From NCBI GenBank assembly GCA_028711705.1, contig JAQTRS010000005.1, positions 1 to 62,397 of the forward strand: a DNA stretch of 62,397 nucleotides, in the 5' to 3' direction. Positions 1 through 62,397 of the stretch are shown here, piece after piece; within the stretch, counting starts at the first letter, position 1, and the number at the start of each line of letters is the position of its first letter. Below the pieces are notes generated by a model. The model was not told the origin of the DNA. It made no database searches and worked only from the letters and a program-made list of their open reading frames with translations. Position numbers and translations under genes: made by a program. This DNA comes from Candidatus Moraniibacteriota bacterium. Lineage in GTDB: Bacteria > Patescibacteriota > Minisyncoccia > Moranbacterales > UBA1568.

Positions 1-238
1 AATCTCTTATTGATTTCTATTCCTCCTGCTACTAAGATGTTTCAATTCGCAGGGTTAGCTTTACCGACCTATGTATTCAGTCGTGTAATTCTTTGCTCGA
101 AGCAAAGAGGGTTATCCCATTCGGACACCCCCGGATCAAAGCTTGTTTGGCAGCTCCCCGAGGCTTTTCGCAGCCTACTACGTCCTTCATCGCTCGCTTC
201 AGTCAAGGCATCCACCATATACGTTAGTAACATTTTCT
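1..238 (-). rRNA. rrl: 23S rRNA, 5' end only (gene runs off the left edge)
   Basis: The reverse complement reads ...GTATATGGTGGATGCCTTGACTGAAGCGAGCGATGAAGGACGTAGTAGGCTGCGAAAAGCC...GGTGTCCGAATGGGATAACCC...GCGAATTGAAACATCTTAGTAGCAGGAGGAA. These are the conserved blocks of bacterial 23S domain I. The 5' boundary is approximate. Confidence 0.9.
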
Positions 239-426
239 TCTTTTAGTCCGTAAGACTCCTGTCTTGCGACACGATCCTCACGGACAAACGGTTAACAGTT
301 TATAATAACCGAAGTTACGATAAACCATTCTTCCGGTGTTATCTTCTTCTTTGTTAACCTACTTATAAGACTCGTCATGCCACCGTCCGGTTCTTTCCGC
401 ACGCAGACAGCATTCACAACAAGACC

Positions 427-444
427 ATAAATTGTTAAAGTTCC
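427..444 (-). promoter_or_regulatory. boxA-like rRNA antitermination element
   Basis: The minus strand reads GGAACTTTAACAATTTAT. CTTTAACAATTTAT matches the E. coli rrn leader boxA region (TGCTCTTTAACAATTTAT). It lies between the candidate promoter and the 23S 5' end. Confidence 0.5.
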
Positions 445-453
445 TATTCTGCG

Positions 454-495
454 GAAATGAAAGTCAAAACAAAAACCCGCCTTGACTTTCATTTC
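454..495 (-). promoter_or_regulatory. perfect 14-bp stem hairpin (boxB-like) in the 23S leader
   Basis: GAAATGAAAGTCAA (454-467) is the exact reverse complement of TTGACTTTCATTTC (482-495), with a 14-nt loop. On the minus strand it sits immediately 5' of the boxA-like element. Confidence 0.45.
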
Positions 496-544
496 AGCAC
501 AACCATACTCAATTCATTGCTTTCGTTTGCAGCAGGTATTTACC

Positions 545-572
545 ATAATAACAGATACAAAAATGCTGTCAA
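545..572 (-). promoter_or_regulatory. candidate sigma70-type promoter for the 23S rRNA transcript
   Basis: The minus strand reads TTGACA-16 nt-TATTAT. It lies downstream of the terminator of the preceding gene and about 310 nt upstream of the 23S 5' end. Confidence 0.5.
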
Positions 573-728
573 GCTTTTTGGGTCTGCATGGTGCCCTGGT
601 CCAAAAACCCGCTCAGAATGAGGGTTGTTTTATGCACCATATGCACAAGATATCCACCGCACGCGCATTCTTTTTTCGCCTGGAATCGCAGGGGCGTGAT
701 AAGCCTGAAAAAAGAGATTTCAAATCGC

Positions 729-766
729 AAAAAAGGTAAAGGAACGCTCGTTGAACGTTCCTTTTT
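729..766. terminator. bidirectional rho-independent terminator (serves CDS 786-1586)
   Basis: Stem AGGAACG (740-746) pairs with CGTTCCT (756-762). An A-run lies on the left and a T-run on the right. Confidence 0.6.
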
Positions 767-785
767 GTTGAAGATCAACCCCGGT

Positions 786-1586
786 TTATTGAGGGAACAA
801 CCGTTCTTGCTCCCCCGTCGGCGCATACATACTGATCGCATTCGCCCAAAGGTTGTGATACTTCCAAGGGAATTCCTCCTCCGGAAGCGGTTGCAAAAAC
901 CAGTGTGCATCGGAATCGACCGAAGATACGAGCCTCGGCAATCTTCTTTTGATGTTTGAGAAGTATTCCCGATAGTATTCGACCGGGCTCACATTCATCA
1001 CTTGAAAACATAAGGACATGGTGCCGCGCCGCATCGCATCGTTGCCCGAATGGATCTCGTGCAGGGCTTCACCCAAACCGACCAGTTTGTCCGCAAGCTT
1101 CACCAGCTCGCTTTCAAAGGTGGCGACTTCCCGTGCCGCGTCCAGCAATAATACGGCATATGAGTATTTCTCATGCCACAGCCGCTTTGGATACTGCACT
1201 ATGGCTTTTTGAATACCCCTATATTCATCCTCCCACAGCAACTCCTTTTGTTGATCGTTCAAATGCGCCCTGTCAGCCGACTGGAAGTCCCCAGCCTCCA
1301 TGAAGGGCTCGTGATCATCGTGGATATACGCCTGGATAATCGCCCGGATAGGATCGAAAGCATCTCCCTGATGCCTGATCAGGAAAGGGATAAGGTATCG
1401 CACCATCGCCGCCACCTGGTGCTGATGAGAATCGAGGTCCGTCGGGAATATCGTCCGGTAGTTCCCGTACCGGATAATGCTCCTCAAATAACGCTCTCGC
1501 TCCGCGAAAGCTGCGAATACAATCCCATAAAATCCCAGCGGATTACTGAAAGCCGGGTCCTGATAGCAAAAGTTATAGCCGGTCAT
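786..1586 (-). CDS. HD-domain-like phosphohydrolase family protein (hypothetical)
   Basis: The ORF contains H..HQ and IHDDHE histidine/aspartate motifs. ATG at 1586 is preferred over the GTG at 1649 because a GAGAGG Shine-Dalgarno sequence lies about 8 nt upstream. Confidence 0.55.
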   Translation of the reverse strand: MTGYNFCYQDPAFSNPLGFYGIVFAAFAERERYLRSIIRYGNYRTIFPTDLDSHQHQVAAMVRYLIPFLIRHQGDAFDPIRAIIQAYIHDDHEPFMEAGDFQSADRAHLNDQQKELLWEDEYRGIQKAIVQYPKRLWHEKYSYAVLLLDAAREVATFESELVKLADKLVGLGEALHEIHSGNDAMRRGTMSLCFQVMNVSPVEYYREYFSNIKRRLPRLVSSVDSDAHWFLQPLPEEEFPWKYHNLWANAISMYAPTGEQERLFPQ

Positions 1587-1777
1587 GTTTGTGCCTCTCG
1601 ATTGGTAATGTGCTTGGAATATATCCCATTTTCGTAGGACTACCCTCACTATAGAAGAAAACCTGCTTTAGTCAATACGTCTGTAACAAAAACAGGCCGC
1701 CAACCCCCTCGCTGGAACGAGTCGGTTGCGACCTGCATTGAAAGCTCTGCGCCTGAGCGTTCCATCGACCATCGGGA

Positions 1778-4423
1778 TTACGGTACGAGAGGATCCGAAG
1801 ATGGGGTGATCGGCGCGGCCGGCAAGGTGTTCGTGGCCGGCACTTGCGTTTCCGGAGCGATCGGGGCGGCCGGAGGGATGATGCTTGGAACCGCGCTTTC
1901 GGAGGCCCTCGCATCCGAAGCCGCTACATTATTGGACTTCCCCGCCCTCACATTATCGATGAACGTTTGTATCTGCTTTTTCGCCGTCTCGGTATTGTCA
2001 CCGGAAATGAGTGATTTCACCTTCTCATACGCCTTGATGGCATCATCCTTGCGATCGGTCTGCTCATATACCAAACCGAGTGTCAAATAAGCATTGAGGC
2101 TCTTGTCGTTATCAGCCAAAATCTCCTTGAGCAGCACCTCGGCCAATTTCAGATCATCCTCCTTGCCGCGGATACGGAGCAATCGGGCAAGGTTATACTT
2201 CAACTCATCCGCGTCCGCGCCGGTTCGATTGACACGGATACCTCGTGCGAATGAAGTGATGGCAGCATCGACATCTCCGGACGCCTCCTGCGCCAAACCG
2301 AGATTGAAGTAACCGAGCGCGAAATCCGGCTTCTCATCGATGGACTTCTGAAACAGTGAGACGGATTCGGCAAGGAGCGTCTTTTGCTCATCCGCTTTCG
2401 CGGAGTTTGCCAATGTTTTCTTTATCTGTCCTAATTTCACGAAATATATCGGGTTATGCGGCTCGAGTGCCGAAGCCTGTTCATAGGCTTTCTGCATAGC
2501 GTTGAGAAGATCAGGATTCATGCCTGAAACGAACAGGGTATTCTCATAGGTCTGAGCCAAAACTTCCTGCACGATGATATCGTTCGGAGACATGGTTTGT
2601 GCCGCTTTAGCGAAACCATTAGCCGACTCGACATATTTTTTGAGCGCATCAGTATCACGGTCCTTCTCCGGCTTATTCAATTCCTGGGATGCCATAGTCA
2701 GATAGATCTGGCCAAGATAGCTCATGTAACGGCTCTCTTGCGGCATGTACTGAGAGGCTTTGGTCATTTTCGTCACACCATCGGCGTCTCCGAGCGACGA
2801 TTCCATAGCCTGCGCAGCCAAAACATCCGACCAGAAAGCCTTGCCGATAAAAGCGAAGGTGAAGGCGACTCCCGCGCTTACCACCAAGAAGACAAAAGCG
2901 AGGGCGAGGGCGAACTTCGGCGAAGATTGCAACGAAAGATTCAGATACGATTCATCAGACTGGCTTTCTTTCATCAGCACCGCCAAAGCGAGGGCTGCGA
3001 TAAGAACGCCGAGAATGAGAATCGATCCATTGAACTGCTTCGACAAGGCGGCTACCAGCATCACCGTCACCATGCTCCATAATCCCAAAGAAAGGAACTT
3101 GTTATGCTCCTTCTTCTGCGCCAAAAGGAAGAGCCCGACACTGACGAAAGAAAGGAGCAGGATGGTGAATGCGATCACGCCGAGCACGCCGATGGTCGAA
3201 ATAGCCTCAAGGTAAAGTCCCGTCCCTTGACTGAATCGCAAATTGCTCAACGGTTGCTGATTGTATTCTTGCGGTCGATAGAGCGAAAAATCATAGCCGT
3301 ATGTCGCAGGACCGGAGCCGAGAAATAGATTATTCTTCGTCGATTCCTTGGCGATTTCCCACGAAAGCTTCATATTAGGAGTCGCTTCTACAGGCAGGGT
3401 CGTTTTGAGATTGATCGGGGATCCGATCATATAGAATGCCAGCAAGATGACCAGCACGAGCATCGGAAGCCAGGTCAGCCGTTCCTCCATCTTGACCACC
3501 TGCGCCAAGATATAGAGCAGAAAAAACGAGAAGCCACCGATAACCGCAAGCCATGAGACATAAGGGAAGAGTAAGAATAGCAGGATCAAGTCAAGCACGA
3601 TACCCACAGCAAGTCCAGCCATCAAGGATAGCTTGAAAAGTCTTCCTCGATCAGGCAGCGATTGCAGCACGGACATAGCGGCAATGAAAAGCGGCAGCAT
3701 CGCGCCCAAGAGAATCATCAAGGATGTGATCGACCCGAGAAGCGACATCGGAGCATAACGCTCGATGGATGATGGCAGAAAATGCACGCCGGATACTACC
3801 AAAAGCGACCATACCATAACTATGAAAGCGGACGTCAGCAATGCAGATAGCATGATATACATCCTCTTTATTGTGAAATGGGAAAGCACCAAATAATACG
3901 CGATTATCAGGGAAATGACGCTCAAAACACCGCGGGAAGGGTCTCCGAACGATCCCCAAAAACTGTGCCAACGGTCCACCGAAAACGCGGCGCTTGCGAT
4001 ATAGGCGACAGCGAAAATCAGGATCGGAATATCCAGTGGTGTCCTACGGATCTTCATCTCGCCCACAATAACCCCCTTAGAGACCCAGCTCACGATGGCC
4101 AAAAGAAGCCAGAAATAAAAATACATCTCCTTCTCGAAGGCTAACCCCTGAAGCGTCAGTCCGGTAAAAAATACGGGTAATCCGAAGAAAAGCGCCGCCA
4201 GACTCACGGAAACAACACCGTCCAAAAGGCGTGTCGTGAAGGTTTCCTTCACTGATTTGTCTTGGGTTTTTGTCTGTTCTGCGTTGCGAAGAGGGAAAGA
4301 GAATTTCCCGCTTCCGCCCATAGGGACAGGTGCCGGAGGAGGAGTCGTCCTCTCTTTATCATTCATCAACGGATATACTTGTGATGTGGTATTCCCCACC
4401 GGGATACGCCGTTCTCCTTCCAT
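1778..4423 (-). CDS. polytopic membrane protein, O-antigen ligase (Wzy_C)-like, fused to C-terminal TPR repeats and a Pro-rich tail
   Basis: 881-aa ORF. It has about 12 hydrophobic helices followed by repeated TPR-like A/Y/L patterns (ALGYFNLGLAQEASGDVDAAITSF, YLTLGLVYEQTDRKDDAIKAYEK). Confidence 0.6.
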   Translation of the reverse strand: MEGERRIPVGNTTSQVYPLMNDKERTTPPPAPVPMGGSGKFSFPLRNAEQTKTQDKSVKETFTTRLLDGVVSVSLAALFFGLPVFFTGLTLQGLAFEKEMYFYFWLLLAIVSWVSKGVIVGEMKIRRTPLDIPILIFAVAYIASAAFSVDRWHSFWGSFGDPSRGVLSVISLIIAYYLVLSHFTIKRMYIMLSALLTSAFIVMVWSLLVVSGVHFLPSSIERYAPMSLLGSITSLMILLGAMLPLFIAAMSVLQSLPDRGRLFKLSLMAGLAVGIVLDLILLFLLFPYVSWLAVIGGFSFFLLYILAQVVKMEERLTWLPMLVLVILLAFYMIGSPINLKTTLPVEATPNMKLSWEIAKESTKNNLFLGSGPATYGYDFSLYRPQEYNQQPLSNLRFSQGTGLYLEAISTIGVLGVIAFTILLLSFVSVGLFLLAQKKEHNKFLSLGLWSMVTVMLVAALSKQFNGSILILGVLIAALALAVLMKESQSDESYLNLSLQSSPKFALALAFVFLVVSAGVAFTFAFIGKAFWSDVLAAQAMESSLGDADGVTKMTKASQYMPQESRYMSYLGQIYLTMASQELNKPEKDRDTDALKKYVESANGFAKAAQTMSPNDIIVQEVLAQTYENTLFVSGMNPDLLNAMQKAYEQASALEPHNPIYFVKLGQIKKTLANSAKADEQKTLLAESVSLFQKSIDEKPDFALGYFNLGLAQEASGDVDAAITSFARGIRVNRTGADADELKYNLARLLRIRGKEDDLKLAEVLLKEILADNDKSLNAYLTLGLVYEQTDRKDDAIKAYEKVKSLISGDNTETAKKQIQTFIDNVRAGKSNNVAASDARASESAVPSIIPPAAPIAPETQVPATNTLPAAPITPSSDPLVP

Positions 4424-4543
4424 ATATTTTTTGTTACTTATTTTTGAAATTCCATTTCCCTAGTATACACCAAAATTTCCTCGCTATCTATCATGTGATA
4501 ATTTTTCCCTCAAAACATCGGCGAAATACCCCTTGCATGCGTT

Positions 4544-5233
4544 CTATTTTTTCATCGCCCAGCCGAACGTGTCGGTCACGGCACCGGAGATCAAATCGAA
4601 CAACGAGGTGGATTTGGTGCCGGTATAGACCGCATATGAATCGGTAGAAATCTCATTTCCGGAACGGTCCTTGGCGGTAATGACATAGACATAGGCCGAG
4701 GCCTGATCCAACCCGGTCAGGATAATGCTATGATTGAGACCATAGCCGTCTTCCCCGACTGTCTTCACCGCGTCGGTACCGTTTTTCCCATACTTGATGG
4801 CAGAGGTGGCGAGTTTGGTCGTCTTCCAGGTAATCAGGACGTTGACGTCTTTCTTGTCCTTGTTCATGAAGGCCTCGCCTCGCACCGACCCGACTTCCAA
4901 TGGACCGATATCCTGCATATCCGAGGAGGCGATCGTAACATCCCCGCCCAGGGCCACCTGTCCGAGCGTATAGTTTTCGCTCTTCAAAGACCCTGGCAAC
5001 GCCACATCCGATTCTCCCAAAACGATGCCCTCGGAAACTGTGTCCGCCGTATTGGCGGAAGAAGCGACGTCTTGCGCGGGATTATCCTGCGAACTTCCGA
5101 CATTTTTTTGAGCCGACACCTCGCCACGGAAGAGCAATGCGCCGAAAAAGGCTACGGCGCCAAGACCGGCCAACATCACGATGGCGCTCAGCCACATACT
5201 CTGTTTGGATGTTCGTATTTCTTTTTCTCTCAT
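4544..5233 (-). CDS. membrane-anchored protein with a fibronectin-III/PAP-N-like beta domain
   Basis: It has an N-terminal TM helix (WLSAIVMLAGLGAVAFFGALLF). The C-terminal part reads VLITWKTTKLATSAIKYGKNG...HSIILTGLDQASAYVYVITAKDRSGNE. Confidence 0.5.
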   Translation of the reverse strand: MREKEIRTSKQSMWLSAIVMLAGLGAVAFFGALLFRGEVSAQKNVGSSQDNPAQDVASSANTADTVSEGIVLGESDVALPGSLKSENYTLGQVALGGDVTIASSDMQDIGPLEVGSVRGEAFMNKDKKDVNVLITWKTTKLATSAIKYGKNGTDAVKTVGEDGYGLNHSIILTGLDQASAYVYVITAKDRSGNEISTDSYAVYTGTKSTSLFDLISGAVTDTFGWAMKK

Positions 5234-5265
5234 AGTATATTCCTCAAAATGATACGCGGGACGCT

Positions 5266-6195
5266 TTATTGAACGGCTTCTCGCGTCAAACGATCCATAA
5301 GGTGGGTCAGATCCTCTTCGCCGTAGTACTCGATGACTATTTTTCCTCCCTTGCCCGCCTTATTGATCCTCACCTTCGTTCCGAAAATTTCCGCCAGATG
5401 CTCTTCTTTTTCTCTGAGCACGGGATCTGCGGCCAAGGTGCGCTTCGGCGTATGCGTTGAGACTTCCCGCGCTTTCGCCTCCGCTTCACGCACCGTCAAT
5501 CCGTTCGCGATGATCATCTCGAACAAAGCGCGTTGCTTTTCCGGATTATCCAAAGCCAAAAGCGCCTTGGCATGACCCTCGCTTATCCTGCCCTCTGTGA
5601 GTGCTCGCTGGATTTCCACGGGAAGCTGGAGCAAGCGGGAGATATTGGCCACAGCGCTTCGGCTTTTGCCCATCTTTTTGGCCACCGCTTCCTGACTGAG
5701 ACCGAATTCGTCCATCAATTTTCGGTACGCCTTGGCCTCTTCGATAGGATTGAGATCGTGCCTTTGGACATTCTCGATAATCGCCAACTCGAATTTCTGC
5801 TGATCCTTCGCCTCGCGCACGATAACCGGGACGCTTTTGATGCCGGCGAGCTTGGCAGCCTGGAAACGACGCTCCCCGGCGATGAGCTCATACTGTTTCT
5901 CGCCGTTCTTCGTGACGATCAGCGGCTGCAAAATGCCATGCTCCTTGATGGATTCGGAAAGCTCCGCCAATTTTTCTTCACTGAAATAGATACGCGGCTG
6001 ATGCGGGTTGGGGACGATCTCCTCGACCGCTATCTCAAGCACCTTGCCCGTCTCATCTTTCACTTCCATCGGCGCCTCAAACGATACGACGCTCCCTGCG
6101 GAAACTGCCTGCTTCGCGATCGGTGCGACTGGCGCGTTTTTTTTCGGAGGGATGAGCGATGCGAGCCCCCGCCCTAGTCCATGTTGCTGAGCCAT
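5266..6195 (-). CDS. parB: chromosome partitioning protein ParB/Spo0J
   Basis: It carries GLGRGLASLIP, ILQPLIV..ELIAGERRFQAAK and an HTH block (QEAVAKKMGKSRSAVANISRLL). Confidence 0.95.
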   Translation of the reverse strand: MAQQHGLGRGLASLIPPKKNAPVAPIAKQAVSAGSVVSFEAPMEVKDETGKVLEIAVEEIVPNPHQPRIYFSEEKLAELSESIKEHGILQPLIVTKNGEKQYELIAGERRFQAAKLAGIKSVPVIVREAKDQQKFELAIIENVQRHDLNPIEEAKAYRKLMDEFGLSQEAVAKKMGKSRSAVANISRLLQLPVEIQRALTEGRISEGHAKALLALDNPEKQRALFEMIIANGLTVREAEAKAREVSTHTPKRTLAADPVLREKEEHLAEIFGTKVRINKAGKGGKIVIEYYGEEDLTHLMDRLTREAVQ

Positions 6196-6212
6196 TTTCT
6201 TATATCTAAAAA

Positions 6213-7061
6213 TTACACCCTCTTGATTTCCTTCTTGGGAGCCGGGGCAGGGTTTTCAGGAACGATATCTTGCCTTTCTGAAGCCTCTTTCCGTTCTTCT
6301 TCGTCGCGCGCCAGGATTTCTTTCGCTACCGCCTTATACGCTCTGGCGCCCTTTGAAAACGCATCGAAATCGAGTATGGATTTTCCGTAGCTCGGCGCCT
6401 CTGCCAAACGGACCGATCGCGGGATGACGCTTTGGAACACATAGCCGGGAAAGTGCGTGTTAACCTCTTGCACCACCTGTCTTGCCAAACGATTGCGCCT
6501 GTCATAGAGTGTCAGAAGCGCCCCCATGATCTTGAGTTTCGGATGCAGGTTCTCACGGATCAATTCGATCGTCGCCAAAAGCTGGCTCAATCCTTCCAGC
6601 GCATAGTACTCGGTCTGTACCGGAATGATCACTTCATCGCTCGCGGTCAATCCGTTGATGGTCAAAAGTCCGAGGCTCGGAGGGCTATCGATAAAGATAT
6701 AGTCGTAGTGAGGGCGGAGGGCCTGCAACACACGGACCAATCGGTATTCGCGATTGTCCATTCCCATCATCTCGACTTCCGCGCCCGCCAAATCCTGCGC
6801 CGAAGGGATGAGATGCTGATCGGGCACATTCGTCTGGAAGACGATACCTTCCGGAGATTCGCCCAGTATCATGGCATGGTACAGGTTCTTCGTAAGCGCC
6901 CGGGTGTCCACGCCCAAACCCGATGAGGCGTTGCCCTGAGGATCCAGATCCACCAGCAAGACTTTTTTGCCAGCCGATGCCAGATAGTGCGCGATATTGA
7001 TCGTCGAAGTAGTCTTTCCTACCCCACCTTTCTGATTGACGACTGCGATAACTTTTGCCAT
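6213..7061 (-). CDS. parA: chromosome partitioning ATPase ParA/Soj
   Basis: It has the deviant Walker A motif VVNQKGGVGKTTSTINIA and the block LLVDLDPQGNASSGLG. Confidence 0.95.
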   Translation of the reverse strand: MAKVIAVVNQKGGVGKTTSTINIAHYLASAGKKVLLVDLDPQGNASSGLGVDTRALTKNLYHAMILGESPEGIVFQTNVPDQHLIPSAQDLAGAEVEMMGMDNREYRLVRVLQALRPHYDYIFIDSPPSLGLLTINGLTASDEVIIPVQTEYYALEGLSQLLATIELIRENLHPKLKIMGALLTLYDRRNRLARQVVQEVNTHFPGYVFQSVIPRSVRLAEAPSYGKSILDFDAFSKGARAYKAVAKEILARDEEERKEASERQDIVPENPAPAPKKEIKRV

Positions 7062-7173
7062 AACTTAGAATCAGGAATAAAGAAGTAAGAATCAAGAGCA
7101 TCAAAACCGATAATCAGCACGACTATAAAGAGTACGCCGCTTGATTCTCCATTCTACACATCATTATACTCCA

Positions 7174-7202
7174 TTGACAAAACCTTATCAATTTTCTATG
7201 CT
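7174..7202 (+). promoter_or_regulatory. candidate promoter of tRNA-Leu
   Basis: TTGACA (7174-7179), a 17-nt spacer, then TATGCT (7197-7202). It lies 18 nt upstream of the tRNA. Confidence 0.6.
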
Positions 7203-7219
7203 GAAGAAGCCCTCAGATT

Positions 7220-7303
7220 GCCGCTGTGGTGGAATTGGTAGACGCGCTGGACTCAAAATCCAGTACTGGCAACAGTGTGTCGGTTCGAGTCCGACCAGCG
7301 GCA
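7220..7303 (+). tRNA. tRNA-Leu(CAA), long variable arm, CCA not encoded
   Basis: Acceptor GCCGCTG/CAGCGGC. The anticodon arm is CTGGA-CTCAAAA-TCCAG. The T-loop is GGTTCGAGTCC. Confidence 0.95.
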
Positions 7304-7308
7304 CAGAT

Positions 7309-7340
7309 AAAAAATCACTCCTTTTACAGGGTGATTTTTT
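7309..7340. terminator. bidirectional terminator between tRNA-Leu and folD
   Basis: AAAAAATCACTCC...GGGTGATTTTTT forms a hairpin flanked by an A-run and a T-run. Confidence 0.6.
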
Positions 7341-8169
7341 ATTTGCCTTGGGCGGCGAGAAACACATTTTCCAACAGGCACGCGATCGTCACGGGGCCCA
7401 CTCCCCCCGGAACGGGTGACACGAGAACATCTTTATCCTGCATGCTCGAAATATCCACATCCCCCACCACTTTATCCCCAACCTTGGCAATACCCCCATC
7501 GATCACGATCGCGCCCGGCTTGACCATATCCCCCGTCACAAAATTCGGGATACCGACAGCCGTCACGACGATATCGGCGGAAAGAATCTGCGCTTTCCGG
7601 CATGCTGCAGCATCTTGCCGCACGAATACTCCCTCGACACCGACGCGCGAGAGGGCGGTGAGCATCATCTGTCCGAAAACATCAGAATTCCCGATCACCA
7701 CCGCCCGCTTGCCTTCAAGCGGAATGCCAGCGGACGTCACTAGCTCCATAATCGCGCGAGGGAAAACGGGCGCCAGACGCTCCTTGCCCTCAAGGAAGAG
7801 CTGGATATTATCCGGATGGAAACCATCGACATCTTTGCTCGGATCAAGAGCGTCGATAATCACCTGCGTGTCAATGTGTTCCGGGAGCGGCAGCTGCACT
7901 AAGATGCCGGAAACCGCCTGATCAGCATTCAATAAAGCTATCTTTGCAAGCAAATCATCCTGAAAAACCGTCTCCGGCAGTATGATTTTTCGAAACTCTA
8001 TACCCACCGACAAAGCCGCCCTCTCCTTGAGATTGACGTAGATATGCGAGGCCGGGTCATCGCCCACGAGCAGCGCCGCAAAAACAGGTGCTCTGTCGCC
8101 CTGCGCTATGTTCCCTTGGATGCGCGAGAGGATATCCTCGGCTATTTTTTTACCGGAAAGCCTGTTCAT
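7339..8169 (-). CDS. folD: bifunctional methylenetetrahydrofolate dehydrogenase/cyclohydrolase
   Basis: It contains LVGDDPASHIYV, GILVQLPLP, DVDGFHP and PVPGGVGPVTIACLLEN. The start is set at MNRLSGKK (ATG 8169). Confidence 0.93.
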   Translation of the reverse strand: MNRLSGKKIAEDILSRIQGNIAQGDRAPVFAALLVGDDPASHIYVNLKERAALSVGIEFRKIILPETVFQDDLLAKIALLNADQAVSGILVQLPLPEHIDTQVIIDALDPSKDVDGFHPDNIQLFLEGKERLAPVFPRAIMELVTSAGIPLEGKRAVVIGNSDVFGQMMLTALSRVGVEGVFVRQDAAACRKAQILSADIVVTAVGIPNFVTGDMVKPGAIVIDGGIAKVGDKVVGDVDISSMQDKDVLVSPVPGGVGPVTIACLLENVFLAAQGK

Positions 8170-8254
8170 AGTGTGAGTATAGTATATTCCCCTGTGCTTA
8201 TCAACCATTGAAATTTTCCGCTCTTTCCTATAGAGTAAAGGGAATACCACCATT

Positions 8255-9394
8255 ATGCATCACCCGACTATCATCTTGGCTATCGAAACCTCCTGCGACG
8301 AAACCGCCGTGGCCATCGTTTCGCATTCGCCGAAAGCGACCGAGGTTTTGAGCAATATCGTTTCCTCCCAGATAGCCCTGCACGCTCCGTTTGGCGGGGT
8401 CGTGCCCGATCTGGCTGCCCGCGAACATGCCAAAAATATCCTCCCCGTCCTAAAAGAAGCCCTGGCTTCGGCACATATTTCCAAAAAGGACGTCACCGCG
8501 ATCGCGATCGCCAATGGCCCCGGGCTCATCCCCGCCCTCCTTATCGGCACCATCGCCGCCAAGACCTTGGCCTATGTCTGGAACAAACCACTGCTCGGCA
8601 TCCATCATATCGAGGGGCATATTTATGCTAATTTTATCAGCGAAAAATCCGATAACCAACATCCAATAACCAAAAAAGCAATCGAATTTCCATTGCTGGC
8701 ATTGGTGGTTTCCGGAGGGCACACCCAGCTCGTCTTGATGCGAAATCATTTCGACTATGAGATTCTCGGCGAAACACAAGATGATGCAGCTGGAGAAGCG
8801 TTCGACAAGGTCGCCAAGATGCTCGGTCTTCCCTATCCTGGTGGACCGATCGTCGCCAAACGGGCGGACGCTTTCCGATCAACAATTAACAGTCAACAAT
8901 CAGCAAAACCCCTGCGTCCGACAGACAATGCTACCCGTTTCCCTCGCCCGATGATCCATTCCAAAGATTATAATTTTTCTTTCTCGGGGCTCAAAACATC
9001 CGTCCTCTACACCATCAAGAAACACCCGGGACACGCGAAGGACGAGCAGTTTATGAACGAAATCTGCTATGAATTCCAAGAAGCGGTCATCGAAACGCTC
9101 GTCACCAAGACACGCCGGGCGATCGAGGAGTTCCATCCCAAAACCCTCGTTATCGCGGGAGGCGTTTCTGCCAACACCGCCCTCCGCGCCCGCCTGCAGC
9201 ATATGGTTCACGAAAACTTCCCCCAAACGACGTTCATAACCCCGGAATTCGCCTATTCCCTGGACAACGCCGCTATGATCGCCGCGGCCGCAGCTTTCCG
9301 ATGGGAACGTATGAGCGAAGAACAGAGGGCGACGGCTCAAGAGAATTGGAAAACGCTGCTTGCCGATTCCAACCTCACCCTTCAGGATTTATGA
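8255..9394 (+). CDS. tsaD: tRNA N6-adenosine threonylcarbamoyltransferase (Kae1/Gcp family)
   Basis: It contains ILAIETSCDETAVAIV, GVVPDLAAREH, LLGIHHIEGH and VSGGHTQL. Confidence 0.95.
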   Translation: MHHPTIILAIETSCDETAVAIVSHSPKATEVLSNIVSSQIALHAPFGGVVPDLAAREHAKNILPVLKEALASAHISKKDVTAIAIANGPGLIPALLIGTIAAKTLAYVWNKPLLGIHHIEGHIYANFISEKSDNQHPITKKAIEFPLLALVVSGGHTQLVLMRNHFDYEILGETQDDAAGEAFDKVAKMLGLPYPGGPIVAKRADAFRSTINSQQSAKPLRPTDNATRFPRPMIHSKDYNFSFSGLKTSVLYTIKKHPGHAKDEQFMNEICYEFQEAVIETLVTKTRRAIEEFHPKTLVIAGGVSANTALRARLQHMVHENFPQTTFITPEFAYSLDNAAMIAAAAAFRWERMSEEQRATAQENWKTLLADSNLTLQDL

Positions 9395-9407
9395 GAATAA
9401 AGGACTG

Positions 9408-10160
9408 CTATTTCTTCTTCAATCGTATATCCTTATACGTCGTACTGAGCGGTTTCTTGAAAAAAGTTTCCCACAGATAGTTGAGCAGATATAATGCGCC
9501 GGTCATAATGATCCCCTCCTTTTCAAATCGTCTACCGGACGCATTCATCGGCAAAGAAAACGTCCATTTTACTTTGCCGATCCTCCGTACTCGTCGACCT
9601 ATATTGATATCTTCCCCATAGAATTCGATAGATGTATCGAATCCTCCGATTTCCTCCATGGCCGTTCTTCGCAAAACAAAGTTCCCTCCCTGGAGCATCG
9701 ATCCGTTATGGAACAAAAATTCGCTCGATTCATCGAATATGAATCCGACGATATAGAAAATACGCGCTATAAAACGAGTAAGGAATGAGGCATCATAAAA
9801 TACGTGCGGCCCGCTTAAAGCCATCAATTTCTCATCCCTACCGAATTCATCGATAACCTTGCCTAGCCATCCGGTGGGCATTTTGGTATCGGCATCGATG
9901 TTGGCGATAATATCCCCTGAAGCTGCGAGATAGCCTGCTCGACGAGCCCATACCAACCCTTTGTGCGGTTCATCTACCACCCGCGTGAAAGCGAATGAGG
10001 AGGCTATCTCTTTTGTCTTATCGGTACTCGCATTATTAACCACGATCACCTCTGTTTCACATTCGCCTCCATTTCTCCCTATCTCTTGTTCGAGGGCGGA
10101 AAGGCAAATAGGGATACAGACTTCTTCATTGTATGCCGGAATAACAAAACTGATTTTCAT
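9408..10160 (-). CDS. family 2 glycosyltransferase
   Basis: It contains ISFVIPAYNEE and NIDADT motifs. ATG 10160 overlaps the dedA stop as ATGA. Confidence 0.85.
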   Translation of the reverse strand: MKISFVIPAYNEEVCIPICLSALEQEIGRNGGECETEVIVVNNASTDKTKEIASSFAFTRVVDEPHKGLVWARRAGYLAASGDIIANIDADTKMPTGWLGKVIDEFGRDEKLMALSGPHVFYDASFLTRFIARIFYIVGFIFDESSEFLFHNGSMLQGGNFVLRRTAMEEIGGFDTSIEFYGEDINIGRRVRRIGKVKWTFSLPMNASGRRFEKEGIIMTGALYLLNYLWETFFKKPLSTTYKDIRLKKK

Positions 10161-10735
10161 AAGCATTTCTTATTATGATACATGATAAGTCTCAGCGCCA
10201 AAATACCCAGAGTAACCAACACTCCGATAACGCTCACGCGCCACACGATATCATCGATGATCGTATAAAGCTGTCCCAAGAAAAATCCGAGCGACACCAG
10301 CATACCGGTCCACATAATCTCTCCGAGCACATTCCAGAACATATATGATCGAAAAGGGATACGGGTAATACCTGCGGTAAACAGCACTGCCATCGCCAAA
10401 CCGAAGCCGTTCGTTAATTTGGAAGTCAACAAAATATGGCTTTTATGCATATTGAAAATGCGAGTGACTCGCTTAATGGACGCCTCTGTAATACCGAAAT
10501 ATCTTCCCCACCCCGTCGCTATCGCAGCGCCCTTATGATACCCTAACCAATACAAAGCCACATCGCCCAACAGATTACCGAAAGCGACGCACGCTCCTGC
10601 CAAGAACAGATTCAGGTACCCAAGGCGTGCCAAAAACCCAGCAATAAGCGCTATAACATGCCCTTCGACAAAAGCTGCTGGTATGAGAAAAGCATACTTA
10701 TAGTCAATAACCAGCGAGATGAGCGTACCATGCAT
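10157..10735 (-). CDS. DedA/SNARE-associated family membrane protein
   Basis: Four to five TM helices with a DedA-like layout (FLIPAAFVEGHVIALIAGFLA...). Confidence 0.7.
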   Translation of the reverse strand: MHGTLISLVIDYKYAFLIPAAFVEGHVIALIAGFLARLGYLNLFLAGACVAFGNLLGDVALYWLGYHKGAAIATGWGRYFGITEASIKRVTRIFNMHKSHILLTSKLTNGFGLAMAVLFTAGITRIPFRSYMFWNVLGEIMWTGMLVSLGFFLGQLYTIIDDIVWRVSVIGVLVTLGILALRLIMYHNKKCL

Positions 10736-10856
10736 ACATTTTTGTCGCGAATCAATACTCTTTAAAGTATACGCGTATTTTTTCGAATTGTCTCGGGGTG
10801 TCAGTTGAAAAAATATCCTGACTATGCTAGCCTAAAGGTATTATTAATGCCTTTTT

Positions 10857-13490
<2,634 letters not shown>

Positions 13491-13524
13491 GAATCATCCG
13501 AAAATAATACGAAATAATCTAGCG

Positions 13525-13673
13525 CGGCTCATCTCGAAATTTTAAAGAAATAACCTGTCTGAGACGACTTTCGTGTTCTGAAAATATCCATTGATTGTGT
13601 TAAGGGAGGGATATTTTTCAGGCAACACGAAAGGTCGGCGAGTCTTATTTCTTTAAAATTTCGAGATGAGCCG
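13525..13673. repeat. long-stem hairpin element, copy 1 (29-bp perfect outer stem plus a 91-nt conserved imperfect-palindrome core)
   Basis: 13525-13553 is the exact reverse complement of 13645-13673. The core 13554-13644 is roughly 84% identical to the reverse complement of 60541-60634. Confidence 0.85.
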
Positions 13674-13684
13674 TGCAAAACAAC

Positions 13685-14194
13685 ATGATTCTCATATCTC
13701 CCCTCTTTTTCGGACTTCTCACCGCGGCTGGCGCCTTGGTAGCCGAGCTCTTCATCTTCTCTTTTTTCATCCAGGACCCGGCCGTCTATTCAACAGCCCG
13801 AACTAATGCCAATTTCGTCTTCGCGACCGGCGGCATAACCTTTCTTTCCCTCTCCGCCCTCATCGAAGAATGCTCCAAATATGCGCTTCTTAGGCAAACA
13901 CTCCCGCCTGAAGCATCCTTTTTGCGCACGCTGCTCTTTCTGATACTGTTCAGTATCGGATTTTCCGGTTTGGAAATCACGCTCCTTATCTTGGGCAATC
14001 CCCTCATCAATACAGCGGCGACTCTTCATATCGGAGGCGTCTTCCTCATTCACCTTACGACCATATCGCTCTTCGGATACGCGCTCAGTCACCGATCGCT
14101 TCGGAAATTTTCCGCGCTCTTCATCCCCGCCGCATTCCTCGTTCATTTCCTTTATAACGTCGCTATTCTCTATAAGGATACCTTGCACGTTTGA
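13685..14194 (+). CDS. PrsW-like intramembrane protease family membrane protein
   Basis: It has multiple TM helices and carries EECSKY (EExxK) and HFLYN (HxxxN) motifs typical of PrsW/CPBP-type proteases. ATG 13685 is preferred over the GTG at 13673, which lies inside the hairpin arm. Confidence 0.5.
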   Translation: MILISPLFFGLLTAAGALVAELFIFSFFIQDPAVYSTARTNANFVFATGGITFLSLSALIEECSKYALLRQTLPPEASFLRTLLFLILFSIGFSGLEITLLILGNPLINTAATLHIGGVFLIHLTTISLFGYALSHRSLRKFSALFIPAAFLVHFLYNVAILYKDTLHV

Positions 14195-14242
14195 ACGCCC
14201 TACCTTATAATGAGAATATATTAATCTGAAGATAATAAAAGT

Positions 14243-14758
14243 ATGACAAAACAAAAACAATCTTTTCTCGAACGGCTCACTGGGTCCAGGAGTGTGGATG
14301 ACTCAAGCGAATCTTTCCCTGTCTATGCGGAAGAGGAGACTGAAATGGTTATGCATACCACTAATCCAATGACCACGCAACATATTATGCAAGAAGAAAC
14401 ATGGAACCAATCGGTGGCGAGCGACACCGAAGGCCAGCTGACTATCGATGTCTACCAAACGGACAATGATATCGTCATCAAATCCACCATCGCAGGGGTC
14501 AAGCCGGAAGACTTGGACATTTCCATCAACAACGACATGGTCACCATCAAGGGTGAACGCAAAAACGAGGAAGTTATCGACCACGGCAACTACTACTACC
14601 AGGAATGCTACTGGGGATCATTCTCCCGCTCCGTTCTGCTTCCGGTAGACGTCATCTCCGACAAAACCGAGGCTTCCCTGAAGAACGGCATCCTGACACT
14701 CCGCCTTCCGAAGGCCGACACCACGAAGATCAAAAAGATTCAGGTCCGTGGCTTCTAG
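14243..14758 (+). CDS. Hsp20/alpha-crystallin small heat-shock protein
   Basis: LTIDVYQTDNDIVIKSTIAGVKPEDLDISINNDMVTIKGERK...FSRSVLLPVDV...ASLKNGILTLRLPK. Confidence 0.9.
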   Translation: MTKQKQSFLERLTGSRSVDDSSESFPVYAEEETEMVMHTTNPMTTQHIMQEETWNQSVASDTEGQLTIDVYQTDNDIVIKSTIAGVKPEDLDISINNDMVTIKGERKNEEVIDHGNYYYQECYWGSFSRSVLLPVDVISDKTEASLKNGILTLRLPKADTTKIKKIQVRGF

Positions 14759-14781
14759 CCTAAGCAAAGCGACACAACGAA

Positions 14782-14815
14782 ACGACGGCTACTCTTGAGC
14801 AGGCCGTCGTTTTAT
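14782..14815 (+). terminator. rho-independent terminator after hsp20
   Basis: ACGACGGC pairs with GCCGTCGT, followed by TTTATT. Confidence 0.7.
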
Positions 14816-14829
14816 TATATACTCATTGT

Positions 14830-16164
14830 ATGTCTACGCATTCTATGACGACGTACAAGCGGTTGTATTATGGAATCTTTTTCGTATCCTCCTTTCTGGG
14901 TACTTTTTTCAGCATACCCGAAGCATCAGCGGACGATGATACAGAAGTAACAGCAGCACCATCTCAGATGACCTCTGCCGGAAGCCTTTCCCTTACCGTG
15001 GGAGACCAGACCGAGGTTCTCAGCGCTGAACAGCTCAGCGATTGGTTTTCCATCCAGCCGAAGCTCGGCATCAATACGCGATTTTTAGCCGAAATCGAGA
15101 ACACGCGGCTTTGTCCAAGAGATCTTCATTTCTGCGCATTCGCCCTTTCAGAAAAAACCCGCGCGAGGCTCCACAATCAGTCCATGCTCATGCCAAAACA
15201 AGAGGCTATACAAAGCTATATAAACACGCTCGACGCCAAGGTGTCTGTGCCGGCCACGGATGCGAAGTTTTCCGTCACAGACAACAAGATTTCCGTCTTC
15301 TCGCTCAGCCAAGATGGTAGGGGACTCGATAAGGAAAAAAGCGTCTCACTCATCACGGAAGCGCTCGCGAACGGAACCCTGAAAGGAGCGCAGACTCTAT
15401 CGCTCCCCGTCATCGTCCTCAAACCATCCGTCACCTCAAGCGACGCCGATAAATTCGGTATCACGGAACTTATCGGCGAAGGCAGCACCAATTTCGCGGG
15501 ATCGCCCAAAAACCGCATACACAATTTCAAACGCGCAATCGAGCAATTCAACGGCATCATGATCGCGCCGAATGAAGAATTTTCTTTCGTCAATTTCCTC
15601 GGCGATGTCGACGGCGAGCACGGATACCTGCCCGAACTCGTCATCAAGCAGAATAAGACCGAACCGGAATTCGGTGGCGGCATCTGCCAGGTTTCCAGCA
15701 CCATATTTCGCGCGGCTATCTATAGCGGCCTCAAAATCACCGCCAGACGTAACCATGCTTACCCGGTCAGCTACTACAAACCCTATGGCATGGATGCCAC
15801 CATCTATATCCCCAGGCCGGATTTGAAATTCACCAACAATACGCCGGGATATATTCTCATGCAAGCCGTTATCGATGGAACCAAGCTCACCTTCCGCTTC
15901 TATGGCACTTCCGACGGACGCACAACCGAAGTCGACGGTCCGCACATTCTCGAACGCAATCCTGATGGATCCATGAAAACCATCTTCACTCAGAAGGTGA
16001 CGGACGCCTCGGGAAACGTTATCATCAAGGATGATTTCCGCAGCAGCTACGCCTCCCCATCAAAATATCCGCATCCCGGACAAGAACCCGTTTTCACAGA
16101 AAAACCTGATAATTGGTCCAAAGATCAGTGGTCCGAATACAAACAACTCCACAGCGCGCGCTAA
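14830..16164 (+). CDS. VanW family protein with an N-terminal signal/anchor
   Basis: GGGICQVSSTIFRAAIYSGLKITARRNHAYPVSYY..GMDATIY is the VanW core. Confidence 0.85.
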   Translation: MSTHSMTTYKRLYYGIFFVSSFLGTFFSIPEASADDDTEVTAAPSQMTSAGSLSLTVGDQTEVLSAEQLSDWFSIQPKLGINTRFLAEIENTRLCPRDLHFCAFALSEKTRARLHNQSMLMPKQEAIQSYINTLDAKVSVPATDAKFSVTDNKISVFSLSQDGRGLDKEKSVSLITEALANGTLKGAQTLSLPVIVLKPSVTSSDADKFGITELIGEGSTNFAGSPKNRIHNFKRAIEQFNGIMIAPNEEFSFVNFLGDVDGEHGYLPELVIKQNKTEPEFGGGICQVSSTIFRAAIYSGLKITARRNHAYPVSYYKPYGMDATIYIPRPDLKFTNNTPGYILMQAVIDGTKLTFRFYGTSDGRTTEVDGPHILERNPDGSMKTIFTQKVTDASGNVIIKDDFRSSYASPSKYPHPGQEPVFTEKPDNWSKDQWSEYKQLHSAR

Positions 16165-16167
16165 AAA

Positions 16168-16196
16168 TTGACGGGAATCAGGTTATTTGCTATGAT
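16168..16196 (+). promoter_or_regulatory. candidate promoter of the tRNA-Lys/tRNA-Arg pair
   Basis: TTGACG, a 17-nt spacer, then TATGAT. Confidence 0.55.
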
Positions 16197-16246
16197 TTCC
16201 TTGTTCCCTTTCGGGAGTCATTTTTATAACGTGCCAAATATCTCAC

Positions 16247-16319
16247 GGGCGCATAGCTCAGTTGGTAGAGCAGTTGCCTCTTAAGCAAACGGTCGAGGGT
16301 TCGAATCCCCCTGCGCCCA
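16247..16319 (+). tRNA. tRNA-Lys(CTT)
   Basis: Acceptor GGGCGCA/TGCGCCC. The anticodon loop is CTCTTAA. The T-loop is GGGTTCGAATCCC. Confidence 0.9.
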
Positions 16320-16376
16320 CAACCCGTGATACAGAATGGTTTAGAAAATAGAAAAATAGCCCTCCGCAAGGAGCTG

Positions 16377-16448
16377 GCCCTCGTAGCTCAATGGATAGAG
16401 CATGGGACTTCTAAGCCTGTGACGTAGGTTCGATTCCTACCGAGGGCA
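16377..16448 (+). tRNA. tRNA-Arg(TCT) with a weak or atypical anticodon stem
   Basis: Acceptor GCCCTCG/CGAGGGC. D arm GCTC-AATGGATA-GAGC. The loop is CTTCTAA. T arm GTAGG-TTCGATT-CCTAC. Confidence 0.8.
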
Positions 16449-16470
16449 CATCGCACTGTTTCCCCATGCG

Positions 16471-16508
16471 AAAAGCTCGTATCTTCTTGTGAAGATACGA
16501 GCTTTTTT
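16471..16508. terminator. bidirectional terminator (tRNA pair on + strand, histidine kinase on - strand)
   Basis: AAAAGCTCGTATCTTC pairs with GAAGATACGAGCTTTT in a 16-bp stem, flanked by A and T runs. Confidence 0.8.
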
Positions 16509-16548
16509 GCGATGAAGCCTCTTCCCTTTGTGTACAAAAGAAGCGCTC

Positions 16549-17877
16549 TTATGCCGGAAACGTGATCGTGCAGGTCGTACCGACTCCCGATTCGCTCTGT
16601 ATATCCACCATCCCGTCAAAATCCCTCTGTACGATCTGCTTGACGATAAACAAGCCGATGCCCGTACCGCTCTTGGGATCCTTCGTCGTAAAGAAGGGAT
16701 CGAAGACGGATCGGATATCCTCCGCTTTTATTCCGGAACCGTAATCCTGAACGGATACGATACAGTCGCCGTTCTCCTCATCCCTCAAACAGATATCGAC
16801 CCTCCTTTCCCCATCAACAAGCTCATAATTCTCGTACGCATCGATGGCATTGGCGATCACATTGGCCATAACCTGTCCGAAGCTGATAAAATTGCCATAC
16901 ATCTTCCTCTCTTCCGCGCACGTCATTCGTACCGTCACATGCAAGGATCGCGCCTTATGTTCAAGTATCTGCTGCACCTGCCTGATTTCTTCCACGGGCG
17001 AGAATTTCACCGCGATGTCCTGATGCTGTAATTGCTTTTTGGCGATCCGCACATAATTCTCCATGCGATTCGTTGCCAACGTCGCCTGTTCGATATATGA
17101 TTTCACCGTCGATGACGACTCCGACCGCGCCTTCAAGGATGCTTGATTCAAATTGAGAGATAAAGCTGTCAGCGGATTGATGAGGTCGTGCAAGATACCG
17201 GCGGAAAGCCGGCCGAATTCTGAAAAGGAAGCCATCTGAAGCATCTTTTCCGTCTGGATTTTCTTAAGTTCCGCGGTCCGTTCCTCCACCCGAATTTCTA
17301 GGGAATCTTTTTCCTTCTTGAGTTCACGATTCGAAAGCCAGGACGCGATGGCGATGAGAACGAAGGTGGCGACCGAAACGAGCGTATCGCCGAACGTAAA
17401 GGGTTCCGATTTCCAGTGCAACTTAGGGGCATGCCCTCCGTACAGCTGCAGATAGGTCACGGATACCAAAGAAAGCGAAATGAGCGCTGTCATGATGCAT
17501 GCGAACACCGTCCCGACAAGGATACCGGAAAGCACGATAATGAACACGTACATCAGCAATCCTTGCGGCAGGTCCGCGCCATGGACATACAACATATACG
17601 TGGTCAGTGCGAAATAGACACTCACCAGCGCATAGGCGGTATTTTTGAAAAACCCGAAACGCGAACCCATGTACAGGCCATACACGATAATCATGATGGA
17701 AATATGGGGCGCCAAAGATAGCCCTTGATATATGCCCCCTTTGATCAGAGCGTGCAGAAAATCGACAGCCGAAAAGAACAGCGTGCTTACGAGTAATACA
17801 TTCAGAATAAACTCCCGTCTCTTAGTATCATCGCTCGAGGACCTTGGCACGATGATATTCCAAAATGTTCCATTCAT
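16549..17877 (-). CDS. sensor histidine kinase, multi-TM N-terminal domain
   Basis: It has an H-box (FGRLSAGILHDLINPL) and N, G1 and G2 boxes (VMANVIANAIDA, VQDYGSGI, GTGIGL). Confidence 0.9.
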   Translation of the reverse strand: MNGTFWNIIVPRSSSDDTKRREFILNVLLVSTLFFSAVDFLHALIKGGIYQGLSLAPHISIMIIVYGLYMGSRFGFFKNTAYALVSVYFALTTYMLYVHGADLPQGLLMYVFIIVLSGILVGTVFACIMTALISLSLVSVTYLQLYGGHAPKLHWKSEPFTFGDTLVSVATFVLIAIASWLSNRELKKEKDSLEIRVEERTAELKKIQTEKMLQMASFSEFGRLSAGILHDLINPLTALSLNLNQASLKARSESSSTVKSYIEQATLATNRMENYVRIAKKQLQHQDIAVKFSPVEEIRQVQQILEHKARSLHVTVRMTCAEERKMYGNFISFGQVMANVIANAIDAYENYELVDGERRVDICLRDEENGDCIVSVQDYGSGIKAEDIRSVFDPFFTTKDPKSGTGIGLFIVKQIVQRDFDGMVDIQSESGVGTTCTITFPA

Positions 17878-17971
17878 ACGGTACTGTTACAAAAACCGAT
17901 CTTCCTGAAAACAGCTGTGCCATCAGTATAGTAAAAAAATGATAATGAAAAGATAAAAAAATTATAAAGCC

Positions 17972-18646
17972 CTACTCGCGGATGTCCATAACGTATCCGC
18001 GTCCGGAAACGGTATGGATCAGTTTCTTCTCGGCCGCGGAGTCTATTTTCTTACGCACGCTCAGAATATGCGATTCGATAGTATTGGAAAAAGGATCGGC
18101 ATGCATATCCCACACATGATCCATGATCGAAGATCGCGACAACACGACCCCTTGATTCCGAAGCAAATACTCCAAAAGAATGAATTCCTTGCGGGTCAGA
18201 CGTATTTCAGCATCATTGCGGGTCACGATATGCCGCTTGACGTCCATGGAAAGATTGTCGATCCGCAAAATATCCTCAAGCAGATGCTTCGGCCGGCGAA
18301 GGAGCGCCCTCACCCGAGCAAGCAATTCGTCCAGTGAAAACGGTTTCGTCAAATAGTCGTCCGCACCCGTATCAAGCAGCTCTACCTTCGCGTTCGATTC
18401 CATGACAGCGGACAGCATCAGAATCGGCACTGTTATGCCTTGCCGGCGAATTTCAGCGCAAACCTCCCTGCCGCTTTTCTTAGGGAGCACATTATCCAAG
18501 ATAATCACATCGTATTCGTTCGTGCGTGCCAAGTATGATCCATCCTCACCATCCGTCGTCGTATCCACCACGAAACATTCCGCCTCAAGGCTCAGTGTCA
18601 AAAAACGAGCAATGCTCTCATCATCTTCGATTACCAGTATGCGCAT
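17972..18646 (-). CDS. OmpR/PhoB-family response regulator
   Basis: It begins MRILVIEDDESI, with DVIILDNVLP and a winged-helix C-terminus (LTRKEFILLEYL...RGYVM). Confidence 0.92.
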   Translation of the reverse strand: MRILVIEDDESIARFLTLSLEAECFVVDTTTDGEDGSYLARTNEYDVIILDNVLPKKSGREVCAEIRRQGITVPILMLSAVMESNAKVELLDTGADDYLTKPFSLDELLARVRALLRRPKHLLEDILRIDNLSMDVKRHIVTRNDAEIRLTRKEFILLEYLLRNQGVVLSRSSIMDHVWDMHADPFSNTIESHILSVRKKIDSAAEKKLIHTVSGRGYVMDIRE

Positions 18647-18726
18647 AGTTTTTCTTTTACGTGTTACGGTATGCTCTCTTTTCTTTATAGAACAAAGCCC
18701 GCAATAAAGCAAATTTTGAAAAAGTC

Positions 18727-18755
18727 TTGATTTTTTCCGTACTTTTTGCTATGCT
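18727..18755 (+). promoter_or_regulatory. candidate promoter of tRNA-His
   Basis: TTGATT, a 17-nt spacer, then TATGCT. Confidence 0.5.
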
Positions 18756-18782
18756 ATCAAAAGTTCCGAAAGTCTTCAGAGG

Positions 18783-18854
18783 GGCGGCCATCGTTCAATG
18801 GCAGGACAATGGTTTGTGGTACCATGAATCAGGGTTCGATTCCCTGTGGTCGCC
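18783..18854 (+). tRNA. tRNA-His(GTG) with encoded G-1
   Basis: G-1 pairs with discriminator C73. Acceptor GCGGCCA/TGGTCGC. Anticodon arm ATGGT-TTGTGGT-ACCAT. Confidence 0.92.
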
Positions 18855-18868
18855 CCTTTGAAGAGTTG

Positions 18869-18895
18869 ATAGACCCCTTCTGGGGTCTATTTTTG
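18869..18895 (+). terminator. rho-independent terminator after tRNA-His
   Basis: ATAGACCCC-TTCT-GGGGTCTAT followed by TTTT. Confidence 0.8.
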
Positions 18896-18908
18896 TATCC
18901 GAAATTCG

Positions 18909-19649
18909 CTAGCGAATCTCGTAGGTGAGGACCATTTTTACCTTCTGGTCATCTGATCCCGGTTCGAGAAAAGGAGCCGGCGTGGATTGCTTGGCAATGT
19001 CGGCATCACCCAGGCCATAGGCTACCGGGGTCGTCTCGGAAGATCCAGTGTCTTCGTAGATGGAAATGAGCTTTCCAAGGCCAAAACCGGCGGATCGAGC
19101 AATAGAAACGGCTTGCTTTCTCCCCTGTTCGATCGCCGTTTCGCGCGCTTCGTTTCGTGCTTTCATTTCATCATCTGCCACGAAGGAGATATCCGAAACC
19201 GAATTGGCACCGTTCTCAACCACGCCGGACAACAGCGTACCGGATTTTTCCATATCACGGATCTTTATGGTCACGGCCTGCATCACTGTATATCCCGAAA
19301 TTTTTGGGGCTGGACACGTTTTTCCGGCCACGCAAGAAGGATACTCATAGCGCGGATTGAGCGTATATTGCCGGGTCTTGATATCCTTTTCGCTGATGCC
19401 TTGGTTTTTGGCGAATTCGATCACCCTATTCATCTTCTGTGTGTTCTGCTGCTGTACCTCCGAAACATTCAGTCCTCCATCGGTTATGACGCTCGCGGAA
19501 AAACGCGCTATATCGGGAACGGTCGTCACAATGCCCTCGCCCGTCACCGAAAAGGACCGATAATTCATCTGATTGACCGATCGACCGTACTGATACGTAT
19601 AAGCGATGGCGGCAAGCGAAAAAGCTATCAATGCGAAAGATTTTACCAT
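18909..19649 (-). CDS. SIMPL/DUF541 (BP26-like) periplasmic protein
   Basis: SVTGEGIVTTVPDIARFSASV..., QYTLNPRYEY and KVKMVLTYEI. ATG 19649 has a GAGGA Shine-Dalgarno sequence 9 nt upstream. Confidence 0.8.
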   Translation of the reverse strand: MVKSFALIAFSLAAIAYTYQYGRSVNQMNYRSFSVTGEGIVTTVPDIARFSASVITDGGLNVSEVQQQNTQKMNRVIEFAKNQGISEKDIKTRQYTLNPRYEYPSCVAGKTCPAPKISGYTVMQAVTIKIRDMEKSGTLLSGVVENGANSVSDISFVADDEMKARNEARETAIEQGRKQAVSIARSAGFGLGKLISIYEDTGSSETTPVAYGLGDADIAKQSTPAPFLEPGSDDQKVKMVLTYEIR

Positions 19650-19742
19650 CAAAAATGTCCTCTTCTGGTCTTCTGGCATATATTTTTATAAACGATTACT
19701 CCTCTTTGATATTCTACCATACTTATCCGCGGCGCATGCCGA

Positions 19743-19771
19743 TTGACGACTTCCTTATTTTACGGTAGGGT
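19743..19771 (+). promoter_or_regulatory. candidate promoter of tRNA-Arg(TCG)
   Basis: TTGACG, a 17-nt spacer, then TAGGGT. The -10 element is weak. Confidence 0.35.
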
Positions 19772-19798
19772 AAGAGGAGGGCATGGTGCCTATACATC

Positions 19799-19871
19799 GC
19801 GCCTGTAGCTCAGCGGATAGAGCACTTGGCTTCGAACCAAGGGGTCGCAGGTTCGAGTCCTGCCGGGCGCA
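19799..19871 (+). tRNA. tRNA-Arg(TCG)
   Basis: Acceptor GCGCCTG/CGGGCGC. Anticodon arm CTTGG-CTTCGAA-CCAAG. T-loop GGTTCGAGTCC. Confidence 0.93.
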
Positions 19872-19874
19872 CAC

Positions 19875-19905
19875 AAAAAAAGAGTCCTTCATCGGGCTCT
19901 TTTTT
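19875..19905. terminator. bidirectional terminator
   Basis: AGAGTCC-TTCATC-GGGCTCT flanked by A7 and T6. Confidence 0.75.
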
Positions 19906-19911
19906 GTTTCT

Positions 19912-20247
19912 CTATTCCGATTTCGGTTTCGTCATGAAGATATTCCTCACCACCGCCGGTTCTGATGTATAGGTTTCCCTCCGATTTTCAGCCACGTCCA
20001 AAACCTTATCGAAGCCCTTCTTATCCAGTGTGGTCAGATGCGACTGCGCAGCCCTGTATTCCTGTTTCTGCTGCTCATCCCAATGAAAATAGTACAGGCT
20101 ATAATACCACAGGAAAGCACTCCAGGCGCAGATGCCGAAAAACAGTATGAAAAATACCGCCTTATACCTTCGCAGCCAAACGGAAAAAGCACTCTCCGCA
20201 ATATCAGCCACCCGTATTTTATTGTACCCGTTTTTCTTTTCGAACAT
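19912..20247 (-). CDS. small membrane protein, last gene of the pilMNO operon
   Basis: 111-aa ORF with one TM helix (AVFFILFFGICAWSAFLWYY), 9 nt downstream of the pilO-like gene. Confidence 0.5.
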   Translation of the reverse strand: MFEKKNGYNKIRVADIAESAFSVWLRRYKAVFFILFFGICAWSAFLWYYSLYYFHWDEQQKQEYRAAQSHLTTLDKKGFDKVLDVAENRRETYTSEPAVVRNIFMTKPKSE

Positions 20248-20256
20248 AGCTTGCCG

Positions 20257-20964
20257 TTAATCTTCATTTACATAGACCACCGTATCCAGAATCGCTTCCA
20301 GTGGCAGGTCACTGCCCGGCTGGATAGTGGGCGCCGCATCCCCCGGCTGAGTTTCAGGAGAGGCCAGGCTTGATGCAAATATATTGGTGCGCGGCTGGTT
20401 TGATGAAGTGCTCGGCTGATATACGGCAAGGGAGAATGCGACGATATCGGTTTCGTATGGCATCGATTCGAGCTTTTGGATGAATGCCACGATATCGCTA
20501 TAACTGCCTGTCAGCTTGATGGCAATGCCGATGCTATGCTCGCTCGGAAGTGTATCAATGATTGTTTTTTCGGCCGCCTTCTCATCAGTGGTAGTGGATT
20601 TCTTGAGTTTATTCGCGCTCGCTGCCGCAAGCTGGTCTTTAGCATCGATGGCGATGGTATTGTTCGTTTCTTTCGCCAGAGCCTCTATATCTTTCACCAG
20701 ATCGACGATATCGCTCCTATTGATGACCACCTGGAGCTGATTCTCTTTTGCCTCCACCACATCCTTCTGATCGAGCACATCCGAGAGACTTGCCACCAAT
20801 TCATCATGGATTTCCTGATCGGTCATGACCTCCTGCGATCGGTTCATCTGATCTTTGATCCGCTTCTGCATGGGAATCATACCGAACCAGACCAGAGCCA
20901 CTCCGAAGACAGCTATGGATAGGGTGATGATATAGGCTTTATACTGATTCCAAAATATGTTCAT
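20257..20964 (-). CDS. pilO: PilO-like type IV pilus assembly protein
   Basis: It has an N-terminal TM helix followed by a coiled coil. Its position after pilN with a 4-nt overlap supports the call. Confidence 0.6.
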   Translation of the reverse strand: MNIFWNQYKAYIITLSIAVFGVALVWFGMIPMQKRIKDQMNRSQEVMTDQEIHDELVASLSDVLDQKDVVEAKENQLQVVINRSDIVDLVKDIEALAKETNNTIAIDAKDQLAAASANKLKKSTTTDEKAAEKTIIDTLPSEHSIGIAIKLTGSYSDIVAFIQKLESMPYETDIVAFSLAVYQPSTSSNQPRTNIFASSLASPETQPGDAAPTIQPGSDLPLEAILDTVVYVNED

Positions 20965-21521
20965 AGGTTTCCCGGCTTAAGGCAGTCTTTTTTAATCTCG
21001 ACATCCAATTGGAAGTCGATGTTATCTTGAGTGAATAGGTCCGAAAGCGGGATGTCCGCATTCTGGAAACATTCCGATGCATTGAGCTTTTCTTTAAACA
21101 TGAGCAAAGCGTCCCGCGTGTCCGCCTTTCCCATCAAGGAAATCTTCCGATCCACCGTGGAGACTTTTTCCAGCAAAACACCTTCAGGGATCACCTCATC
21201 CAGAGCGATAAAAAAATTCGACCATTTGGTATGCTCCTTCTGAAACTTGAGCATCTCCGCAACCTGCTTATTGACGCTCTGGAATTTCTTTTCAGCAGAA
21301 TCGATTTCCCTAAAGGCCTGCTCCTGCTCCTTGGAGACATTGGCGCTCTCCAGATTCCTCAGCTGGAAACGGTTCATGTAATAGATGCCGGCAAGTATCC
21401 CCACATAGAAAAGCAGGAGCGACACCAAGATAATCTCCTGCCACACGATGAAGCGATACCGCTTCTTTCTGCGTACCTCGATTTTCTTCGCTTCTGAAAG
21501 CAGGTTCAATTTAATCTCCAT
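20961..21521 (-). CDS. pilN: PilN-like type IV pilus assembly protein
   Basis: It has an N-terminal LNLLSE (INLLP-type) motif, then a basic stretch, then a TM helix. Confidence 0.7.
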   Translation of the reverse strand: MEIKLNLLSEAKKIEVRRKKRYRFIVWQEIILVSLLLFYVGILAGIYYMNRFQLRNLESANVSKEQEQAFREIDSAEKKFQSVNKQVAEMLKFQKEHTKWSNFFIALDEVIPEGVLLEKVSTVDRKISLMGKADTRDALLMFKEKLNASECFQNADIPLSDLFTQDNIDFQLDVEIKKDCLKPGNL

Positions 21522-22599
21522 ACGCTTTCACATTTCTTAATGCCAAACCGATCGCCGTGGAATACTGCACTGACTTCTTCTTCTCGATGGGTGGAAGATG
21601 CTTCCCGAGCCGAAGATTGACCCATGGATTACCAAACTGAACCGGCATATTCAGGCGCTGCGACAGATACGGTAAAAGTCCTACCATATTCGAGCCTCCT
21701 CCGCACAATACCACGGTATCTATCGCTGAAGAATAACGCAGTCCGGTTAGATAAAAATCGATCGACCTTTGGATCTCGACTATCAAACTTTCTATTACCG
21801 GCGCCACCGCATTGAACAGAGGGTCTTTCTTGAGCGATGAGCCGATGCCATAGGTGATTTTGAGCGCCTCCGCTTCCTCGAAGGAAACCCGCATCGATTT
21901 GGAAATAGCATCCGTCACCATCTGAGAGGAGAGCGGGATGCTCGATGTGAAGCAGGGCGTGTTTCCTATGGAAACAAGAAAGCTGGTGCTCCTATCACCG
22001 ATATCGATGATGAGTGTCGTCTGGTCGTTCTCATCCTCCGACAAGAGGCTTCTGGCCTGCGCGATGGATTCGGTTTCCAAACCGACCACCTCGAGCCCCG
22101 CCGCCTCGAGTGTGCCAACAAACTGATCGACTACCGTTTTGGCGACCACAACCACCAACGCGCTCATCTTGTTGTTTTCCTTGCTCAGATTACGCGAGAG
22201 TATCTGGCTATCGTAGTACACCTGATCCAACGTGAGCGGGATATTGGCCTCGATCTCCCACTTGACCGCTTCCTTGGCCTCCGCCTCATCCATAATCGGA
22301 AGATTGATGATACGCAAAAAGGCTTTGACTTCAGGAAGCGAGCACACCACCTGTTTCGTGGGTATCTGCTTGGGGCCGGACTTCTCAATCAGGGTCTGAA
22401 TGGCTTCGATAACGGCACCCGATTTGATAATCTCGCCATCGGAGACGGCGCCCGACGGCAACGGAACAGATCCAAAGCTTGAGATGGTGTCGATATCGCC
22501 GCTTTCTTCAAGAAAGACCGATTTCAGGGAAAGGTCGCTCAAGTCCAATCCGAACGGACGCGGGTTGATACTGAAAATTTTTTGATTCAAAAACGACAT
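21511..22599 (-). CDS. pilM: PilM, actin-like type IV pilus assembly ATPase fold protein
   Basis: GLDLSDLSLKSV..., IIDIGDRSTSF and VLCGGGSNMVGL. Confidence 0.85.
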   Translation of the reverse strand: MSFLNQKIFSINPRPFGLDLSDLSLKSVFLEESGDIDTISSFGSVPLPSGAVSDGEIIKSGAVIEAIQTLIEKSGPKQIPTKQVVCSLPEVKAFLRIINLPIMDEAEAKEAVKWEIEANIPLTLDQVYYDSQILSRNLSKENNKMSALVVVVAKTVVDQFVGTLEAAGLEVVGLETESIAQARSLLSEDENDQTTLIIDIGDRSTSFLVSIGNTPCFTSSIPLSSQMVTDAISKSMRVSFEEAEALKITYGIGSSLKKDPLFNAVAPVIESLIVEIQRSIDFYLTGLRYSSAIDTVVLCGGGSNMVGLLPYLSQRLNMPVQFGNPWVNLRLGKHLPPIEKKKSVQYSTAIGLALRNVKAYGD

Positions 22600-22715
22600 T
22601 ATTGTGTATTTCTTTTATGTGACCTTTACTCCATTATACACTACAAAAGATAAAAATTGCGAATGCATTTTCCCTTTCGTAAGATGTTCATATTCGAGCA
22701 ATCGCAGACAGGTTC

Positions 22716-24149
22716 TCAGAGTTCTTCCCACAGGTCCATCAGATACTGCGTACCGGTCGGAAAGTAGGGCGGCGGAGAATACAGGAGATTATTATCATAG
22801 TATAGATTGCGCGTCGTATACCCGGTGCCATTGGTATAGGCGAAACCGTAGCGCTTATTGGTCGCAATAGCCCCATAGACAGTAATCGAGCTCTTCGTAT
22901 TGCCATAATTGAGACGGCCGACCCGGCCTGATTGCGCCAGAAGCGCCGCGTCGATCGTCAGCACATTGTTGCTGTTTTTCGTGATTTCGATATCGTTTTG
23001 CGAAATGATACCGAGCGTTTCCGAACCATCCGCATGCGCATAGGTGATGTCCTTTTGGATATAGGCATTCACCGTGCTGCTGGATATCAGATTGGCCGCG
23101 ACCACGGTCAGCCGTTTCGTGTCGATCGTCCCCTCAAGCCACACATTCCCTTCCACGAAAATGGCGCTATTATCGGGGATGGGATAATTGCTCCATCCAC
23201 CTTGATAGCTAGTTATCTCGCTCGTACAGCTGCCGCAACTCCCGGAACCGGGATTATTATACGTCTTGACGGTCCGGATATCAAAAGTGCCATCCGCCTT
23301 GAGAATAATGTGGCGACCTTGTCTATCATTATCGAAATAGCACCCGATCGATCCGCAACCGTTCGTTGCCACACCCGTCTTCACCTCGGATTTGATATAG
23401 CTGAGGTCCGCGGTTATCCCAGTAAAATCGAATGTCGGTTCCGGAAAGACTTTGCCTGCCAAAAACACATTGCTCCCCATCGAGGTATTGTATTCGCCAG
23501 ACCATTCGGTCCATACGCCAGGCTTCCACGCCTTGATACCGGTATCGTTGTCATAATAGGTGGACACGGCCGCTGAGACGGTATTGTGTGCCACACCATC
23601 GAAATGGATGCCATTGTTCACAAAAACCTTGCCGGAAACATCCGTGCCGGATCCCATACGCTGCATCTCATTTCCCAAAAGAGCATACTCGCTCCATGAT
23701 GGCCGGCGCAGACGGACCTTGATAATCCTTTTGACATCCGGATGCTTGTATGTCCAACCGGTCGATGTGACCGTCACCGTGCTTGAGCCGCTCTCCGGCG
23801 GCGTCACCACTAGGCTATACTTCCCGATAACCGACCCGCCCGGATCAAAATACTCCGCTTCATAAGGACTGTCCACGCCATAGGGATTCCCGCTCGTCCA
23901 GAAATCTTTGATCTGATTGGCCGTCTTCCCTTCCACCATATGCGCCAGGTACCAACGGTAAAAATACACTCCCGATTCGGAAATCTGAAGTGCGCTTTCC
24001 TTGGAAGCGGTTTGAAAACCATACTTCGTCTGAGAGATGATGAATCCTATAAGGGAGCTTAAGATAATCGACACGGCCAGCATGATCACCAGACCGTATA
24101 CGAGCGCCGAGCCTACGGCATTTTTCTGTATGTTCATATATGCTTTCAT
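22716..24149 (-). CDS. large PilX-like pilus-associated protein
   Basis: It has an N-terminal hydrophobic segment (GSALVYGLVIMLAVSIILSSLIGF) of the PilX N-terminal type, followed by a roughly 430-aa beta-rich domain. Confidence 0.5.
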   Translation of the reverse strand: MKAYMNIQKNAVGSALVYGLVIMLAVSIILSSLIGFIISQTKYGFQTASKESALQISESGVYFYRWYLAHMVEGKTANQIKDFWTSGNPYGVDSPYEAEYFDPGGSVIGKYSLVVTPPESGSSTVTVTSTGWTYKHPDVKRIIKVRLRRPSWSEYALLGNEMQRMGSGTDVSGKVFVNNGIHFDGVAHNTVSAAVSTYYDNDTGIKAWKPGVWTEWSGEYNTSMGSNVFLAGKVFPEPTFDFTGITADLSYIKSEVKTGVATNGCGSIGCYFDNDRQGRHIILKADGTFDIRTVKTYNNPGSGSCGSCTSEITSYQGGWSNYPIPDNSAIFVEGNVWLEGTIDTKRLTVVAANLISSSTVNAYIQKDITYAHADGSETLGIISQNDIEITKNSNNVLTIDAALLAQSGRVGRLNYGNTKSSITVYGAIATNKRYGFAYTNGTGYTTRNLYYDNNLLYSPPPYFPTGTQYLMDLWEEL

Positions 24150-24193
24150 GGGTATAATATAAAATACTTGTGGAATCGCTTCGCTTTCAGGGA

Positions 24194-24814
24194 CTAATAA
24201 TCATTCAGGTTGCGTAGCTCGGCGAACGACTGGATATTGATATTGTTTGGCGCCTTGATCGGATCGATATTCATACGGATCCAAATACGAATCAACCTGA
24301 TATCACCCACGGAAATCGTTCCCGAAAGCGGATTATTGGCAGTGTCGCCCGGATAATTCTTATTGTAATATGAGAAAAGCGGCTCACCGGACACATTAAC
24401 GACATAGGTCGCAACGGTCGTCACACTTTCATCGCCCGCCGGATACGTCACGGGCGTCCCGACGATAGGATTGGAAACGCCACGCCTCAACAGATCCCCG
24501 TCCAAAAAATAATGCACGCGCTCCGTATCATCATCGGTATCGGCATTCACATACACTTTCAGATCGAAATCCGAAACAGAGACGATCGGGAAATCGCCGT
24601 TATCCCCCTGCCTCACCCGGCGCAAGTCGCTCGCGATATTACTGACGGCCCGCGAGGTCAACATCGCTGTCGTTCCTTCCTCGATCGTAAACGAATTCAC
24701 CTTCAAGCTGTCCATGAACAGGAAGGTGAAGCCACTCATGGCCATGGTGAAAATCGCGATGGCGACCATCACCTCAACGAGCGTCATGCCCTTGTGTTGT
24801 ACGTGAATATCCAT
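24194..24814 (-). CDS. minor (pseudo)pilin with a prepilin-type N-terminal methylation motif
   Basis: KG/MTLVEVMVAIAIF class III signal. Confidence 0.8.
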   Translation of the reverse strand: MDIHVQHKGMTLVEVMVAIAIFTMAMSGFTFLFMDSLKVNSFTIEEGTTAMLTSRAVSNIASDLRRVRQGDNGDFPIVSVSDFDLKVYVNADTDDDTERVHYFLDGDLLRRGVSNPIVGTPVTYPAGDESVTTVATYVVNVSGEPLFSYYNKNYPGDTANNPLSGTISVGDIRLIRIWIRMNIDPIKAPNNINIQSFAELRNLNDY

Positions 24815-24817
24815 AGT

Positions 24818-26209
24818 TTAGAGAACGGTCATAGTAACGCTTTGTGTCTGCAATCCGCTGGTGATGACTATCGTGCCCATTTGATTCCCATAGCCGGCCA
24901 TCGTGACCGTATAGTCATAGGTCCCGGCCGCAAGCGCGGGCGAGGCTTCAGGAAAATACGCCTGCCCATATTGATCTGTGGTTATCGTGGCATCATAGGC
25001 GAGCGCCGCATTCGTCAGGTGCACGGAAGCATTCTGTATCGGCGTATCCACACCGGAAAGCGCTTCTTTGACGACCACCAATGCGGCCGATACTTGTTTG
25101 TCGACAACGGTGGCTTCCACATGCTTATCCACGCCATCCACAACAGAAAACGTGTTCTGCGATGTATCCGGTTCACTCAAACGAAGTAGTTGATACCTTG
25201 CCGTATCCTTCAGTGTCAGCGTGTATATTCCATGACTCTGATCCGTCACAACAACGCTTCCATCCGCGCCCGAATCGAAATCCTGATCCATGGAATATAC
25301 CGGCTCGATGGGATCGCCTGTCGTATCGCCGATTTTCCTGCCGCCCAGCATATGAAAATCGATATCCGGAAAATCGGCACCGAAGACATCTTTTGTGGCG
25401 ATGGAAATATCGGACGATCGATCTATCACGATCGTTTTTTGGTTGAAGGCATCGGCAACGACGGATGCATGGATATCGACCGGATTATACGTGGTGGTGG
25501 GATACGGGGCATAGGTTGTCACGCCGTAGTATCCGTTTTTCGAAACCTCTATCCGATAGGATTGGCTCGATGCCTCCGCTCCCGGAAGTATCAGGTTGCC
25601 GGTACTGTCCGTACTGGTCGTCACGTTGACATTGGGGCTCACGCTCGTATTGGTGATATGCACCGAAGCTCCCGACACACCCGTTCCGGCAGCATCGATC
25701 ACATTAAGGGACAGCGTTCCGCCGCCGCTTGAGATTTCCATTCCCTGAGGCACGAATGTCGTCACCAGGTAAACCCGCTGCGACACATCGCCAGACCCCC
25801 ACGACACCTCGATCTTCACGCGCTTGTAGTCATTGGGAATGACATCGATCGGAGTCGTCCCGCTCGCCTTCCCATCGAACGCGTCATCGACATACTGCAC
25901 GAAGGTGTGCACCGAAAAGGTCTGATTATTGACCGCCACGACCTCATCTTCCAGGATATCGCCCGCCGGTATGCCGTATGCATAGGTGACTCCGTCAGGA
26001 TTGAGCTTTTTCGTTCCCACTGAGTCATACTCGAGATTATGGATGATTTCCATCTTCTCATTAGCGACCGCGACCGCGCCCAGACGGTTCTTGGATTCTA
26101 TGATCTGCCTCGTGCCCGTCGTAAAGACACCATAGAACGTGATGGTGATGATACTGAAAATGAACAGTGCGGTCAGGGCTTCGATCAAAGTGAATCCTTG
26201 TTTCGGCAT
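24818..26209 (-). CDS. giant pseudopilin with carboxypeptidase-regulatory-like beta domains
   Basis: MPKQG/FTLIEALTALFIF prepilin signal. It carries repeated SVHITN/SVHLTN...TD..G beta-sandwich modules. Confidence 0.8.
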   Translation of the reverse strand: MPKQGFTLIEALTALFIFSIITITFYGVFTTGTRQIIESKNRLGAVAVANEKMEIIHNLEYDSVGTKKLNPDGVTYAYGIPAGDILEDEVVAVNNQTFSVHTFVQYVDDAFDGKASGTTPIDVIPNDYKRVKIEVSWGSGDVSQRVYLVTTFVPQGMEISSGGGTLSLNVIDAAGTGVSGASVHITNTSVSPNVNVTTSTDSTGNLILPGAEASSQSYRIEVSKNGYYGVTTYAPYPTTTYNPVDIHASVVADAFNQKTIVIDRSSDISIATKDVFGADFPDIDFHMLGGRKIGDTTGDPIEPVYSMDQDFDSGADGSVVVTDQSHGIYTLTLKDTARYQLLRLSEPDTSQNTFSVVDGVDKHVEATVVDKQVSAALVVVKEALSGVDTPIQNASVHLTNAALAYDATITTDQYGQAYFPEASPALAAGTYDYTVTMAGYGNQMGTIVITSGLQTQSVTMTVL

Positions 26210-26216
26210 ACGTTTT

Positions 26217-27440
26217 TTATTTGATATTTTCCAAGACGCTGTACATCGGCTGCATCATCGCGACCGCGAAGAATCCGACCATACCGCCGATCAGAAGCAT
26301 GAGTATCGGTTCGATGATGGACGAGAGGTTTTTGGTAATCTGATCCACCTCGGCTTCATAGAACTCCGCCAATTTTTCCAGCACAACCTCCGTCTTTCCT
26401 GTCTCCTCGCCCACCTCAATCATCTGCGGTACCAGAATCGGGAATATCCTCGGATGGGCGGCGATGACATCGCTCAAATCGGTTCCCTTCTGAATAGCGG
26501 CGACGCCTTCAGTCAGCGCATCCTTATAATACACGTTGGAGAGCGTTCGCGAGACGATATTGAGTGCATCCACCACCGAAACGCCGCTTTTCAAGAGTGC
26601 ACTGTATATGCGGGCGAATCGGGCGCAGTTCACCTTGATGATGATGTTTTTTATAATCGGCGTCCGCACGGTCACAAAGCTCAGTGAGCGTTTGCCGGAA
26701 GCTGTCTTGAGGAAGAATTTCAAAAAAACAAGCATGCCTATGAAAAATGACGGTATGAAAATATAATGGGCGCGGAAAAAATCACTCAGAGTGATGACGA
26801 ACACCGTCATGGCCGGCAATTCGACATTCATGTCCTTAAATACGCTCAGGATTTTCGGGAGGATATAGGTCAACATGAGTATAGCGATGCCGATCATCGC
26901 CACCACGACCACGGTCGGATAGGTCAGGGCGCCTTTAACTTTACTCAGAAGATCATGCTCTTTCTCAAGCTGAATCGCCAAAATATCGAGCACCTTGTCG
27001 AGGTTTCCGGAAATCTCACCCACATAGACCATGTTCACGAACAGTTCGCTGAAGACGTTCGGGTATCGGGCCAAGCTTTCACTCAGAGTCTTTCCTCCCT
27101 GCACATCCTCGAATATCTGCGCAAGTATTTTCTGAAAGTACTTGTTTTTCATCTGAGCGATAAGATTGGAAAGCGATCGGGAAAGCGTCAGTCCGGACGA
27201 AATCATCACGCTTAAGTTACGCGCGAATATCATGCGTTCCTTGAGCGGCACCGACTGGAATCGATCCATGAATTGAACGCTCACGCCGGAGGCCGCTTCA
27301 TCCATCTGCTTTGCCGAGGTAAGCAAAAAGCCCTCTTCACGCAATCGCCAAGCAAGCTCCCTTTCATCCTTGGCGACGGTATCGCCTCCGCGAGATTCAC
27401 CCGTCGTAATATTTTTAGCTGTGTAAATAAATTTCGGCAT
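26217..27440 (-). CDS. pilC: type IV pilus platform protein PilC (GspF family)
   Basis: Two GspF repeats with three TM helices. Motifs include LSRSLSNL, LTYPTVVVV and MMQPMYSVLENI. Confidence 0.9.
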   Translation of the reverse strand: MPKFIYTAKNITTGESRGGDTVAKDERELAWRLREEGFLLTSAKQMDEAASGVSVQFMDRFQSVPLKERMIFARNLSVMISSGLTLSRSLSNLIAQMKNKYFQKILAQIFEDVQGGKTLSESLARYPNVFSELFVNMVYVGEISGNLDKVLDILAIQLEKEHDLLSKVKGALTYPTVVVVAMIGIAILMLTYILPKILSVFKDMNVELPAMTVFVITLSDFFRAHYIFIPSFFIGMLVFLKFFLKTASGKRSLSFVTVRTPIIKNIIIKVNCARFARIYSALLKSGVSVVDALNIVSRTLSNVYYKDALTEGVAAIQKGTDLSDVIAAHPRIFPILVPQMIEVGEETGKTEVVLEKLAEFYEAEVDQITKNLSSIIEPILMLLIGGMVGFFAVAMMQPMYSVLENIK

Positions 27441-27487
27441 GTTTGTGTTTTTCTTTTCCTTCAGTATACCATACCCGCCCAGCTACA

Positions 27488-28408
27488 TTACGCGAGAGCT
27501 TCCAAATCACTCAGTCGCTGTTTGAATTTCTCGAACACTTTCGGTCCTTGCGGTTTCGGAAGAAAAATAAGAGCCTTATCCGTCGCTTCGATCAAACTTC
27601 CCGTGAGTTTCGTTTTCGGATTGGCAGCGATTTTCTTTTTCTGCAGGACGGAAAGTTTGCGTTCGAGCGCCCGGTCGCTGAGCAGGATTTCACCGATATC
27701 GCGCGTGAGCTTGGGTAACCAGAAATCTTTCATACAGAACAGATGCGCTGACCGCACCACCTGAAACTGCGGCCTGAAACGGCGTATCCACTGATTCTTC
27801 TCTTGGAATTTCTGGAACTCCGTAAAACCGAACAGCGGGGTGATGAAAAAATACTCGTTCGATGAAAACAGATCCTTGGTGATGATTTCCAACGAGTCGG
27901 TTGTGATCCAATAATTCAGGCAGGCCCGATCGGCAACATCCTCGCCATGCCGACGCTTACCGAAAATCTGAAGCAACCCCGTGAGTAGGGCGCGTCCCGT
28001 CCAGATATGCCCCGATCGCAAGACGATCAAGAGATCCCAATCCCCGGACGTTTCGCTATTTTTCATCGCCAAGCTCCCCGTCAACGCCACCATCCGGATA
28101 AATGGGACGAAACGCAGCCAAAATACCAGATTATGCACGCCCTTCTGTTTCGCGATCGAAAGTTTCCCCCGCCTCAAACGGCGCTTCACCAGCATGCGGC
28201 GCCCCGACAAAAAATACATCCCGTGCGAGTGGCTGACATAACGCCTTACCGACTCCGTTTCCAGCACCTTCTTGACAGCCTCCATACTCACCGGCTGGAG
28301 CGACTCATTCAGGAGGTATTTCCAAATCTCAAAAGACGTCAGGGGGTAATCGAGAACGTCGTAGTAGGCGATGGTGGTGACAATACTTTTTGAAATGCCT
28401 TTATTCAT
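27488..28408 (-). CDS. Pol-beta-superfamily nucleotidyltransferase-like protein (hypothetical)
   Basis: TGSLAMKNSETSGDWDLLIV fits the GS-x(n)-DxD nucleotidyltransferase signature. Confidence 0.4.
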   Translation of the reverse strand: MNKGISKSIVTTIAYYDVLDYPLTSFEIWKYLLNESLQPVSMEAVKKVLETESVRRYVSHSHGMYFLSGRRMLVKRRLRRGKLSIAKQKGVHNLVFWLRFVPFIRMVALTGSLAMKNSETSGDWDLLIVLRSGHIWTGRALLTGLLQIFGKRRHGEDVADRACLNYWITTDSLEIITKDLFSSNEYFFITPLFGFTEFQKFQEKNQWIRRFRPQFQVVRSAHLFCMKDFWLPKLTRDIGEILLSDRALERKLSVLQKKKIAANPKTKLTGSLIEATDKALIFLPKPQGPKVFEKFKQRLSDLEALA

Positions 28409-28422
28409 ACACCTAGTATACC

Positions 28423-28450
28423 AAAAAAACCGCTCCGTGTATCGGGGCGG
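28423..28450 (-). terminator. rho-independent terminator of CDS 28482-29546
   Basis: On the minus strand the stem CCGCCCC/GGAGCGG is followed by T7. Confidence 0.6.
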
Positions 28451-28481
28451 CTCAACGGTTCATGTATGGGATCAGTCCATC

Positions 28482-29546
28482 CTAATTCATCGGCGCGATT
28501 TCCTTCCACTTATTAGAGGTACAGTTTTTCGAGCCGAGGCATGTCGGAGCGGATGCAGCATCGCATCCGGCCGGCTTGGTGGAGGTGAACGTCGAACCGG
28601 CACACACGGCCGCGGCATCGGAAAGGGCGGCGGCGCAGGTGCAGACCGGAGCGGCGGCTGCGACCGTCACGGTAGCTGTGACCGTATCCGCACCATAGGT
28701 CGCCGTTATCGTCGCGGTCCTATTATTTGTATCACCATCCGCGATAGCTGATACGATAGTGGTTGGCGTCCCGCCTGTCGAGCTCAGCGATATGAATGAG
28801 GCACTCTCGCTCCATGTGATGGCAGACACTGGATTAGCCACACCCGGATCAGAGCAATTGGCTCGCATATCATAGTACAGCCCGAGCGTCTGGGAAGAAC
28901 CCTGCAGGATCGTCGGATTCGTATCGGGACAGATCTTCAAGATATTGACAGGGACAGGCGCAACGGCTTGCGCGCGGGAAAAATCGATCCAACCGAGTTC
29001 GTCGGACCAGGCATAGGTCGGGTTCGCTCCCGTTCCGTCCATCTTCGTGATATCCACGCCATACGGGACTGCCGATCCCGATGAAGCGCTATTGAGACTG
29101 ATGCAGCCCTTCCACCCACCAGCATTGGCACCGGCATCGCGAATGCCAAGGATTCTTGCGGCTCCCATAACAACATTACCGGATCGCGTCGGTGCCCCGA
29201 AAAAACAATCGAGTACATCAGCCTCATTGAAACCGATCCAACCGTAGTTCTCGCTCCATGCATAACCGCTCAATTTGCACCCGGCACCTGAACACGAGCT
29301 ATCCGGTATATTGACCCCGTACGAAACGGCTCCATTAACAATATTTCCGAGCGCATCCGTATTGTTCATACTCACCCAACCCAGGGATGTTTCATTACCA
29401 TTGATCACGCCATCCGAAGGATTCTCACTTCCGCCCCACAGCCACCCCCGAACACTCTCACCTGTGCCGGCATATGTTTTAACTGCCCCTCCGAACGCGA
29501 TAGCCAATGCTACCACCGGGAGTGTCCACATGATTTTGTTTCGCAT
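28482..29546 (-). CDS. secreted protein with three W..GW(I/V)xF repeats, an Ig-like segment and a Cys-rich C-terminus
   Basis: It has a signal peptide (MRNKIMWTLPVVALAIAFGGAVKTYA). The repeats read SLGWVSMNN, YAWSENYGWIGFNE and YAWSDELGWIDFS. An ATITATYGADTVTATVTV segment follows, and the last 60 aa contain 6 Cys. Confidence 0.6.
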   Translation of the reverse strand: MRNKIMWTLPVVALAIAFGGAVKTYAGTGESVRGWLWGGSENPSDGVINGNETSLGWVSMNNTDALGNIVNGAVSYGVNIPDSSCSGAGCKLSGYAWSENYGWIGFNEADVLDCFFGAPTRSGNVVMGAARILGIRDAGANAGGWKGCISLNSASSGSAVPYGVDITKMDGTGANPTYAWSDELGWIDFSRAQAVAPVPVNILKICPDTNPTILQGSSQTLGLYYDMRANCSDPGVANPVSAITWSESASFISLSSTGGTPTTIVSAIADGDTNNRTATITATYGADTVTATVTVAAAAPVCTCAAALSDAAAVCAGSTFTSTKPAGCDAASAPTCLGSKNCTSNKWKEIAPMN

Positions 29547-29659
29547 ACTTTTATATTTAACATGCCCCCATTCGATACATACACTCTACCATACTTTTTT
29601 ATATCCGCCTATCCTATCAACACCCGACTCGCAACCATTTCAGTATACGGCAAAACATC

Positions 29660-30538
29660 TCATATCTCCGAGTGAAAAACTTTTTCAACGGATCGCTTTA
29701 TGGCGCTTGTAAGCGACGCCTGAGAACAATCCTTTATTTCCATAATTTTTTTGGCCACCGCTGTCACGAAGCTCGGTTCATTGCGCTTCCCGCGATGCGG
29801 AACGGGTGCAAGAAATGGGCAATCGGTTTCTATAAACATCCTTTCGAGCGGAATCAGATTCACAGTTTCTCGGATATCGTCTTTCGTTCCTTCTGCAGAT
29901 TTTTTAACAGCATAAGTAATATTGCCCGTAAATGAAAAGTAAGCATTTGGAAATTCAAGGAATTTGCGCGTCACTTCCGTATCACCCATATAGCAATGAA
30001 GGATGAAGTTCGTATCGCCGCCCTCTCGTCGTATCACTTCTACAAGATCCTCATAAGCATCGCGGCAATGGATGATCATCGGCAGGTGCAGCTCCTGTGC
30101 CAGCCGTATCTGCGCGATGAACCCTTCTTTCTGCCACGCTTTCTGTGCATCCGTTATCGTATCACCCGTATGGCTGAAATAGTCCAAACCGCATTCGCCT
30201 ATCGCGATTATTTTCGGATTGTTTTTTGCCAATTTCCTCAATTCTTCAACATCTTCCCTAAGTTGATTCTCATCAACTGTTACTTGTCGGTTATCATCGA
30301 TTATTGGATTTTGGTTATCGGTAATTGCAACTTGTTTGCAAAAATAGTGCGGGTGCAACCCGACAGACGAAAAAATCCGCACATCCATTTCCGTGACAGC
30401 AAGCGCCTGCTTATGTTCCTCGGGCGACGTACTTACTACGACCATCATCGAAAGCCCGACATCAAAAGCACGCTTGATGACCTCCTTCCGATCATCGTCG
30501 TACTGCGGCATATACAGATGGGTATGAATATCAAGCAT
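29660..30538 (-). CDS. tatD: TatD-family metal-dependent hydrolase
   Basis: MLDIHTHL, GECGLDY and IIHCRDA motifs. A roughly 25-aa insertion (ITDNQNPIIDDNRQVTVDENQL) is present. Confidence 0.9.
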   Translation of the reverse strand: MLDIHTHLYMPQYDDDRKEVIKRAFDVGLSMMVVVSTSPEEHKQALAVTEMDVRIFSSVGLHPHYFCKQVAITDNQNPIIDDNRQVTVDENQLREDVEELRKLAKNNPKIIAIGECGLDYFSHTGDTITDAQKAWQKEGFIAQIRLAQELHLPMIIHCRDAYEDLVEVIRREGGDTNFILHCYMGDTEVTRKFLEFPNAYFSFTGNITYAVKKSAEGTKDDIRETVNLIPLERMFIETDCPFLAPVPHRGKRNEPSFVTAVAKKIMEIKDCSQASLTSAIKRSVEKVFHSEI

Positions 30539-30542
30539 AAAG

Positions 30543-31534
30543 TTATTGTATCATACCCGCAACCTTATCCCTTAACTTCGCTGTATTCCCCCACTTCAAA
30601 AGTCCCAGATACGATTGAACGACTCCTTCTTTATTGCCATTCTCCTCAAGATTGCGAAACATCCTTCGCTTGGTCGCCGTCCGTAAAACCCGATGATGTG
30701 GAAAATGCACCCAACCCAAAAAATCCACTCCCGAAGCCAGTGTTTCAATGGATACTTTATTCGGATGCATTTGCAGTTTCAATTCCCAGAGCAAGAACCC
30801 TTTCATCTGAAGTAAGATATCCTCAAGGTACGTTTTGTCTCGTGAAAATACAACAAAGTCATCCGCATAACGAATATACTGTCTCACTTTGAGCTCGTGT
30901 TCACGAATCGGTCGAATGCGTTCATATAGATATTGACCAGCAGTTGTGAAGTCAAATTTCCCAACGGCAGCCCGACGCCTGCGTGTGTTGAATGAAAGCT
31001 TCCGATAATTTCACTCAGCAACCACAAAATATCTTAATCGACAATGTGCTGTTTCAAAATTTTCACAAGAATTTCATGATCAATAGACGCGAAGAATTTC
31101 TTAATATCGCATTTGAGAACAAAGCAAGTTTTTGTATTGTTACAACTTACTTGGCGTGCAAACTCTTGAAACCGACTATTGGATTTATGTGTCCCTCTCT
31201 CATTTCGGCACGAATACGAATCGGCGATAAACTTCTTATCGAAAAACGGATACAAAACACGATATAAAGCGTGATGCACAATCCTGTCACACACCGAAGC
31301 CTTGTGAATGTCTCTGGGTTTGGGATCGGAGATTTTGAAAGCATGATACCCGCCGTGCCGATAGGTTTTGTTTTTCAATTCATCATGCAATGCAAGAATA
31401 TTGTCGGATAAACAATACTGAAACATCTGCACATCTGTCTTGTTGCGCTTGCCTTTCACAAAAGCTCGCCAAGCGACGAGCAAATTTTCCAAAGAAATGG
31501 TATCATCATAGATATGGACCAATTGTTTTCTCAT
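30543..31534 (-). pseudogene. DGR-type reverse transcriptase, interrupted by an in-frame TAA (31034-31036) and a -1 frameshift near 30900
   Basis: The three frame pieces read MRKQLVHIYDDTISLENLLVAWRAF...DPKPRDIHKASVCDRIVHHAL...FASIDHEILVKILKQHIVD*, then DILWLLSEIIGSFH...GLPLGNLTSQLLVNIYMNAFDRFV, then (shift) HELKVRQYIRYADDFVVFSRD. LGNLTSQ and YADD are DGR RT hallmarks. Confidence 0.85.
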
Positions 31535-31541
31535 ACTCCCA

Positions 31542-31937
31542 ATGTTACCCCCCCCCCCGACATTCTTGCAACCGAAACTCATTCCGGTCGTTTTGAAACT
31601 GAAAGACGCGTATGGCGTATGGCAAAATCATCTCCCTCATTTTCCCAAAGCGAATCGTTTCACGATCGGATCAAAAATCGACAACGTATTCCTTGCGACA
31701 ATCGAGTACTGTTTTCTGGCAAGTTACGCCAATGTTTCAGAGAAAATACCTCTTCTGGACAGAGCCATTTCACGAGTGGATCTGATTAAACTTTTGCTTC
31801 AATTGACTTGGGAAATGCATGCGCTCGATAACGCGAAGTATATGCAATTAAGCGAACGATTGGCAGAAATCGGACGGATGCTGGGCGGTTGGAAAAAAGG
31901 CCTCCAAGCAAAACAAAAACTCCCATCGGAAAGATAG
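31542..31937 (+). CDS. avd: Avd-like accessory variability determinant (four-helix-bundle family)
   Basis: 131-aa ORF containing HLPHFPKANRFTIGSKID. Its C-terminus RLAEIGRMLGGWKKGLQAK resembles the Bordetella phage Avd C-terminus. It lies on the strand opposite to the RT, TR and target. Confidence 0.75.
   Translation: MLPPPPTFLQPKLIPVVLKLKDAYGVWQNHLPHFPKANRFTIGSKIDNVFLATIEYCFLASYANVSEKIPLLDRAISRVDLIKLLLQLTWEMHALDNAKYMQLSERLAEIGRMLGGWKKGLQAKQKLPSER
31548..31558. repeat. C11 (G11) homopolymer tract in codons 3-6 of avd
   Basis: The sequence ATG TTA CCC CCC CCC CCG shows 11 consecutive C directly. Confidence 0.95.
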
Positions 31938-31954
31938 GAGAAAAAACACGGTTT

Positions 31955-32064
31955 CACGAGAACATTCGGTTATCCGCATTCCACCGGTCATTCTCGCCAA
32001 ACTTCCAGTCATTGACGTTCCACTTACCGTTGTCGGCATTCCAGTTTACGTTGACAACCGCGAC
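31955..32064 (-). repeat. DGR template repeat (TR)
   Basis: It is 110 nt colinear with 32382-32491. At all 16 mismatches this copy carries A on the minus strand. In the VR frame it reads as an Asn-rich peptide, VAVVNVNWNADNGKWNVNDWKFGENDRWNADNRMFS. Confidence 0.9.
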
Positions 32065-32368
32065 TCTCGTATGAGGTATCATCCATGCCACCACCCGTCG
32101 AATACTCTTCGGGTTGAATCGTATGCGGGATATCGAAGTCCTCCAACACCTCATACCAACGGTGTATTTTTTGTTTGAAAGAATTGGAAACCACTCTCGG
32201 CAGAGCCTTAACCCTCCCAATTCCCGATTTTCCATTCTTGAAATTCTTGTTCTCAGCCGTAACCGAAAACTTTTCAGAATTCCATAGTGAGTATATCAAA
32301 AAAAGCGGGCCCCTCATACCAAAGGTACAAAGAGCCCAAGAGCCTAAGTAAAAACAAGATTCCAAGTG

Positions 32369-32989
32369 TCACACCGGTTGGCACGAGAACACTCGGTAAG
32401 CCGCATCCCACCGGCCAAGCTCGCCAAACTTCCAGTCATTGACGAACCACCGACCGCTGTCGGCATTCCAGTAGACGCGGACAACCGCGACATACCCCAG
32501 TATTTTCAGATGAAATATATTTGCACGGTAATCGGTGTTGAGAAGTGAACCATCTTTACCGCCCCACTGTTTCAGCAGAAGCCATAGAATGAGAGTGAGA
32601 CCTTCGATAAGCCCGAACTCGTATCCTTTCGGCAATTCTCGATCGATTTCGCTGTCGGACATCCTTTCTTTGAGATCAAAATAGTATGCCGTTATTGGTT
32701 CAATCGTCTCGACAATTCCCTGAACGTATTTGAGAATATTTGCTCTGAAAGTTTCCCAAACATACAAACCTTCCTTTGTTTGAAAAAACTCAAGAAAGTT
32801 GAGGTTCGTTTGTGGATCGGTTGTTACTGAATTCACATATCTCAGTTTATCCGACTGCCATTTTAAGGCAGGTTCATTTTTTTCGCCAGCTTCTCTGCTG
32901 GCGTTTATAGCATTCTGCAAAATTTCCGAAGAAATTTTGCCACAAATGCACAGCCAGGTGAAATACGCCCATTGTTTTATTTTATTCAT
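32369..32989 (-). CDS. DGR target protein (hypothetical, VR in the last ~40 codons)
   Basis: The start is set at ATG 32989 (MNKIKQW...) with a GGAGAG Shine-Dalgarno sequence 6 nt upstream. An upstream ATG at 33037 is also open. I see no obvious signal peptide. Confidence 0.75.
   Translation of the reverse strand: MNKIKQWAYFTWLCICGKISSEILQNAINASREAGEKNEPALKWQSDKLRYVNSVTTDPQTNLNFLEFFQTKEGLYVWETFRANILKYVQGIVETIEPITAYYFDLKERMSDSEIDRELPKGYEFGLIEGLTLILWLLLKQWGGKDGSLLNTDYRANIFHLKILGYVAVVRVYWNADSGRWFVNDWKFGELGRWDAAYRVFSCQPV
32382..32491 (-). repeat. DGR variable repeat (VR) at the 3' end of the target gene
   Basis: It encodes VAVVRVYWNADSGRWFVNDWKFGELGRWDAAYRVFS. The 16 substitutions relative to TR all fall at TR adenines. 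Confidence 0.9.
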
Positions 32990-33098
32990 AATGACTCTCC
33001 TCTGCGTTTGAGTCGTTGGGAAAATGGCGGTTGCCATGATTTTTAAGGATATAAAATCCTTTATTAGTCTTATTTGATTGTTAAGAAACTAACAGTGC

Positions 33099-33127
33099 AT
33101 TGTACACCTCTTTGTGGGATTTGTCAA
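33099..33127 (-). promoter_or_regulatory. candidate promoter of the DGR target gene
   Basis: The minus strand reads TTGACA, a 17-nt spacer, then TACAAT. Confidence 0.55.
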
Positions 33128-33210
33128 TACAAATTCTCAAAATACGCTTCATTGAGCCATTTTATTTTCTAATACTGCATTGATCGCTTATAATGATCAA
33201 TCGCATAAAA

Positions 33211-34626
33211 TTAGGGTAAACGCCCAAACAAGATTTCTCCCTTGCGATTTGTAAGCATTGCCTGCATCTTCTCTACTGTTGTAGGCATAAACGGAGGCAA
33301 GAGCTGCGCGATCAAAGCCAAGTCCTCGAGCAATTTCTTCATCACCGCTTCAAATTTTTCCGTATCGGTTTTCGCAAGTTCCCACGGCTTATTTTCCTCG
33401 ATAAATTTGTTGGCATTCCGAACGATAGCCCAAATGTATTCCAACCCCTCACTCAACTTATATTTCTCAAGTAATTTCACAAATTCCTCCGGTAGGTCTT
33501 TGCTCGTTGTTAATTGTTGACTGTTAAGTGTCTTCTCTGCCAGTTTCAAAACACGCGATACCAGATTGCCCAAACCATTCGCAAGATCGGCATTGTATTT
33601 CTCTGTCAGGCGCTCCCAGGTCACATCCGTATCATCTCCGATCGGCGCACCGGAAAGTAGAAGATACCGCGTCCCATCGATGCCGAATTTTTCCACCAAT
33701 TCCTCGGGCGCGATCACATTGCCCAAGCTCTTGCTCATTTTCTGACCACCGACATTGATGAATCCATTGATAAGTATCTGTTTGGAAGGCGAAAGTCCTG
33801 CCGAAAAAAGCATCGCCTGCCACATAGCGGATTGCTGGCGCAAATTATCCTTGCCGCAAATCTGCACACCCGGCCAAAACGCCTCAAAATTCTCCGTATC
33901 CTCCGACCAACCTAAAGTTGAGATGTAATTGACGAGTGCATCAAACCACACATACATCACGTGCTCGTCATCACCCGGCACCGGCACGCCCCACGGCATC
34001 TTCGCCTTGAGTCGTGATATGCTGAAATCCGAAAGTCCCCGCTCCACAAAAGCTACGATCTCGTTCATCCTTTTTTTTGGCACCACAAAATCCGGTCGCT
34101 CTTTATAGAGTTTCAAAAGCGTTTCTTGATACTTTGAAAAATGGAAAAAATAATTCTCCTCCTCGATGATCTGTAGTTCTGTGTTCGGATGAATAGGACA
34201 TTTCCCGTCCACTAAATCAGAATCGGTCTTTTCCAATTCGCACCCCACGCAATACCTGACGCTGTATTGTTTCTTGTAAATATCGCCATTTGCTTCGCAA
34301 CGCTTCCAAAACTCCTGCGCCGCCGACTCGTGATGCGTATCGGTCGTGCGGATAAAGTGCGTATAGCTGATATTCAACTGCTTCCATGGCTCCATGAAAT
34401 GCTCCACCATCTCATCACAATATTCTTGCGGTGTTTTCCCAAGCTCCAAAGCCTTCTCATAAATCTTGGTGCCATGCTCATCCACCCCGGTATTGAAAAC
34501 GACCTCATCACCCAAAGAGCGATGGAAGCGTGCAATGGCATCCGCTTCGAGAATTTCCAAGCCAAAGCCGATATGAGGCTTGGCATTCACATACGGCAGC
34601 GTGGTGGTGATATAGAATCTTGACAT
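33211..34626 (-). CDS. metG: methionine--tRNA ligase (short form)
   Basis: It begins FYITTTLPYVNAKPHIGF, carries KMSKSLGN and has a CxxC...C Zn knuckle. Confidence 0.95.
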   Translation of the reverse strand: MSRFYITTTLPYVNAKPHIGFGLEILEADAIARFHRSLGDEVVFNTGVDEHGTKIYEKALELGKTPQEYCDEMVEHFMEPWKQLNISYTHFIRTTDTHHESAAQEFWKRCEANGDIYKKQYSVRYCVGCELEKTDSDLVDGKCPIHPNTELQIIEEENYFFHFSKYQETLLKLYKERPDFVVPKKRMNEIVAFVERGLSDFSISRLKAKMPWGVPVPGDDEHVMYVWFDALVNYISTLGWSEDTENFEAFWPGVQICGKDNLRQQSAMWQAMLFSAGLSPSKQILINGFINVGGQKMSKSLGNVIAPEELVEKFGIDGTRYLLLSGAPIGDDTDVTWERLTEKYNADLANGLGNLVSRVLKLAEKTLNSQQLTTSKDLPEEFVKLLEKYKLSEGLEYIWAIVRNANKFIEENKPWELAKTDTEKFEAVMKKLLEDLALIAQLLPPFMPTTVEKMQAMLTNRKGEILFGRLP

Positions 34627-34649
34627 AGGGGAGAATTAAGTATATATAG

Positions 34650-34679
34650 AGTATAGCCTTAAACAAGGCAATTTTGCAA
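34650..34679 (-). promoter_or_regulatory. candidate metG promoter
   Basis: The minus strand reads TTGCAA, an 18-nt spacer, then TATACT. It lies about 25 nt upstream of the ATG. Confidence 0.4.
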
Positions 34680-34696
34680 ACAAATAGGAGAATGCG

Positions 34697-34933
34697 ATGA
34701 AACCTTCATCAATCGAAAGAAAAGAAAGGGGATTTACACAATTATCCCGTGAAAGTAGTGCAGCATTGTTTGTGCTCGTTCTGGTTTTAGTGTTTGGCAT
34801 TAAACCTGCTGTATATTTTAAACTTATTTCCGAACCAAAAAATTGGAAAGCTGAGTACTCATACAGGCAATTTGGACTGCAAATGCAGCAGCAATCAAAT
34901 AAGTATAACGACATCAAACCAATACCCAGGTAA
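34697..34933 (+). CDS. small membrane protein (hypothetical)
   Basis: An AGGAG Shine-Dalgarno sequence lies 6 nt upstream of the ATG. The ORF has one TM helix (AALFVLVLVLVFGI). An overlapping antisense ORF (34636-35025) is an alternative reading. Confidence 0.35.
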   Translation: MKPSSIERKERGFTQLSRESSAALFVLVLVLVFGIKPAVYFKLISEPKNWKAEYSYRQFGLQMQQQSNKYNDIKPIPR

Positions 34934-35228
34934 CCGTAAGCTAAGGAGGCTATCATACCAAATAACAAACCGCCCATAAGCACTGCCGAGATTTTTATGG
35001 CCATCATCCTGATTCTTGGAAGCATGGCTTTAGCACTGCTCTAAACCAATCATGTATCCGCAAGCAGGGCTCTGGAAAATTCCATCCCTGTTTTTAATTT
35101 TAAAAATCACCTATTTTTTCGCCTATTTTCTTGTCAAAAAAGCAATTTTTCCGGAACGATGCGAGTACGCATATGTTCCTTGAAAAATTCTTTTTCATAA
35201 GAAAATAATCACTACTAGTGCCGCTTGA

Positions 35229-35909
35229 TCAATACACAACAATCACAAACTCCCCCCTCACCTTCCCTGGATTCTGCCGATAATATTCCAGCGTTTCCCC
35301 GACCGTGCCACGGATGATTTCTTCAAACATTTTTGTCAATTCGCGCCCGACTATCACTCGCTTGGTCGGGGCCGTTTCCTTCAGCAATTCGAGGTTTTTG
35401 AGCACTCGATAGGGCGATTCATAATAGACAACCGGAACGCGCGACTCTGCGACTTCCGTAAAATACGTCTGCCGTCCTTTCTTGTGCGGTGGAAATCCCT
35501 TGAACAGGAATTCCTGCAAATTGATACCCGCCACGGATACAATAGCTCCAAGGGCCGAAGCTCCCGGGATAGGCGAAACCATACAGCCTGCGGCCGCCAC
35601 CTGCGCCACCACCTCATTGCCTGGGTCGGACATCCCCGGCGTTCCGGCGTCGGTAATGAGCGCCACATCCAAGCCCTGCTTGAGTTTCTCGATCACCCGG
35701 TCGATCTTGTCCGTCGCGCTGTGCTGCGGAATCGCCAGGAGTGTCTTCTGGATCTCATAGCGGAACAAAAGCTTTTTGGCCACGCGCGTGTCCTCGCACA
35801 CGATCATATCTGCCTCCTGAAGCACTCGCAAGGCGCGCAAGGTCAAATCCTCCATGTTCCCGATGGGTGTCGCCACGATATATAGGGTTCCTTTTTTTTC
35901 TTCAGTCAT
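35229..35909 (-). CDS. rsmI: 16S rRNA (cytidine1402-2'-O)-methyltransferase
   Basis: GTLYIVATPIGNMEDLTLRALRVLQEADMIVCEDTR. Confidence 0.93.
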   Translation of the reverse strand: MTEEKKGTLYIVATPIGNMEDLTLRALRVLQEADMIVCEDTRVAKKLLFRYEIQKTLLAIPQHSATDKIDRVIEKLKQGLDVALITDAGTPGMSDPGNEVVAQVAAAGCMVSPIPGASALGAIVSVAGINLQEFLFKGFPPHKKGRQTYFTEVAESRVPVVYYESPYRVLKNLELLKETAPTKRVIVGRELTKMFEEIIRGTVGETLEYYRQNPGKVRGEFVIVVY

Positions 35910-36008
35910 ATGATGTATAAGAATTTGTTTCCACATATTTTTTCATGACCGTTGGAGTACTCGAGAAGGTCTTGAAAAAATATGTGGAAACAAATTCCTT
36001 CCGAGTAA

Positions 36009-37022
36009 TTAAATTTTCCTCTTCTCCAGAAAATCTTCCACGAAAATACCGAGCACCGCAGCAGCCGGCACGGCCAAGATGATACCCAAGAGCCCACCGA
36101 GCTTGGCGCCGATCAGAAGCGAAAGGATAACAGCGACCGGATTGACACCCACGGCACGTTTCATCACCTGGGGAGTGATGGCATGGCTTTCGATCTGATG
36201 CGCCAATGTGTAGAACACGAGCGTGGAAAGGCCGAGGAGCGGCGAGACGAGCATGGCCATAATGACCGCCGGGATGGCCGCGATAATCGGCCCGACATAC
36301 GGAATGATCTCAAGCACACCCCCGAGAATCGAAAGTACCAAGGCATAGGGCACGCCCAAAAGAGTCAGTCCGATGAAATACATCACGAACACGGTTATCA
36401 TGAGCACCAATTGCCCCACGAGCCAGTGGCTGATCTTCTTCTGGGTGCGCTCGGCGATCGTTACCACATACTCCTCATACTGTTTGGGTGTCACGGACAC
36501 CAAGAACTTCTCAACCCCGTTTTCCTCCAAAGACATATACAGCGAGAGGAAAAAGAATACGATAAAGGAAATCAGTCCGGAGAAAAATCCGATGGTTGTG
36601 GAAAAGATACCGGAAAAGGAGCTCGAAAAACTATCTTCGATATTCTTCAGGAAGGCATCCTGATCGAAATTGAAGTAGTGGGCATCGAAATACCGCCCCA
36701 TTTGGGCTAATTTATCCACATAACTCGGGAAATTATCCACAAATTGCCCTATCTGGTTGATAAATGGTGGGATAACCAAAGCGATCAAAAGCCCTATCAC
36801 GAGCAGCATCGACATATACACCAACACCACCGCACCCGCTCGTGGCAGCTTCTTGCGTTGAAACCATTTGATAAGCGGAGACAGGGATGCCGACACCACG
36901 ATAGCGAGGAACGTCAGCACGATGATATCGCGGATAAGATACAGGAACGCCGCCCCCAAAAACATGAGTCCGGCTCGAAAAAGCAATTTCGTCCCGACTT
37001 CGACTTGTTGGCTTGTGGTCAT
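36009..37022 (-). CDS. AI-2E family transporter (PerM/UPF0118)
   Basis: It has about 8 TM helices. The conserved C-terminal block is LEIIPYVGPIIAAIPAV...HAITPQVM. Confidence 0.85.
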   Translation of the reverse strand: MTTSQQVEVGTKLLFRAGLMFLGAAFLYLIRDIIVLTFLAIVVSASLSPLIKWFQRKKLPRAGAVVLVYMSMLLVIGLLIALVIPPFINQIGQFVDNFPSYVDKLAQMGRYFDAHYFNFDQDAFLKNIEDSFSSSFSGIFSTTIGFFSGLISFIVFFFLSLYMSLEENGVEKFLVSVTPKQYEEYVVTIAERTQKKISHWLVGQLVLMITVFVMYFIGLTLLGVPYALVLSILGGVLEIIPYVGPIIAAIPAVIMAMLVSPLLGLSTLVFYTLAHQIESHAITPQVMKRAVGVNPVAVILSLLIGAKLGGLLGIILAVPAAAVLGIFVEDFLEKRKI

Positions 37023-37139
37023 ACGTTTTTAAGAATCAAGAATTAAGAATTTTGAATCAAGCAACATCCCCTATAAGAATCACCGTTTTGGATCCGAGTG
37101 CACGCGCTTGGTTCTTTATTCTTTATTCCTGATTTTTGC

Positions 37140-38408
37140 TTACAATTTCAATAATCCCTCTAATTTTTTCGTCTGCTTGTGCGGCCCGATAACAGCGAGA
37201 TTGAGCGTCTTTTCCGTAAAGATATCCTGTGCCACACGCAGCACATCCTCAGCGGTCACCGCGTCGATATGCGCGAATATCTCTGACGGCACCTTTATCC
37301 TACCTTTGATAAGCTCCTGCTCGACCAAGAACGACACTACCTCATCGGAAGACTCCAGATTCATGACCGCACTTCCCTTGATATATTCTTTCGCCTTGAG
37401 CAGCTCCCTTTCCGGAACTAGCTCGCGACTGATGAGCCGATATTCCTCCAAGACGGTCGTGATGGTTTCTTCAAGGTTCTTATGCTCCACGCCGCACTGC
37501 GTCACCAGGTAGCCGACATCCACGGACGTGTCCGAAAAGGTGCTCACATTATAGGCCAAACCTTTGCGCTCACGCACCGAAATGAACATGCGGCTCGACA
37601 TATTGCCGCCCAAGATGGTCGCCAAAACCGACAGCACATACCGATCGGGATGATTGAAGTCGAAAGCCCGGACGCCGAGCATCAGATGCGTCTGATCCGT
37701 TTTCTTATGCTTCACGAGCAGCGCCGGCTTGGTCTGCTTTTCCTTCATCAATTTGCACGCCGTCGCCTTGCCGACACGGATGCCTTTGAACACCTTCGCG
37801 ATTTCCTTTTTCATTTTTTCCGCATCGAATTTTCCCGCCACACCCACGACGACATTGGAGGCGATGTAGTGCTGGTCGAGGTATTTGATGAAATCCGCCC
37901 GCTTGAAATTCTTGATATTCTCTTTGGTCCCGATAATATCCCAACCCAGCGGCGTATCACCATACAGAAGCTCCTCGAAGAGGTCGCTCACCTTGCGGCG
38001 TGGCGAATCCTCATACATGGCCATCTCCTGCAGTATCGCTCCCCGCTCGTGATCGATTTCTTCCTGATCGATTTTCGAATTGAGAAAAATATCGCTCACG
38101 ACATCCAGCGCGATATCGCCATGCTTGGCATCAACTTTGGCGTAATAGCCCGTGCGTTCCTTGGAAGTATAGGCATTGTAATCCCCGCCGATGGCGTCGA
38201 GCTCCTCGGTGATGGAAAGCGAGGTCGGTCGCTTTTTGGTGCCCTTGAAAAACATATGCTCCAAAAAATGTGAGAGCCCGTTTTGTTTGCGCGTCTCATA
38301 GCGCGATCCGGTGCCGGTCGTCATCAGCACCGTCATCGTCTGTGTCTCTTTCATCGGCGCCAGTATCACCCGCAACCCGTTTTTCAATGTCAGTTTCTCG
38401 TAATGCAT
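37140..38408 (-). CDS. M16-family (pitrilysin/insulinase-like) zinc peptidase
   Basis: GLSHFLEHMFFKGT contains the inverted HxxEH zinc motif. Confidence 0.9.
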   Translation of the reverse strand: MHYEKLTLKNGLRVILAPMKETQTMTVLMTTGTGSRYETRKQNGLSHFLEHMFFKGTKKRPTSLSITEELDAIGGDYNAYTSKERTGYYAKVDAKHGDIALDVVSDIFLNSKIDQEEIDHERGAILQEMAMYEDSPRRKVSDLFEELLYGDTPLGWDIIGTKENIKNFKRADFIKYLDQHYIASNVVVGVAGKFDAEKMKKEIAKVFKGIRVGKATACKLMKEKQTKPALLVKHKKTDQTHLMLGVRAFDFNHPDRYVLSVLATILGGNMSSRMFISVRERKGLAYNVSTFSDTSVDVGYLVTQCGVEHKNLEETITTVLEEYRLISRELVPERELLKAKEYIKGSAVMNLESSDEVVSFLVEQELIKGRIKVPSEIFAHIDAVTAEDVLRVAQDIFTEKTLNLAVIGPHKQTKKLEGLLKL

Positions 38409-38519
38409 AGTTTCGGAATCAAGAGTTATGAACCAGGCGCTTCAAATACCTATCGCGCATCGATATGGCATGTTTTCACAAAAGATAGAGCAGCGATACA
38501 TCGACAGACAACAAGCGCT

Positions 38520-39926
38520 TTATTTCAGGTGCTTCTCGAAATATTCGGCTAAATCAGCGATCTTCACGCGCTCCTGCACCATCGTGTCGCGGTCGCGGAC
38601 GGTGACGGCGCTATCTTCGAGCGTTTCGAAATCGACCGTCACGCAGTAGGGCGTACCGATTTCATCCTGCCTGCGATAGCGTTTGCCGACATTGCCATTG
38701 TCATCGAATTCGCACTGGAAGTCATGTTTGAGGGTATCGAAAATCTCGCGCGCCTTACCGACCAATTCCGGTTTGTTCTTCAGGAGCGGGAATATGGCCA
38801 CTTTGATCGGTGCCAATTTTTTCGGGAACTTCATCACCATTCGGACATCCCCGTTCTCCAGAATTTCTTCGGTATAGGCCTGATCGACGAACATCAAAAA
38901 GAGTCGCGCCAAACCGACGGACGTTTCCATGACATGCGGAATGAATCGCTCGCCTGTCTTGTCATCGAAGTACGAAAGATCCTTGCCGGAAAACTTCGCG
39001 TGCTGCGAAAGGTCCCAATCGCCGCGCGCATGGATGCCTTCCACCTCCTTGAAGCCGCCCAATGATTTGAAGTCGAACTCAATATCATACGCTTCGCTCG
39101 CATAGTGCGCCAACTTGAGGTGTTTGAACCATCGTACCCGGCTCATGTCCACGCCCATGTCCGCATACCACTGCCATCTGGCCGCCTTCCATTCCTCATA
39201 CTTCTCTTTCGTCTGCGATGGGTGATGGAAATATTGCATCTCCATCTGCTCGAATTCCCGGGTGCGGAAGATGAATTGCCTCGCCACGATCTCGTTGCGG
39301 AACGCCTTGCCGACCTGCGCGATGCCGAACGGTATTTTGACGCGCGTCGAGTCGACCGTATTCTTGTACTCAAGATAGATGCCGCCGCAGGTTTCCGGAC
39401 GAAGATACACCGCGTTCTCCTCGGACAAGGCATCTGTCGGGGAGCCGATATTGGACTTAACCATCAGCGAAAACACCTTGGCATCCGTCAGGTCCGTCGA
39501 TCCGCAGTTGGCGCATTTGAGTTTCTTCGCTTCCTTGAGCTTGTTCAATTCCGCGTTGATGAATTCAAGCGTCGCCTTATCGGCCTCGATGCCGAATTCT
39601 TCCAAAAGATGGTCGGCACGGAAGCGGCTCTTGCACTTCCGACAATCCACCTGAGGATCATTGAAGCCTTCCACATGCCCCGAGGCCACCCAGGCCTTCG
39701 GGTGCATGAAGATGGCGCTATCGAGCCCGACCACATCGTCCCGAAGCTGCACCATCGATTTAAGCCAGGCATTACGGATATTGTTTTTCAAAAGCGTCCC
39801 GTAATGGCCATAGTCATAAATGGCCGCAAAACCGCCATAGATCTCAGACGAGGGAAACACGAACCCGCGCCTTTTGCACAAAGATACGATTTTTTCCATC
39901 ACGTTGTCGGTTTTTGCTTCTGCCAT
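38520..39926 (-). CDS. glyQS: glycine--tRNA ligase (dimeric alpha2 type)
   Basis: It contains RRGFVFPSSEIYGG, LRPETCGGIY and FRNEI..R.FIFRTREFEQME. The start is set at MAEAKTD (ATG 39926). Confidence 0.95.
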   Translation of the reverse strand: MAEAKTDNVMEKIVSLCKRRGFVFPSSEIYGGFAAIYDYGHYGTLLKNNIRNAWLKSMVQLRDDVVGLDSAIFMHPKAWVASGHVEGFNDPQVDCRKCKSRFRADHLLEEFGIEADKATLEFINAELNKLKEAKKLKCANCGSTDLTDAKVFSLMVKSNIGSPTDALSEENAVYLRPETCGGIYLEYKNTVDSTRVKIPFGIAQVGKAFRNEIVARQFIFRTREFEQMEMQYFHHPSQTKEKYEEWKAARWQWYADMGVDMSRVRWFKHLKLAHYASEAYDIEFDFKSLGGFKEVEGIHARGDWDLSQHAKFSGKDLSYFDDKTGERFIPHVMETSVGLARLFLMFVDQAYTEEILENGDVRMVMKFPKKLAPIKVAIFPLLKNKPELVGKAREIFDTLKHDFQCEFDDNGNVGKRYRRQDEIGTPYCVTVDFETLEDSAVTVRDRDTMVQERVKIADLAEYFEKHLK

Positions 39927-40029
39927 AATGAGTATGTATACGTAATTTATAATCAAGATCGGAACGGCGGGACACAAGGCGCCCAAGATCATGCTGACAT
40001 GACGCGATTTCAAGCGCCACTTATACTGC

Positions 40030-40059
40030 ATTATAGCGGGTTTTTTCTTTGTTTGTCAA
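40030..40059 (-). promoter_or_regulatory. candidate glyQS promoter
   Basis: The minus strand reads TTGACA, an 18-nt spacer, then TATAAT. Confidence 0.6.
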
Positions 40060-40115
40060 AGAATCGACGCTTTTTGAAAAGCGGTACTGATCTACCGATT
40101 TCCTGCGAAAAGATA

Positions 40116-40154
40116 CAAAAAAAATGGCAAGGAAATTTCATATCTCCTTGCCAT
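40116..40154 (-). terminator. rho-independent terminator of the PRTase gene
   Basis: ATGGCAAGGA (40124-40133) pairs with TCCTTGCCAT (40145-40154), followed on the minus strand by T8. Confidence 0.85.
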
Positions 40155-40182
40155 GGATAAGCATACACTGCCGATTATGCCA

Positions 40183-40929
40183 TCAGATCATCTTGAAATT
40201 CTTCATGACTTGCAAAAGGCGCGGCCAATCCCTGATTTTCGGCTTCCAAATTATGGATCCGCGCCGCACCAATCCCGCCACCAACGGATCATCCTGCTTA
40301 TACTGGGGCGTTTCTTTTCCGATGACGCTCATTACGGGAATACCTGCATATTGGATGATGAACGGTGATGAACGATTGATGGCACACATGATACCGATGA
40401 CGTGACCCCCGGCATTTCGCACAAGCTCGATAAGCTGCGCCGTGGTCGAGCAATTATTGACCAGCTCTTCACCGATCACCACCCTATCGCCAGGATTGAT
40501 TTCGTAACGGGCCAAAGCGATCCGCGTTTTGAGAGACTTCCCATCATCGGACAAAGCCGCTACTTTCTCGGCGAAAATATGGCGGCATCCGAGAAGCCGC
40601 GCCACTTCCTGAGAAAATTTCAACCCCGCCATCGGAGCGCCCAGGATAACCGTCGGCCGTATATCGGCATCCGTAAGATTCCTTGCCATCGCTTCCGCAA
40701 AATAGGTCAGCACCGCCGGATACTGATCCGCTCGCGAAAAATTATAGTAGGTATCACCCACATAATTATGTTCCTCAAACTCGCCGGCATACCTATAGGT
40801 GCCGGCATATCCCACAAGCAGCCCTACGGGTTTGCCATTCTCATACGGGCACTGATAAAAACCCTGGCACTGCCTCAATGTTCCCACATAATCATCCGGG
40901 ATAATCAGATCACTTCCATCATTATTCAT
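40183..40929 (-). CDS. type I phosphoribosyltransferase-fold protein
   Basis: It has a PRPP-loop-like segment (DRVVIGEELVNNCSTTAQL). The substrate is unknown. Confidence 0.55.
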   Translation of the reverse strand: MNNDGSDLIIPDDYVGTLRQCQGFYQCPYENGKPVGLLVGYAGTYRYAGEFEEHNYVGDTYYNFSRADQYPAVLTYFAEAMARNLTDADIRPTVILGAPMAGLKFSQEVARLLGCRHIFAEKVAALSDDGKSLKTRIALARYEINPGDRVVIGEELVNNCSTTAQLIELVRNAGGHVIGIMCAINRSSPFIIQYAGIPVMSVIGKETPQYKQDDPLVAGLVRRGSIIWKPKIRDWPRLLQVMKNFKMI

Positions 40930-41071
40930 AATGACTACCTCAACTCTCTTTTGTTAAAAGAAAAACCGGGATTTCCCAGTCCTCCGAACTGCGTTCCCAC
41001 TCTAACAGAAAAGCCCTCCTCAGGCAAGCGCGAAGAATAAGGAATTGGTCGAAGGGAAATCCGTGCGAGAT

Positions 41072-42670
41072 TTACAGGCACAGGAAAAGCTGCGCCACCG
41101 CATCGAAGGCCAGATTCAGGATGCCAGCGATATCGAAAGGATGCGAGGGAGGCTTCAGACCCCTTTGCTCGGGACACGGAAGCGGCTGCGCCTTAGCATC
41201 CGCGTCCGCGGTATCGGATGTCTCGGCGGCAGAGGCCTGTGCCATGATACTCTTTTCCAAAGCCGCTTTTCGCTCGCTCTCTATGCGAGCCTCCTCCTCT
41301 TTCGGATCCGGCCATACGAAAGTTCCTTCCGACATCTGCATGGACCAGCTATTGATATCGAAACAGAATCCATGCCCGTAAAACGTCGGGAGCGATGAAT
41401 GAAAGCGGGCGATATCACCATAAGCATCCGTCAAAAATCCCGGATTATGGTCCATGATCAGATTATGATTGCCGCTATCGACGGAGGCGACCTTCGTCCA
41501 TGTCCCGGTCTTGAAATCGTCTGTTATGAACGTATGCACGGAAGCGACCGGAAAACGGGCCGGGCTCGCGCCGCAGGAACGGGACTCATCGAACACTCCC
41601 GTCGTCAGGAACCACTTTTTCAACTCCGAATCATACGCGAAAACCGGCGCATCGATGGTCGGGATTTCCAAACCCTGCACGCTGATCGGTTGCGCGTCAG
41701 AAAAACGGATGCCGTCCTGCGTCGTGCGGAAGAGGATTTTCTGCACTCCGCGGGAACGATCGACATGGAACAGAAATATCGTCCCACCCCTATTCACCAC
41801 CGATGTTTGCCCGGCGCCATAGGTCTTGCCGCTCAAAGACTCCGGCCTGATAACGAAGTTCTCATACTTCGTCCAGGTAAGCAGATCATTGGAGAATGCC
41901 ACGCCGATATGGTTTTCGATACCGGGTCGGTCGGTCGCGGTGTAGTACATCGCATACGCATAGCTTGCGCCGTTCAAGGAGAACTTCCCTGCCACCACCG
42001 ACGGATCGCAGGTATGATAGCTATCCCACCCGTCCGCGCTTGGAGCAAGCACCTTCACCGGCTCGCCGAGAACCTTGCGCGCCGCTATGTCATACCCGAT
42101 GGAAAAAATGCTATCCGCTGTTTTTCCCCGCAGATTCTGATCCGTCGAGCACCAAAACAGTCGTGCCTGATTCGGATTGTCCGGCAGCACGATACTCGAA
42201 GGAGCATAGTCCCACGCGCCGATACGATCGACAACGGATGCGGTTTTGGTATAGCCCGAAAGCACCGGGAGATCCTTTTTGAAATGCCACCACACATCCG
42301 CAAACCCGTCTTTGGGCACCGACACTTCGACGGCATTGCCGGATTTGGGCGCCTGATAATGACAATCGACACGGTTCCGGCACACGGTATAGCCGACGAT
42401 ATACCCCGCCGGAACATTCACGCTCACCTTGTATTCGCGAGCCGAAAGACCCTCGAACCTGAAGGGATCGGCCGTCGTGACCAGCTCGCCATCCAGGTAC
42501 ACTTTCGATTGACGTATCAAGGATATATCTCCGCCGTTCCCCACCAACACCTTATACCCCTGGATTATCCCTGCCGCATGCGAGACCGTAGGGAACAAGA
42601 CCGCGAAGGCCACCGCAAACACCCCCATAAGTACGACCCGTCTGTATCCGCTCGAAAAAAAAGAGGTCAT
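41072..42670 (-). CDS. secreted protein with a five-bladed beta-propeller (GH43/32/68-like) domain
   Basis: It has a signal peptide and an N-terminal beta-sandwich. Propeller-type blocks read WDSYHTCDPSVV and IGVAFSNDLLTWTKY. Confidence 0.5.
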   Translation of the reverse strand: MTSFFSSGYRRVVLMGVFAVAFAVLFPTVSHAAGIIQGYKVLVGNGGDISLIRQSKVYLDGELVTTADPFRFEGLSAREYKVSVNVPAGYIVGYTVCRNRVDCHYQAPKSGNAVEVSVPKDGFADVWWHFKKDLPVLSGYTKTASVVDRIGAWDYAPSSIVLPDNPNQARLFWCSTDQNLRGKTADSIFSIGYDIAARKVLGEPVKVLAPSADGWDSYHTCDPSVVAGKFSLNGASYAYAMYYTATDRPGIENHIGVAFSNDLLTWTKYENFVIRPESLSGKTYGAGQTSVVNRGGTIFLFHVDRSRGVQKILFRTTQDGIRFSDAQPISVQGLEIPTIDAPVFAYDSELKKWFLTTGVFDESRSCGASPARFPVASVHTFITDDFKTGTWTKVASVDSGNHNLIMDHNPGFLTDAYGDIARFHSSLPTFYGHGFCFDINSWSMQMSEGTFVWPDPKEEEARIESERKAALEKSIMAQASAAETSDTADADAKAQPLPCPEQRGLKPPSHPFDIAGILNLAFDAVAQLFLCL

Positions 42671-42739
42671 AGTGATGAAGATATATTTTAAAACCCGAAA
42701 GCTTTCACTCTCTTATACGCAGGCGCGAGCGCGGATCAC

Positions 42740-43882
42740 TCATTCGCCCCGCAAAGATTCCGCCAGCTTCAGATAGAATCGCAGATTATGCGTCGAAGCG
42801 AGATGGAACCCGAACGGTTCGTCGACGGAAAACAGATGACGAAGATAGGCACGGGTATAATTGGTACACGTATAGCAATCGCATTGTGCATCGATCGACG
42901 TAAAATCCTCCCGATATTTTTCATTATTGATATTGAGGGTTTCATAAAAATCCCCCGACAAGTCCTTTTGGTCTTTCCAGATAAAGAGTCTCCCATGGCG
43001 TCCCTCGCGGGTCGGGATGACGCAGTCGAACATGTCCACGCCAGCCTCCACGGCCCGCACGATTTCTTCGGGCTTCCCGAGACCCATCAGATACCGAGGC
43101 TTATCCTCCGGAAGAATCGGCACTGTCCATGCCAAAATGTCTTTCATTGTCTCACGCGGCTCACCCACTGCCACACCGCCGATCGCATAGCCATCGAAAC
43201 CGAGAGCCACCAACTGCCTCGCGCTTTCCTGACGCAGGTCTTCATAGACACCACCCTGCACGATCGCAAACAGAAGCGGACGCGTATGATCAGTGCCCGA
43301 TATCTGCGCGTCCGCTTCCCTTTCCGCCATACGCCTTTCAAAATAGTCCTTGCAACGCTTCGCCCAGCGGGTCGTGAGCGCAAGCGACTGCGCCACATAT
43401 GCATGCGTCGAAGGATAGGGCGGGCACTCGTCCAACACCATGATAATATCCGATCCGAGTTCCAACTGCACCTCGATTGATTTTTCCGGTGAGAGGAAAT
43501 GTTTTTTTCCGTTCAGCGGATCAATAAACTCCACGCCTTCCTCTGTCAGTTTGACACCGTTTTTCCCGAAACGAGTATGTGCTCGGGCGCCCAATGAAAA
43601 AACCTGGAAGCCTCCCGAGTCAGTCAGTATTGGTCCGGACCAATGCATGAACATGTGCAGATCACCGGCCCGTGCGATCAGATCCGATCCGGGACGGAGC
43701 CAAAGATGATAAGTATTCCCCAAAACGATCTGCACACCAAGCGTCCGCAGCTCCTCGGGCGGGATATGCTTGACGGAGGCCTTGGTCGCAATCGGCATGA
43801 AAACGGGCGTCCGTATGACTCCCGCTCTCGTCGTGAGCATCCCTTGACGATAGGCATCTTTTTGTCGGTGTATTTCGAACAT
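42740..43882 (-). CDS. tgt: queuine tRNA-ribosyltransferase
   Basis: TPVFMPIATKASVKH, LTDSGGFQVFSL, MVLDEC and a C..C.C Zn site. Confidence 0.95.
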   Translation of the reverse strand: MFEIHRQKDAYRQGMLTTRAGVIRTPVFMPIATKASVKHIPPEELRTLGVQIVLGNTYHLWLRPGSDLIARAGDLHMFMHWSGPILTDSGGFQVFSLGARAHTRFGKNGVKLTEEGVEFIDPLNGKKHFLSPEKSIEVQLELGSDIIMVLDECPPYPSTHAYVAQSLALTTRWAKRCKDYFERRMAEREADAQISGTDHTRPLLFAIVQGGVYEDLRQESARQLVALGFDGYAIGGVAVGEPRETMKDILAWTVPILPEDKPRYLMGLGKPEEIVRAVEAGVDMFDCVIPTREGRHGRLFIWKDQKDLSGDFYETLNINNEKYREDFTSIDAQCDCYTCTNYTRAYLRHLFSVDEPFGFHLASTHNLRFYLKLAESLRGE

Positions 43883-43953
43883 ACAAAATCTGAGCATTGC
43901 TTATCTTTATAGAGGAGGGTCTCACCATTATGTGCTGGCCCTCAAGGCTTCGT

Positions 43954-45825
43954 TTATTGGGAAATGGTGACGATCTGCGTCTCTTGTTTGGATTCGAGGC
44001 TGACATCCGTGAACAGGTCATGCGCCGTGAAAGTCGTCTCCCCCAAAAGCGGCGTCGTCGATCCCACTTGATTCACCTGGGGCGTAAGACCGACCTGGAA
44101 CATCACTTCCCGTATCGGCCGGATCGATCCGATCCCGCTTTGGATATTGCCGACATTCCAGGTGATCTGATTGGTGCGCTCATTGTAGGTGATGTTCTCG
44201 GACGACGGCGAGACCTTGCCGATCCACCGGATACCGGTCGGCAAATAGGCACTCACTACCCCCTTATCCGCGTCATTGGAACCATTGAAAGCCCTCCAAT
44301 GTATCGTGTAAGTCGTCTCCTGTCCCAGTACCGGAGGATTCGGCCCCGCGTTCGGAATAACCCCGTCCTGATAGATGGTCGCCACCTGGATATCCACACC
44401 GGAATTCACCTTCACGCGCAAAGTATTGCTGCCGATAATTTTGTTGGAACCGGTCGGTGTGGCGATATCGGGACTGTCGACTTTGGCGACGCTCGTGATG
44501 ACGAAATTCTTATCGGCGTCGGTCTTGACCGGTAACATGCTCAAGACAGGCACGGAAAACGACACGGTACCCTCTTTGCCGGGAGCGAGGTTGGCTAATT
44601 CGTGCACATCCGAAGCCTTCCACGTGATGATTCTTTTGACATCATCGAAGGCGCCGCCGCTTGGTTGCAGTTTCGAATAATCGAGCGCTGATCCGTCCAC
44701 CGCCACCGTGATGATGACATTGCGCAGCCCTATCTGTCCATCATTGCGATAACGGACATCGTAGCGGATCACGCTTCCCGGATTGACGCTGAGCTGATTG
44801 AGATTGTTCGCGGTCTGCTGTACGGAAATCGGCGAAGCGACGATCTTGGTCAATCGCTCGCTATCGCTATAGGCCAAAAGCTCCCCGTTCCCCTGCAGCA
44901 TACCGATATGCGCCGTAAGAATCTTGGTCTCGTCTTTGGTTCCGTCCACGGTGCCGACAATACGGACACTTCCCGACTGTCCGGAAGAAAGCGTGCCCAC
45001 ATACCAGATCGCTTCACCCTCCGACGTTTTCGGAGTAGCCTCCTGAAAATGGAATCCTGCCGGATACTCCACCTTCAAACGGAGATTGTCGAAGGGGACA
45101 TCGCTCATATTCGTGTAGTCCACGCGATACTCTACTACGCCGCCGGAAGCGACTTCAAGCGGCGCTTCCATCGACAGCTTTATCGAAGGGGATTGGATAG
45201 TGACACCGATCTGTGACTCGGCCTGGAAACTGCTGGAGGCGTTTTCGGGCTTATACCGGAGCACACCCTTGATATAGGCGAGCGATCCTTTCGATCCGAC
45301 AAATTTTCCGCGAAGTTCGATCTTACCCTGCGAGTGAGGTGCTATGGTTCCGATATGTATCTGGCTTGAGGAGCCGTTGATAGACATATTGTCCATCGCG
45401 TCCGGGCGGAAATTCTCCGGATAGGTCAGTGTCAGTTCGGCATCCGTCAGTTCGGATCGATTCACATTCGAAAGACTGAATACAAAAAGGGATGATTCGG
45501 AACCGCTCACACTCGTCGGCCCATCGACTTTGAGCGTCACCCGATCGCTATTGAATGACGACTGCTGGATGCGTACGGCCACGAAATAGGCGAGCGCGAC
45601 GGCGATAATGATGCCGCAGATCACCACGCCCTGCATTATCGCTTTCCTATTGCGGCTCATGAACGATTCCTGCACCGTGTTCCATGTGCTATGCGCTTGA
45701 AAAGCTTCGCTCGAAGCGGTGCTCTCTGCACTGTCAGCGCCAGCATCGAACTGCCGCGGGCGGGCATTTTCCCGTTCCGCACCCTCACGCGTATATAATT
45801 CTTCGTTGAGATCTTGAAGTCCCAT
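43954..45825 (-). CDS. large membrane-anchored surface protein with repeated DUF11/CARDB-like beta domains
   Basis: It has one TM helix (QGVVICGIIIAVALAYFVAV) followed by about 5 repeated roughly 100-aa beta modules. Confidence 0.5.
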   Translation of the reverse strand: MGLQDLNEELYTREGAERENARPRQFDAGADSAESTASSEAFQAHSTWNTVQESFMSRNRKAIMQGVVICGIIIAVALAYFVAVRIQQSSFNSDRVTLKVDGPTSVSGSESSLFVFSLSNVNRSELTDAELTLTYPENFRPDAMDNMSINGSSSQIHIGTIAPHSQGKIELRGKFVGSKGSLAYIKGVLRYKPENASSSFQAESQIGVTIQSPSIKLSMEAPLEVASGGVVEYRVDYTNMSDVPFDNLRLKVEYPAGFHFQEATPKTSEGEAIWYVGTLSSGQSGSVRIVGTVDGTKDETKILTAHIGMLQGNGELLAYSDSERLTKIVASPISVQQTANNLNQLSVNPGSVIRYDVRYRNDGQIGLRNVIITVAVDGSALDYSKLQPSGGAFDDVKRIITWKASDVHELANLAPGKEGTVSFSVPVLSMLPVKTDADKNFVITSVAKVDSPDIATPTGSNKIIGSNTLRVKVNSGVDIQVATIYQDGVIPNAGPNPPVLGQETTYTIHWRAFNGSNDADKGVVSAYLPTGIRWIGKVSPSSENITYNERTNQITWNVGNIQSGIGSIRPIREVMFQVGLTPQVNQVGSTTPLLGETTFTAHDLFTDVSLESKQETQIVTISQ

Positions 45826-45869
45826 AGTAGATACTATTAATACTTTCTTCTTCCATAGTATACCACAAT

Positions 45870-46592
45870 TTAGTGTTCAATCCATCGTAAAAATGACTGC
45901 GATACGCGCTCGACGCAGACAAGATCTTCATGACTCACGCAAAGCCGCGTCATCGAGGAAAGCCTGTTCTGAAAAAAGATGCGGATGAGTTTGATGACAT
46001 TTTCGTTGATAGCGACCGCCTTCTTGGCTCGATTGGTATATCGGGCATCGATTACGCCCCCGATATCGGGGCTGAAATAGTAGCGATTCGACGAGGAAAG
46101 AGGGTCGCCCGATACCGCGCAGACACGCATCTCCAGATGATACCCCAAATGACTGAGAAGCCTGAACAAAAAGCCCTGCGTGATGATCCTCGCCTTCTCA
46201 TATTTCGCTTCCCCCTCAAGGCCATCGATCACCACAAGGTATGCCCGCAATAACCCGAAGAGCTCCTCATCCCTCTCTTCGAAATCGACGAGCTGCTCAA
46301 AATATGCTATCGTCTGAAACACCCGTGCAAGCATCGTCTCATCCGTCTTGATATTGAGGAAATACTGTTCCGTGATGGCGCTGGCGATATTGCCCAGCCC
46401 GTGCCGCCTTGCCACGATCACATCCGACTGACTGAGTGTTTCCAAGTGCCCGGCAAGCTTGGCTTTGGGCTTTCGTATGCCCCGCCCGATCGACTGCAGC
46501 TTCCCGGCCTCGAGGGTATAGAAAGTATACAGGCGATCCGTCTCGCCTATCTTTCTTTTCTTGAGGATGATGGCCGTATAGTTGTATTCCAT
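45870..46592 (-). CDS. recO: DNA repair protein RecO
   Basis: AIILKKRKIGETDRLYTFYTLEAGKLQSIGRGIRKPKAKLAGHLE forms the OB fold. A C..C..C zinc region is also present. Confidence 0.85.
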   Translation of the reverse strand: MEYNYTAIILKKRKIGETDRLYTFYTLEAGKLQSIGRGIRKPKAKLAGHLETLSQSDVIVARRHGLGNIASAITEQYFLNIKTDETMLARVFQTIAYFEQLVDFEERDEELFGLLRAYLVVIDGLEGEAKYEKARIITQGFLFRLLSHLGYHLEMRVCAVSGDPLSSSNRYYFSPDIGGVIDARYTNRAKKAVAINENVIKLIRIFFQNRLSSMTRLCVSHEDLVCVERVSQSFLRWIEH

Positions 46593-46766
46593 AGCCTCTA
46601 CAGTATACCTTGTTTCCCTTGCGACGATAAGATATTGCCCTACCATCCCATAATTTCCGTCACCCTTCATTGACAGCGCCTATTCGCCGTGTTATATTAA
46701 CGCGGTGCCTTTTTGAACGCACCGACAAAAACAACAATAGTTACTTAACATTACGAGGAGTTCGCC

Positions 46767-47192
46767 ATGAGAGTACCGCAATTTCAGGCCCTGGGAATAA
46801 ACGATCAGGTCCAATATCAGCCTACGGACACGCTGCCTTTCGACATAGAAACCGACAATGATCCCTATAAAGAGGAGCTTGCCCTTATAGCTGCCGGCAC
46901 TGTTTTCACCGTTGCTCAAACATGTGACCATGGATCGACCGCTGTTTTCTACAAATTTGAACAGATTACGAGGGAAACGCTTTCCGAATGGTCCCATCTC
47001 AATGAGGAGGCTATCAGCGATATCGCCTTACTAAAAACAGGTATGACCGTTATCCATATGCCATCCAATGTCAGATATGTGCTTATCAGGGTAACCGAGA
47101 ATCATGCTCATGGAGCATGCTCGCTGGTCGTACGCGACAATAACGCGAGTCAGTGGGGTTTATACCTGAAAAGTTTGCTCAAACCCTTCTGA
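46767..47192 (+). CDS. orphan hypothetical protein (141 aa)
   Basis: A GAGGAG Shine-Dalgarno sequence lies 7 nt upstream. I recognise no motif. Confidence 0.6.
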   Translation: MRVPQFQALGINDQVQYQPTDTLPFDIETDNDPYKEELALIAAGTVFTVAQTCDHGSTAVFYKFEQITRETLSEWSHLNEEAISDIALLKTGMTVIHMPSNVRYVLIRVTENHAHGACSLVVRDNNASQWGLYLKSLLKPF

Positions 47193-47330
47193 CACCCGAT
47201 CGTTCAATAATTATCGAACGCCGCATCCACAACAGAAAGCCTTGTATTGTTATATAGGGCTTTTTTTATCGTAAAATCGCCTTTTCTCAGGCTGCTATTG
47301 CCTATCGCATCGATTGCTTCTAAAGCCTAC

Positions 47331-47356
47331 AATATGTCAATGCATATTGACATATT
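47331..47356. promoter_or_regulatory. 11-bp-arm palindrome (operator-like) overlapping the -35 box
   Basis: AATATGTCAAT-GCAT-ATTGACATATT. Confidence 0.5.
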
Positions 47357-47375
47357 TTGAAATATCTGCTACACT
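47347..47375 (+). promoter_or_regulatory. promoter of orphan gene 47453-47953
   Basis: TTGACA, a 17-nt spacer, then TACACT. Confidence 0.6.
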
Positions 47376-47452
47376 GTATCGGTACTTCTCAGAGCACATC
47401 GCTCGAGAACTACGGCACATTATCAATCCAATAACAAACCAGGGAGATCCCC

Positions 47453-47953
47453 ATGACATCTAATACTTTCATCGTTTCCGAGGCAGATTTTAAAAAGATA
47501 GCGGAACTATTCGTGTTGTCCTCACAACCGCCAGTCCCCCAGAGCTTATCTGATTTTCTGCTAAAGAATCAAAGGAATGATAAATTTTACTGCTCGAAGG
47601 GCATCCATTCGAACATTGGGTCATCGTTTGCTGTGGCAGCCACTGCCGCACAGGCAAGGGCATACATACGGCTCAACTCCACGATACATGTGGCGAAAGT
47701 AGTCGCAGGCGGCAACTGGATGGTTGCAGAAAAATACGTCTGCATAAACAGCACTGCTCCATCCAATACGGATCCCAGAAAAACCCGTGTGCTGAGTTTC
47801 CAATTGCTCGGGCACGTTTCCTCCTCATCCAATAATGAACATAAGAGCTCGGGAGGAAACATGGTCTACACGTCGGGAAGGGGCGGTGGAAATGCACGAT
47901 ACTGCGATGACACCCCCCGATACTACCGTACATCGGGATCAAGCGCGATTTAG
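47453..47953 (+). CDS. orphan hypothetical protein (166 aa) with a Gly/Ser-rich tail
   Basis: A GGGAG Shine-Dalgarno sequence lies upstream. I recognise no motif. Confidence 0.6.
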   Translation: MTSNTFIVSEADFKKIAELFVLSSQPPVPQSLSDFLLKNQRNDKFYCSKGIHSNIGSSFAVAATAAQARAYIRLNSTIHVAKVVAGGNWMVAEKYVCINSTAPSNTDPRKTRVLSFQLLGHVSSSSNNEHKSSGGNMVYTSGRGGGNARYCDDTPRYYRTSGSSAI

Positions 47954-48069
47954 AATACATGAGCCCGTCTTAGCAACATCTGGACGGGCTTGAATTATAT
48001 CCATATACCCTCTCTATCCCTCCCCATACGGTAATTTTTTTGTATCTGAACGAAAACAGTCCCAATCAC

Positions 48070-48098
48070 TTGACAAAATACCTTTTCTATACTACACT
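48070..48098 (+). promoter_or_regulatory. promoter of the small ORF/orphan pair 48174-48720
   Basis: TTGACA, a 17-nt spacer, then TACACT. Both hexamers are the same as at 47347-47375. Confidence 0.6.
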
Positions 48099-48173
48099 GA
48101 TTCAGTATTTCACGAGTGAAGCATTTGAAATACGGACCTTGTACTATTAACAATAACATACAGGAAGACAAAC

Positions 48174-48341
48174 ATGAACCAAAGCAATGGTCTAGAACCC
48201 ACAAGAATGTACGATGAATCTGGCTGTCTGATAACAGATCGCGAAGAACATCGTGCGCATCAAATGGAGCAGGAGCAGTTTATTGACATTGCCTACAAGG
48301 ATGTGAACGTCAATAGCATACCCTGCAAGCAACCTGAGTAA
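48174..48341 (+). CDS. small acidic orphan protein (55 aa)
   Basis: ATG preceded by AGGAAG. The translation is MNQSNGLEPTRMYDESGCLITDREEHRAHQMEQEQFIDIAYKDVNVNSIPCKQPE. It falls below the ORF-track length cut-off. Confidence 0.4.
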   Translation: MNQSNGLEPTRMYDESGCLITDREEHRAHQMEQEQFIDIAYKDVNVNSIPCKQPE

Positions 48342-48369
48342 TCAGCCAAAAACAATATAGGGGAAAACA

Positions 48370-48720
48370 ATGCAAGCAAAAGAAAAGGATACAGCGAATG
48401 GTGCAATAGTCATCGGAAGTTCTGATGACATAACACACATCATTGAAGAACTCGGTAATCTGACAACGACTCACGACACGTGTACCGACACCGTTGTGAA
48501 AAATGGGTGTATATACTACACCCAGCAGGGGTTTGAAAACCAAGCGAACGCACTACAAAAGGACGACCTCTTGGTAAAAAAACAAAGTATCTGCTTATTG
48601 GTTAAGACATTGCAAAAGAAAGTGTGTCAAATTAGCGGAAACTTTCAGGTTATTCTGTTCAACGGAAATAAACCAAGCAACCAGGCAACGAAACTGATAC
48701 TCTCAGCAAAGACTGCCTAG
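48370..48720 (+). CDS. orphan hypothetical protein (116 aa)
   Basis: The ORF is followed by a strong terminator. I recognise no motif. Confidence 0.55.
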   Translation: MQAKEKDTANGAIVIGSSDDITHIIEELGNLTTTHDTCTDTVVKNGCIYYTQQGFENQANALQKDDLLVKKQSICLLVKTLQKKVCQISGNFQVILFNGNKPSNQATKLILSAKTA

Positions 48721-48746
48721 CGAAACACTACTCAATAAAACGCCGA

Positions 48747-48786
48747 AGCGCCTATCACGGAAACATTCCGAGATAGGCGCTGTTTT
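48747..48786 (+). terminator. rho-independent terminator of the orphan island
   Basis: AGCGCCTATC pairs with GATAGGCGCT in a 10-bp stem, followed by GTTTT. Confidence 0.8.
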
Positions 48787-48816
48787 GTATAGATAATCAA
48801 ACGTTTCGATCTGTGC

Positions 48817-49302
48817 TTACATACTAAAGCCAGTCAGATTGATACAATTCCAATTTTGAAGCGAAGAAGATAAGCAGACCCTTCCCGTTACGGTATTGAC
48901 ACAACTTATAAGAGGACCTGTAGATCCGGAGGTACATTGAATATTTCCTCCGCCCGATCCGCTAGCCGCATCCACATAGTCTTTATTCACCGCATCCGTT
49001 CCATTCACCGGCGTACCAACATTGGTAATTTTGTTTTGCCCGACAAGGTTTCCGGACCCATCGTACTTTCCGGTATCTATCCCGGTATAAGCCTTCAGTA
49101 AACCGCCGATACCAAGTGCTCCTGATTTGTATTGTGCAAAAGCGGATGTATTGATCGGTCCGCCGATATTGCCTCCGGGCGCCGGTGCTGTCGGATTGGT
49201 CCAGGCAGAAGCAAATTGTAAGCCGAGGCCGAAAATGATGCCTAAAGTTACGACTCTTGCCCAATACATCACCCCCTTAAGCACGCTCTTTTTCTCTTCC
49301 AT
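48817..49302 (-). CDS. small secreted/anchored protein with a tail-fibre-like ITNVGTPVNGTDAVNKDYVD motif and a Cys-rich end
   Basis: It has an N-terminal TM or signal segment (VMYWARVVTLGIIFGLGLQFASA), Gly-rich stretches and 4 Cys in the last 45 aa. Confidence 0.6.
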   Translation of the reverse strand: MEEKKSVLKGVMYWARVVTLGIIFGLGLQFASAWTNPTAPAPGGNIGGPINTSAFAQYKSGALGIGGLLKAYTGIDTGKYDGSGNLVGQNKITNVGTPVNGTDAVNKDYVDAASGSGGGNIQCTSGSTGPLISCVNTVTGRVCLSSSLQNWNCINLTGFSM

Positions 49303-49535
49303 AGGTTTTTGTTATACTTAACGTTTTTAATCTACCTACACCCTATTACCAAGCCATCTTTTATATAAATTATATTTCTTCTAGAATACTTCCTATAGTT
49401 TATCACATACATATTCTACCATCAATACCTTCCAATCACAACAACCTTTGCAATCATACACGGACACTTTTTCAATGCGCTATCACGACCCATAAACAAC
49501 CTCGCCGCACTCTTTCCTCAAAACATCCGACCTCC

Positions 49536-50087
49536 CTATCGATCCGCTTTTCCGACAAAGTTCTCCAAACCTATCAAGCCAAAACGGGTTGAGTCGAGCG
49601 AACCCTCCACCTGATCACCTAAAACCAGGTACGCATCCGACGGAAGCGGTCCGTGCGCGGACTCTTCATACAACTTGAGCATCTTCGCCTGCGATCCGCT
49701 AAAACTATATGCGATTCCGGCTGAGTTCACTGCTATCTGCCCATTGATTTCGATTTTCGAATTATCACCATCAGAAATCACCCGGAATGCATCGCCGGGC
49801 ACCGCAAAGACCCTCTTAATAATCGGCACATCGTTTCCGACATAATGCAGTACTGCGATATCTCCACGATCAGGCGTATGACAGGCATAGTAGCCGACAA
49901 GCACCCGGACATCTGTACCATCACGCAATAACGGCTCCATCGAATGCCCTCGCACAGTCTTGGTCTCAATGGAAGTCTTACAACCGAAAACGGTTTGATC
50001 GAACCAATCTGTTTCCAAGTATCCATACGACATCAGTGCGATTACAAGACCGATAGAGCTCATAAAAACAGTTGTTTTACTAATCAT
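49536..50087 (-). CDS. lepB: signal peptidase I (S26 family)
   Basis: GHSMEPLL, IKRVFAVPGD and VLGDQVEGSLDSTRFG. The start is set at ATG 50087. Confidence 0.85.
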   Translation of the reverse strand: MISKTTVFMSSIGLVIALMSYGYLETDWFDQTVFGCKTSIETKTVRGHSMEPLLRDGTDVRVLVGYYACHTPDRGDIAVLHYVGNDVPIIKRVFAVPGDAFRVISDGDNSKIEINGQIAVNSAGIAYSFSGSQAKMLKLYEESAHGPLPSDAYLVLGDQVEGSLDSTRFGLIGLENFVGKADR

Positions 50088-50157
50088 TTCATGCAAGCTT
50101 TAAGTGCGTTCTTTTTTCTCTTCCGCAGGTTTTTGTTATGAATGTTATATGATATTT

Positions 50158-50556
50158 TTACCGATCACCTTCCGCACGAAACGCATCGAGTGTTTTGCTC
50201 TGTTCCTCCACGGAATCAGTTGATACGGATTGTTTCCCTTTTTCAGCCGCTGCACGCATCTCATCAAGCTTTTTATCCTGCTCCTCCACTGTCTTCGGCG
50301 GAAGCCCCTGCTTGAGTTGCTGCGTTTGACTCTTTTGCTCTACCTGCGTCCTGATCGCATCCAATGCCTCGGACTGATCCTGAATCGTCTGCTGCACTTT
50401 TCGCTCCTCCTGAGCCGAATCATCCCCAACCAAAACACTATCCGATCGCTTTACCCGCACCGCCCATATAACCATCACGACCGTCACTAGAGCAAGTACC
50501 GCCGCCGCTATCGAGAGCATTTTCATCCGTCGATGCTGTGATCCCGTCTGTTGCAT
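50158..50556 (-). CDS. membrane-anchored coiled-coil protein (hypothetical)
   Basis: It has a TM helix (LSIAAAVLALVTVVMVIWAV) followed by Q/E/K-rich repeats. Confidence 0.5.
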   Translation of the reverse strand: MQQTGSQHRRMKMLSIAAAVLALVTVVMVIWAVRVKRSDSVLVGDDSAQEERKVQQTIQDQSEALDAIRTQVEQKSQTQQLKQGLPPKTVEEQDKKLDEMRAAAEKGKQSVSTDSVEEQSKTLDAFRAEGDR

Positions 50557-50617
50557 ACGTTTTCTTTTTATTTTTTACACGCTGATACCTTCAGTATCCC
50601 GCATGGATCTTGGATAG

Positions 50618-53614
50618 TCAAGCGCGCTTGAGCCAGACGGAAAGTTTCGCATCATCGATAACGGTTTCTTTATGGATATCCGAGCCATCCACCTCTCCTT
50701 GATGCAATCCTTTTTCCGCAAGCACCTCCCTAGCGATCAATGCTCTCAGTGCCGGAACAGCGAAGACATCTTCATATCCCCGATACCCGACCTGGATACG
50801 GTCATCCACCTCAAACCCCGCCTCCTTGCGCGTTTCCTGGATGAATCGGGTGATTTCCCTGGCCTGGCCTTCGAGCTTGAGTTCGGGAGTAATAACGGTA
50901 TCGAGAATAATCGCAGCCCCCTGATCGTCATGGAAAGAAACGCTTTTGACATTCAACTCATCTTTCAGTATATCGATAAGCTCGATGCTTAATGTTTGGC
51001 CCGCCCGCAACGACGCTTCCATCAACGGCTGGCGCACCTTGATTTTCTCCTTGGCACGCAATTGCAATCCTTCGGTGATAAGATCACGCGTCATACGCAT
51101 CGCTTCCATCAATTCCCTATCGATTACGCTCTCATCCGCCACCGGATAGTCTGCCAAATGCACCGATTCCTCGCCGGTCAGATTGCGATAGATTTCCTCG
51201 GCGATGAACGGCGTGAACGGTGCCATCAATTTCGCAAGCGTCACCAAAACCGTATACAGCGTCTGATAAGCTGCATTCTTATCCTCATCATCTTCCGACT
51301 TCCAGAAACGCTTCCTCGAGCGGCGGATATACCAGTTGGAAAGATCGTCAATAAATACTTCAATCGCCTTTCCTGCGTTATACGCATCATAAGAGTCCAA
51401 ACTTTTATCCACCACACCAATCAGCATTTGCAATTCGGACAATATCCACTTATCGAGAATATTCTTCGTTGCCAGCTGTTTATTATTTGTTACCGGTTCA
51501 AAACCATCGATATCAGCATACATCACAAAGAATGAGTATGAGTTCCATAACATACGGAAGACGCGATTCTGAACATCTCGCATCCCTTTAATATCAAAAC
51601 GCTTCGGTATACCCGGCTGATTGATAGTGAACAAAAGCCATCGAAGCGAGTCTGCCCCGAATTGATCGAACATTTCAAACGGATCGATAACGTTACCACG
51701 AGACTTGCTCATCTTTTTGCCTTGAGCATCTAAAATATGCGCCAAACATACCACATTTTTATACGCGTTCCCAACCGGGACTTTCCCCGATTTGTTGAGT
51801 AAAGTCGCTACCGCGTGCAAAGTATAGAACCAACCGCGCGTCTGATCGATTGCCTCAGAAATATAGTCCGCTGGAAAATATGATCCGCTTTCAATCGCCT
51901 TCTTATCTTCATCGGTCGCGCCATATGGATAGTGAAACTGCGCCAAAGGCATCGCGCCGGAATCAAACCATACATCCATCACTTCCGGGGTTCTTACCAT
52001 TGTTCCATCACATTTCTTACAAGAAAAAGTTATTTCGTCAACATACGGCTTATGCACATCGTCAATTTTTTTCTCAGAAAGCTCGCTAAGCTTATTAATT
52101 GAATCAATCACCTCGGTATGGTCGCATTTGTCACACTGCCAAATCGGAAGAGGTGTCCCCCAGAATCGATCGCGCGAAATAGCCCAATCCTTCACACCCT
52201 TAAGCCATTCACCAAAGCGACCTTCCTTGATGTGTTCCGGCACCCACCCGATCGACTCGTTATTTTTTACCAAATCATCGGCAAGCTCACTCATCCGGAT
52301 AAACCAAGACGGCTTCGCATAATAGATAAGCGGGGTATCGCAACGCCAGCAGAAAGGATACTCGTGCTCATAAAGTTCATCAGCGAAAAACAAATTTCTC
52401 GCTTTCAAATCCTTAATGATCAAATCATCCACAGCATAACGATTTTTCTCATTTTTCTTTTTAACCGGAGTACCCTTCCCTGGGACATCCACAGACACTT
52501 TTCCTTCCTCATCCACCGTCATCAGAGTCGGCAAGTCATTCTCTTTCCCAACATTCGCGTCATCCTCGCCAAAAGCCGGTGCGATATGGACAATACCCGT
52601 TCCGGAATCAGTCGTCACAAAATCACCCGCAACTATTCTAAATGCGTCTTCTTGTTCATTATCAGAAGCGGTCGCATATAGCGACTCATAATGCAAACCG
52701 AGCAAGGATTCACCCTTTATGGTATCTGAGATAAGAAATTCTTTCTCCTTAAGAACATCGTCCTTCCGATCAAAAGCTAAAATATAGCTCGCGTAACTAT
52801 CGGCAATCACCCTGATATATAAGATATTTTTATTCACCGCCAAAGCGACATTTCCCGGAAGTGTCCAAGGTGTCGTTGTCCATGCCAAAAAATAAGTCTT
52901 ATCATCCGTTGTAAAATCACCGATTTTCTGTCCCGGTTTCACTTTAAACTTCACATACACCGAATTATCTTTCACGGCCTGATACCCTTGCGCCACTTCA
53001 TGCGATGACAAAGCCGTTCCGCAACGATAGCAATATGGGACAATTTTCCGGCCGCGATACAACATATCCCGACCTTTGGCATCCTTAAGCTCAGCAATCT
53101 GCGCCAGTTGCCACCATACGGACTCGATATAGCGGTTATCATACGTCACATACGGATGTTCCATATCCACCCAATATCCCATACGAGTCGTCATTTTCTC
53201 CCACAAATCCTTGTACTCCCATACAGATTCCTTGCACTGCTTGTTAAATTCAATGATACTTGCCCGCCTATCACCGGGAACAATATTCTCAATATCCTGT
53301 TTATTCCTCAATCCAAGCTTTTTTTCAACCTGAAGCTCAACCGGAAGACCATGCGTGTCCCATCCGGCTTTACGTTTTACACGGTATCCTTTCATTGTCT
53401 TATATCGAGGAATCACATCCTTGAACGATCGTGCCAAAACATGATGCAAACCCGGCTTGCCATTAGCCGTAGGAGGTCCCTCATAAAACACGAAATCCCC
53501 TTTCGGCGCATCCTTTGCAACCGATTTTTCAAACACCTTATTCTCCTCCCAGTACTTCAGGACTTCCTCTTCCATTTTGGGCAAAGACTGCCTGACATTG
53601 ACTTTCTTGAACAT
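50618..53614 (-). CDS. ileS: isoleucine--tRNA ligase (type 2)
   Basis: YEGPPTANGKPGLHHV (HIGH motif), KMSKSRGN and CxxC zinc motifs. The start is set at ATG 53614 (MFKKVNV). Confidence 0.97.
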   Translation of the reverse strand: MFKKVNVRQSLPKMEEEVLKYWEENKVFEKSVAKDAPKGDFVFYEGPPTANGKPGLHHVLARSFKDVIPRYKTMKGYRVKRKAGWDTHGLPVELQVEKKLGLRNKQDIENIVPGDRRASIIEFNKQCKESVWEYKDLWEKMTTRMGYWVDMEHPYVTYDNRYIESVWWQLAQIAELKDAKGRDMLYRGRKIVPYCYRCGTALSSHEVAQGYQAVKDNSVYVKFKVKPGQKIGDFTTDDKTYFLAWTTTPWTLPGNVALAVNKNILYIRVIADSYASYILAFDRKDDVLKEKEFLISDTIKGESLLGLHYESLYATASDNEQEDAFRIVAGDFVTTDSGTGIVHIAPAFGEDDANVGKENDLPTLMTVDEEGKVSVDVPGKGTPVKKKNEKNRYAVDDLIIKDLKARNLFFADELYEHEYPFCWRCDTPLIYYAKPSWFIRMSELADDLVKNNESIGWVPEHIKEGRFGEWLKGVKDWAISRDRFWGTPLPIWQCDKCDHTEVIDSINKLSELSEKKIDDVHKPYVDEITFSCKKCDGTMVRTPEVMDVWFDSGAMPLAQFHYPYGATDEDKKAIESGSYFPADYISEAIDQTRGWFYTLHAVATLLNKSGKVPVGNAYKNVVCLAHILDAQGKKMSKSRGNVIDPFEMFDQFGADSLRWLLFTINQPGIPKRFDIKGMRDVQNRVFRMLWNSYSFFVMYADIDGFEPVTNNKQLATKNILDKWILSELQMLIGVVDKSLDSYDAYNAGKAIEVFIDDLSNWYIRRSRKRFWKSEDDEDKNAAYQTLYTVLVTLAKLMAPFTPFIAEEIYRNLTGEESVHLADYPVADESVIDRELMEAMRMTRDLITEGLQLRAKEKIKVRQPLMEASLRAGQTLSIELIDILKDELNVKSVSFHDDQGAAIILDTVITPELKLEGQAREITRFIQETRKEAGFEVDDRIQVGYRGYEDVFAVPALRALIAREVLAEKGLHQGEVDGSDIHKETVIDDAKLSVWLKRA

Positions 53615-53635
53615 ACGCTTATTTTTTATAAACAA

Positions 53636-53858
53636 AAAATCCCTAGCGAAAAATCGCGCTAAGGACGAACGTATCGTGGTACCACCTTACTTTAGCAATA
53701 ACCGATTACCAACATCCAATAATCAATGGTGCGGTAAAAGGAAACTGCTCTTCATTCACGGCTATTACGGGCCTACCCGATGGAGTCTAGTCGCCTTCAT
53801 GCAAGGTTTTCTTTCCACAGCTCCGGAGCGATGACTCCTTCATAGCCTTTAGAATTGT
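53636..53858 (-). promoter_or_regulatory. T-box leader (Ile) with terminator/antiterminator
   Basis: The minus strand carries AAGGTGGTACCACG (T-box, 53675-53688). The terminator CCTTAGCG...CGCTAGGG plus T6 lies at 53636-53664. GCTAA/TTAGC provides the alternative antiterminator pairing. The candidate specifier is AUC at 53779-53781, following the GGAGTC/GACTCC helix. Confidence 0.75.
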
Positions 53859-53864
53859 GACTCT

Positions 53865-53893
53865 ACAGTATCATTTCTCGTGCAAAAAATCAA
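53865..53893 (-). promoter_or_regulatory. candidate promoter of the ileS T-box leader
   Basis: The minus strand reads TTGATT, a 17-nt spacer, then TACTGT. Confidence 0.5.
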
Positions 53894-53979
53894 ATGGGTT
53901 CATGCGATAACGACATCTTAGCCAATGGAAAGGCAGCCTTTGTGCTGCCGCGCTTCCTCGTCTGTTCTTCGCGCCAGGC

Positions 53980-54087
53980 TTACAACCCCGCTATGTCCAA
54001 GAGCAAGGCGATTCCAAAAAAAAGGATGATTCCTATCGTGAGTGTAAAGGCGACGATGAAGGCTTCTGTTTTCGGTTCCAATGACAT
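53980..54087 (-). CDS. possible 35-aa hydrophobic micro-protein
   Basis: MSLEPKTEAFIVAFTLTIGIILFFGIALLLDIAGL. There is no clear Shine-Dalgarno sequence. A GGCAGC..GCTGCC hairpin follows. Confidence 0.2.
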   Translation of the reverse strand: MSLEPKTEAFIVAFTLTIGIILFFGIALLLDIAGL

Positions 54088-54121
54088 GGGCGTGGTATTA
54101 CATGAAAAAATAAAAGGGCGC

Positions 54122-55744
54122 TTACATCTTTTCCGGAGCGCTGACGCCGATCAAGCGGAGCGTTTCGGCCAGCACGATCTTGGTGGCGGACACTATCCGA
54201 AGACGCGCCACGCTCACCTCCGGATGCGCTTCGTCGATCACCTTGCATTCGGTATAAAATGAGTGGAATTTATCCGCCAACCGGATGGCGTAATGTGGGA
54301 GTTTGTGCACCTCATAGCTCTTCGAAATCTCCTCGAGAAGCTCCGGGAACAGCGACAGCTCGCGCACCAAAGAGATTTCTTTCTCATGCCAATCCGTATG
54401 GGAAGTTATTGAGTCCTCAACTAAGATTCCCGCTTCATCGGCCTTCGTTATGATGCTCGCGATACGGGCATGCGCGTACTGCACATAAAATACCGGGTTC
54501 TTCTGAGAGTGCTCCTGAGCCAACCCTAGATCAAAATTCATATGCGTATTGGGCGCATACATCAGGAAAAAGAAGCGCGTCACATCATGCCCGACAGCAT
54601 CGATCAGATCATCGATCAACACGACATTGCCGGCACGCTTACTCATACGCACTTCCTTGCCATCCTTCACCACCTTCACCAGCTGCACGATCAGGAAACT
54701 CACTTCATGCTCGAATCCGAGCGCCTGCACCGCCGCCTTGAAACGGTTGATATACCCATGATGATCCGCTCCCCAGATTTCGATCAACAAAGTGAAGCCG
54801 CGCTCCATCTTGTGGATGATATAGCCGCAGTCAGAAGCGAAATATGTCTTACTCCCATCGCTTTTCACCAGCACACGATCCTTATCATCACCGAAATCGG
54901 TCGAACGGAACCATAAAGCACCATCCACCTCGAAGGTAAATCCTTTCTCCTTCAAGACGTCGATCGCCTTATCGACGAAGCCTTCTTCGAACAGTTTCTT
55001 TTCCGACATCCAGACATCGAAACTCACCCGCATCTTTTCGGTAACCGTTTTCTTGATATATTCTTCCAAGACATACTTCGCCGCCCGGTCGCCCACCTCG
55101 CGGACATCGCCGCCGTCTTTGCCGAATCGCCGGAACAATGCGTCGATGTATTCCCCGCCATAGACCGCCTGATCGTCCTTAAGAACGCTGTGTCCGAGCT
55201 TCATCACTTGCTCCCCGGCATCATTCACATAGTATTCATTGGTCACAGCGAAGCCGGATTTCCTCAAAAGGCGCGTCAAAGAGTCTCCGAAGAACCCTCC
55301 GCGGCCATTGCCCAAATGAAGCGGCCCGGTCGGATTGGCGGAAATAAATTCATTGTTCACCAGGGCGCCCTCACCCAAAGAACTGTTCCCGAAGTCACCC
55401 TTCTCCAAGAGCACCTTCTGAACGATACCCTCGAAATACTTCTGCGAAAAAGAGATATTGATATACCCAGGGTGCACGACCAGGATGGATTCGACGCCCG
55501 CCATCACGCCATCTTGGATATCCCGAAGGATCGCGCCCCGCAACACTTCCGCAACCTCCATCGGACTTTTCCCGATCAATTTCGCTAACACCAAAGAAAT
55601 ATTGGTTGTATAATCCCCGAAACTCTCGCTTTTCGGATGGGACACATCGATAACGGGCATCTCAAAAACAGGCCATTCGCCCGTTTGCTGCAAAACTTCG
55701 ATGCTTTTGCGGATAAACTCCTCGATAATATGCTTCATATACAC
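54122..55744 (-). CDS. argS: arginine--tRNA ligase
   Basis: ISANPTGPLHLGNGRG (HIGH-type motif), MSKRAGN and a C-terminal DALR anticodon-binding pattern. Confidence 0.95.
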   Translation of the reverse strand: MYMKHIIEEFIRKSIEVLQQTGEWPVFEMPVIDVSHPKSESFGDYTTNISLVLAKLIGKSPMEVAEVLRGAILRDIQDGVMAGVESILVVHPGYINISFSQKYFEGIVQKVLLEKGDFGNSSLGEGALVNNEFISANPTGPLHLGNGRGGFFGDSLTRLLRKSGFAVTNEYYVNDAGEQVMKLGHSVLKDDQAVYGGEYIDALFRRFGKDGGDVREVGDRAAKYVLEEYIKKTVTEKMRVSFDVWMSEKKLFEEGFVDKAIDVLKEKGFTFEVDGALWFRSTDFGDDKDRVLVKSDGSKTYFASDCGYIIHKMERGFTLLIEIWGADHHGYINRFKAAVQALGFEHEVSFLIVQLVKVVKDGKEVRMSKRAGNVVLIDDLIDAVGHDVTRFFFLMYAPNTHMNFDLGLAQEHSQKNPVFYVQYAHARIASIITKADEAGILVEDSITSHTDWHEKEISLVRELSLFPELLEEISKSYEVHKLPHYAIRLADKFHSFYTECKVIDEAHPEVSVARLRIVSATKIVLAETLRLIGVSAPEKM

Positions 55745-55874
55745 CTATACTAACCCGAAATGCAAAAAAAGGAAAGTCCTCCTCCATCGCAAGGCCTCAC
55801 ATTTTCCCTTGCCTCTCCGCATGCTATACTAGGCGTATCATGGCCTCGCATTAAACACGTAAACACGCATACGT

Positions 55875-58337
55875 ATGTCTCTTCTACACTGGTACTACGC
55901 GAACGGATTGAAAGGAGCGCTCACGCTGGCATCGCGCTTTTTTGTTTTCTTCTGGCGTTTCTTCAATATCGCCCACCTCCTACGCACCATTATCTCCCCA
56001 TGGAAGCGCGACGTCACTATCAAGAACTGGCGCGGTTTCAGCTTCAATCGCCTCTTCACGCGCCTGGTAAGCAACATCTTGTCCCGTTTCATCGGCGCCA
56101 TCGTCCGCATACTCACCATCGCGCTCGGCTTATTCTGTATCGCCGTCTATAGCGTCTTCGCCCTCGCTGTCCTGCTCCTCTGGCTCATCTTCCCTTTCCT
56201 TCTGGTTCTCACACCCTTCACCATACTGACGCCCCTGCCGACCGCCGTCCTCGTCGCCCTCGCTTCGATAGTGACCATCTTCCTGATCTTCGTGGTCTAT
56301 GCCTATATCCTGAGTAAGAAACCAGTCTACTCGGATATGGACCTTGATCACCTCCAACACCTCCCGTGGTTTGCGCGCATACACGACCGATTGGAACTGT
56401 CTCAAGACCAACGCGATACGCCGCTTTTCGACGACATGGAGAGGTTTCAGAAAATCCTCGCGCAGAAAAAGCTCAGTGCCGACGATTTTTCCCAATTGCT
56501 TTCATGGGAAGTGGCGCGGCAGATAGAGATCCACAAGAAACCCTTCTGGACGAAAGATACCCTGAACCACACCGCGCCCATCGGCCAATTCTGGAACTTC
56601 GCCTACACGCCGCACCTGGACGCCTATTGCATAGACATCAGCTCATCGCACCTCGATGCATCCCAAACCATCTTCATCGGCAATAAAGACGCCTATCATG
56701 CCGCCCTGGTCGCGCTTATGCGCCCGAACCAGAACAGTATCCTGCTCGTCGGCGATGCCGGCATCGGCAAGATGTCATTCATATACAACCTCGCGCGCAA
56801 TATCCGAGAGCAAGTCTTCCTGCAAACCCCGCTCGCGCGCAAAAGGATGCTCCTCTTCAATCCCGCCGAGGCCATCACCTATGCCAGCAATCATAGCATC
56901 AGTGTCGAGGGATTCCTGCGGACACTTTTCCTCGAAGCGGCCCATGCCGGCAATGTCATCTTGATCATCCAGGACATGGCGCATCACACCTCCGTACGTG
57001 ACGGGGGCGAGGCCGTCAACATCACTTCCGTACTGAGCGAGTTTCTGAGCATCCCGACATTCCAGGTCATCGCCACGGCCTCCGCGAACGATTACCACGA
57101 CTACATTGCCAGGAATCAGATCCTGATGAAATCTTTCGAGAAAATCGAGTTCCAAGAGATGCCGAAAACGGATGCTGTCCACCTACTACTGGAAAAATTG
57201 GAGTCCATCGAAGACCGTCGCATCATATTCTCCTTCCGGGCGCTCCAGACCATCGTCAACCTCTCTTCGCAGTACAATGCCTCCATGCCGCTGCCTGAAC
57301 GGGCCATGGACCTGATCGAAAAGATACTCCTCACCCGCACGAAAGCTCAGGCCGATACCGTCATCACCGCTGGCGATATCGAGGCCTTCGTCTCCAAGGC
57401 GACCGGCATCCCGCTGGGCAATCCGGACGATACCGAACGCGAAAAATTGCTCGACTTCGAAAGTATCCTGCACAAGCGGATCATCGGCCAGAAAGAGGCC
57501 GTAACGTCCATCGCGGAAACCGTCCGCAAGGTGCGCGCCGGCATTACCGAAAGCAATCGGCCGCTCGCCAGCTTCCTCTTCCTCGGCCCGACCGGTGTCG
57601 GGAAAACGGAAACCGCCAAAGCCTTCGCCGAGAGCTATTTCGGCAATGAGACCAAGATGATACGCTTCGATATGAGCGAATTCCAGGGAGAAACCGCCCT
57701 CAAACGCTTCGTCGGGTCGCGAAGCGAACATATCGCCAGCCGCATCGCCTCTGCCGTCAAGGATACCCCGCATTCGATACTTCTCCTGGATGAAATCGAG
57801 AAGGCCGAGCCCAAAGTCCTCGACATCTTCCTCCAGATTCTCGATGAAGGCTTCTTCACCGATGATTTCGGCGACAAGATAAATTTTCGCAACACCATCA
57901 TCATCGCCACCTCCAATGCCGGCGCCGCCATCCTCGCCAAGATGATCGAAGATGGCACCGACTACGCGACGATGCGCAAAAAAATCATCAACCACATCAC
58001 GGAAGAGAACGTCTTCCGCATGGAATTCCTCAACCGTTTCAATGGCATCATCCTCTTCCATCCGCTCGATGCCGAAGAGCTGAGGTCTGTCACCACGCTC
58101 ATGCTCGACACGATCGCAACATCGGTACGGGTGAAGAAAAACATCGCCATCCGTTTCGAAACGGGCTGCATACAGGCCATCATCGATAATGGCTACGAAC
58201 CGATCTTCGGGGCGCGCTCCATCCGCCGCTACATCGAGACCCATATCGAGAACATCATCGCCACCAAAATCATCGCCAAAGAAACCGCCGAGGGCGAAAC
58301 GATACTCATCCGCCCCGAGGACATGCAGGCCAAGTAG
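55875..58337 (+). CDS. Clp/Hsp100-like double AAA+ protein with an N-terminal polytopic membrane domain
   Basis: About 150 aa contain 3-4 TM helices. D1 has GDAGIGKM and IIQDM. D2 has canonical GPTGVGKTE, LLLDEIEKA and GARSIRR. Confidence 0.8.
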   Translation: MSLLHWYYANGLKGALTLASRFFVFFWRFFNIAHLLRTIISPWKRDVTIKNWRGFSFNRLFTRLVSNILSRFIGAIVRILTIALGLFCIAVYSVFALAVLLLWLIFPFLLVLTPFTILTPLPTAVLVALASIVTIFLIFVVYAYILSKKPVYSDMDLDHLQHLPWFARIHDRLELSQDQRDTPLFDDMERFQKILAQKKLSADDFSQLLSWEVARQIEIHKKPFWTKDTLNHTAPIGQFWNFAYTPHLDAYCIDISSSHLDASQTIFIGNKDAYHAALVALMRPNQNSILLVGDAGIGKMSFIYNLARNIREQVFLQTPLARKRMLLFNPAEAITYASNHSISVEGFLRTLFLEAAHAGNVILIIQDMAHHTSVRDGGEAVNITSVLSEFLSIPTFQVIATASANDYHDYIARNQILMKSFEKIEFQEMPKTDAVHLLLEKLESIEDRRIIFSFRALQTIVNLSSQYNASMPLPERAMDLIEKILLTRTKAQADTVITAGDIEAFVSKATGIPLGNPDDTEREKLLDFESILHKRIIGQKEAVTSIAETVRKVRAGITESNRPLASFLFLGPTGVGKTETAKAFAESYFGNETKMIRFDMSEFQGETALKRFVGSRSEHIASRIASAVKDTPHSILLLDEIEKAEPKVLDIFLQILDEGFFTDDFGDKINFRNTIIIATSNAGAAILAKMIEDGTDYATMRKKIINHITEENVFRMEFLNRFNGIILFHPLDAEELRSVTTLMLDTIATSVRVKKNIAIRFETGCIQAIIDNGYEPIFGARSIRRYIETHIENIIATKIIAKETAEGETILIRPEDMQAK

Positions 58338-58788
58338 GCGCAACCTCAGAAGCACCCAAGAAACCAACCCCTCACAACGGCTGGTTTTTCTTGTATACCA
58401 GTTACAACACTATACACTCCTCGATACGGTGCTTCACATATACCTCTACTCATCAGAAATATGAAAAAAGGCTTTGACACTGCAAAGCCCGCCATACAAT
58501 AAAGAGAGAGTTTCTCAGGCATCGGCGTGCCGATATATAACCCAGGGTAATTCCTAAGACAGCTTGCCAATATTTGCCTTAGTCTGATGAAAAACACGTC
58601 CTCATCTCAGAGCGAACTCCTACTTGTACCCCGTAATGTCCCCGAAAAACTCTCGTTTCCAAATATACACCGCCTCGCCCAAGGTGGCAATAGCGCCCCT
58701 TCGGTATTTTCTTACCGTATATAAAAATCCCTCGGACTTGCCAAGGAAACCCCTTCCATTTTTCCTTTATTTGTGCTACAGTTCGATT

Positions 58789-59238
58789 ATGAAAACACTC
58801 GCGATCAACAAACGGGCAAGTTTCGATTATGAGCTTCTGGATCACTATGAGGCTGGTTTGGTGTTGCTCGGGCACGAGGTGAAATCCGTCAAAACCGGGC
58901 ATCTCAGTCTTAAGGGAAGCTATGTTACCGTCAAAGGCAACGAGCTGTGCCTGACGAATGCCTTTATCCCGCCTTATCCCTTCGCCGGTAAGCTCCCTCA
59001 CTATGACCCGACCCGTTCCCGAGGCCTCCTGCTCAAGAAGTCGGAAATCCGCTCTCTCATCGGTAAAATCCGCGTTCAAGGCTTGACACTTGTGCCTCTT
59101 AGAGTGTATACTAGGAGACGTCTTCTCAAACTTGAGTTTGCGGTTGGCAAAGGTAAGAAATCCTTTGACAAGCGCCATTCTATCGCCAAAAGGGACGATA
59201 CGAGACGGATACAAAGAACCCTGCGCGAGGCAGGGTGA
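58789..59238 (+). CDS. smpB: SsrA-binding protein
   Basis: INKRASFDYELLDHYEAGLVLLGHEVKS... and KGKKSFDKRHSIAKRD. Confidence 0.95.
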   Translation: MKTLAINKRASFDYELLDHYEAGLVLLGHEVKSVKTGHLSLKGSYVTVKGNELCLTNAFIPPYPFAGKLPHYDPTRSRGLLLKKSEIRSLIGKIRVQGLTLVPLRVYTRRRLLKLEFAVGKGKKSFDKRHSIAKRDDTRRIQRTLREAG

Positions 59239-59293
59239 TTCGCTAGACTATTCCCGCTTATAATGATTTTGCGAAAGTGCATCATTGTAAGCG

Positions 59294-59687
59294 GGGGTTG
59301 TTTAGACTCGACAGGGTGTACTTTTACAATACGCAAGCCGATTATGAAAGTATTATCGTTAATCATCCTTTCACGATGACAATTGCAAACGTCTTCACAA
59401 AAGCCAAGCAGGCATTAGCGCAAGCTTTTGCTCCTACTTACGCTTTCAACCTGGCTTAAATTCCAGGTTCATCAAGCTCTTGACTCCCGATACGGAGATC
59501 TTGGTGTCATACATCGGGAAGGATCGATCCTTGTAGCCGCTTTTCGGATCGAAGCCCTTGCACAAGACGGCTAGACTCGAAAGACTTGGTTTGTTTTGTA
59601 CTTTCGAGCCTTACATAAAGCAAACTAAGCTTGTAGAGTATTATAGGAGTACATTACTGGACATGGGTGCAATTCCCATCAGCTCCA
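59294..59687 (+). ncRNA. ssrA: tmRNA (one-piece)
   Basis: The 5' end GGGGTTGTTTAGACTCGACAGGG and the 3' end GGACATGGGTGCAATTCCCATCAGCTCCA form a tRNA-Ala-like acceptor with G3:U. The tag ORF at 59385-59459 begins with GCA and reads ANVFTKAKQALAQAFAPTYAFNLA*. Confidence 0.9.
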
Positions 59688-59754
59688 CATCATTTTTAAG
59701 TCCAATCATATTAGAAGGAGAAAATTCCGCCGAGCGCGGCCAAAAGTTGAGGTT

Positions 59755-60258
59755 ATTCCACGATTACGAACCAATGAACAGATTCGTACTCCTTTCGTGC
59801 GCCTTATCGACGCCAATAACGAAAACTATGCCTCCATCGCCATCGCGGACGCGCTGGCACTCGCCAAGGAGCAGGAGCTTGATTTGGTGGAAGTTTCTCC
59901 GAAGGCCATTCCCCCGGTATGCCGTATCCTTGATTATGGAAAACTGCAGTATCAGCAGACCAAGCAGGTGCAGCAGGCCAAGGCGAAGCAGAAAAAGGTT
60001 GAGACGAAGGGAATCCGCATCGGTCTTCGCACCGACACGCATGATTTGGAGTTCAAAAGGACGCAGGCCGAGAAGTTCTTGACCAAGGGAAACAAGGTCA
60101 AAGCCGAGATCCTCTTGCGCGGTCGAGAGAAGGCCGCTCCCGAAAAGGCCCGCGTAGCCTTGCAAAATTTTCTCAAAACCATTACTATCCCTTATACCAT
60201 CGAAGAAGAGATAAAACGGTTCCCGGCAGGGTTTCATGTCATTATTACACCACAGTAA
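59755..60258 (+). CDS. infC: translation initiation factor IF-3
   Basis: NEQIRTPFVRLIDANNEN..., ELDLVEVSP...PPVCRILDYGK and IRIGLRTDTHDLEFK. No in-frame ATG precedes the conserved N-terminus, so an ATT start at 59755 is inferred. The start is uncertain. Confidence 0.85.
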   Translation: MPRLRTNEQIRTPFVRLIDANNENYASIAIADALALAKEQELDLVEVSPKAIPPVCRILDYGKLQYQQTKQVQQAKAKQKKVETKGIRIGLRTDTHDLEFKRTQAEKFLTKGNKVKAEILLRGREKAAPEKARVALQNFLKTITIPYTIEEEIKRFPAGFHVIITPQ

Positions 60259-60303
60259 TAACGGACACCTCTCCAGACGACACTAAATCACTAAGGCATT
60301 ACC

Positions 60304-60498
60304 ATGAAGCAGAAAACTAAGAAGTCACTCAGCAAGAAGGTCAAAGTGACTGGATCAGGCAAAATTACCCGCCGCTCCACCAAACAGAACCACTACAATA
60401 GCCGCGCCACCGGCAATGCTAACCGAGGCAAGAAGCGAGATCGAGGTTTCTTCAAGGCTGATGAGGCGAATATCGTGAAAGCGCTCCCTAACGCGTAA
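60304..60498 (+). CDS. rpmI: 50S ribosomal protein L35
   Basis: MKQKTKKSLSKKVKVTGSGKITRR... Confidence 0.93.
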   Translation: MKQKTKKSLSKKVKVTGSGKITRRSTKQNHYNSRATGNANRGKKRDRGFFKADEANIVKALPNA

Positions 60499-60510
60499 AT
60501 CCTGCCTAGC

Positions 60511-60667
60511 AAAGTTTGATAGTAATGATTTTTTCAAAAACAAGACTCACCGACGTTCTCTGTTACCTGACAATATCCCTCACTCGACACAATCAATGGA
60601 TATTCTCAGAACAGAGAAAGTCGTCTCAGACATATTGTTTTCTCAAAAATCATTACTATCAAACTTT
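60511..60667. repeat. long-stem hairpin element, copy 2 (opposite orientation to copy 1)
   Basis: 60511-60533 is the exact reverse complement of 60645-60667, and 7 further bp follow a 3x3 internal loop. The core is homologous to 13554-13644 in reverse complement. Confidence 0.85.
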
Positions 60668-60702
60668 TCCCAATAGATTATATAATTTTAAGATGAATTG
60701 AT

Positions 60703-61047
60703 ATGACTCGAGTCAAACGCGGTGTCGCCGCATCGAAGAGAAGGAAAAACGTATTAGCCCTGACCAAGGGATTCATGTGGCGCCGCAAGAGCCACTTTGC
60801 AGCCGCCAAGGAGGCTATGATCAAAGCCGGTAAGTATGCCCACCGTGACCGCCGCGCCAAAAAGCGGACATTCCGCGCCTTGTGGATCACCCGCCTCAAC
60901 AACGCGCTGCGCTTGATCGGCATGAAGTACAGCACCTTTATCGCCCTGGAGAAAACCAAAAACATCGAAATCGACCGCAAGGTGCTTTCCCAGTTGGCCA
61001 TGGAAAATCCGGAGACTTTCAAACTTCTCGCCGAAAAAGTGAAATAA
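60703..61047 (+). CDS. rplT: 50S ribosomal protein L20
   Basis: MTRVKRGVAASKRRKNVLALTKGF...AHRDRRAKKRTFRALWITRLN. Confidence 0.95.
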   Translation: MTRVKRGVAASKRRKNVLALTKGFMWRRKSHFAAAKEAMIKAGKYAHRDRRAKKRTFRALWITRLNNALRLIGMKYSTFIALEKTKNIEIDRKVLSQLAMENPETFKLLAEKVK

Positions 61048-61057
61048 ATTGCTCTTC

Positions 61058-61090
61058 ATAAAACCCCCTGAACGTTCAGGGGGTTTTATA
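61058..61090 (+). terminator. rho-independent terminator after rplT
   Basis: AAAACCCCCTGAAC/GTTCAGGGGGTTTT is a perfect palindrome. Confidence 0.85.
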
Positions 61091-61166
61091 TATGCTTCCA
61101 CACCACGATTGATTTCCAACGACAGAAGAGTATACTGAAAGCACCTAATCCTTCAGACTACGCTCT

Positions 61167-61811
61167 ATGAAAAAGACACTTCTTATCGCGGTGGTCATTG
61201 CCATTATCATCGCTGCCGGCTGGTATTTTTGGAACAAGTCATCTGCCCCTAAAGCCGCTCCTGACACTTCGGAAGCGACACCTGAAATGGCACCGTTGCC
61301 CTCTATCGAAGAAAAAACCGGCGTTATCAGCTCCATCAAAGACGCTATCGGCCTTGGGAAAAAATTGGCCTGCACTTACACAAGTACCGGCAATAGCGCC
61401 ATATCCTCCACCGTGTTCATCGACGGGCAGAAAACAAAAACGATCGCCGCGGTCAATGGCGAAACGATGTATGGTATTTTCGATGGCAAGACGCAATACA
61501 CCTGGACAACCGGAGCAAACAAACAGGGTTTCAAGATGGACAAGTCCTGCATGGAAGAGCTGAAAACCCTGGCACCGCAAGCAGCCGCTCCAACGCCGGC
61601 ACCGATCCAAGATTATGACTCATTCGACGCAGCACAAAATGTCAGCTGTACAGCGGCGGAGGAGGAAGATTTTTCCATCCCTTCCGATATCACCTTCGTC
61701 GATCAGTGCGAGATGATCAAGAGCAGCATGGAAACGCTCGATCAGATGAAACAAAAGCTTCCCGACGGCGTGAAAATTCCTGGGGTGAGCACTCCTCCAA
61801 CCCAGTATTAG
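61167..61811 (+). CDS. secreted/anchored hypothetical protein
   Basis: It has an N-terminal signal/TM segment (KKTLLIAVVIAIIIAAGWYFW) and a Cys-containing globular part. Confidence 0.55.
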   Translation: MKKTLLIAVVIAIIIAAGWYFWNKSSAPKAAPDTSEATPEMAPLPSIEEKTGVISSIKDAIGLGKKLACTYTSTGNSAISSTVFIDGQKTKTIAAVNGETMYGIFDGKTQYTWTTGANKQGFKMDKSCMEELKTLAPQAAAPTPAPIQDYDSFDAAQNVSCTAAEEEDFSIPSDITFVDQCEMIKSSMETLDQMKQKLPDGVKIPGVSTPPTQY

Positions 61812-61827
61812 GTTGTGAAATTTATCC

Positions 61828-62154
61828 TTGATACATACCCTTATGGCCGAGTGCGATACCGATAAACACATCACCCCGATCGAAGTCCGGGATGTGATTA
61901 TCAGCTGCTTCGCGATAGCGCATCAGAACGATATCTCAATGTCCTTCCAGAATGCCGACGAGATACGCATCTATTGCGGCGAGCTTGTAAAAAAATTCTT
62001 CACGGATATCCATGAAGATTTCGATAATCCCTCAAAAGAGGCTCTTTTAAAGATACTCAACTGCCTTGCCGATTTTGCGAAAAATTTCCGCGACCAGGCT
62101 ATCATTCAGAAAAATTATCAGAAAATGATCGCGCTGGTGAATGATCTTGACTAA
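61828..62154 (+). CDS. hypothetical protein (about 100 aa)
   Basis: An ORF followed by a strong terminator. The start could be 61828 or 61843. Confidence 0.45.
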   Translation: MIHTLMAECDTDKHITPIEVRDVIISCFAIAHQNDISMSFQNADEIRIYCGELVKKFFTDIHEDFDNPSKEALLKILNCLADFAKNFRDQAIIQKNYQKMIALVNDLD

Positions 62155-62200
62155 GTGAAGCTATGAATTTTCCTATCTTTACGGTTTGCTGATCATATAT

Positions 62201-62227
62201 AAAAACCCCGGATAATCCGGGGTTTTT
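62201..62227. terminator. bidirectional terminator
   Basis: AAAAACCCCGGA-TAA-TCCGGGGTTTTT. Confidence 0.85.
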
Positions 62228-62270
62228 ATGCAACTAAATCAAGCATCGTGATTGTAACTGATATCCTCTC

Positions 62271-62397
62271 CTACACACTTCCACCATACTCCGTCCGCAT
62301 CACCCCGAAGTCGAGCATATTCACCACCCCATCGAGATTGACGTCCCCGGCGGCATTCGTGGTCCCGTAATTGGTATTGAGCAGGCCGAAATCCGCG
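62271..62397 (-). CDS. C-terminal fragment of a protein ending in a dockerin/EF-hand-like Ca-binding repeat (gene continues off the right edge)
   Basis: The minus strand reads ...ADFGLLNTNYGTTNAAGDVNLDGVVNMLDFGVMRTEYGGSV*. Confidence 0.5.
   Translation of the reverse strand, partial: ADFGLLNTNYGTTNAAGDVNLDGVVNMLDFGVMRTEYGGSV

Follow-up and report, generated by a model that had tools for sequence, protein, structure and literature searches.

A family of interspersed long hairpins with conserved loops and copy-specific basal stems in Moranbacteria-like CPR bacteria

Described repeats and hairpins of similar kind

The bcr1 repeats of the Bacillus cereus group are intergenic, transcribed elements of ~155 bp, the distribution of which is not conserved between strains (PMC3184786). 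Compensatory changes keep their structure at the RNA level, and they are considered to be mobile sequences that form a class apart; they are flanked by 5-bp direct repeats and form a cruciform-like fold with two stem-loops (PMC3184786). The Correia elements of Neisseria (CREE/NEMIS) are 100-155 bp long and contain inverted repeats and a conserved core. They are scattered by genes and mobilized between strains, and the hairpin in their transcripts binds RNase III (PMC2649163). They end in conserved inverted repeats of 26 bp, with a TA duplication, and give rise to promoters and IHF sites (in part PMC2649163).

The hairpins described here were found in 62,397 nt of DNA from a Candidatus Moraniibacteriota bacterium (contig JAQTRS010000005.1), herein referred to as the window, and in metagenomes and a related MAG. 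They are closest in behavior to bcr1, with the Correia elements also close. The element shares with bcr1 its size, intergenic place, uneven distribution among relatives, and compensatory changes, but it forms a single rod, lacks consistent direct repeats, and has a conserved center with variable, self-complementary ends; it also has no sequence similarity to bcr1 and belongs to another host phylum. Like the Correia elements, it is an inverted-repeat hairpin around a conserved core, scattered between genes. Unlike them, it has copy-specific termini, no duplication or promoter was found for it, and its fold is strongly strand-asymmetric.

Other palindromic repeats, including REP/BIME, ERIC, SMAG, and RUP, are found between genes in both orientations, often in operons, and roles in mRNA stability and termination were proposed for them (PMC3184786, PMC3733652, PMC2267715). 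REPs are 20-40 nt long, G+C-rich, high-copy, often clustered, and carry a GTAG/CGTC tag at one end (PMC3733652). In contrast, the element is ~157 nt long, A+T-rich, low-copy, and solitary, with conserved loops and no such tag at its ends. It was rejected as a REP/BIME by size, G+C content, absence of the tag, and solitary copies.

In attC sites and in the end hairpins of IS200/IS605, the structure of one strand is read; these hairpins have unpaired conserved bases and a variable stem, and no target duplication is formed. attC hairpins are conserved at the foot and variable in the center. The element has the same one-strand character, unpaired conserved bases, variable stem, and lack of target duplication, but its center is conserved and its foot is variable. 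This opposite pattern, together with the housekeeping neighbors, led to its rejection as an integron attC. Moreover, no integrase, cassette array, or TnpA was found among the flanking genes scanned, and the replication-strand bias expected of IS200/IS605 was not seen in the two window copies or, by local GC skew, in subfamily A. A further comparison concerns 6S RNA, a rod-shaped molecule, 150-200 nt long, in which closing stem and internal loop are followed by an internal stem and a terminal loop. The element has all four of these parts but differs from 6S RNA in its small loop, its multiple copies, and its sporadic presence at orthologous sites, as well as in having no Rfam match. As a MITE it was rejected because neither conserved termini nor target duplication was found, and as an intrinsic terminator because the scan finds nothing at either window copy and because, for 13 of 20 copies, the upstream gene is on the other strand. 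Since the MITE, REP, attC, and terminator assignments all failed and no Rfam family matches, the element is filed with structured interspersed repeats, without a named family.

Two copies in the window and their family

Two copies were found in the window (Table 1). Copy 1 is located in the valS 3' flank, 31 nt past the valS stop (13490), and is co-directional with both neighbor genes; about 8-12 nt separate the end of the hairpin from ATG 13685 of a gene for a 169-aa protein. An earlier note, made from the sequence alone, had the right arm overlapping the start of this gene. That point has to be corrected: homologues are 169 aa long and thus place the start at ATG 13685, past the hairpin, so that hairpin and gene do not overlap. 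Copy 2 is located in the spacer between rpmI (60304-60498, + strand) and rplT (60703-61047, + strand), antisense to both. Other long intergenic hairpins are present in the window, for example at 35921-35997.

Table 1. Positions of the two hairpins and their parts in the window.
Feature	Position	Strand	Remark
Copy 1, whole hairpin, ~150-155 nt	13522-13676	+	covariance-model R1, 122.9 bits
Copy 1, left arm of outer (basal) stem	13525-13553	+	perfect pairing with 13645-13673
Copy 1, asymmetric internal loop, 5' side, CCUGUCUGAGAC	13554-13565	+	family consensus YUGNYYGAG
Copy 1, covarying inner helices, 5' strands: GAC, CUUUCGUGUU, CUGAAAAUAUCC	13566-13589	+	
Copy 1, conserved apical loop AUUGAUUGUGUUAAGGGAG	13590-13608	+	
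Copy 1, inner helices, 3' strands: GGAUAUUUUUCAGG, AACACGAAAG, GUC	13609-13636	+	
Copy 1, internal loop, 3' side, GGCGAGUC	13637-13644	+	family consensus GGYGAG
Copy 1, right arm of outer stem	13645-13673	+	
Copy 2, whole hairpin, 157 nt	60511-60667	-	covariance-model R1, 135.5 bits
Copy 2, internal loop, 5' side, UGUCUGAGAC	60623-60632	-	
Copy 2, apical loop AUUGAUUGUGUCGAGUGAG	60579-60597	-	
Copy 2, internal loop, 3' side, GGUGAGUC	60544-60551	-	

The perfect 29-bp stem of copy 1 reported in the earlier note is read directly from the sequence; taken over 32 nt (13522-13553 and 13645-13676), the arms are 97% complementary with 91 nt between them. The identity of the two cores, put at about 84% by hand, was computed as 80/97 (82%) for 13556-13648 against the reverse complement of 60541-60634. 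The inner-helix differences between the copies are compensated as claimed, with both sides changed, CTTTCGTGTT/AACACGAAAG in copy 1 corresponding to TTCTCTGTT/AACAGAGAA in copy 2. The distal ~15 nt of the left arm of copy 1 (GCGGCTCATCTCGAA) were found in no other copy. The motifs TGTCTGAGACGACTTTC and ATATCCATTGATTGTGT occur in the window only at the two copies (0.16 and 0.31 chance matches expected, respectively). The feature was thereby confirmed as real and beyond chance.

The two copies belong to a family of interspersed long hairpins, ~157 nt each, that was uncatalogued before. At least 25 copies, forming about three subfamilies, were recovered from metagenomes and one related MAG. A pattern of the internal-loop halves, searched in genome representatives, found two copies (L003 and L004) in the MAG GCA_964624415.1, the L20 protein of which is 96% identical to that of the window. 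With a pattern of the apical loop, metagenome contigs yielded another 17 copies. Samples that contain the family include IMG 3300014208 and 3300037810 and SRR12487045. An orthologous copy, L043, was found by synteny alone, its loop being different from the search pattern, and a weak model match led to a divergent member that keeps the rod architecture with a 44-nt apical region. Matches L001, L002, L005, L006, L013, L017, L020-L022, L028, and L031-L033 were left out of the family as G+C-rich or unrelated chance matches. The invariance of the apical loop is in part imposed by the search pattern; the only copies found independently of this pattern (L003, L004, and L043) are at most one base off the apical-loop consensus.

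The subfamilies comprise A (window-like), B (AT-richer), and at least one further variant. Identity is about 60-65% between subfamilies and reaches 95% within one assembly. The G+C content of the element is 34-40% vs 49.5% for the window. Two copies in the 62-kb window correspond to ~1 per 30 kb, and three copies were found on one 69-kb contig; in the DNA of relatives, only one copy was found in 110 kb. The hosts are Moranbacteria-like CPR bacteria, together with the hosts of the AT-richer subfamilies. By its L20 homologues, the host of the window falls beside Candidatus Moranbacteria in the CPR/Patescibacteria. Total hairpin length is 146-168 nt in 19/19 full copies from all subfamilies.

A search of the whole window against Rfam 15 at gathering thresholds found only rRNA, tmRNA, and tRNAs. 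For the region 13450-13750, matches at E <= 10 were noise, the best being a plant miRNA precursor with 33.8 bits against a threshold of 211. No match to the element was found in IMG/VR or in the phage and plasmid collections searched, and a phage or plasmid origin was dropped on this basis.

Both window copies are predicted to fold stably as RNA. The predicted fold of copy 1 has -78.8 kcal/mol (z = -12.4, with 0/200 shuffles as good), and that of copy 2 (60510-60675, minus strand) has -71.6 kcal/mol (z = -11.3). The family geometry is a rod of 60-75 base pairs with a closing stem of ~30 bp, a 12/8-nt internal loop, an internal stem of ~25 bp, and a 19-nt loop. Core pairs were taken from RNAalifold and the covariance-model alignment of 20 copies. 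This alignment supports 28 pairs in the core helices, 15 of which change on both sides. Pairing cells make up 97.1% in the core vs 83% in column shuffles, where 0/500 reach the observed value; shifting the partners by 1-3 columns lowers pairing to 46-61%. For the covariation score, 0.403 was observed vs 0.148, again with 0/500 shuffles at this level. The proximal outer stem covaries as well; 7 copies, for example, have C-G at one of its positions and 5 have U-A. Compensatory changes thus exceed both the shuffled and the slid controls, as in a structured RNA.

Sequence conservation sits in the unpaired parts, namely the apical loop (consensus AUUGAUUGUGUYRAGKGAG) and the asymmetric internal loop (YUGNYYGAG(N)AM opposite GGYGAG). 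A UUG-N3-4-GAG pattern is common to the apical loop and the 5' internal loop. In subfamily A, 3x3 loops of GAG/GAG are also present; tandem G·A pairs with G·U on their flanks could form in them. Comparison by hand with consensus registers of the kink-turn, hammerhead, hairpin ribozyme, and bulge-helix-bulge gave no reading of the internal loop that fits all subfamilies. Besides the copies themselves, the window contains no stretch of 10 nt or more complementary to the loop. Coding on the opposite strand (e.g., ORF 60516-60701) was rejected because one-base indels between copies break the frame; in addition, substitutions are paired across helices.

The earlier note had read the two window copies as a fold maintained over its sequence, with a foldback or MITE-like element, a protein-read hairpin, and a structured RNA as candidates, and this general reading is supported by the checks. 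Both loops that it described as conserved recur across the family copies, and the outer arms, which it saw as different and self-complementary, form a basal stem that differs in every copy and always pairs. It had also proposed a look for further copies, for covariation, and for a known RNA family: copies were found in relatives, covariation is strong (in over half of the core pairs, both sides change), and no Rfam family matches.

Strand specificity, genomic setting, and turnover

The fold is specific to one strand. In every copy, the covariance model scores one strand at 108-147 bits and its complement at 21-34 bits. Folding, too, favors the element strand in 19/20 copies, by 5-30 and usually 10-30 kcal/mol; the complement still folds at -32 to -79 kcal/mol. 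Transition-type mismatches in the outer stem, read on the element strand, include 32 G·U vs 2 A·C (p = 7e-8). The G·U:A·C ratio is 12:0 in the copies antisense to flanking genes; in copies with the element on the locally C-rich strand, it is 16:2. Therefore, neither the direction of host mRNA nor compositional skew explains the asymmetry, and mutational skew was rejected as the cause of the G·U excess, which persists on the C-rich strand. The G·U mismatches are located in copy-specific rather than inherited sequence, which points to selection on the one-strand pairing of each resident copy. The strand-specific fold itself argues against a purely double-stranded-DNA palindrome. Since G·T and tandem G·A pairs stabilize single-stranded DNA hairpins too, the G·U asymmetry does not by itself prove RNA. 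The defined strand, UGUCUGAGAC...CCAUUGAUUGUGU...GGYGAG, would work as a single-stranded transcript.

All copies are intergenic and lie in tight spacers, 12-60 nt from both neighbors. Among co-directional flanking genes, the element is sense in 7 copies and antisense in 13; divergent genes flank 2 copies. This independence of orientation from the flanking genes argues against a terminator or stabilizer of valS, and the 13/20 antisense copies would need a promoter of their own. No conserved promoter was found in scans of the copies; -10-like hexamers are present upstream of 16/20 copies vs 10/20 in the control orientation, which is not significant. The terminator scan found nothing at either window copy, and no U-tract follows the stem. 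A dedicated promoter or terminator was rejected on these negative or non-significant scans.

The neighbors are unrelated housekeeping genes, including valS, clpB-like, comF-like, tmk, purM, recJ, nusA, and rpmI/rplT, as well as genes for glycosyltransferases and a copper ATPase. Roughly ten flanking genes, a minor part of about 335 kb of element-bearing and related DNA, were scanned against Pfam, and none was recognized as a transposase or recombinase gene. GC skew is negative over the whole window, so that both oppositely oriented window copies lie in one replichore. In subfamily A, orientation splits 6:6 relative to local GC skew.

Presence of the element varies between relatives at orthologous sites. 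At the rpmI-rplT site, the spacer is 204 nt long and filled in the window, and empty sites were found in five comparisons: L034 (L20 96% identical, spacer 26 nt), L040/L041 (93%, 73 nt), L042 (92%, 51 nt), L037 (90%, 83 nt), and L038 (82%, 66 nt). In these relatives the entire copy 2 hairpin is missing, including the 23-bp basal arms; the rplT upstream flank (tccc[a/t]atagattatataattttaagatgaattgatATG) is nearly identical in the window and L040. At the valS 3' flank, the site is filled in the window (spacer 194 nt) and in L043 (169-aa protein 67% identical, spacer 191 nt), and it is empty in L046 (64%, 5 nt), L044/L045 (62%, 42 nt), and L047 (60%, 16 nt). Searching with the C-terminal part of the valS product gave distant partial proteins only. 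The two orthologous valS-site copies have in common the outermost GCGG and the inner GAAA(A)UUUU, and the eight pairs between them are changed on both strands. Small unrelated hairpins are present in the rpmI-rplT spacer of relatives, and the valS spacers of relatives are only 5-42 nt long, with no hairpin. Copies thus appear in spacers in either orientation and are then lost, which indicates non-autonomous mobile behavior. Several dispersed intergenic copies that are present or absent among relatives are what is found for an interspersed repeat.

The outer 10-20 bp are different in every copy and yet self-complementary. In subfamily A, in which the outermost 15-20 bp differ in every copy, a shorter conserved part is combined with longer unique arms; subfamily B is the reverse, with ~20-nt shared terminal repeats (GAATAAATTTTTTAAAAA/TTTTTCAAAAAATTTCATTC) from which pairing runs on into unique sequence. 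A check for target-site duplication, also proposed in the earlier note, was made on 19 copies and revealed no consistent direct repeat at the hairpin feet, isolated 4-5-nt matches occurring at chance frequency; comparison of filled and empty rpmI-rplT sites gives at most TAG...TAG as a duplication. The absence of conserved ends and of target duplication argues against a classical MITE. In one assembly, two contig-breaking copies have cores identical over at least 100 nt and different, self-complementary basal arms, as far as contig halves paired by arm complementarity can indicate. Identical cores with different basal stems suggest that copy-and-paste of the whole hairpin does not explain the spread. 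The basal arms have no significant similarity to the spacers of empty sites, which are too diverged for a firm negative, and templating of the arms from the local flank by template switching was rejected on this comparison. As for an origin of the basal arm elsewhere in the genome, a single 13-nt match in a pilM-like gene (21775-21791) was judged to be chance.

Nature of the element and origin of its basal stem

With moderate confidence, we favor the reading of the element as a non-autonomous, mobile, strand-specific structured RNA, probably protein-binding, that represents an uncatalogued CPR family. One defined strand would be transcribed and fold into the rod. Selection would hold the rod paired and its length constant and leave the stem sequence mostly free, so that the basal stem differs per copy. 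The apical and internal loops with their UUG-N3-4-GAG-like motif, together with the GAG/GAG loops, would form a docking surface for a trans-acting protein, and the long duplex would be an RNase III-type substrate. New copies would enter short intergenic spacers in either orientation and later be lost. We infer RNA rather than single-stranded DNA as the strand-specific form, a protein as the reader of the loops, and likewise the mode in which the copies move. The strongest case against an RNA is that no promoter was found and transcription is predicted only. The strongest case against DNA or MITE readings comes from copy-specific sequence and its purifying G·U pattern, to which is added that no conserved ends, duplications, or replication-strand bias were seen.

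If the functional strand were DNA, one would have a selfish hairpin whose movement depends on a structure-recognizing enzyme for single-stranded DNA, with its gene at another place in the genome; candidates are an HUH/Y1 transposase (IS200/IS605 or REP-RAYT kind) and an integron-integrase-like recombinase. This is rather unlikely, and several observations are nevertheless consistent with it: the strand-specific fold in which G·T is favored over A·C, the absence of a detectable target duplication, the gain and loss between relatives, and the invariably intergenic location. Hairpins of attC and IS608 have conserved bulges and loops, as the element does. IS200/IS605-type elements, however, have a lagging-strand bias, whereas the window copies are opposite in one replichore and family A is split evenly against local skew. 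Selection for transposition would not maintain purifying G·U in copy-specific basal stems. The scanned flanking genes also lack a suitable enzyme, and conservation is in the center of the element rather than at ends where cleavage would occur. A classical MITE, moved as double-stranded DNA by cut-and-paste and having the hairpin as a functionless by-product of terminal inverted repeats, is improbable. It would account for the size, AT-richness, intergenic scatter in both orientations, presence/absence polymorphism, and the shared terminal repeats of subfamily B, but it is disfavored by the copy-specific outermost pairs of subfamily A and the lack of consistent flanking direct repeats. Under such an origin, the internal helices would merely decay rather than covary; the one-strand predominance of G·U over A·C (16:1), the very different strand scores, and the constant total length speak against it as well, as do the lack of a related IS among the flanking genes scanned and of any match in the plasmid and phage collections.

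Only a low probability can likewise be given to a cis-acting part of host transcripts, i.e., a terminator, an RNase III processing site, or a 3'-end stabilizer of valS and other upstream genes. The closeness of copies to gene ends (12-60 nt) in likely operons fits such a role, as does the strength of the complement fold, which provides a strong mRNA hairpin either way round, and Correia elements are RNase III targets of like kind (PMC2649163). Against it, antisense copies outnumber sense copies, and the G·U preference follows the element strand even where that strand is antisense; there is no terminator signal, and a plain duplex signal leaves the one-strand loop conservation unexplained. Furthermore, these sites function in close relatives that have no element there. 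A divergent housekeeping rod RNA such as 6S RNA is very improbable: the overall geometry is similar, at 150-165 nt in all, but no match to 6S or any other Rfam family was found even at E <= 10, the loop is much smaller than the 6S bubble, and the element is present several times per genome (2 copies in 62 kb; 3 on a single 69-kb contig). These copies are gained and lost at orthologous sites in close relatives, and within genomes they have the subfamily-level concerted similarity typical of repeats.

For the favored mobile structured RNA, several origins of the variable basal stem may be considered. Copies may have inserted into loops of pre-existing hairpins, which is favored by the presence of other hairpins in the window and in the rpmI-rplT spacers of relatives and disfavored by the short, hairpin-free valS spacers of relatives. 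Alternatively, gene conversion may homogenize the cores, or the stem may be constructed at insertion. The more specific proposal that only the center is inherited and the 10-20-bp basal stem is rebuilt per insertion to a fixed total of ~157 nt is doubtful; such a stem could arise by snap-back or template-switch synthesis, or through a ruler-type enzyme docked on the conserved loops. The copy-specific basal duplex could also serve as a payload that, in the manner of a pre-miRNA stem, is excised to yield small RNAs specific to the locus. The rebuilt-stem and payload readings are both compatible with the unrelated self-complementary basal stems on identical cores, with the absence of these stems from empty sites and their lack of similarity there, and with the constant total length across subfamilies.

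CPR bacteria (Patescibacteria) have tiny genomes with very short spacers. Therefore, the tolerance of a ~157-nt element in operons like infC-rpmI-rplT deserves attention; to our knowledge, few non-coding elements have been described in these bacteria so far. The covariance model provides an annotation handle for a repeat that breaks metagenome assemblies, with contigs ending inside the element, and its presence or absence provides markers between close Moranbacteria strains. The usual logic of mobile elements, in which ends are conserved and the center is free, is reversed here: conservation is central, and the ends are free apart from their complementarity and the fixed length. The insertion mechanism thus becomes a concrete, testable question. 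Each copy is kept paired on one strand, with loop sequences conserved across subfamilies that are only ~60% identical overall, which points to an undescribed RNA-protein system or an undescribed route of hairpin spreading.

Hairpins and inverted repeats in the rpmI-rplT spacer

Features mentioned below are located in the table. TATAAT can be read on either strand of the palindrome ATTATATAAT, found upstream of rplT (the gene for ribosomal protein L20) and kept at the corresponding position in L034, L040 and L041, loci of relatives that lack the element. The palindrome could provide rplT with a -10 box; within the window, antisense transcription into copy 2, the element copy in this spacer, could use it in the same way. 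Hairpins other than the element were also found here: a repeat-based one in L038 and small unrelated ones at the same position in L040/L041 and L037, all loci of relatives without the element. The rpmI-rplT spacer is a hairpin hot spot.

Coordinates of the hairpins, palindromes and genes discussed
Feature	Location	Strand	Remarks
Perfect palindrome ATTATATAAT	window 60677-60686		17 nt upstream of rplT ATG
Different hairpin, ~20 bp	L038 9935-10000		rpmI-rplT spacer; made of GTCGTCA/GACGAC repeats
Long intergenic hairpin	window 35921-35997		between two minus-strand genes; unrelated sequence
Perfect palindrome	window 61058-61089		15-19 bp; A-runs and T-runs on flanks
Perfect palindrome	window 16471-16506		as above
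Perfect palindrome	window 62199-62229		as above
Inverted repeat, 25 nt	window 59243-59305		80% complementary; overlaps tmRNA gene 5' end
tmRNA gene	window 59294-59690		
bAvd-like ORF	window 31542-31937	+	
Reverse-transcriptase fragment ORF	window 31034-31582	-	
Divergent family member	L025 9007-9156	+	29.5 bits, family model

Other features of the window

In the long intergenic hairpin, a stem of 30 bp, 97% complementary, closes a 17-nt loop, GTTGGAGTACTCGAGAA. With the family's covariance model this hairpin scores only 22 bits (E = 0.16), and it may be either a core-less relative of the family or an independent hairpin. The three palindromes flanked by A-runs and T-runs, exemplified by ATAAAACCCCCTGAACGTTCAGGGGGTTTTAT immediately 3' of rplT, look like bidirectional terminators. 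An inverted repeat was also found at the tmRNA gene.

The region 30570-33127, with its bAvd-like ORF and reverse-transcriptase fragment ORF, looks like a diversity-generating retroelement. Its flanks share 82% DNA identity with L023:2784-4232 (another locus), and the two differ by a 1.1-kb indel at 30868-31972. Reverse transcriptase plus bAvd were also found in L038, adjoining argS. GC skew is negative in all 4-kb bins of the window (1-62397), ranging from -0.06 to -0.22; thus, the whole window lies in one replichore with marked strand composition bias.

Contig ends and breadth of the element family

Several metagenome contigs end inside the element with identical sequence (L015 at both ends, L012 at its start, and L025 at its end), and therefore assemblies break at the repeat or palindrome. 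A pair of inverted copies forms the two ends of one 5.8-kb contig. The divergent member in L025 has the outer stem, the internal loop (right side CCGAG) and the two inner helices of the family, and differs at the apex, where a branched region of 44 nt is found. Because this apical region diverges, the family is wider than the apical-loop search pattern could detect.

Follow-up and report, generated by a model that had tools for sequence, protein, structure and literature searches.

A 110-nt repeat pair in a Moranbacteria-like CPR bacterium, accompanied by an accessory gene and by reverse transcriptase (RT) motifs, raises the question of whether the locus is a working diversity-generating retroelement (DGR) or one that has lost its enzyme. 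The window analyzed is the whole stretch of 62,397 nt, within which the cassette spans approximately 30543-33127, at a site between metG and tatD. It comprises a putative promoter, a target gene with a C-terminal variable repeat (VR), a structured RNA carrying the template repeat (TR), Avd and RT; the target gene with its VR comes first, then about 320 nt of spacer, TR, avd in the opposite orientation and finally RT (Table 1). The element is a genuine, chromosomal DGR of a type common in CPR bacteria (Patescibacteria). We put at roughly three in four the probability that it is a frozen DGR, with an intact target, intact avd and intact TR RNA elements but, unless the sequence contains errors, a dead RT. 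The site at the upstream edge of the cassette probably functions as a promoter, to judge from its match to the consensus, and homology to two related cassettes (L001 and L014) begins at 33127-33131.

Table 1. Features of the cassette, listed in the direction of target transcription, in coordinates of the window
Feature	Coordinates	Strand	Remarks
Promoter-like TTGACA-17-TACAAT	33099..33127	-	11/12 consensus positions; at upstream edge of cassette, ahead of target gene
Target (variable protein) gene, 206 aa	32369..32989	-	ORF intact
Variable repeat (VR)	32382..32491	-	target residues ~166-202; 16 A-to-N differences from TR, none elsewhere
CTT[G/T/A]G pentamer array, 8-nt spacing, running into hairpin	32306..32366	-	directly 3' of VR and stop codon
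Extended -10-like box TGATATACT	32290..32298	-	directly past putative target terminator; TATACT in 7/8 aligned loci
Structured 5' leader of TR RNA	32069..32271	-	helices 32271-32249, 32239-32179 and 32156-32069, with inner hairpins
Long-range duplex, 5' strand	32158..32170	-	pairs with 31941-31953, brackets TR
Template repeat (TR)	31955..32064	-	30 A; 9 AAY codons
Long-range duplex, 3' strand (AACCGTGTTTTTT)	31941..31953	-	immediately 3' of TR
Stem-loop CTCCTATC/GATGGGAG, then U-run	31910..31940	-	15 nt past TR; terminator-like
avd (accessory variability determinant), 131 aa from ATG 31542	31542..31937	+	Pfam/NCBIfam models
C11 homopolymer (G11 on RT strand)	31548..31558		between avd and RT start codons
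RT pseudogene, 330 codons if repaired	30543..31534	-	three ORF pieces; LGNLTSQ and YADD present

The single direct-repeat family found in the window was the TR/VR pair, ungapped, with an offset of 427 nt and 85% identity, and the colinear arrangement without indels described in the original prediction was thus borne out by the repeat search. On the minus strand the TR contains exactly 30 A residues, where about 30 had been estimated. All 16 mismatches fall on these, VR having C, G or T in their place, and an exact TR/VR alignment showed no difference at any of the 80 non-A sites, both as originally claimed. The hypergeometric probability of 16 of 16 mismatches falling on 30 of 110 positions is 2.1e-11. 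Nearly all the template adenines (28/30) lie at codon positions 1 or 2; the VR and TR peptides quoted earlier were right, and nine AAY codons were counted, in keeping with the earlier statement that such codons sit at the diversified sites. The theoretical diversity of the TR is 2e16 peptides. The target ORF reads through VR and ends four codons past the repeat, in agreement with the claim that VR encodes the last codons of this ORF. The 16 A-to-N changes, with nothing else altered, are the rewriting expected of a DGR, and with VR at the 3' end of the target gene the earlier inference that the cassette rewrote the C-terminus of this protein is sound. In a check for IMH/IMH* sequences, the final 10 nt of the repeat (TGTTCTCGTG) were the same in TR and VR, with divergence beyond. 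A search of the window for a second VR, using the TR masked at its A positions as query, both at full length and in 50-nt pieces, found none.

Beyond the coding repeats, the cassette carries a series of conserved RNA and DNA elements. Directly past VR lies the CTTNG array, which all seven related loci share, with pentamers about 10 times as frequent as in the background; nowhere in the window are they denser. It runs into a terminator-like 15-bp hairpin followed by a T-run (32338-32306), 44 nt past VR. From their position, array and hairpin may be a terminator, a homing target element, or both; the array, with its 8-nt period, could be a mark of the homing target. The -10-like box TGATATACT is a candidate promoter of the TR RNA. 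An RNAalifold analysis of seven loci gave 50 pairs with compensatory changes in this RNA. Pairing was retained in 89.6% of cells, as opposed to 39-49% when the partners were slid, and none of 500 shuffles reached the observed values; these figures are somewhat favored by the derivation of the structure from the same alignment used to score it. The long-range duplex that brackets TR has 12 pairs, of which 6 are changed on both sides. The stem-loop beyond TR (8 pairs) is kept in all seven loci with a covarying stem, and it shares bases with the 3' end of avd, which is encoded on the other strand. Pairing of upstream with downstream sequence around TR, the 'cPRT Stop duplex', was reported for 207 of 278 DGRs, and an Avd-binding stem-loop just downstream of TR was also described (bioRxiv 10.1101/2023.10.23.563531); the duplex and the stem-loop found here resemble these two elements. 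Scanning the window and the TR region against Rfam yielded chance-level matches alone and nothing relevant.

The Avd-like ORF that had been noted beside the repeats was substantiated by its match to Pfam PF22296 bAvd, which at 48.5 bits was above the cut-off of 40; the match to NCBIfam NF033474 DivGenRetAVD (E 1.4e-17) scored 63.8 bits, under the cut-off of 80. The strand of avd opposes that of RT, TR and target, a point that the original prediction had not remarked on. Divergent avd and RT genes were also seen in L005, L006, L007, L010, L011, L012, L020 and L021, and the orientation is normal for the CPR clade; a local inversion was ruled out, as every relative has the same arrangement. No long homopolymer occurs in the window besides the C11 tract, which is read as PPPP when avd is taken to start at 31542. 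Poly-C/G tracts of 8-12 nt were present in 10 of 10 related loci. Situated at the beginning of avd and immediately ahead of the RT start, such a tract could be a slippage switch that turns the mutagenesis machinery on and off. Phase variation was looked for and not seen at the consensus level: six assemblies of one Giovannonibacteria population all had G10. In the papers searched, no link between DGRs and a regulatory homopolymer tract was found.

The RT gene is where the locus departs from expectation. The original prediction had listed an RT carrying LPLGNLTSQ and YADD next to the repeats, which gives the picture of an intact, textbook cassette. Both motifs are present, but they do not belong to a single intact gene: because of an in-frame stop and a 1-nt deletion they lie in different frames, in a coding region split into three ORF pieces (31034-31582, 30884-31027 and 30543-30887). 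The stop is a TAA at 31034-31036, produced by a G-to-T substitution; homologues have Glu, Gln, Ser or Lys at this site, with GAA, CAG or TCG codons at the nucleotide level. The deletion lies between 30900 and 30899, in GTGAA[A/G]CA[C/T], a short A-run, and it hits a Lys codon that is invariant in nine aligned homologues; without the 1-nt loss the reading at 30899-30900 would be GTGAAACAC. All RT homologues examined were uninterrupted (320-380 aa), and the picture of an intact cassette therefore does not stand. In its sequenced form the element is unable to make its own RT. Apart from the two lesion codons, the RT deviates at 3 positions, all conservatively, among 134 columns invariant in nine homologues, which is the level of intact homologues.

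The lineage of the RT is that of DGRs, as had been supposed. When repaired, the protein aligned with the brt of Bordetella phage BPP-1 at 32.7% identity, with 97% of the query covered (E 4e-44), and its other phage matches include annotated or known DGR phages. In the PDB the best match was 8ub7_A (E 2.5e-44), with group II and retron-type RTs at 1e-16. The protein is 60-80% identical to thousands of intact Patescibacteria (CPR) RTs and has the motif-4 signature [ILV]GxxxSQ in the form LGNLTSQ. A group II intron was rejected, since TIGR04416 gave 143 bits against a cut-off of 300 and the Rfam scan of the window contained no group II intron. A retron was likewise rejected, with 60 bits against a cut-off of 235 for the retron RT model and no retron RNA in the Rfam scans.

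Related loci give a view of what becomes of this cassette. A-biased TR/VR pairs with the same gene order were present in six of them (L005, L007, L010, L011, L012 and L014). Another, L001, is an older fossil of the same cassette, in which a deletion at an 8-nt microhomology (ATGCGGAT) removed the 3' end of TR, avd and two-thirds of RT; mismatches between the TR remnant and the VR of this locus occur at 9 of 67 non-A sites. The target protein of L001 is identical in three samples. In the closest host relatives metG adjoins tatD and the cassette is absent. A metagenome scan for further close copies returned only the L002 contig, which was already known. Decay runs in the lineage of the cassette, as L001 shows. 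If the lesions described here are real, the locus is at a very early stage of DGR decay, and inactivation of the RT would be recent, because there is no non-A drift between TR and VR and no excess of RT substitutions at conserved sites; the other possibility is that the lesions are assembly errors. Two RT lesions without further decay could also stem from errors in assembly or sequencing, or from a minority haplotype.

A reading in which the DGR is fully active, with the stop and frameshift present as assembly or sequencing artefacts or in a minority haplotype, is the main alternative to be weighed. It would account for the perfect agreement of TR and VR at non-A sites, for an RT whose conserved positions are kept as well as those of intact homologues, for a frameshift that is a 1-nt loss in an A-run, and for a target, an avd gene and TR RNA elements that are all intact. 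Against it, two independent lesions occur within 990 nt, the other genes of the window are long ORFs without interruption, a G-to-T substitution is not a homopolymer error, and decay has been demonstrated in related copies of the cassette. On balance we regard a fully active element as unlikely. Much less probable still is an arrangement in which the RT is dead and its TR, Avd and VR are served in trans by the RT of another DGR in the genome. Continued use of this kind could be reflected in the conserved avd and RNA elements and in the non-A identity of the repeats, and co-transcription is not a requirement for the components of a DGR (Wu et al. 2018, PMC5758913); on the other hand, no second RT was found within the 62-kb window, CPR genomes are small, and the contacts between RT and RNA in the Bordetella system are intimate and specific (bioRxiv 10.1101/2023.10.23.563531).

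Two further explanations can be set aside. Expression of the RT by programmed recoding, with read-through of the stop and a ribosomal frameshift as a regulatory device, has no specific support and would require two different events. TAA is the commonest genuine stop in the window, where it ends 19 of 29 long frames; the nine aligned homologues and further RT genes compared at the nucleotide level are uninterrupted, with sense codons at both sites, and none of the relatives compared shares the interruptions. Rescue of the RT by recoding, or by an alternative genetic code, was therefore ruled out, and we hold it to be very improbable indeed. An ordinary partial gene duplication, with differences that happened to fall on adenines, has nothing to recommend it beyond the existence of the repeat, and it is effectively eliminated by the adenine-only mismatches (chance probability 2e-11), by the placement of the adenines in AAY codons, at the first two codon positions, by the adjoining Avd and DGR-type RT, and by the same pattern in six related loci. 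We retain the reading of a genuine CPR DGR with a probably broken RT.

While active, the cassette would have worked in the manner suggested by the Bordetella phage paradigm and by its own RNA elements. A structured RNA of about 390 nt would be transcribed from the TATACT box just past the target terminator, and in it the TR would be held between the long-range duplex and the 3' stem-loop. RT and Avd would then copy the TR into cDNA with random bases opposite adenines, and the cDNA would take the place of VR; up to 19 codons of the 206-aa target, in its three final beta-strands, could be changed in this way. The activity of the cassette and the start and ends of the TR RNA are in this scheme predictions from the analysis of the locus.

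DGRs of CPR bacteria (Patescibacteria) were reportedly treated by Paul et al. in 2017. The gene order seen here, with the target and its VR followed by the spacer, TR, opposed avd and RT, was the same in all related loci examined. A 'CPR set' of DGRs with a 'B3' architecture was defined by Wu et al. 2018, together with unknown VR classes UVR1-6 (PMC5758913); B3 is the nearest label for the present architecture, and the match to this gene order is putative. Targets in the 'DGR clade 2' of Roux et al. 2021 are small and lack TM segments or known domains (PMC8144416), and the same is true of the target here. Where this cassette differs from CPR DGRs is in its RT, broken by a stop and a frameshift. 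In the survey of Wu et al. 2018, more than half of the candidates were left out because they had premature stops, were truncated or had a TR and VR that matched poorly (PMC5758913). The RT described here has a premature stop and a frameshift in the same way, and L001 is likewise truncated with a drifting TR remnant; unlike the surveyed degenerate elements, however, the present cassette has TR and VR that agree perfectly outside the template adenines, and its remaining parts are all intact. Comparison with the prototype BPP-1 DGR (mtd-avd-TR-brt) shows adenine-specific TR-to-VR differences, a C-terminal VR, Avd and the [ILV]GxxxSQ motif of the RT in both, and the TR-flanking duplex and 3' stem-loop are like those in the bRT-Avd-RNA structure (bioRxiv 10.1101/2023.10.23.563531). 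In contrast, the BPP-1 element is phage-borne and this one chromosomal, avd is here on the opposite strand between TR and RT, and the conserved RNA structure lies mostly 5' of TR instead of in a long 3' spacer. No clear GC-rich 14-mer and no obvious GC-rich IMH were found; what is conserved instead is the CTTNG array.

As a DGR, the element adds little to those published from CPR bacteria; the literature already covers their architecture, the RNA elements, non-membrane targets that resist annotation, and how often copies are dead. The locus is of value because it probably captures DGR decay at its very beginning, when the RT has been hit and TR and VR are still perfect, with older fossils and empty sites in relatives, and this should help in judging which catalogued DGRs are really active. 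What is new or unexplained is the VR domain without a fold match in the PDB, the poly-C/G tract and the CTTNG array past VR. The tract and the array could bear on DGR regulation and target finding. The joint proposition that the VR domain of about 120 residues is a new DGR scaffold, distinct from the C-type lectin and Ig folds, and that the cassette carries two undescribed CPR cis elements, is offered tentatively and appears doubtful as a whole.

A word-indexed search with the target identified only 5 relatives (42-72% identity over the full alignment). A profile search extended these to 1,194 cluster representatives, all of which are about 160-230 aa long and carry the domain at the C-terminus, so that the family comprises at least 1,194 clusters at 50% identity. 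Among 70 family members there was no credible Pfam match, the one marginal hit being to GTP_EFTU_D3 in a single member (E 0.0046), and nothing convincing was found for the target in NCBIfam or in a PDB sequence search. The target has no TM segment and appears to be non-membrane; its family mostly lacks signal or TM segments. An N-terminal lipobox or signal peptide was considered and rejected, as the Cys is not conserved and hydrophobicity is modest.

AF2 models of the full-length target and of the domain alone had pLDDT values of 91.6 and 93.5. In the model, VR forms two long beta-strands, a loop and the final strand. The domain, of about 118 residues without inserts, has the predicted element order beta-alpha-alpha-beta-beta-beta-(beta)-beta, which fits the order of the CLec core; a CLec fold consists of a beta1/beta5 pair, two helices and a four-stranded sheet. 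When both models were compared with PDB and BFVD by Foldseek, no match was obtained at E <= 0.001; the best match was HigB2 (TM 0.33), and lectin-fold structures were not among the 50 best-ranked matches listed in each PDB search. Mtd-type C-type lectin structures are thus matched by the target neither in sequence nor by Foldseek. The nanoarchaeal variable protein AvpA has a C-type-lectin fold that was not predictable from sequence, and its CLec core has the secondary-structure order predicted here (PMC5006420). Both are small variable proteins of nanosized organisms with a domain undetectable by sequence; in contrast to AvpA, the target domain is without inserts and without a PDB match at the above threshold. 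A domain that is modelled confidently and yet has no PDB fold match may, insofar as the model is correct, be new, and so large a CPR target family with an unmatched predicted structure can be used to test whether VR domains are, as assumed, C-type lectin variants without exception. The target sequence itself was found by sequence search on JAQTRS010000005.1 alone. An alternative upstream ATG at 33037 would extend the target to 222 aa.

A repeat search of 29000-35000 returned a single long direct repeat, comprising the template repeat (TR) and the variable repeat (VR) of a diversity-generating retroelement (DGR), each 110 nt long, spaced by 427 nt and 85% identical without gaps. There are 16 mismatches between the copies, and in minus-strand reading every one sets an A in the TR against C, G or T in the VR. 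The TR contains exactly 30 A residues, and none of its 80 non-A positions differs from the VR. The original prediction of colinear repeats with this offset, no indels, 16 mismatches and about 30 adenines was right in every figure, and exact alignment confirmed that the mismatches are adenine-only. The probability that all 16 would fall on 30 of 110 positions by chance is 2.1e-11, and A-biased TR/VR pairs also occur in six related loci, so that chance duplication is effectively ruled out. The target ORF is intact and encodes 206 aa, with four codons between the repeat end and the stop. In its frame, 28 of the 30 TR adenines occupy first or second codon positions, nine TR codons are AAY, and TR and VR differ in 12 codons, 11 of which alter the amino acid. 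The theoretical peptide repertoire of the TR is about 2e16. No further VR-like copy was found elsewhere in the window.

Coordinates of the DGR cassette features and of corresponding features in related loci (L numbers)
Feature	Position	Strand	Remarks
Target ORF	32369-32989	-	variable protein
VR	32382-32491	-
TR	31955-32064	-
Pentamer array, window	32320-32366	-	adjoins VR 3' side
Terminator-like hairpin of target	32338-32306	-
TATACT box	32298-32290	-	TGATATACT; conserved; directly after the target's terminator-like hairpin
5' helices of TR RNA	32271-32069	-	three or four helices, 5' of TR
Long-range duplex	32170-32158 with 31953-31941	-	encloses TR
Stem-loop, then U-run	31940-31920	-	RNA structure alignment, seven loci
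avd	31542-31937	+	Pfam bAvd 48.5 bits, cut-off 40
Homopolymer tract (C11), window	31548-31558		between avd and RT start codons
RT	31034-31582, 30884-31027, 30543-30887	-	three ORFs, not one gene
Homopolymer tract, related loci	L005 1062-1071; L006 387-394; L007 2983-2993; L010 7251-7260; L011 1595-1602; L012 5934-5941; L020 2473-2482; L021 1793-1801; L014 near its end
Pentamer array, related loci	100 nt past VR		L005, L007, L010, L011, L012, L014
TR/VR mismatches at template A			L005 16/16; L007 15/16; L010 20/21; L011 17/18; L012 19/20; L014 20/22
Cassette-free metG-tatD sites	L016 7416-7576; L018 7428-7579		compared with window 30539-33210

The ORF beside the repeats that had been described as Avd-like scores above the cut-off of the Pfam bAvd model. 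It also matches the NCBIfam model 'diversity-generating retroelement protein Avd' (E 1.4e-17), at 63.8 bits, which is under that model's cut-off of 80. Its strand is opposite to that of the target, TR and reverse transcriptase (RT). An avd gene is likewise divergent and just upstream of the RT gene in L005, L006 and L007, which hold the intact RTs most closely related to this one, and in genome loci L010, L011, L012, L020 and L021, so this is the clade's normal arrangement and no anomaly. In L005, L007, L010, L011, L012 and L014 the target carries a C-terminal VR, followed by the TR 430-470 nt downstream. A single architecture subtype ('B3') made up 90% of the CPR set of Wu et al. 2018, who also found that DGR components on different strands do occur (PMC5758913).

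The RT with LPLGNLTSQ and YADD motifs had been predicted as well, and it is of the DGR type, but it is not one gene. All-frame translation places an in-frame TAA at 31034-31036, after ...KQHIVD, and a frame change between ...FDRFV and HELKVRQYIRYADD, where a base is missing between 30900 and 30899. The pieces were joined with one unknown residue per lesion, and this repaired RT was aligned to nine close homologues. These have Glu, Gln, Ser or Lys at the TAA site, and the frame change is the loss of one base from a Lys codon that is invariant among them. At the nucleotide level the window has GAT TAA GAT where L005 and L007 have GAT GAA GAC, and GTGAA-CAC where relatives have GTGAA[A/G]CA[C/T]. 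Of the 29 longest frames in the window, 19 end in TAA, and TGA and TAG also serve as stops, so the genetic code is standard and the TAA within the RT is a true stop codon. Programmed recoding is effectively ruled out, since homologues have sense codons at both sites and TAA is the main stop. Long ORFs free of interruptions cover the remainder of the window. The terminal TAA of the RT (30543-30545) is only 4 nt from the ATG of tatD (30538-30536), and the cassette abuts this downstream housekeeping gene with neither spacer nor terminator.

Thousands of full-length homologues were found for the repaired RT; the best 120 listed are 321-380 aa long and at most 80% identical to it, and the named ones are almost all from Patescibacteria. 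Among solved structures the repaired RT is closest to PDB 8ub7_A (E 2.5e-44, residues 6-318), a chain of 328 aa named 'Reverse transcriptase'. Its matches in a phage collection include brt from Bordetella phage BPP-1 (32.7% identity, 97% coverage, E 4e-44); the identical length and score suggest that 8ub7 is this same protein, bRT. Further matches are to other phages that carry DGRs, such as ANMV-1 and crAss-like phages. Group II intron and retron-type RTs in the PDB comparison gave 1e-16 or worse, and the corresponding NCBIfam models scored 143 bits (cut-off 300) and 60 bits (cut-off 235). The RT thus does not cluster with group II introns or retrons, and an assignment to either type was rejected. 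Its motif LGNLTSQ fits [ILV]GxxxSQ, and by its sequence relationships it is classed as a DGR RT. The assignment of the cassette as a DGR was correct, and the element belongs to a known, well-surveyed DGR clade.

We consider it about 75-80% probable that a CPR-type DGR rewrote the VR of the window recently and has just lost its RT. If the RT were long dead, TR/VR drift at all positions and loss of conserved RT residues would be expected, and neither is seen. Of 134 columns invariant in the nine homologues, the RT, its two lesion codons aside, deviates at only three, each a conservative change; intact homologues under equal treatment show 2-12 departures. The lack of other decay in the cassette is equally what would be seen if the element were active and both lesions were errors or a minority haplotype, the main rival explanation, which we think improbable. 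Inactivated copies are in any case ordinary, since more than half of the candidate DGRs of Wu et al. 2018 were discarded for stops and truncations (PMC5758913). That the TR, Avd and VR are served in trans by another RT seems very improbable, as judged from 62 kb of the genome. The element is probably, then, a freshly inactivated copy, and its interest rests on a decay series among its relatives, on an unassigned target fold and on two conserved cis elements.

More advanced decay is found in the related locus L001, whose target protein is 72% and cassette DNA 82% identical to those of the window. A 1.1-kb deletion has removed from L001 the stretch matching window 31971-30869, with the TR end, avd and two-thirds of the RT. 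Its junction falls within ATGCGGAT, an 8-nt microhomology of which the window has one copy in the TR and another over the codons for YADD. What is left (L001 6838-7344, also in L002 and L003) is a cassette fossil in which the TR is fused to the RT between ...RWNAD and DFVVFSRDK. A further stop interrupts the RT remnant, and of 67 non-A sites in the TR remnant 9 do not match the VR; the L001 target protein is identical across three independent samples. L014 has a cassette at the window's site, downstream of metG, with MetRS 84% and Avd 91% identical to the window's. Its repeats (1744-1860 and 2181-2296) show one mismatch at a non-A site and an extra nucleotide in the VR compared with the TR, by which the final codons of the target are shifted; the contig stops short of the RT. 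The two host relatives with the most similar MetRS (85% and 83% identity) lack the cassette and have tatD as the next gene after metG, some 155 nt away, and in L001 and L004 the target sits in other genomic contexts. The GC content of the cassette is 44%, against about 50% around it. The empty sites, other contexts, lower GC and decayed copies together indicate that the cassette is a movable island, gained, lost and decaying within the group. No transposase or integrase gene or flanking repeats were seen for the cassette.

The stretch that begins at the target terminator and ends shortly beyond the TR was aligned for seven loci, giving a consensus structure of 84 pairs, 50 with compensatory changes. 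In an explicit count of 77 pairs, which excluded one pair with mostly gaps and two short helices inside the TR, 89.6% of cells were paired versus 71% in column shuffles (0 of 500 as high) and 39-49% with partners slid by 1-3 columns; sliding reduced the 50 covarying pairs to 18-21. These statistics favour the structure, since it was predicted from the same alignment, but the margin is nonetheless large. Such TR-flanking RNA elements were reported in 207 of 278 DGRs, CPR included (Handa et al., bioRxiv 10.1101/2023.10.23.563531). The TATACT box is likely the promoter of the TR RNA. All the TR RNA elements are intact in the window.

The C11 tract is the sole long homopolymer in the 62-kb window. 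Each of the 10 related loci examined has such a tract at the equivalent place, 8-12 nt long (poly-C; poly-G on the RT strand) and 15-50 nt ahead of the start of the RT. Conserved Avd sequence starts directly past it; an upstream start codon is in frame through the tract, as PPP(P), in six of nine assessable loci, and three have none. The tract looks like a slippage on/off switch; alternatively, it may be an expression element. No length variation was seen in six assemblies of one population, all G10, and the literature searched yielded no published description of the tract. Each of the seven loci has three to seven pentamers of the CTT[G/T/A]G type (CTTGG, CTTTG, CTTAG or CTTGA), often spaced by exactly 8 nt, directly 3' of the VR. 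The array, about ten times background and with no denser such spot in the window, forms part of the terminator hairpin and may be a homing-target element.

A word-indexed search with the target found only five relatives (42-72% identity across the full alignment), which vary over their final 40 residues in the manner of a VR. With a profile, 1,194 cluster representatives were found (E <= 0.001), nearly all 160-230 aa long and with the homologous domain C-terminal. Pfam gave no credible match for 70 family members (the sole one, GTP_EFTU_D3 in one member, was marginal at E 0.0046), and the profile matched no PDB sequence. Only 5 of the 70 have a strongly hydrophobic N-terminal stretch, in agreement with the description of CPR clade-2 targets as without recognisable TM or other domains (Roux et al. 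2021; PMC8144416). AlphaFold2 with the family alignment gave pLDDT 91.6 for the full target and 93.5 for residues 89-206, with the VR modelled as two long strands (166-175 and 180-187), a loop and a final strand (199-203). Foldseek searches of PDB and BFVD with full-length and domain models found nothing at E <= 0.001; the best match was HigB2 toxin (TM 0.33), and no lectin-fold structure was among the 50 matches listed per search. The predicted order of elements, beta-alpha-alpha-beta-beta-beta-(beta)-beta, is that of the C-type-lectin (CLec) core described for the nanoarchaeal variable protein AvpA (PMC5006420), and uncharacterised CPR VR domains are expected to be new CLec variants (Roux et al.; PMC8144416). 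The modelled fold may be a pared-down variant of the CLec fold or, alternatively, a new scaffold.

Distant family members (26-36% identity; L008 6001-6558 and L013 619-1020) are present in Kaiserbacteria and other CPR genomes. Neither RT nor avd was found within about 6 kb of them, so the family also occurs where no DGR adjoins it, or where one has been completely lost. One protein of the profile search, P0128 (926 aa), has five matched stretches of the domain, which is usually single in a protein of about 200 aa. Elsewhere, the window carries five tRNA genes, a complete tmRNA gene (59294-59690, tag AKQALAQAFAPTYAFNLA) and a 23S rRNA gene (1-238, minus strand) that is cut off by the left contig end after its first 236 nt.
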